Source: Neoechinorhynchus agilis (lineage: Eukaryota > Animalia > Acanthocephala). From it: a DNA stretch of 19,643 bases. The stretch lies in assembly GCA_051530055.1 (NCBI GenBank), contig JBMGUZ010000053.1, positions 1 through 19,643 on the forward strand, written 5' to 3'. The position numbers were made by a program, and so were the translations under genes. The notes beneath the pieces are model-generated. The model did no database searches. It worked only from the letters and a program-made list of their open reading frames with translations, and was not told where the DNA came from. Of the stretch, positions 1-19,643 are shown piece by piece. Within the stretch, counting starts at the first letter, position 1. Every line of letters starts with the position of its first letter.

Positions 1-472
1 CCTCATGGAGCTCTGCATCGCTTGGCGAGGCTTTATCTTTCGAAAAATCTCGATAAAATATTTTATATCCGGGATTGTGAAGAACACATCTACAAAGCCC
101 GGATCGCTAAAAGTTTACGATTCTGATTTCACTCTAACCACCGTTCGCTATCGTATTTAGGAAATAATTTAATGCAGACGTACAAATAAAAACTTATTTA
201 TCAATATTACTCTCGTCTTACAAAATTGCTCTCAGACGAACTATCTCTACATTGAGATTCTCCTTCTTTATCTTTTTTTCTGTTTGTACTGCTATCAATT
301 TCTATTGGTGGAAGAGAATTGGTGGCTCCTTCAGTTGCCTGAAACAAATTAGTTTCCGTTTGATGGTCAGTTTGATGGATAAAAACCTCAGATGATTTTT
401 TTCAACCGGCGATTGTGAACCGATGGAATGTTTTCTGGAGTTGGTTCACTAATTTTTGCTGTGTATTCAATC

Positions 473-1408
473 TCAGAGTTCCTCCTGTGACCTTGCCGAT
501 CTTCGTGATGTTAAGATTTGAGTTCTTTGGTCAATGTTTGTGCCGTGGTCCGGATCAAGAACAGGAGGAATCCATTCTGAAGCCAGAAATTTTTCAAATA
601 GTTCGCGAATGGCCGGTTCCCATTCGGAAAATGCGACCGAGTCAGCGCATGAAAAGCAGTAGACCGAACCTTTATATTGATGCCACGATGGAGTTAAAAA
701 AGTTCCGCATTTTGCACAAATCCAAGGCATTGTTGGCTGCGATGTTTTTGGAAGAAAAGCTTGAGGATTGCCGACTGAATCTTGGCGTTCATTTAACATC
801 TCGAGACTGATGACGCCGGCTCGATTATTATCATTTATTCTCGGAAAGATTTGCGGCGGACGACTCTCAGCGATGGCATCGGCATTTTGAATTATGAATT
901 GCATTAAATCTTCAAGTTCTTGGTTGGTATCGCCAATCATTCGATTTGTTTCGGCCGATTTTTGCTCCTTGGACTGCTCGGAAGTTATTCGGAAACACTG
1001 TTGCTGGGCGTTTGCTAAGTTTGCGGCCAATGACAATGCGGACGCTGTAGTGTTCGAGGGTGCCATTCTCAACAAACCGGCAAATGTTCTATCGAGATTT
1101 ACTGGCTGGTTACTTCGAGTTGAATTCATTGAAGGAAATGACACTCCTAAACTCATTTGAAATAATGGAATCGATATTTGGTTTTTGTGGAACTCACCTG
1201 GCGTTGGTTTGCTCGTCGCATTTTGGCTCGCTAGAATCCGCATGGATTCCATTGTAGCCCCCATAATTAAAATGTGGTTTTCAAACCGTTGACTGTCACT
1301 TGTCGGAATATTATCGCTCAATCGTTGAATTAAACGTAAAAGGATTTTGCTTATTTCTGGATTCATGTCTTTATTTGAAAATGTTATCCGTCTCCTTGGG
1401 AAAGACAA
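473..1408 (-). CDS. Protein with C-terminal GATA-like C4 zinc finger (p66/GATAD2-like spacing); may be one exon of a larger gene
   Basis: 311-aa ORF. CAKCGTFLTPSWHQYKGSVYCFSC (nt 647-718) is C-x2-C-x16-C-x2-C with the T-P-x-W core of GATA-type fingers. It is preceded by Q/N/S-rich low-complexity sequence and a helical segment. Confidence 0.6.
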   Translation of the reverse strand: MSFPRRRITFSNKDMNPEISKILLRLIQRLSDNIPTSDSQRFENHILIMGATMESMRILASQNATSKPTPGEFHKNQISIPLFQMSLGVSFPSMNSTRSNQPVNLDRTFAGLLRMAPSNTTASALSLAANLANAQQQCFRITSEQSKEQKSAETNRMIGDTNQELEDLMQFIIQNADAIAESRPPQIFPRINDNNRAGVISLEMLNERQDSVGNPQAFLPKTSQPTMPWICAKCGTFLTPSWHQYKGSVYCFSCADSVAFSEWEPAIRELFEKFLASEWIPPVLDPDHGTNIDQRTQILTSRRSARSQEEL

Positions 1409-3192
1409 TCGAGCAAGGAACGATATTGCGAATTAATACGTATCGGTTTTGTTGCTCAAAACAAAAAACAAAGGACGAATGTGGCCTCGGTGATTGTGTT
1501 AATGATTGCATAAAGGCGAAAATATCCATCCCGTTAATCTTTTGAGCTTTCTGTAATCATGGTTTTTACAAAAAATTTAAAAGATTCGATACCCACACGT
1601 ACCAAAAACTAAGATATTTTTTCATTTCATCCAAACTTAAAATGATGAAGTACTGAGGTTTTTCCTTTTGCCCAGTGGCTTGGAATGGCGTTAAACAGTT
1701 TGTTAGTCTCCTTTTAAAGAATTAAAACTTGTTTTAAGCACGCAAATTTTTAAATTATTAAGTGCTTAGGTTTTTCCTTCTTCGGTCTTTGTTGAAAAAA
1801 TTCCCATTTCAAAAAACAAATTGGCACCTTTCGTTCAAATGTTCATCATGAACACAATGGAAGCCTTTAACAAAAATTAAGGATCTATTTTAGCATTTAA
1901 ATCTGCTCGTAGATTCAACGTAACTTATCGATATACGGAATCAGCGCTTAGGTTTTTGGGATTTCGTGGATAATATCGATAATCAGCGCGATATTCACGG
2001 CGAACAGATTGGTGAATGTTGTCATCGATAACATCTTACGAACGTTCTTTTACTTGTATTATTGACGAAAAAAAGAACCGAAATCATCAGATGGTTCGAT
2101 TCGGATTATTTAATTCCTTAAAGGAACAGCGAGTATTCCATGGCGTAACGATGAAATCGTTATGAATGTCCACCAAAAAGACCTTTTAAATTTCGCACAA
2201 TTCTCATTTATGAGAGTTTATTGATTAACGAACTACAGCGCATTGATTTTTAAAAAGTTCAACTTAATTCTTGGTGAAGTTTTTCGATGAATCAATTTTT
2301 TAGCGGTCGCGATTATTAAAGGCGGTCGATTCGTGATGGAAATCCATATAATCATTGAAAGCGGTCAATGAAAAATCAGTGTTTGGGAAACGAAATGACG
2401 TTGATTAATGATACTGTTACCAAAGTATCAACTTTTTAAAGCCATTGACACCTTCATCATCCGTACCCTCGTCATTATTAGACTTCCTCCATAAATGACT
2501 ACTGATAATTTATTACATGAAAATAATTTAAACTCAACAAAATGCCCAAAGTTGTAAGCTTCTCGATCCTTTGTCCGACAGATCGAGAGCAGGATAATCT
2601 AAAATATCCCGGAGCTACAACGTTTCTTGAAGTCGTCCATTGTTAACATTGCCCGGATAGCTTAGAATTGTTGAATAAAGTGACGCTCCGGAGTAGTAAA
2701 TATCGGCCTATTTTTCTCAATAGATGGAAAATGGACACAGCAAAATCCATTTGTTTAAAAGTTACCGACGTCTTTCTTTGACACAAAATGCCACTAAGAA
2801 AGATTGATAGACACCTTGAGGAATTGCACAATCAATAATCGATGCATCGGAACATAGTCTTATTAATATTTCTGATAACAATGGGAATCGGAACTTAAAG
2901 AAGAGTTTATTATCGGTTGAGATCAAGAGGCAAAGAAGTATAGTCCCGGAATTCTTGAGGATTTTCGAAACTTCAGCTGACCCGAGTTCGGTTCAAAGGA
3001 TAAACAGTTGGAGCTGGGCAGACTATCGAAATAACGGGACCCAATCCTTAATGGAATGCCAGAATTTTTATGGTTAAAATTAAATGCTTAAAACATTGCT
3101 TCTATGAAACTGCGGTCCTTATCAAAATCAAAAAGGCAGGTCTTAAACTTCATCAATTAAGAGATTTTACGGGCAAGAATTATTGTGGCCGT

Positions 3193-3325
3193 CTTAAATG
3201 AATGAACAACTAACAGTGTCCAAAGCTTGGGAGATATCAAACTGAAGGATGAGTTTATCGATTCCTAAATGGAGCAAAATGAGAGCCCGAACTCACAGGA
3301 AGGCTCTAAACCGTGAAAGTTAGAT
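3193..3325 (+). repeat. Dispersed repeat; inverted near-identical copy at 19513-19643; possible LTR-retrotransposon gag remnant
   Basis: The reverse complement of the window end matches this stretch apart from a 2-nt indel (gagagcccgaa vs gagagcgaa). The translation EQLTVSKAWEI only weakly recalls the Gypsy gag 'LTLxKAxEI' motif. Confidence 0.8.
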
Positions 3326-3723
3326 GCCAGAAATTTTATGGTTGTTTGCCTTTGCCGAATAAATTTTTTTTATTTGAATTTTTGGTTTAATATTACACCG
3401 AAGTGCGCGGAAAAACGCGAAACTCAAATCCGCTCTCTGTGATCAATGAACAAAAGATGTTTCGAAAATAGCAATTTTTTATCCAATTCTCGTCCGAAAA
3501 ATCCACGAGGGAACATATCTTCAAAGCATTTTAATTTTATCAAGCGATCGAGAGCATTGAATAAAATGCAGGGCCGGTGGATCTCAGTTCCGATTTGTAA
3601 CTTTTAAAGGCAGCAATAGCAGAACACACGAGACGCAGAATTATGATCAACAAATCTATTGAAAAATATCTGTCTATCACTAATAACTAATTCTACGAAG
3701 TATAATCTTAATTCGAATTGCCC

Positions 3724-4964
3724 TCGGATTCGTCGTCTTTTTGCTGATTTTCTCCAGGCTTCGATATGCCTTCGTTCTCTTCTGATGAATCGAAATCATT
3801 AAAATCACCTTGATTTGACGAGCTTTCGTCCATCATTGGAGGTCGACTGCTCATCCCATCGGATTCGTCGTCTTTTTGTTGATTTTCTCCAGGCTTCGAT
3901 ATGCCTTCGTTCTCTTCTGATGAATCGATATCATTAAAATCACCTTGATTTGACGAGCTTTCGTACATCGTTGGAGGTCGACTGCTCATCTCATCGGATT
4001 CGTCGTCATTTTGCTGTTTGTCTCCTGGCTTCGATATGCCTTCGTTCTCTTCTGATGAATCGAAATCATTAAAATCACCTTGATTTGACGAGCTTTCGTC
4101 CATCATTGGAGGTCGACTGCTCATCTCATCGGATTCGTCGTCATTTTGCTGATTTTCTCCAGGCTTCGATATGCCTTCGTTCTCTTCTGATGAATCGAAA
4201 TCATTAAAATCACCTTGATTTGACGAGCTTTCGTCCATCGTTGGAGGTCCGCTGCTCATCTCATCGGATTCGTCATTTTGCAGAATTTCTCCAGGCTTCG
4301 ATATGCCTTCGTTCTCTTCGGATGAATCGAAATCATTAAAATCACCTTGATTTGATGAGCTTTCGTCCATCACTGGAGGTCGACTGCTCATCTCATCGGA
4401 TTCGTCGTCATTTTGCAGATTTTCTCCTGGCTTCGATATGCCTTCGTTCTCTTCTGATGAATCGAAATCATTAAAATCACCTTGATTTGATGAGCTTTCG
4501 TACATCGTTGGAGGTCCGCTGCTCATCTCATCGGATTCGTCGTCTTTTTGTTGATTTTCTCCAGGCTTCGATATGCCTTCGTTCTCTTCTGATGAATCGA
4601 TATCATTAAAATCACCTTGATTTGACGAGCTTTCGCCTATCATTGGAGGTCGACTGCTCATCTCATCGGATTCGTCATTTTGCAGTATTTCTCCGGGCTT
4701 CGATATGCCTTCGTTCTCTTCGGATGAATCGAAATCATTAAAATCACCTTGATTTGACGAGCTTTCGTCCATCACTGGAGGTCGACTGCTCATCTCATCG
4801 GATTCGTCGTCATTTTGCTGATTTTCTCCAGGCTTCGATATGCCTTCGTTCTCTTCTGATGAATCGAAATCATTAAAATCACCTTGATTTGACGAGCTTT
4901 CGTCCATCATTGGAGGTCCACTGCTCATCTCATCGGATTCGTCGTCTTTTTGCTGATTTTCTCC
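3724..4964 (-). repeat. Coding tandem repeat, 135-bp (45-aa) unit, 9 full units plus a partial one
   Basis: Unit GENQQKDDESDEMSSGPPMMDESSSNQGDFNDFDSSEENEGISKP. The only indels are 3 bp (units 3 and 6 are 132 bp), so the frame is kept throughout. Confidence 0.97.
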
Positions 4965-5032
4965 ATCTCTGGATTTAAATAGTATTGGCGAATCGCTATA
5001 ATAGGAGAACGGCGTAATTTTGTTTTTCGTTT

Positions 5033-5252
5033 TAAGATTAATCATTATTGTTTCAATATCACCTAGCGATATTCACTCAGAAAATTGATTTATATTGAAA
5101 ATTTTCGGCCTTTTCGTTGGCCTTCTTCAGTCAGATCTAGAATGTTTGTAAGTTTTTAACATTCTAGATCTGACTGAAGAAGGCCAACGAAAAGGCCGAA
5201 AATTTTCAATATAAATCAATTTTCTGAGTGAATATCGCTAGGTGAAATTGAA
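5033..5252. mobile_element. Palindromic Penelope-derived insertion with 19-bp target-site duplication
   Basis: Inverted arms of 95 bp (5052-5146 / 5158-5252, 1 mismatch, 11-nt loop). Flanked by the direct repeat gtaattttgtttttcgttt at 5014-5032 and 5253-5271. The arm matches the Penelope 3' end at 9288-9326. Confidence 0.85.
5171..5208 (+). ncRNA. Minimal type I hammerhead-ribozyme-like core (mirror copy on the minus strand at 5096-5133)
   Basis: tga-CUGAAGA-a-GGCC-aacgaaaa-GGCC-GAAA-auuu-uca: both conserved core boxes, a 4-bp stem II, a short palindromic stem III and a short stem I. Penelope-like elements are known to carry such minimal hammerheads. Confidence 0.6.
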
Positions 5253-6568
5253 GTAATTTTGTTTTTCGTTTCCGGTCGGACGGAAAGCGCTGATATGTTG
5301 ACTAGTAGTCCTATCGCGATAATCAGTACGATAATGGGAATCCTCATTTTCCTATTTCTTTATTCGATATTCAAGTCGATCTTATAGAATTCGAGGAGAT
5401 CGCAAACCGCTTTTAGGTGAGTGCTCGCCTTTGTTTCCGGTATTTATTCAACATTGACTAGACGCTTGTCGTTCATTTTGTTTATCAATAATGTGTTTCC
5501 CAATATAGAGAACGATTTAGTATCTTTGGTAATTTCACCTTTATTAGCGCTTTGTTTACTTATTTTCCGCCCGCAGTCTTGCGTTCATTGAAGTGATCGA
5601 AGATACTGTAATTAATCTAAACTTCCATTTTGTGCTGTCTAAATTTTTTGTCGTTTGAAATAGTGAAGTTCGCTAGAACAACAAATCTTTTAAAACAAAA
5701 CCCGAAAATAAAATCAACATTTTAACCTATGTCATTTTTTTCAATACTTAGTTTCAGAATAATAATCGGATACAAGAACAGAGAATAAATATGGAGCACA
5801 CGCTGGTGAAAATTCAAAGGGAATTGAATTTCTTTAAATGTCTAAAAAAATTGTTTATCCTAAGCATTTTTTAAAGAAACAATCTCTAAAGAAATGTTAC
5901 TGCTGGGAAATGCTTAGATCAATATTGTATTTTTGAATCGTCCATGTTTATTCTTTTTTAAATGCGCTCTTTTAATCTTTATAAACTCGCAGAAATTGAA
6001 TGCAAATTCCGCGTTACTATGGTAATCAAAGGCAATGAAAAATTCCACAATTGCAAATCATTGAATTCGTTCTACCAAATTTGGGTGCGTTTGTTCTTCA
6101 ATCTTGTAAACTTTGAATTATCTGACTATTCAGCTCTACACAAAATTCATAAACGAGAGCAATAATGATTTATCCAATTGTATCGCTGGAAAGATGTGCC
6201 AACTCGACTTTTTCAATTGGCGGAACGTTGCAACTTCGGATTAGCTGCGCCGGAGAAATTTACAAACGCTAGTAAACAAGGACAATAAAATGGACAATTC
6301 GAAGATCGAAAAAGCGGATGCTGCTGGTGAGGTTAGGAACAATTGCAGCTGCGGCCCTTGAAGAGTGCCTTGTCCTCAACTTCATGTTGTTCAGGGATTG
6401 ATCGAAACGGGCGAATCTGGCCGTTAATTCACTTGGCAGGTGGGGTGTGGAACAACTCTCCGTCCGATTCAATTGCTAAAGACGAGGACGTTCCGACATA
6501 GATTTTTCGTTCCAACCCGAGCTTTCAGAGTTGAGTGGAAGAGCAAAAGTGAGCATTATAAGGATGGA

Positions 6569-6985
6569 CATTGTTTCCATCATTTGTTGACATTTGCAAA
6601 TTTGATGATCTTTCACGTTTATGACTTTTAAAGAATTGAACAAATACGATTAGAGAAAGTAATAACGCTAGCTAGCCATATACAATTTTGTTCGTTTAGT
6701 AATTCCTGACGCGCTAATTCAAAATCTGTTTTCGGATTTGCGATAGCTGCAATAGTTCTTGAGTTATTTGTTTTTCAGTTTTTGGAGAAACAACCGTGAT
6801 TATTGATGCATTGTTTCCATCATTTGTTGACGTTTGCAAATTTGATGATCTTTCACGTTTATGACTTTTAAAGAATTGAACAAATACGATTAGAGAAAGT
6901 AATAACGCTAGCTAGCCATATACAATTTTGTTCGTTTAGTAATTCCTGATGCGCTAATTCAAAATTTGCTTTCGGATTTGCGATA
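6569..6985 (+). repeat. Direct duplication of ~177 bp (6569-6745 and 6809-6985, offset 240) just upstream of the Penelope ORF
   Basis: cattgtttccatcatttgttgac...ttcggatttgcgata occurs twice with a few substitutions. Confidence 0.92.
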
Positions 6986-6996
6986 AACTGCGTCTA

Positions 6997-9345
6997 ATGG
7001 AGAAATTATCGTTGAAAATGGTTCGCAACAAAAATGCATCGGAATTCCTTGAAAGCTGTAAACGGTATGAAGTACTTCCTTCATTTCTGGAACTACAATC
7101 GGTGGCGTATGGGTTCGAGGGCTCAAAAGCCCAGAAGTCGATGCAAACTTGGTTATTGAACAACGCTATTAAGGAACTCCAAAAAGAAAGGAAACATCTT
7201 GAGCGTCAATTAGAGAACAATCGTGGTATTCTGGGTTGCTTGACGGACGACGAATGGTGTAATATCCTGATTGTGGAGGTCGATAACTTGGCAGAAATTC
7301 TCAAACTCGCCGATGGACATCTATTCATTCCGTCGGAGAACAAAGATAAGGTCATCAACCTATCGAAGATTATACTGCCTGAAGAAGTATTGGAACTTTT
7401 GTCATTCGGCCCTGAGTTTATCCCGACCCCGAGAATCGGAACCCTACAATTCAGAACTAAGATGGAGGAAATGGTGTATGACCTTTCGATTCAAATCGAA
7501 AATATCCCATTATGGGAGTTTGAAAGAAGTTGCAAAATGGCTATTAAGAACGGAAGGAATCGTGGTTCGAATATAACAGGAAAGATGTTGACTGGACTCA
7601 AAGTAATCAAGGCACGGAATGAATTACGTAAACTGAAAATCTATAAATTACATGGATTTTGTGTGGCAAACGAAGAAATGTTCAACAGACTTGGTATGGA
7701 ACTTCTACAGGCTGACGAATTCAAGAAGCTCGATTTCTGCCCCACGAATAAACGCGAGAACGAACTCAACAGATTACTTCTGAAATTAATGAAACAGAAG
7801 GGTCTACCAGAAGAAGAGTTTAAAAGAATACGATCCGTGAATGCTAAGACGCCGAAAATGTATTTATTTGCAAAGATCCACAAAACACCCGTCAAAGCGC
7901 GTCCGATCATCGCCGCACACTCATCCTATAACTATAAGTTGTCGAGAAAACTATCCGGATTTATCAAACAGCTCCTTCCGGCATCGGACCATGTGGTCAC
8001 TTCGGGTGTAGATTTCATTGATCGATTGGGCAGGGTGAATCCAAACGAAACCGGTCTCATGGTTTCGGCGGATGTAACGTCCTTATTTACAAAGATACCC
8101 GTGGAGGAGGGGATTGAGCTAGCAACAAACCTATTGGTCGAAAAATGTACAGAATGGAAGCTCTCAGCTAATAATTGGCGCCAGCTTCTTGAATTCTGTA
8201 GACAATATTCAAACATTGAGTTTGAGGGTGTGAATTATGACCAGGCGGATGGGCTAGCGATGTGGGAAACCCATTATACCCACTATTGGCTGAGATATAC
8301 ATCAGAAAATGGGATGAACACTTGTCAGAATTAAATGATGTGAAGCTCTGGCTACGATATGTGGACAATACGTTAATTATTCTGGATCCCAATAGAAGTT
8401 CAACTGTACAACTGAGCAAGGAACTGAATAGCTGCCACCAAAATATAATATGGGCAATGGAAGAGGAGGAAAATGAGTCTCTACCATTGCTGGGGGTTCG
8501 AATAGTGGTTTTATGACATCGGTCTACAGGAAGCAAGGGTTTCCGCACATGGTTGTTCCGTGGATATCTGCTCAGCCGATCAAACACAAATTGGCAATAG
8601 TCCGATCGATGTTCATCAGGGCATTTCGATATTGTTCGGATACAGTACGCCTTAATTGTGAACTATATTGGATTTATTAAACAATCTCAAAGTGAGTGGA
8701 TACCCAAAGAAATACATTGAGAAATGTAGGAGAAGGGCTCAGTATGCTTCGTATGTGAGAACAATCAATCAAGAGAAAAAGAAGTGCTACATTGAAACGC
8801 CATTAGTCGATGTTCAATGGAATTCGGGGATAGATTCGCTGATCAACAGAATCGATAGAGACAAAGCGTGCGCTACGTTTAAGCAAAAGGGCAGGACTCT
8901 CCAAGGAGTACTCCGGCCGAAAAATGAGGAGGTACCGGTCGGATGTGTATACAAGATTTCATGTTCCAATTACAATCTCTCATATGTGGGACAAACCATC
9001 AATTTAAAAAGGATTGCCGAGCACAGAAGAGCAGTGGACAAAAAGACGGATGTAAGTTCGCCAATAGTGTCCCACATCAATAGCAGTGGACATGCGATCA
9101 ATTTTGATGGCACCGAAGTACTGGCCCGCACTGACGTAAAGCGCGATAGAGTGACGATCGAAGCGATAATGATCCAGCGAACAAACACGTTTCCTGGCAA
9201 CAAAGCCGACTATAAATTGAACCTCAGAATACCCCTCGATAAATAGAATTAAGACGCTCTCAAATTTGATTCTACTGTAATTTTAGAGTGACCGAAGAAG
9301 GCCAACGAAAACGCCGAAAATTTTCATATAATAAATTTAATTGAT
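6997..9345 (+). mobile_element. Decayed Penelope-like retroelement (RT plus GIY-YIG endonuclease)
   Basis: PLE N-terminal motif EKLSLK..FLESCK..VLPSFL. RT motifs YLFAKIHK, RPII, SADVTSLFTKIP, GLAM/GNP, RYVDN (catalytic YVDD altered) and TSVYRK. GIY-YIG VYKISC..YVGQT..RIAEH..EAIMI. Frameshifts near 8261, 8505 and 8667. Hammerhead-like 3' end. Confidence 0.93.
9288..9326 (+). ncRNA. Degenerate hammerhead core in the Penelope 3' terminal region
   Basis: gtga-CCGAAGA-a-GGC-caacgaaaac-GCC-GAAA-attttca. It differs from the 5171 copy by 2 nt, including CUGA to CCGA. Confidence 0.5.
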
Positions 9346-9371
9346 ACAATCTTCGCTATTGAAACAAAAAA

Positions 9372-9600
9372 GTTCCAATAATGTTGACGTCACGAAAACT
9401 TAATCCAACTGAAGTGCGATATGCTACTATAGACAAAGAAGCCTTGGCCATCGTGCACGCAATCAAGCGGTTTCATTAATACCTTTATGGGCGACATTTT
9501 GTATTGGAAACTGATTACCAACCGTTAAAACACATATTCGGGTACCAGAGGGACCTCAGCAAGATGACCAACGGAAGGATAGTGCTTTGGGTCGATATAA
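9372..9600 (+). mobile_element. Ty3/Gypsy LTR-retrotransposon RNase H fragment (pseudogene)
   Basis: Frame from 9372 reads [56 protein letters not shown], the characteristic Ty3/Gypsy RNase HI sequence, with one in-frame stop. Confidence 0.9.
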
Positions 9601-9737
9601 GATACGTTAAAATAAAAACCATGACAACCACTGTCTGCGCGATACACCAAGCAAGCCCTAAAATGTACGTGGTGCGAAACTTGACCATTCCAATGATTTA
9701 ACTAATTACGGTCATAATGGAGAAAATTTTGAGTAAA

Positions 9738-10906
9738 TGTGGCTACGACTACTTTCGGATGCCTGACGTGCAACAGAAGGAAGTTTGTGTTTATGAATAG
9801 TAATGATGTACATGACTTAGACAATTCAATGTTTCGCGCTTAAAAATTCTGTTCTTTGTGTGGCAACGACAACTTTGGGATTCCTGACGTGCAACAGAAG
9901 GAAGTTTGTGTTTATGAATAGCAATGAGGTACATGACATAGACGATTCAATGATTGGCGCTTAAAAATTCTGTTATTTGTGTGGCAACGACCATATTGGG
10001 ATTCCTGACGTGCAACAGAAGGAAGTTTGTGTTTATGAATAGCAATGAGGAACATGATATAGACAATTCAATGATTGGCGCTTAAAAATTCTGTTATTTG
10101 TGTGGCAACGACTTCTTTGGGATTCCTGACGTACAACAGAAGGAAGTTTGTGTTTATGAATAGCAATGAGGTACATGACTTAGACAATTCAATGATTGGT
10201 GCTTAAAAATTCTGCTATTTGTGTGGCAACGACTTCTTTGGGATGCCTGACGTACAACAGAAGGAAGTTTGTGTTTATGAATAGCAATGAGGTACATGAC
10301 TTAGACGATTCAATGATTGGTGCTTAAAAATTCTGTTATTTGTGTGGCTACGACTTCTTTCGGATTCCTGACGTGCAACAGAAGGAAGTTTGTGTTTATG
10401 AATAGCAATGAGGTGCATGATTTAGACGATTCAATGATTGGTGCTAAAAAATTCTGTTATTTGTGTGGCAACGACCACCTTGGGATTCCTGACGTGCAAC
10501 AGAAGGAAGTTTGTGTTTATGAATAGCAATGAGGAAAATGATATAGACAATTCAATGATTGGCGCTTAAAAATTCTGTTATTTCTGTGGCAACGACTACT
10601 TTGGGGTTCCTGACGATCAACAGAAGGAAGTTTGTGTTTATGAATAGCAATGAGGAACATGATATAGACAATTCAATGATTGGTACTTAAAAATTCTGTT
10701 ATTTGTGTGGCAACGACCACCTTGGGATTCCTGACGTGCAACAGAAGGAAGTTTGTGTTTATGAATAGCAATGAGGAAAATGATATAGACAATTCAATGA
10801 TTGGCGCTTAAAAATTCTGTTATTTCTGTGGCAACGACTTCTTTGGGATGCCTGAAGTACAACAGAAGGAAGTTTCTGTTTATGAATAGCAATGAGGTAC
10901 ATGACT
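9738..10906. repeat. 121-bp satellite/tandem array, left block (~9.7 units)
   Basis: The marker 'gaagttt' recurs at 9780, 9901, 10022 ... 10869, an exact 121-bp period. Units differ by scattered substitutions. Confidence 0.97.
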
Positions 10907-13900
10907 AGTCCAATTGATCTCGGCACTGCTTTCCTGGCCTATATAAGTAGAGCTAAAGCCACTCTTGGCGATATGGAGCATGTTCGAGTGGAAAAGAAGG
11001 AAAGACGCGAAAAGTACCGCAATTTCAGTACTTTTGTTCCTACCGACAAAAATGGATCATTCACCCGCGACATGGAGGCTGCCATGCGAAACTTCAAGTA
11101 TGAAGCTGCTTTCGTTGGGCCCACAACCATAGCGGAAAAATCTGATAGTATAGACCATAAGATTCGTAACGATGTTCGAGTGCGTGCTCATTATCTTCTT
11201 AATAAGATTGGCACCTCGAAGAAACGACTTATGGGTCTTTGTTTCTCCCATAGAAATAATCCACCTATGTTGCACGCCTTGGCACATGGGCTTAACTCCC
11301 GTAATCAGCGTTTGTGCGCTGCGTTCTGTAAGGAGTTGGACACGTTGAATGGCCAGGGCGAGTTAATAGAAAATCTCGAATGGCGCGCCACTAGGCGCAC
11401 TACACTTCTCTCTTCGCTTAGAAATAGGCACTTTCGGCAGTTCAGTACTTCGGGATGGCTCTCGCCAGATGCTATCTCCACTCTAGCTGGAAACGGTGTG
11501 AGCAGTTTCACAAGCTCTTACATCTCCTCCGTTCTAGCTGGTGGTGATGGCTATGCCGAGAGGCTCTCTGAAGAATGGAACCGCCTTATGCATTCCATTA
11601 ACGGCAATCCAGTCTCGCGACCCTATGTGCCGGTAGGGTATCAGATGACCGTTAAGTCTTTACAATCAGCTGACCACGTTTTTAAGATCGTTACTGCCTT
11701 GGCTGGGAATTACTCCCTTTTCCGAACTCTTCCAAACACTACGCTCGGTTTCCTCCACGAAGTGGGTCTCACAGCCAAAGATAATGACATCTTTCTTGGC
11801 GAAAAAGCTAGAGCAGCGGCCCAGATCAATTGTCCTTTCTATAGGGGGGAGAGTGTTGAAGAGAAGAAGGCTTTACACTATTACTTCGGTGTTATGCCCC
11901 ATATGGTTGAAAGCTATGGGCCGATTTGTCTTTCTCTAGGCCTTTCTTATTCTACTTCCGGTTTAATCGGTGCTGAGTACAATGAGTTGTGGCGCGAGAC
12001 TGAAGGTGAAGCGGTTGTAGTCCAACCCTCAGAGAGTGTGAGCTTCGGTCGCTCGGCTTTACCCGAGGAGACTTTAACTCCGCAAGATCAACTCTCTATC
12101 ATTACTCGTGTCTTTGGGGCCTCCCCGGCCGATCTTATACGTAGCACCAATCCAACGCGAGTCCGGGCCAAGTTTCGCGTAACTGTTGAAAAAATCTTGG
12201 CTCAGAAAAGAATCGAATTCAAGGAACTCCTCTCCCAAAATCAGAAGCAAGTTGAGTCCACTCGAGAATCTCTAGCCAAGCGTCCCCGCGATTCTGTGTT
12301 GCTCAAAATTCTTGAAGAATCTAGACAAGCCCAGCTTAGAATTGATTCTAGTCTGGCTTTGATAGAGCGGATTGGGGAGGAATTTCAAGCGCTATCTCAT
12401 CTCGACGACCTGCCGATCATGACGGCTTATAATGATGATCTAGATCTAGAATCTTTGCCGAATAGTCCGGTCGACATCGGTACTGCCTTCTTAGCCTACA
12501 TGAGTAGAGCAAAAGCCACTATCGGCGAGACTGAGCACGTCCGAGTAGAGAAGCGGGAGAAGCGCGATAGGTATCGTAATTACAATTCATTCGTCCCTAC
12601 AGATAAGAACGGTTCTTTCACCCGTGACATGGAGGCTGCCGTACGAAACCTCAAGTATGAGGCTGCGTTCGTCGGGGCTACAACCATCGCGGAAAAGTCG
12701 GACAATATCGAACATAAGATTCGTAATGATGTGCGAGTTCGCGCGCATTACCTTCTTAATAAAATCGGAACATCAAAGAAGAGATTAATGGGTCTCTGCT
12801 TTGCTCATAGGAACAATCAGCCCATGTTACATGCTCTAGCGCATGGGCTGGCCTCCCGTAACCAGCGCTTGTGCGCAGCCTTTTGTAGGGAGTTAGATGT
12901 TCTAAATGGGCAAAGCGAATTGTTGGAAAGTCTGGAATGGCGCGCCACTAGGCGCACAGCTTTGCTTGCATCGCTTAGAAATAGGCACTTCAGGCAATTC
13001 AGTTCTTCGGGGTGGCTTTCACCTGATGCCATCTCCACTTTAGCCGGAAACGGGGTGAGCAGTTTCACTAGCTCCTATATCTCCTCCGTCCTGGCTGGTG
13101 GCGATGGTTATGCTGAAAGACTTTCCGAGGAATGGAATCGCCTCATGCACTCTCTCAAAGGCAATTCGATTCCGCGACCCTATGTGCCGGTAGGATATCA
13201 AATGACAGTTGAATTCGTTCAGTCGGCCGACCATGTCTCCAAAATAGTTACCGCTCTGGCTGGTAATTATTCCTTGTTTCGGACCATCCCCGCCACCAAC
13301 TTTAGCATCATTGCTACCAAAGAGCCCGAATTTCTCCATGACGCAGGCCTGATCCTCGAGCAGGACGATAGCTTTCTTAACGATAAAGCCAGGGCAGTTG
13401 CTGAGGCTAGCGTACCCTTCTACAGAGGCAAGAGCGTCGAGGAAAAGAGAGCTCTACATTACTATCTCTGCAACATGCCCCATCTGACTGAAACTCACGG
13501 ACCGATTTGTATCTCTTTGGGCTTATCTTATGCTATGTCTGGTCCAATTGGTGCCGAATATAACGAACTATGGCGTGAGCAAGAGCTCATGTTGAAACCC
13601 GGCATGGACCTAGACCCTAATGTGTTCCACATTCTCTCACCCGATCCGGTTGACCCTCCGACCACTATTTCGAGCAGCTCTTGTCTCGATAGAGTGTATA
13701 GCTTAATTCTATCAGATGATTTGGATACATCCGCACGGATGGATTTCACTCGGCTTTTACATACCGTTAGTCAGGTTGCCCCACTGCTCCGTCGTCGGAA
13801 CGAAAAAATGGCTTACCTGACGCTTTGCGGTTCTGCTGCGCTCGATCATTATCGAGACGGCTCCCCAGCCACGTTCGCTCGAATGCGAGCAATTCTTTCT

Positions 13901-15523
13901 ACTGACAATTATCCGACAGTTACGGCTCCGCCGCCAAACGGTAATTCTCGCTTGGATGGTAATATTCGCCGTATGTGGGTATGTCAACCGTTTGAGATCG
14001 TCTGGCTGCGCATGTCCGTCGTTGACTTCTTCAGATGCGTAGCCGTTAACAATTTAGTCTGGAACGAAGGACCAAATGTCCACAACTCGGCACTTGACGG
14101 TCGTACCCTCGCCGTCATGGAACAATATTTCCCGGCTCCCGCGGAGCAGTTGCATCGTATAGTCGCTACTGTGTGGAATCCGATTCTTGTTGATGAGATC
14201 TATATGAATCGTTCTGGCACCGAGGAGCATTTCTTTTCTCTGATGGATGCGTTCGCTAAACAAGCCAATAAGATTTTTATTGTGGTAACCGTCACGTTAG
14301 AAGAGATTGCGACTTGTGTCCAGCGATTCCGCTATACTAGTTCCAACGGAATGGGTTCTTTCCCTTACGACAATCTCGGCCTCTCGATCCTCAACGGTTC
14401 GTTTCCGAATGAGGCTTTAAATGAAATTCCATGTCAAGAGGAATTATTATCTTACTTAGCCTTATCCAACAATACTCTTGACTACCAATTTATGGGTAGG
14501 CTAAAGGTTCCGTACAATTCTGGTATTAGACTAGCCTGGAATTACGACCCGGGCTTCTACTTTTACCCTCTTATTCAGTTTGGCCTTCTTAAGGTCTCAG
14601 ATCTTCCGGCTACTCGAACAAGGTTGACTCCTGAAAACGAGTTGAAGTATTATTCTGCACCTGACATCTTGCCGTGCCTTAGGCTTGCTGCACACAAGTT
14701 AAGTCTGCGGCTTGACACGATGCAAGTTTCGATCAAAGCAGTGACGCCTGAATCTTCTTGGATTTTAGGGTCGATTTCCGATGTGCTACCAACGAGCGAT
14801 AGGACTATTTTGGGTATCATTAACGCATATTTGGGCGTTCCGCTAGCTAGAGCTTTTGCTGCATGGGCGGTTGATCCGGAAGTCACTATCGTTCATGAAC
14901 GAACAATTCTACACTGGGTCATGGTCTCCAAGTCACTTGGAGTATCGTTCGGTTCCGGGGCCATGGCGTATTCCGAACATAATGGTAGGTCTTCTGTTGG
15001 AGTGTCGTGGCAACTGTCTTCTCATACTCAGGAGGCTGAGCTGACGACTAAATTCTTCTTAAACAATTCGGTATGGTCTGTCGTTTGTACCGACGACCTT
15101 GATCCTTTCAGAATCGGACTTAATGAACCTTGCACGCCCGAACTAATGCCTCTCGTCACATTGAAAGGTTTCATCGGCGGAATCCGTTCTGATATCACTT
15201 TCAGAGGGGCGCTCCTTCCTAGAGGATGCAAAGGTCAGTACGACGTGATTACTATAGGTTCTCTCTTCGCGATCCAAGTTAAAATTAACGCTCATATCCG
15301 TCTCCGCTTCTCTCTGGCGCATCTAGCGAGTTGGGACACTCGCTTTGACAAGGGCACCTTCGATGTCCCCAGGAACGAAAGGTATACCGATCCTCTCGGT
15401 ATTGCCTCGTGTTTCGAGGGGGACTCGCAGTTAGCACCCATGGGCCCCGAGGCCCGAATTTCTTCCAAAGGGTCGAAGATAGAGGATGCTTCAGAGCGTG
15501 CGGCTGCCTCTGCGGAGGATTAG
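10892..15523 (+). CDS. Viral ORF1: putative capsid/structural polyprotein with an internally duplicated ~365-aa domain; 5'-truncated, start codon from the satellite
   Basis: 1543 aa without a stop, upstream of the RdRp as in totivirus genomes. Repeat copies at 10907-11998 and 12464-13579. The capsid assignment rests on position only; no motif was recognised. Confidence 0.7.
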   Translation: MRYMTSPIDLGTAFLAYISRAKATLGDMEHVRVEKKERREKYRNFSTFVPTDKNGSFTRDMEAAMRNFKYEAAFVGPTTIAEKSDSIDHKIRNDVRVRAHYLLNKIGTSKKRLMGLCFSHRNNPPMLHALAHGLNSRNQRLCAAFCKELDTLNGQGELIENLEWRATRRTTLLSSLRNRHFRQFSTSGWLSPDAISTLAGNGVSSFTSSYISSVLAGGDGYAERLSEEWNRLMHSINGNPVSRPYVPVGYQMTVKSLQSADHVFKIVTALAGNYSLFRTLPNTTLGFLHEVGLTAKDNDIFLGEKARAAAQINCPFYRGESVEEKKALHYYFGVMPHMVESYGPICLSLGLSYSTSGLIGAEYNELWRETEGEAVVVQPSESVSFGRSALPEETLTPQDQLSIITRVFGASPADLIRSTNPTRVRAKFRVTVEKILAQKRIEFKELLSQNQKQVESTRESLAKRPRDSVLLKILEESRQAQLRIDSSLALIERIGEEFQALSHLDDLPIMTAYNDDLDLESLPNSPVDIGTAFLAYMSRAKATIGETEHVRVEKREKRDRYRNYNSFVPTDKNGSFTRDMEAAVRNLKYEAAFVGATTIAEKSDNIEHKIRNDVRVRAHYLLNKIGTSKKRLMGLCFAHRNNQPMLHALAHGLASRNQRLCAAFCRELDVLNGQSELLESLEWRATRRTALLASLRNRHFRQFSSSGWLSPDAISTLAGNGVSSFTSSYISSVLAGGDGYAERLSEEWNRLMHSLKGNSIPRPYVPVGYQMTVEFVQSADHVSKIVTALAGNYSLFRTIPATNFSIIATKEPEFLHDAGLILEQDDSFLNDKARAVAEASVPFYRGKSVEEKRALHYYLCNMPHLTETHGPICISLGLSYAMSGPIGAEYNELWREQELMLKPGMDLDPNVFHILSPDPVDPPTTISSSSCLDRVYSLILSDDLDTSARMDFTRLLHTVSQVAPLLRRRNEKMAYLTLCGSAALDHYRDGSPATFARMRAILSTDNYPTVTAPPPNGNSRLDGNIRRMWVCQPFEIVWLRMSVVDFFRCVAVNNLVWNEGPNVHNSALDGRTLAVMEQYFPAPAEQLHRIVATVWNPILVDEIYMNRSGTEEHFFSLMDAFAKQANKIFIVVTVTLEEIATCVQRFRYTSSNGMGSFPYDNLGLSILNGSFPNEALNEIPCQEELLSYLALSNNTLDYQFMGRLKVPYNSGIRLAWNYDPGFYFYPLIQFGLLKVSDLPATRTRLTPENELKYYSAPDILPCLRLAAHKLSLRLDTMQVSIKAVTPESSWILGSISDVLPTSDRTILGIINAYLGVPLARAFAAWAVDPEVTIVHERTILHWVMVSKSLGVSFGSGAMAYSEHNGRSSVGVSWQLSSHTQEAELTTKFFLNNSVWSVVCTDDLDPFRIGLNEPCTPELMPLVTLKGFIGGIRSDITFRGALLPRGCKGQYDVITIGSLFAIQVKINAHIRLRFSLAHLASWDTRFDKGTFDVPRNERYTDPLGIASCFEGDSQLAPMGPEARISSKGSKIEDASERAAASAED

Positions 15524-15559
15524 CCACCGAACGATTTAGTTCGGAATGTGAATCTGAGC

Positions 15560-16365
15560 TGATGCATCTGGTACACCTTCAGCTCTGAATAACCTGTGCT
15601 GGCATGTGGAATGCCCGGTCTGCAACATGATTTCGATTAGACATGAGAGACAAGATATTGTCATCGAGTTGGGTAGAGATTACTCTGAATCTAAAGTCGA
15701 AATCGATAGTTGGATGCACATCATTGCTGGAAATCGGCCAAATCCGCCCATTTTAAGGTTGCTCCTCAATATACGCTCCTTACTGCATTTGACATTTTCA
15801 GAATGGCCCGCCCGACACTTAAAGTCGCCAATGAGTTCGTCCCATCAACTTTCGAGCTCTACAACTTGTTACATGGTTTGCATACTGCTGTCGTTGGAAA
15901 TACGAAAATTCAACATTATTTCAAAGGAACTTGGTAACCAACTCGCAGGTAAGCTTAGTCATTACTATAACCCGCGCCCTGTGAGAGTGTTTGCCAAAGC
16001 TCGACAGAAGAGACTTGCTAAACGGTGGGACTTCGTCCCGATCTACTCTGGTGATATTCCACGGAATATACTTTCGAAAATTGAAAATTATCTAAAAGTA
16101 TGGAACTTGTCAGCAACTATTAGGCAGTTGTATTCTTTTCTTCTTCCATACTATCAATCCAACCAGTTCGAATACTCCGACGTCTGGTTACTTGATGCAT
16201 CTGGTACACCTTCAGCTCTGAATAACCTGTGCTGGCATGTGGAATGCCCGGTCTGCAACATGATTTCGATTAGACATGAGAGACAAGATATTGTCATCGA
16301 GTTGGGTAGAGATTACTCTGAATCTAAAGTCGAAATCGATAGTTGGATGCACATCATTGCTGGAA
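15560..16365 (+). repeat. Perfect 173-bp non-tandem duplication (15560-15732 = 16193-16365)
   Basis: tgatgcatctggtacacc...catcattgctggaa is identical at both sites, offset 633 nt. Visible in the protein as ECPVCNMISIRHERQDIVIELGRDYSESKVEIDSWMHIIAG twice. Confidence 0.97.
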
Positions 16366-18548
16366 GGAAGTTATCTACACGCGAATTCTTTTCGCTACTT
16401 CGCCCGCTTGCAACAGAGACCGAAACAGAGGGGATGCTAAGGGCAGCATGGGTTGAGAGGGAGGCTGATTGTTCAATCCGCTACATTCCCCCTACCTCTG
16501 CTATGTCTGAAAAGGTTGGATCTCTTTTTCCTGGGTCCCCTGCTTGGCAGCGCTCGTGCGCTTTGGTGAGCCGATTAGGACTCGATTTCTTATTGCAGCA
16601 TATCTATCAGTCTTTGACTTTGGTTCCCACCTTCGAGGGTTCGTTGTTGTGGATGCGCCGAGTTTCTGCCCTTGCCAAGGCTAATATAACTTCCACCCGT
16701 TACGCCACCATGCTGGTCGACCTGAATAGATGGCTTGGCCATTTTCCGCTTCTTAGCGAAAAAGAGATGATTGACTCAGCGCGAGGATGGTTGGGGTGTA
16801 CGAATTCATGCTTAGGTACGGGCGGTGCACTGATCTGGGAAAGGCTTAATCTCTTGCATGCGTCGGAACTTATCTCAAAGATCTTCTCATCCATTCCAAG
16901 GACAACCGGAGCTGATATATGGCGCGAGATGCTCATTAGTCGCACTTGGTCTACGCCCGGAGCATCGAACGCTGGAGATTTCTCAGCTAGGAAGAATCAG
17001 CTAGGTTTTAAGCTCCCGAAGACCAAAGCTTCCCTAGCGCTTTGGGCTTCGGACGACCAAATCTACAATATGATATCCACTCCATCCAGGGAGGTGATGA
17101 ATGTGGCCCCGAAATATGACGAACTGGGTAAGGCGCGACATATCCTACGTTCAGATGACGCTACCTATCTTAAGCAGGTGTTAGTTGAAAAATGTCTCGG
17201 AACTCCTTCCCCTGCCGTGTTAGATGGTATTCGGGTTGTCTCGCCCATCTTCTCTACGCCCCACGAGTGGCTTCAACAATTACGCGAATTCGGGGAGGCG
17301 GCTGCCAAACCGTGGTACTTCTCGATCCAATTGGACCACTCGAAATTTGACGAGCATCAGTCTGGTCCTCTAATCAGATGTATCATGTTGGAGCTGTTAC
17401 ATCATGCCTCTAAACGTCATTCTTGGATTTTGAGTCCTCTTAGGACTTCTTTGCTTACTTCCTTCCTTATGCCGGCGGATGTAAAGTTAGCGGCTGGCGG
17501 CTTCATCTGCTCCCATTTGGGGGGACTTCCTTCCGGGTGGAAGTGGACGGCTTTACTTGACACCATTCTCAACTATTCGTTGAATAGAGCAGCGATGGAA
17601 GTCGTCGGTCTTCTGCCGGAACCGAATATCATGGCTCATATGGGGGACGATTCTCTATGGTTTGTCAAAGAGGACGAGTTGAGAATGGCAGTGCACGTCC
17701 CATCCTTCTTAAACTGGAAAGGTTATGTTCTCAATGCGTCGAAAAATTATATCTCTAACATGTCGTGTGACTTCCTCGGCTATACGGCAGTGAGCGCCAC
17801 TGACATACGGGGTGCCGCTTCGCGAATGGTACCTACTGTAGTGGTCTCACATTCTCGGCTGGGCTATGAAATTCCACCCATCTTACGTTCCTTTTCGGCA
17901 CTGTGGAATTGGGTGATGCTGGTCAAAAGGCTAGAGGGCGTGGTCCCGAAGTCCACTCTATTGCCCCTTATTGCAAAGGATGTTTCCGGTATATCTAAGA
18001 ATTCTTATCTTCAAGTTCTCACTTATCTAAATACTCCTGCTTCTCTCGGCGGCGCCGGTTTAACCGGAATAGCATCGTATCTTGATTATGATGGCACGAA
18101 TAAAGCGGTTACTCTACTTAAGCGCCCACCAGAACGAGAAGAAGTTGTCGTTACTAAAACAACGCCTCTGTCTCTCTGCCTCCCTCGTGACTGCAGAGCT
18201 ACGTTCGATTGGGCGGTCAATTCTTATTGCAAGCGCACCCTTCCGAGTTATATTGGCAATGAGCTGTATTTTCAGAAGGTCGAGCGAATCGTTATAAAAC
18301 GGAACAAATTTTTGTCGATAACCTGTTTGATCCCCGCTCGTTGGGAGTTTTCGCTTCCGAGGGTTATCGAATCCACTTACAAGGAATTAGTTACCCGGTC
18401 CAGATCTGAATTTCGTCTCTTCCTGGCACGTCATCCTACTGCCCTTTCGGTTAGGACGAAGTTTCTATTCTCTCTCTTTTCTCGTAGAGGCCATTCTTGG
18501 GCCATTATTCGCTCGTGGTTGCTTGGGCGTTTTGCCCACTGTTCGTAA
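15606..18548 (+). CDS. RdRp: Toti-like RNA-dependent RNA polymerase (probably begins near 15349 in the reconstructed virus)
   Basis: Motifs in order: WSTPGAS; F (PKYDELGKARHIL); A (LDHSKFDEHQ, ~17334); B (GLPSGWKWTALLDTILN, ~17523); C (MGDDS, GDD at 17643-17651); D (GYVLNASKN); E (CDFLG). Confidence 0.95.
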   Translation: MECPVCNMISIRHERQDIVIELGRDYSESKVEIDSWMHIIAGNRPNPPILRLLLNIRSLLHLTFSEWPARHLKSPMSSSHQLSSSTTCYMVCILLSLEIRKFNIISKELGNQLAGKLSHYYNPRPVRVFAKARQKRLAKRWDFVPIYSGDIPRNILSKIENYLKVWNLSATIRQLYSFLLPYYQSNQFEYSDVWLLDASGTPSALNNLCWHVECPVCNMISIRHERQDIVIELGRDYSESKVEIDSWMHIIAGRKLSTREFFSLLRPLATETETEGMLRAAWVEREADCSIRYIPPTSAMSEKVGSLFPGSPAWQRSCALVSRLGLDFLLQHIYQSLTLVPTFEGSLLWMRRVSALAKANITSTRYATMLVDLNRWLGHFPLLSEKEMIDSARGWLGCTNSCLGTGGALIWERLNLLHASELISKIFSSIPRTTGADIWREMLISRTWSTPGASNAGDFSARKNQLGFKLPKTKASLALWASDDQIYNMISTPSREVMNVAPKYDELGKARHILRSDDATYLKQVLVEKCLGTPSPAVLDGIRVVSPIFSTPHEWLQQLREFGEAAAKPWYFSIQLDHSKFDEHQSGPLIRCIMLELLHHASKRHSWILSPLRTSLLTSFLMPADVKLAAGGFICSHLGGLPSGWKWTALLDTILNYSLNRAAMEVVGLLPEPNIMAHMGDDSLWFVKEDELRMAVHVPSFLNWKGYVLNASKNYISNMSCDFLGYTAVSATDIRGAASRMVPTVVVSHSRLGYEIPPILRSFSALWNWVMLVKRLEGVVPKSTLLPLIAKDVSGISKNSYLQVLTYLNTPASLGGAGLTGIASYLDYDGTNKAVTLLKRPPEREEVVVTKTTPLSLCLPRDCRATFDWAVNSYCKRTLPSYIGNELYFQKVERIVIKRNKFLSITCLIPARWEFSLPRVIESTYKELVTRSRSEFRLFLARHPTALSVRTKFLFSLFSRRGHSWAIIRSWLLGRFAHCS

Positions 18549-18783
18549 ATTTCTTTTTCAAGGTGACGAACTAGATCTTATTAATCCATACGTATCCAAT
18601 GTTGATTTAGCATTTTCTTTCTTTTACGAATACAAATTGACTGTACCTAAACTTACTTTAATACTTGAATCTCAACCTTTACGCAAATTTCGACGTTACG
18701 ATGTCAATGATATTATGAATTTGGGCGGTACTCAAGGCCTATTTACGGAATCCGACTCCCTTTCCATGTTCTGCGATAAGTAG
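18523..18783 (+). pseudogene. Probable frameshifted C-terminal continuation of the RdRp (or a small ORF3)
   Basis: The +1 frame is open from 18391 to 18783, overlapping the RdRp end. Removing one base in tgg ttg [c] ttg ggc gtt gives ...SWLLGVLPTVRKFLFQG... Confidence 0.45.
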
Positions 18784-18865
18784 ATCGATGGGCGGGACTT
18801 CCGGATGTTTGGTGAGCAATTCGGCTCACTTACGTATATGTTAACCAGTCTGTTGGTGTGCGGGC

Positions 18866-19091
18866 TAAAAATTCTGTTATTTCTGTGGCAACGACTTCTT
18901 TGGGATGCCTGAAGTACAACAGAAGGAAGTTTCTGTTTATGAATAGCAATGAGGTACATGACTTAGACAATTCAATGATTGGTGCTTAAAAATTCTGCTA
19001 TTTGTGTGGCAACGACTTCTTTGGGATGCCTGAAGTACAACAGAAGGAAGTTTCTGTTTATGAATAGCAATGAGGTACATGACATAGACGA
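18866..19091. repeat. 121-bp satellite, right block (~1.9 units)
   Basis: Same unit and orientation as the left block. 18866-18963 is identical to 10809-10906. Confidence 0.96.
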
Positions 19092-19512
19092 ACGATCAGT
19101 GATTGTAATGCCGACACTAAGTTCATCGATAAGCGACGTATTGAAATTAAAAAAAGAAACTCCTTCGAAGGGAAGATCAATTAAAAGGATTTAAATAGAC
19201 TTGTCGAATACATGGAAGAGTGGTCGAAAATCCATCACAGAAGGTAATCGTAAGCCGTCTTTGAAAGGAAAGAGATCTTCCGCGAATGCGATCTTTAAAT
19301 GCTCTCGGGTCTGCAGGTCCTCCCGGTTCGTTAGAAAAATTTAATTGCTTCATTCTCTCTACCCCTTTTTCCGGTTCGAATGCTGATAGACAAGTTGGTC
19401 TTGTTGGAGACCTGCAAGCTTTCATTTGAAAGTGCCATCTACCTCTATTTTTTTATCAGCTCGGGAACTAATCCTTTGGCCCTCAACCATTGAAGTTACC
19501 GAGACTTTTTCA

Positions 19513-19643
19513 ATCTAACTTTCACGGTTTAGAGCCTTCCTGTGAGTTCGCTCTCATTTTGCTCCATTTAGGAATCGATAAACTCATCCTTCAGTTTGAT
19601 ATCTCCCAAGCTTTGGACACTGTTAGTTGTTCATTCATTTAAG
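19513..19643 (-). repeat. Inverted copy of the dispersed repeat at 3193-3325 (runs off the window)
   Basis: Direct sequence match on the reverse strand. Confidence 0.85.

What the first reader, a model, noticed from the sequence alone, without database searches (positions are those of the whole stretch)
10907..18865. Near-complete, almost undecayed toti-like dsRNA virus genome integrated in a host satellite array
Seen: 7,959 bp with a stop-free 1543-aa ORF1 and a 980-aa RdRp retaining motifs A-F. The GLPSGWKWTALLDT motif B is of the Giardiavirus/Artivirus/Pistolvirus type. Known: these viruses have no DNA stage or integrase, and most totivirus EVEs are short capsid or RdRp fragments. Inference: a recent capture by a host RT of a probably undescribed virus, giving almost its whole genome and direct evidence of its host range.
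Basis: partly seen in the sequence, partly recalled or inferred. Interest (0 to 1): 0.92.

Follow-up and report, generated by a model that had tools for sequence, protein, structure and literature searches.

The report
Mosaic toti-like virus fossil in acanthocephalan
The window is an unplaced contig of the fish-parasitic thorny-headed worm Neoechinorhynchus agilis, in which an 8-kb DNA copy of a previously undescribed toti-like double-stranded-RNA virus sits inside a satellite repeat; it is a real, young, unusually long viral fossil, but a rearranged patchwork rather than an intact genome.

Summary
Window 10907-18865 is virus-derived DNA with two long open frames, and it interrupts one unit of a 121-nt satellite array. 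ORF2 is a viral RNA-dependent RNA polymerase with all palm motifs kept. Its nearest sequence and structure neighbours are toti-like viruses (Schistocephalus solidus toti-like virus 3, Dumyat virus), at only 30-33% identity.

The window is a whole 19,643-bp contig of Neoechinorhynchus agilis (Acanthocephala). That 46-Mb genome holds at least ten related loci.

"Near-complete, almost undecayed" is overstated.
- The 1543-aa ORF1 is a 5'-truncated ORF1 fused in frame to a ~1.1-kb piece of a second virus lineage.
- The polymerase gene carries one ~370-nt insertion and one frameshift.
- The 980-aa ORF therefore starts in foreign sequence and ends early.

Copies differ almost only at synonymous sites (pS 0.74-0.81, pN 0.08-0.30). 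They are therefore separate captures of diverged viruses, not decayed DNA duplicates.

There is no poly(A) and no target duplication; about 22 nt of satellite is lost. This fits end-joining of a template-switched cDNA.

Verdict: a new member of a known kind (non-retroviral EVE) in a new host phylum. Interest is moderate.

The parts
9738..10905 (.). Left part of the 121-nt satellite array (9.7 units) that the insert interrupts
   Evidence: TRF, period 121, 92% matches. The unit next to the junction carries the same variant bases as the right-flank units.
10907..18865 (+). Whole virus-derived insert (7,959 bp): mosaic endogenous toti-like element
   Evidence: Bounded by satellite on both sides, GC 0.47-0.50. 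No poly(A), no target-site duplication, about 22 nt of satellite unit missing, 1-4 nt of microhomology.
10892..15523 (+). ORF1 (1543 aa), presumed capsid-type gene. Broken gene given as one part: one 5' truncation and one in-frame fusion to a ~1.1-kb piece of a second virus lineage. No stops or frameshifts.
   Evidence: Relatives are 1266-1290 aa. No Pfam, PDB or IMG/VR relative. The start ATG lies in the satellite.
15606..18783 (+). RNA-dependent RNA polymerase gene. Broken gene given as one part: one ~370-nt insertion (173 nt of it an exact copy of ORF2 sequence, the rest of unknown origin) and one frameshift. No internal stops.
   Evidence: Relatives. AlphaFold model pLDDT 79.5, pTM 0.84. 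The top 50 BFVD neighbours shown are unnamed entries or toti-like/dsRNA-virus RdRps.
17313..17852 (+). Polymerase palm domain (Pfam RdRP_1 / RdRP_4 match, ORF2 residues 570-749)
   Evidence: Motifs A-E with GDD are conserved against P0001 and P0003-P0007. 57 of 60 relatives hit RdRP_4.
18784..18865 (+). 3' untranslated tail of the viral sequence, with no poly(A)
   Evidence: Read directly. The polymerase alignment of relatives ends within about 20 residues of their C-termini.
18866..19089 (.). Right part of the same 121-nt satellite array (1.9 units)
   Evidence: Its phase resumes about 22 nt after the point where the left flank stops.
5171..9326 (+). Neighbour: remnant of a Penelope-like retroelement. 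It has an RT-like ORF 6997-8334 and a GIY-YIG-like ORF 8668-9246, bracketed by a 38-nt direct repeat.
   Evidence: GIY-YIG scores E 8.6e-4, below the Pfam cut-off, and no RVT hit was found. The RT assignment is my reading of motifs and is an inference.
3708..5045 (-). Neighbour: host ORF of nine 135-nt coding repeats with an SH3BGR-type domain
   Evidence: The same gene lies next to the other versions of the locus.
19513..19643 (.). Contig end: inverted copy of 3193-3325 (a repeat; assembly caution)
   Evidence: I2 100% and I3 95% complementary.

Best explanation
This is a non-retroviral endogenous viral element. It is DNA copied from the RNA of toti-like (Ghabrivirales) viruses of the acanthocephalan Neoechinorhynchus agilis, inserted into one unit of a 121-nt satellite.

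Shown:
- The insert is viral and sits in host DNA.
- It is a mosaic. It contains a ~1.1-kb ORF1 fragment of one virus lineage, a 5'-truncated ORF1 of a second lineage, a short exact repeat of polymerase sequence, ~198 nt of unknown origin, and then a whole polymerase gene with its 3' tail.
- The copies in this genome diverged as working coding sequences.

Inferred:
- A cellular reverse transcriptase copied viral plus-strand RNA and switched templates several times, including between two co-infecting related viruses.
- The chimeric cDNA was then joined into a double-strand break by end-joining. This would explain the microhomology, the ~22-nt target loss, and the absence of poly(A) and target duplication.
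- Later DNA-level duplication, deletion and recombination produced the other versions of the locus.

In its present state it cannot act as a virus. It is most likely a neutral, or at most small-RNA-producing, record of infection.
For: Viral identity:
- Pfam RdRP_1 and RdRP_4 above cut-off.
- 340 relatives. [quoted passage not shown]
- All palm motifs are kept.
- Confident model. Among its top 50 BFVD neighbours shown, every named entry except one labelled only 'Riboviria sp.' is an RdRp of a toti-like or related dsRNA virus; about 20 entries carry no name.

Host:
- The annotated 2578-aa protein KAL7667470.1 lies on a contig of exactly 19,643 bp and starts at window 10892.
- The flanks hold host ORFs.
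- A 99.65-100% identical shorter copy lies beside an mRNA-capping-enzyme gene on contig JBMGUZ010000012.1.
- More distant copies sit on chromosome scaffolds beside host genes.

True insertion:
- Both flanks belong to one array in near-continuous phase with shared variant bases.

Mosaic structure.

Divergence as coding sequence:
- Differences by codon position are 59/32/198 for the two ORF1 copies in the window.
- All comparisons give pS 0.74-0.81 and pN 0.08-0.30, with no internal stops.

Youth: foreign GC.
Against: - No read-level evidence. The contig is a small unplaced piece of a hybrid Nanopore/Illumina assembly of about 50 pooled worms (PMC12690905).
- Its end is an inverted copy of an internal stretch.
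- The locus exists in at least three versions with different large indels. Parts of the mosaic could therefore be assembly mixing of paralogues or haplotypes.
- The reverse-transcriptase step and the end-joining step are inferred from junction anatomy only.
- The neighbouring Penelope-like element and the satellite are absent from the other EVE loci examined, apart from a 70-nt fragment in L006 and a 65%-identical 745-nt stretch in L007. No particular retroelement can therefore be blamed.
- ORF1 could not be shown to be a capsid.
- No exogenous counterpart was found.
Confidence: 0.85

Rival explanations
1. Single clean capture: one recent reverse-transcription event copied almost the whole genome of one virus, which has hardly changed since.
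For: Two long open frames, an intact 3' tail, polymerase motifs kept, foreign GC.
Against: - Two ORF1 stretches only 74% identical in DNA, with saturated synonymous differences, lie in one frame.
- The 5' end is missing.
- There is one insertion with an exact internal repeat and unexplained filler.
- There is one frameshift.
Confidence: 0.05
2. Assembly chimera or non-chromosomal DNA: the viral part was joined to host repeats by the assembler, or derives from extrachromosomal viral cDNA in infected worms rather than from the germline.
For: Small unplaced contig, pooled DNA, hybrid assembly. The contig end is an inverted repeat and contig 12 has inverted duplicate ends. Mosaic virus/repeat DNA is what episomal viral DNA looks like in insects (my knowledge of that literature, not tested here).
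Against: - A two-sided mis-join would not restore the same satellite array within about 22 nt of phase and with the same unit variants.
- The same insert/satellite association was assembled independently in two other contigs.
- dsRNA is not sequenced in DNA libraries.
- Related copies lie inside 7.8-19.4-Mb chromosome scaffolds.
Confidence: 0.06
3. Domesticated host genes: the ORF1-like and polymerase-like frames are kept open because the worm uses them (for example a capsid-derived protein, or a polymerase for RNA silencing), and the family expanded by gene duplication under purifying selection.
For: Long open frames at many loci. pN is far below pS in every comparison. The annotators called gene models on them. 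Co-opted toti-like EVEs exist in planthoppers (PMC10636211).
Against: - In this copy the polymerase is interrupted by one insertion and one frameshift, and ORF1 is a truncated fusion.
- Only this copy has a whole polymerase gene; the others are fragments.
- Synonymous sites are saturated between copies whose non-coding flanks are 93-99% identical. This fits divergence in viruses before capture better than old host paralogues.
- GC is still foreign.
Confidence: 0.08

Closest known systems
Toti-like endogenous viral elements of arthropods (for example planthopper ToEVEs, PMC10636211; sea-louse toti-like EVEs, PMC10287012)
   Same: DNA copies of toti-like virus genes in an animal genome. They are multi-copy, some cover both the ORF1/capsid and RdRp regions, and some have long intact frames. 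They are often found on unplaced scaffolds and in repeat-rich DNA.
   Different: - The host phylum is Acanthocephala (Syndermata), not an arthropod.
- The polymerase lineage is only 30-33% identical to any named virus.
- This copy holds a whole polymerase gene and most of ORF1 in one 8-kb block, and joins two virus lineages in one frame.
- No expression or small-RNA data are available here.
Schistocephalus solidus toti-like virus 3 (exogenous, two-ORF, ~7.95 kb, vertically transmitted in a tapeworm; PMC7305300)
   Same: It is among the three best full-length polymerase hits, about 30-32% identical, and is the named one for which a paper was read. It has a similar genome size and an ORF1-then-RdRp layout, and it infects a fish-parasitic worm.
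   Different: That virus is an RNA virus absent from its host's genome. The present element is DNA, truncated and rearranged. ORF1 homology between the two was not tested.
Mononegavirales-like RdRp EVEs of the acanthocephalan Pomphorhynchus laevis (PMC12548735)
   Same: RNA-virus polymerase fossils in an acanthocephalan genome, on unplaced contigs, annotated as hypothetical proteins.
   Different: A different virus realm branch (negative-strand versus dsRNA toti-like). They are fragmentary and about 60% identical to one another. That paper knew only one acanthocephalan assembly.
Retroelement-mediated processed insertions (LINE target-primed reverse transcription)
   Same: An RNA must have been reverse-transcribed by a cellular enzyme.
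   Different: There is no poly(A) tail and no target-site duplication. Instead a small target deletion and microhomology are seen.

Membership tests
Non-retroviral endogenous viral element (EVE) | Sequence derived from genes of an RNA virus that has no DNA stage | tested here: met
   RdRP_1/RdRP_4 above cut-off, toti-like relatives, structural neighbours.
Non-retroviral endogenous viral element (EVE) | Flanked on both sides by host chromosomal DNA | tested here: met
   One satellite array on both sides, and host ORFs in the flank. A sister copy lies beside the capping-enzyme gene. This is shown at assembly level only.
Non-retroviral endogenous viral element (EVE) | Junctions confirmed by single DNA molecules; germline inheritance | not testable with these tools
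   No reads were available. The DNA came from a pool of about 50 worms.
Toti-like viruses (order Ghabrivirales) | Polymerase of the RdRP_4 type with palm motifs A-C, and nearest relatives toti-like | tested here: met
   57 of 60 relatives; rank 1 E 3.6e-46, TM 0.79; Dumyat virus, Shuangao toti-like virus.
Toti-like viruses (order Ghabrivirales) | Single segment with ORF1 upstream of the polymerase ORF | tested here: met
   Order and strand in the window. In the relative L001 the ORF1 stop is followed 59 nt later by the polymerase ATG.
Toti-like viruses (order Ghabrivirales) | ORF1 product is a capsid protein of the totivirus fold | tested here: inconclusive
   No Pfam hit, no PDB sequence hit, no IMG/VR relative. 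The AlphaFold model was unusable, pLDDT 31.
Toti-like viruses (order Ghabrivirales) | dsRNA genome in virions; an exogenous form exists | not testable with these tools
   No close relative outside the N. agilis genome was found in the protein collections.
   Piscine myocarditis virus ranks 6, infectious myonecrosis virus 18 and 26, Giardia lamblia virus 28-29, all at 14-17% identity. Unassigned invertebrate toti-like viruses rank higher. No reference phylogeny was made.
LINE-type target-primed retroposition | 3' poly(A) and target-site duplication | tested here: not met
   no A-run, no duplication, about 22 nt of target lost.
Penelope-like retroelement (neighbour at 5171-9326) | Reverse transcriptase plus GIY-YIG endonuclease | tested here: inconclusive
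   GIY-YIG scores E 8.6e-4, below the cut-off. There is no RVT Pfam hit. RT-like motifs were read by eye.

The most novel reading that the evidence does not exclude
The N. agilis genome keeps repeat-rich loci where cDNAs of different RNA viruses pile up in one orientation. The window fuses two toti-like lineages. A third toti-like copy lies about 8 kb upstream on contig 12. On chromosome CM121341.1 a toti-like ORF1 copy lies about 750 bp from a nodavirus-like replicase copy on the same strand. This would be a piRNA-cluster-like archive of infections in Syndermata, fed by a diverse toti-like virus clade that still circulates. The locus would be structurally polymorphic among worms.
Probability: 0.25. 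Interest if true: 0.7.

Novelty: new member of a known kind. Interest (0 to 1): 0.5.

Why it matters
- No toti-like virus or toti-like EVE of an acanthocephalan turned up in the literature I could search. The genome paper does not mention viruses.
- The element gives a whole polymerase gene and most of ORF1 of a lineage only 30-33% identical to any named virus. It links that lineage to tapeworm and other invertebrate toti-like viruses.
- At least three lineages about 25% apart in DNA were captured in one neighbourhood of a 46-Mb genome, all still open. This implies frequent and recent endogenization, and probably living viruses worth looking for in these fish parasites.
- The insert also offers clean junctions for studying how RNA-virus cDNA enters animal DNA without retroelement hallmarks.

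Tried and rejected
- The word-indexed protein search with the whole ORF2 found nothing, although relatives exist. That was a prefilter miss, not absence.
- PDB sequence searches with single proteins gave no hits. With the ORF1 profile only noise came back. With the polymerase profile only generic picorna/calicivirus palm hits came back. Foldseek against the PDB gave only generic viral RdRps.
- AlphaFold of ORF1 with 7 sequences gave pLDDT 31, so no fold search was run on it.
- ORF1 profile against IMG/VR: none.
- Rfam: no family at gathering score. Only sub-threshold hairpin matches at 5066-5237.
- Searching papers by accession returned noise.
- Hypothesis that the two ORF1 copies arose by duplication after insertion: rejected by the codon-position pattern.
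- Hypothesis that the neighbouring Penelope-like element or the satellite is regularly linked to these EVEs: not supported. L002 and L008 lack both. L006 has only a 70-nt fragment and L007 a 65%-identical stretch.
- Origin of the ~198-nt filler: no match in the window, in relatives' 5' regions or in their flanks. It recurs at 100% in two other versions of the locus.
- An apparent match of the polymerase to the SH3BGR repeat was a bookkeeping artefact: two loci shared one file. One search resolved it.


Full report
**1. What is in the window.**
- Two long + strand frames exist as the finding says: 10892..15523 (1543 aa) and 15606..18548 (980 aa, GTG start).
- A 121-nt satellite runs 9738-10905 and resumes at 18866-19089.
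- GC rises from 0.32-0.43 in the flanks to 0.47-0.50 between them.
- ORF2 passes the Pfam cut-offs for RdRP_1 (5e-8) and RdRP_4 (8e-6). ORF1 hits nothing.
- With about 5% of random codons being stops, frames of this length are not chance.

**2. Source.**
- The protein collection holds a 2578-aa 'hypothetical protein, partial' of Neoechinorhynchus agilis (KAL7667470.1) on a contig of exactly 19,643 bp, and it begins at window 10892.
- The window is therefore a whole unplaced contig of assembly GCA_051530055.1 (project JBMGUZ).
- That assembly is a hybrid Nanopore/HiFi/Illumina assembly of a 46-Mb genome, made from a pool of about 50 worms (PMC12690905).
- The paper does not mention viruses.
- The annotators' gene model runs ORF1 and ORF2 together. 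That is a gene-caller's product, not evidence of function.

**3. The polymerase is toti-like.**
- An exhaustive HMMER search with the polymerase part gave 340 relatives.
- The best full-length relatives are 30-33% identical. [quoted passage not shown]
- 57 of 60 relatives hit Pfam RdRP_4.
- Motifs F, A, B, C (GDD), D and E are all conserved in the window's copy.
- An AlphaFold model built on 60 relatives is confident (pLDDT 79.5, pTM 0.84).
- Among the top 50 BFVD neighbours shown, about 30 are named; all but one of those (labelled only 'Riboviria sp.') are RdRps of toti-like or related dsRNA viruses, and about 20 are unnamed. Rank 1 has E 3.6e-46 and TM 0.79. Next come Dumyat virus and Shuangao toti-like virus. 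Piscine myocarditis virus ranks 6, infectious myonecrosis virus 18, and Giardia lamblia virus 28.
- Solved structures give only generic viral RdRps.
The narrower genus-level label stays unresolved.

**4. It is not an 'almost undecayed' genome.**
- Inside ORF1, a stretch of about 370 codons occurs twice at 79% amino-acid identity.
- The differences between the two copies fall 59/32/198 on codon positions 1/2/3 (pN 0.11, pS 0.79, saturated). They diverged as working genes, not by decay after insertion. One copy is a fragment of a second virus lineage fused in frame.
- Related copies have ORF1 of 1266-1290 aa. Measured against them, the main lineage here lacks its 5' UTR and roughly its first 100 codons.
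- The ATG of the listed ORF lies in the satellite.
- The polymerase gene carries one ~370-nt insertion relative to the closest relative. Of this, 173 nt exactly repeat a stretch of ORF2, and about 198 nt match nothing I could find.
- The polymerase gene also carries one frameshift, after which the relatives' alignment continues in another frame to within about 20 residues of their ends.
- Tally for ORF1: one truncation and one fusion, with no stops or frameshifts.
- Tally for the polymerase: one insertion and one frameshift, with no internal stops.
- About 110 codons of the '980-aa RdRp' are not native polymerase sequence.

**5. It is a true insertion.**
- The unit broken by the insert and the units on the right flank share variant bases that most left-hand units lack.
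- The array resumes about 22 nt further on in phase.
- There is 1-4 nt of ambiguous microhomology at each edge, no poly(A) and no target duplication.
- A two-sided mis-join would not produce this pattern.

**6. The family in this genome.**
- ORF1-like proteins occur at nine or more places and polymerase-like proteins at seven or more. All are annotated as hypothetical proteins of N. agilis. Their identity to the window ranges from 99% down to 33-40%.
- Some lie on 7.8-19.4-Mb chromosome scaffolds beside host genes.
- Every pairwise comparison I made (window, L001 and L002; ORF1 and polymerase parts) gave pS 0.74-0.81 and pN 0.08-0.30, with no internal stops.
- By contrast, the non-coding flanks of the clustered copies are 93-99% identical.
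- The simplest reading is repeated capture of diverged viruses. DNA duplication followed by decay, or an old host gene family, fits less well.
- Only the window's copy has a whole polymerase gene.

**7. Other versions of the same locus.**
- Contig JBMGUZ010000012.1 carries the same flank, Penelope-like element and satellite, and a 99.65-100% identical copy.
- That copy joins the satellite at a different point, lacks the second-lineage fragment, and ends soon after ORF1. It still shares the window's internal rearrangement exactly.
- A third toti-like lineage (76% DNA identity) lies about 8 kb upstream of it.
- Contig JBMGUZ010000051.1 carries the second-lineage fragment at 100% identity with its own deletions, and the same unexplained ~198-nt filler.
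- Because the DNA was pooled, these may be haplotypes, paralogues or assembly variants. I cannot tell which.

**8. Mechanism.**
- Shown: viral sequence in host DNA, mosaic composition, and the junction anatomy described above.
- Inferred: reverse transcription of viral plus strands by a cellular enzyme with template switches, including between two co-infecting relatives. The cDNA was then joined into a break in the satellite, and DNA-level rearrangement followed.
- The LINE-type route is not supported.
- The neighbouring Penelope-like remnant cannot be implicated. The other loci examined lack it and the satellite, apart from a 70-nt fragment in L006 and a 65%-identical 745-nt stretch in L007.
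- ORF1's role as a capsid rests on its position only. Every test was empty or failed.

**9. Comparison and verdict.**
- Toti-like EVEs, including ones spanning both genes and ones with intact frames, are known in arthropods (PMC10636211; PMC10287012).
- In acanthocephalans, only mononegavirus-like polymerase EVEs of Pomphorhynchus laevis turned up in my search (PMC12548735).
- This is therefore a new member of a known kind. It is notable for its length, its youth, its new host phylum, its divergent lineage and the fusion of two lineages.
- It is less pristine than the finding claims.
- No close relative outside this genome was found, so a living virus remains to be shown.

Noticed in passing
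L006 (CM121341.1:9672315-9686672), 8788-12539: A nodavirus-like replicase copy lies about 750 bp downstream of a toti-like ORF1 copy (6001-8358), on the same strand. It has Noda_Vmethyltr at 2.6e-48 and RdRP_3 at 3.5e-7, in two adjacent ORFs. So EVEs of two unrelated RNA viruses lie side by side on a chromosome.
   Followed up: partly
window 3708-5045 (-): A 445-aa acidic ORF built from nine 135-nt coding tandem repeats with an SH3BGR-type domain (3.5e-14). The repeat number differs in the other versions of the locus.
   Followed up: partly
window 5040-5264 and 5171-5208 / 9289-9326: A 107-nt near-perfect hairpin (94% complementary, 11-nt loop), and a 38-nt direct repeat that brackets the ~4.1-kb Penelope-like remnant. 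Rfam gives only sub-threshold miRNA-hairpin matches and no hammerhead.
   Followed up: partly
window 19513-19643 versus 3193-3325; contig JBMGUZ010000012.1 ends (L001 versus L003): The contig end is an exact inverted copy of an internal stretch. The 59-kb sister contig has inverted duplicate ends, each carrying the same EVE copy. This is either a real palindrome or a long-read assembly artefact.
   Followed up: no
window, within 15606-16200; also L004 about 13325-13521 and L005 11397-11593: A ~198-nt stretch of unknown origin inside the insert recurs at 100% identity in two other versions of the locus, next to different neighbours. It has no other match.
   Followed up: partly
window 473-1408 (-): A 311-aa ORF with a C-x2-C-x17-C-x2-C (GATA-like) zinc-finger pattern and no Pfam hit.
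   Followed up: no
L004 15669-17921: A host mRNA-capping-enzyme gene (DSPc, mRNA_cap_enzyme, mRNA_cap_C) lies 2 kb from the truncated sister copy. This is useful as a unique anchor for read mapping.
   Followed up: no
tool behaviour, versus 25: The word-indexed protein search returned no hit for the whole ORF2, although 64-83% identical proteins are cluster representatives in the same collection. Negative results of that tool should be read with care.
   Followed up: yes

What the first reader, a model, noticed from the sequence alone, without database searches (positions are those of the whole stretch)
10907..13579. Viral ORF1 carries a ~365-aa domain twice, diverged mainly at silent sites
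Seen: copy A 10907-11998 (364 aa) and copy B 12464-13579 (372 aa, 8-aa indel), separated by a ~155-aa linker with a coiled-coil-like stretch. 14 of the first 60 aa differ, mostly conservatively. In the core LRNRHFRQ...WNRLMHS only 1 of 60 differs, yet a 14-codon stretch of it shows 7 synonymous changes. Both copies therefore evolved under protein-level purifying selection, before integration. I know of no such tandem domain in totivirus polyproteins. Alternatives: (a) a genuine viral gene duplication; (b) an in-frame template switch between two related co-infecting viruses during cDNA synthesis.
Basis: partly seen in the sequence, partly recalled or inferred. Interest (0 to 1): 0.78.

Follow-up and report, generated by a model that had tools for sequence, protein, structure and literature searches.

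The report
Two-lineage chimeric toti-like viral insert
The repeated 366-residue stretch is real, but it is two related toti-like virus lineages joined head to tail inside one virus-derived insert in the genome of the thorny-headed worm Neoechinorhynchus agilis, not a domain duplicated by a virus.

Summary
Copy A (10907-12004) and copy B (12464-13585) align over 366 columns with 80% identical residues and one 8-residue gap. Nucleotide identity is 74%, synonymous sites are saturated (pS 0.79) and dN is 0.12. Both copies therefore diverged under strong protein-level selection, before integration.

The duplication reading fails.
- All five other elements of this family read in full in N. agilis have the order N-terminal region, linker, one copy, C-terminal region.
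- The closest relative of the linker-plus-copy-B part (88% residue identity) is one of them.
- Copy B groups with three single-copy elements to the exclusion of copy A in 436 of 500 bootstraps. A and B were never sisters.
- Copy A begins exactly where a 121-nt host satellite ends. The ATG and first five codons of ORF1 are satellite sequence.
- Copy A ends at a sharp switch into the middle of a second lineage's ORF1.

The whole 7,960-nt block (10906-18865) fills one gap in the satellite array. The two pieces were therefore most likely joined before or during integration. The join mechanism is not resolved: viral RNA recombination, template switch during cDNA synthesis, or end joining.

This is a new member of a known kind: a chimeric non-retroviral endogenous viral element.

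The parts
9738..10905 (.). Upstream host satellite, 121-nt unit, 9.7 copies. Weaker copies reach back to about 9617. The array ends 79 nt into a unit.
   Evidence: The last partial unit (10827-10905) is 100% identical to both downstream units and 87-97.5% identical to the other upstream units.
10906..18865 (+). The whole virus-derived block (7,960 nt). It fills one gap in the satellite array, and 24 nt of one satellite unit are missing at the site.
   Evidence: array bounds and phase; RdRp; relatives of ORF1 only in N. agilis plus one run assembly.
10892..15523 (+). ORF1 as it stands, 1543 codons with no stop or frameshift. It is a composite: five satellite-derived codons including the ATG, the lineage-A fragment, then a 5'-truncated lineage-B ORF1. 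The canonical N-terminal region of about 500 residues is absent.
10907..12004 (+). Copy A, a 366-residue fragment of the ORF1 of a separate virus lineage. Its 5' end is cut by the satellite junction and its 3' end by the switch to lineage B. The last two codons are ambiguous between the lineages.
   Evidence: Nucleotide identity is 74.6% to the L008 element and 73.7% to copy B.
12005..12463 (+). The 'linker', 153 residues. It is the ordinary stretch of lineage-B ORF1 that precedes the copy in every canonical relative.
   Evidence: 135 of 153 residues identical to P0020, which has 507 residues of N-terminal region upstream of this point.
12464..13585 (+). Copy B, 374 residues, in its ordinary place in lineage-B ORF1.
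13586..15523 (+). C-terminal 645 residues of ORF1 plus the stop codon. This is the only part with a relative outside N. agilis (P0019, 30% identity).
15606..18548 (+). ORF2, 980 codons and open. It holds the RNA-dependent RNA polymerase with its GDD motif. Near its 5' end it has one duplication-insertion relative to the P0001 element.
18549..18865 (+). Non-coding tail of the block between the ORF2 stop and the satellite. It has no poly(A) run.
18866..19089 (.). Downstream host satellite, same 121-nt unit, 1.9 copies.

Best explanation
The window is nuclear DNA of the acanthocephalan Neoechinorhynchus agilis. It carries a young endogenous viral element, with both reading frames open, derived from a toti-like double-stranded RNA virus. 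The element's ORF1 is a chimera of two lineages of one virus family.

The 5' piece (copy A) is an internal 366-residue fragment of the ORF1 of lineage A. It is joined in frame to an ORF1 of lineage B that starts about 150 residues upstream of its own homologous stretch (copy B). From there lineage B runs on through the C-terminal region and the polymerase gene.

The 'repeat' is therefore the same part of ORF1 seen twice, once from each parent. The silent-site divergence between the copies is the divergence of two exogenous viruses.

Inferred: the two pieces were joined before or during integration and entered one break in a 121-nt satellite array as a single block. The likeliest route is a switch from the lineage-B template to a lineage-A template while a strand was copied towards the 5' end, by the viral polymerase or by a host reverse transcriptase. 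End joining of two cDNA fragments at the break is the other route.

The start codon is supplied by the satellite by chance. After integration the locus was duplicated and has evolved neutrally.
For: **Shown**
1. Host and integration. All close protein hits are N. agilis proteins of assembly GCA_051530055.1. The block is flanked on both sides by the same 121-nt satellite.
2. Virus type. Pfam gives RdRP_1 at 32.5 bits and RdRP_4 at 25.5 bits, both above their cut-offs. The nearest named polymerases are those of the tapeworm toti-like viruses, at 29-31% identity.
3. Single copy elsewhere. tblastn maps of L002/L003, L004, L005, L006 and L008 all give N-terminal region, linker, one copy, C-terminal region. 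The window has no match to the N-terminal region.
4. The closest relative of the B part is canonical. The L008 element (P0020 plus P0006) is 88% identical in residues in both the linker and the copy. It is 82.5% identical in nucleotides from window 11997 onwards. P0020 has 507 residues of N-terminal region upstream of the point where the window has copy A.
5. Phylogeny. Residue identity is 80% for A-B, 86% for B-P0001 and 88% for B-P0006. Neighbour-joining groups (B, P0001, P0006) without A in 436 of 500 bootstraps, and (A, B) in 0 of 500. Where A and B differ, P0001 and P0006 both share the B state 17 times and the A state 3 times. A is not a fast-evolving copy: it keeps the outgroup state in 8 columns, B in 5.
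6. Selection. A-B has pS 0.785 and dN 0.117. A-P0001 has 0.750 and 0.143. B-P0001 has 0.714 and 0.096.
7. Junctions. The satellite runs to 10905, and the ATG at 10892 is satellite sequence. Homology to the copy and homology to the L008 linker meet at 11997-12004.
8. One gap in the array. The last upstream partial unit is 100% identical to both downstream units, and only 24 nt of a unit are missing.
9. The paralogous locus L001 has the same upstream flank. Its satellite joins directly inside copy B, and it is 99.8% identical over 3,368 nt. It can only be a deletion derivative, so the A-linker-B order is the older state.
10. After integration: 6 differences in 3,368 nt, of which those inside ORF1 are 1 silent and 5 replacing.
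Against: - No second, independent sequence shows the A/linker junction. The only paralogue lacks that part, and read-level support could not be checked.
- No A-lineage element with the canonical order was found, so lineage A is known from this fragment alone.
- No hallmark of a particular mechanism is present: no poly(A), no target-site duplication, and microhomology of at most two ambiguous codons.
- The neighbourhood is heavily rearranged (inverted repeats, a deletion derivative, a duplication-insertion in ORF2). A DNA-level join after integration therefore cannot be excluded.
- The tree rests on 223 complete columns and neighbour joining only.
Confidence: 0.75

Rival explanations
1. DNA-level join after integration. 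A lineage-A element and a lineage-B element integrated separately in the same satellite region. They were later fused by non-homologous or microhomology-mediated recombination, or by deletion of what lay between them.
For: The genome holds many elements of several lineages. The region is rearranged. The window end is the reverse complement of 3193-3325. The 58,976-nt contig JBMGUZ010000012.1 carries inverted copies of the P0001 element at its two ends. The paralogue has lost its 5' and 3' parts. ORF2 has a duplication-insertion.
Against: The block fills one gap of the array, with flanking units that are 100% identical and nearly in phase. Two independent insertions would not be expected to show this. 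Both pieces are free of stops and frameshifts, which fits a single young event. The join is in frame, though that happens one time in three by chance.
Confidence: 0.13
2. Genuine duplication in the virus. A toti-like virus duplicated about 1.56 kb of ORF1, and both copies were kept by selection for a long time before integration.
For: The join is in frame, both copies are intact, and dN/dS is very low between them.
Against: A and B are never sisters, and B is closer to three single-copy elements. The closest B-lineage relative has the canonical N-terminal region where the window has copy A. The duplication would therefore have to be younger than a 12% residue split, while A and B differ by 20% in a more conserved stretch. 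Copy A's start is a host junction, not a viral boundary.
Confidence: 0.04
3. Assembly artefact. The A/linker junction is a false join of reads from two different elements.
For: The surroundings are repeat-rich. No second assembly of the junction was found, and the ORF1 product is not on record elsewhere.
Against: A and B are only 74% identical in nucleotides, and the junction does not lie in sequence shared by the two. An assembler therefore has no repeat to cross there. The frame is kept, and both flanks of the block match one satellite unit.
Confidence: 0.05
4. Host co-option. The composite ORF1 is an expressed host gene kept open by selection.
For: Two long open frames (1543 and 980 codons), and an ATG supplied by the flank.
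Against: The near-identical paralogue differs by 1 silent and 5 replacing changes and has lost large parts. The divergence of 0.18% is low enough that open frames are expected without selection. The genome's annotation calls no gene with this product. The genome's transcriptome paper mentions no viral genes.
Confidence: 0.03

Closest known systems
Non-retroviral endogenous viral elements derived from toti-like viruses (for example the planthopper ToEVEs, PMC10636211, and the mosquito viral integrations, PMC5497376)
   Same: A polymerase and an upstream ORF of dsRNA-virus origin are integrated in an invertebrate genome. There are many copies of differing age. They sit in repeat-rich DNA next to retroelement remnants, and rearranged or composite copies occur.
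   Different: The host phylum (Acanthocephala) has no such report in the papers searched. This copy spans nearly both genes with both frames open. It joins two virus lineages in frame, so that one part of ORF1 occurs twice.
Schistocephalus solidus toti-like viruses 1 and 3 (PMC7305300)
   Same: They have the nearest named polymerases (29-31% identity over 98-99% of the query, Pfam RdRP_4). They have two ORFs and genomes of about 8 kb, and their host is a parasitic worm of fish.
   Different: Those viruses are exogenous and are reported to be absent from their host's genome. No sequence match between their ORF1 and this ORF1 came back in any search. Their ORF1 was not read here.
Recombinant or defective viral genomes with partial duplications made by polymerase template switching
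   Same: The join runs from a downstream point in one template to an upstream point in another, keeps the frame, and repeats a segment.
   Different: Here the two templates were different lineages, and the product is known only as host DNA. Whether it ever existed as viral RNA is unknown.

Membership tests
Endogenous element of a toti-like dsRNA virus | RNA-dependent RNA polymerase of the totivirus/luteovirus type | tested here: met
   Pfam RdRP_4 scores 25.5 bits (cut-off 22) and RdRP_1 32.5 bits (cut-off 23.9). A GDD motif is present. The best named hits are toti-like virus polymerases carrying PF02123.
Endogenous element of a toti-like dsRNA virus | An upstream ORF that encodes a totivirus-type capsid protein | tested here: inconclusive
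   ORF1 lies upstream of the polymerase gene. It has no Pfam match and no match to solved structures. Both structure predictions were unusable, with mean pLDDT 28.5 and 36.2, so no fold comparison was run.
Endogenous element of a toti-like dsRNA virus | Integrated in host chromosomal DNA | tested here: met
   Host satellite lies on both sides. The same flank occurs at a paralogous locus of an N. agilis contig. Related, partly degraded copies lie on chromosome-scale scaffolds CM121341.1 and CM121343.1.
Tandem domain duplication within one gene | The two copies are each other's closest relatives | tested here: not met
   (A, B) is recovered in 0 of 500 bootstraps. B groups with single-copy P0001 and P0006 in 436 of 500.
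Tandem domain duplication within one gene | Close relatives of the gene share the two-copy order, or the copy limits match domain limits | tested here: not met
   All five other elements have one copy. Copy A's limits are a host junction and a lineage switch.
Chimeric cDNA made by retrotransposon reverse transcriptase (template switch, target-primed insertion) | Segments from different templates joined at a sharp point | tested here: met
   The lineage switch lies within nt 11997-12004.
Chimeric cDNA made by retrotransposon reverse transcriptase (template switch, target-primed insertion) | Poly(A) tail, target-site duplication, or retroelement sequence fused to the viral part | tested here: not met
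   There is no poly(A) at 18549-18865. At the target, 24 nt are lost rather than duplicated. A possible Penelope-like remnant lies 1.6 kb upstream, beyond the satellite, and is not fused to the block.
Co-opted (domesticated) viral gene | Purifying selection after integration | tested here: inconclusive
   Only 6 differences separate the two genomic copies. Within ORF1 they are 1 silent and 5 replacing, which looks neutral, but the number is too small to decide.

The most novel reading that the evidence does not exclude
The A-linker-B order existed in a replicating virus: a recombinant of two co-infecting toti-like lineages that carried about 1.56 kb of ORF1 twice. The integrated copy would then be a 5'-truncated snapshot of it. 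What lay upstream of copy A in the parent molecule is unknown, because the satellite junction cuts it off.
Probability: 0.1. Interest if true: 0.55.

Novelty: new member of a known kind. Interest (0 to 1): 0.33.

Why it matters
The finding removes a tempting false lead, a capsid-region domain supposedly duplicated and kept by a totivirus. What remains still has value.
- It is a large family of toti-like endogenous elements from several lineages in an acanthocephalan.
- That phylum has no such report in the papers searched.
- ORF1 of the family has no detectable relative among about 15 billion public proteins, apart from one short run assembly.
- The young copy, with both frames open, records that at least two lineages of this virus family were present in the same germ line at about the same time.
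- It gives a dated reference sequence for looking for the living virus in N. agilis transcriptomes.

Tried and rejected
- **Structure route.** AlphaFold2 was run on copy B plus the C-terminal region (5-row alignment) and on copy B alone (8-row alignment). Mean pLDDT was 28.5 and 36.2. Fold search was therefore not run, because the matches would be meaningless.
- **Sequence route to a known fold.** Pfam, PDB by phmmer and PDB by profile gave nothing above noise.
- **Exogenous relatives of ORF1.**
  - The word-indexed search found only N. agilis proteins.
  - The exhaustive search of 1.84 billion representatives gave 18 hits; the 13 whose source was checked were 12 from N. agilis and one 2,124-nt run assembly. 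That contig covers only the C-terminal region, so it says nothing about copy number.
  - IMG/VR gave nothing.
- **Independent copy of the junction.** Exact look-up of the ORF1 product found no record.
- **Misplaced N-terminal region.** I looked for the canonical N-terminal region elsewhere in the window and found none.
- **Unequal crossing-over between A and B as the origin of the paralogue.** Rejected. The paralogue lacks more than one repeat period (1,557 nt) and starts inside the satellite.
- **ORF1's ATG as a viral start.** Rejected, because it is satellite sequence.

Full report
**1. The observation**

The window has two long open frames on the + strand: 10892-15523 (1543 codons) and 15606-18548 (980 codons). 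The first one contains the same stretch twice.
- Copy A is residues 6-371 (nt 10907-12004). Copy B is residues 525-898 (nt 12464-13585).
- They share 366 aligned columns, 294 identical, with one 8-residue gap (BLASTP 606 bits).
- Nucleotide identity is 73.7%. Differences at codon positions 1, 2 and 3 are 16%, 8.7% and 54%.
- pS is 0.785, which is saturated. dN is 0.117.

The repeat is real, and both copies diverged under strong selection on the protein.

**2. Where the window comes from and what the block is**

- All close protein relatives are annotated proteins of Neoechinorhynchus agilis, assembly GCA_051530055.1.
- ORF2 matches Pfam RdRP_1 and RdRP_4 above their cut-offs and has a GDD motif.
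- Its nearest named relatives are the polymerases of Schistocephalus solidus toti-like viruses 3 and 1 (31% and 29% identity) and Triaenono virus 1. The first two are two-ORF viruses of about 8 kb from a tapeworm (PMC7305300).
- ORF1 has no Pfam or PDB match.
- An exhaustive search of 1.84 billion representative proteins gave 18 hits. The 13 whose source was checked are 12 N. agilis proteins and one 2,124-nt run assembly covering only the C-terminal region.

**3. The flanks**

- A 121-nt satellite runs from 9738 to 10905 and resumes at 18866-19089.
- The last upstream partial unit (79 nt) is 100% identical to both downstream units, but only 87-97.5% identical to the other upstream units.
- Only 24 nt of one unit are missing at the site.
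- The 7,960-nt block 10906-18865 therefore fills one gap in the array.
- The ATG of ORF1 (10892) and its first five codons are satellite sequence. In intact units the same frame stops a few codons later. ORF1 thus has no viral start, and copy A begins exactly at the host junction.
- There is no poly(A) run at the 3' end of the block and no target-site duplication.

**4. Relatives have one copy**

I mapped the pieces of ORF1 by tblastn onto every related locus fetched. The pieces were the N-terminal region of P0004, the linker, copy A, copy B and the C-terminal region.

| Locus | Element | Order found |
|---|---|---|
| L002 / L003 | P0001 | N-terminal region, linker, one copy, C-terminal region |
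| L004 | P0003 | same |
| L005 | P0004 | same, as far as the copy extends |
| L006 | P0005 | same, as far as the copy extends |
| L008 | P0020 plus P0006 | same, as far as the copy extends |

The window has no match to the N-terminal region.

The L008 element is the closest relative of the window's linker and copy B.
- It is 88% identical in residues in each, and 82.5% identical in nucleotides from window 11997 onwards.
- P0020 has 507 residues of N-terminal region just upstream of the point where the window has copy A.

**5. A and B are not sisters**

| Pair | Residue identity |
|---|---|
| A-B | 80% |
| B-P0001 | 86% |
| B-P0006 | 88% |
| A-P0001 | 76% |
| A-P0026 | 77% |

- In neighbour-joining trees on 223 complete columns, (B, P0001, P0006) excludes A in 436 of 500 bootstraps. 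(A, B) never appears (a smaller set gave 211 of 300 and 0 of 300).
- Where A and B differ, both P0001 and P0006 have the B state 17 times and the A state 3 times.
- A keeps the outgroup state about as often as B does (8 against 5), so A is not a degenerating extra copy.
- At silent sites all three pairs among A, B and P0001 are near saturation.

A is thus a lineage of its own that split off before B, P0001 and P0006 separated. All of those lineages have the single-copy order.

**6. The internal junction**

- Homology of copy A to the copy of other elements ends at the same point where homology to the L008 linker begins, within nt 11997-12004. Two codons there are ambiguous between the lineages.
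- In copy B and in every relative, the residues after this point continue into the C-terminal region.
- In the window they instead jump back to a point about 150 residues upstream of the copy in lineage B.
- The limits of the '365-residue domain' are therefore two breakpoints, not fold boundaries.

**7. History after integration**

- Locus L001, on a 58,976-nt contig, has the same upstream flank and satellite. There the satellite joins directly inside copy B.
- From that point on, L001 is 99.8% identical to the window over 3,368 nt. It then departs from the window inside the ORF2 region.
- The upstream flank of L001 runs uninterrupted to a point inside the window's last satellite unit. L001 can therefore only be a deletion derivative of a window-like state. 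The A-linker-B order is the older one.
- The two copies differ at 6 positions. Within ORF1 these are 1 silent and 5 replacing changes, as expected without selection.
- At 0.18% divergence, open frames need no special explanation.

*State of the genes, by count*

| Locus | State |
|---|---|
| Window, ORF1 | No stops or frameshifts. The N-terminal region is absent and one foreign fragment is joined on. |
| Window, ORF2 | No stops. One duplication-insertion near its 5' end, relative to the P0001 element. |
| L001 copy | One 5' deletion and one 3' truncation. |
| L004 element, polymerase gene | Split over three frames with about 20 stops. Its ORF1 pieces are open. |

**8. Mechanism**

*Shown:* two lineages, one sharp in-frame join, one gap in the array, and a young age.

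*Inferred:* the join was made before or during integration. A strand copied from the 3' end of a lineage-B RNA towards its 5' end could switch to a lineage-A RNA further downstream in ORF1 and stop early. That would give exactly this order, with a 5' truncation. The enzyme could have been the viral polymerase in a co-infected cell or a host reverse transcriptase. End joining of two cDNA fragments at one break gives the same picture. The 24-nt loss at the target and the lack of poly(A) fit break repair better than target-primed insertion. A later DNA-level fusion of two separate inserts is less likely, because the flanking units are identical, but it is not excluded.

**9. Comparison and novelty**

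Toti-like endogenous elements, including rearranged ones, are well known in arthropods (PMC10636211, PMC5497376). None was found reported for Acanthocephala, and the N. agilis genome and transcriptome paper does not mention viruses. The element is a new member of a known kind.

**10. What led nowhere**

- Both structure predictions were unusable, with mean pLDDT 28.5 and 36.2, so no fold search was made.
- IMG/VR held no relative.
- The exact ORF1 product is on record nowhere else.

Noticed in passing
window 6997-9246 (+): A 445-residue ORF has motifs that I recall as reverse-transcriptase motifs of Penelope-like elements, though Pfam finds no RT. It is followed by a 192-residue ORF with a weak GIY-YIG hit (E 8.6e-4, below the cut-off). 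This may be a retroelement remnant just upstream of the satellite. The same arrangement occurs in L001 and L003.
   Followed up: partly
window 3598-5106 (-): A 445-residue ORF with an SH3BGR domain (E 3.5e-14) is built on about nine tandem 135-nt (45-residue) repeats. Copies of it lie in L001 and L002.
   Followed up: partly
window 19513-19643 and 3193-3325: The last 131 nt of the window are the reverse complement of 3193-3325 (94 nt at 100%, 43 nt at 95%). An inverted duplication therefore brackets the whole region. In L001 the matching flank has the other orientation.
   Followed up: no
window 5040-5264: A near-perfect hairpin with 107-nt arms, 94% complementary, 11 nt apart.
   Followed up: no
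window 6569-6985: A direct repeat of 177 nt at 98% identity, 240 nt start to start.
   Followed up: no
window 15606-18548 (ORF2): One exact 173-nt direct repeat lies within the 5' part of the polymerase gene region. It belongs to a duplication-insertion that the P0001 element lacks and that the near-identical paralogue L001 shares. The frame stays open through it. The origin of the non-duplicated part of the insert is unknown.
   Followed up: partly
L002 1-13918 and L003 (contig JBMGUZ010000012.1, both ends): The 58,976-nt contig carries the P0001 element at both ends in inverted orientation. The sequence after the element differs between the two arms.
   Followed up: no
L001 15669-17921: An mRNA-capping-enzyme gene whose called range equals its coding length (750 residues; DSPc, mRNA_cap_enzyme and mRNA_cap_C) lies about 2.5 kb from the truncated element copy.
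   Followed up: no
L008 8246-10606 (P0006): The gene model P0006 runs from the element's ORF1 into unrelated sequence that contains a GDD-like motif and has no Pfam hit. It may be a second, different virus-derived piece.
   Followed up: no
L007 1-2124 (Logan SRR26222420): This is the only relative of ORF1 found outside N. agilis. It is a short contig with two ORFs that overlap by four bases, the first 30% identical to part of the C-terminal region. It may come from an exogenous relative.
   Followed up: partly
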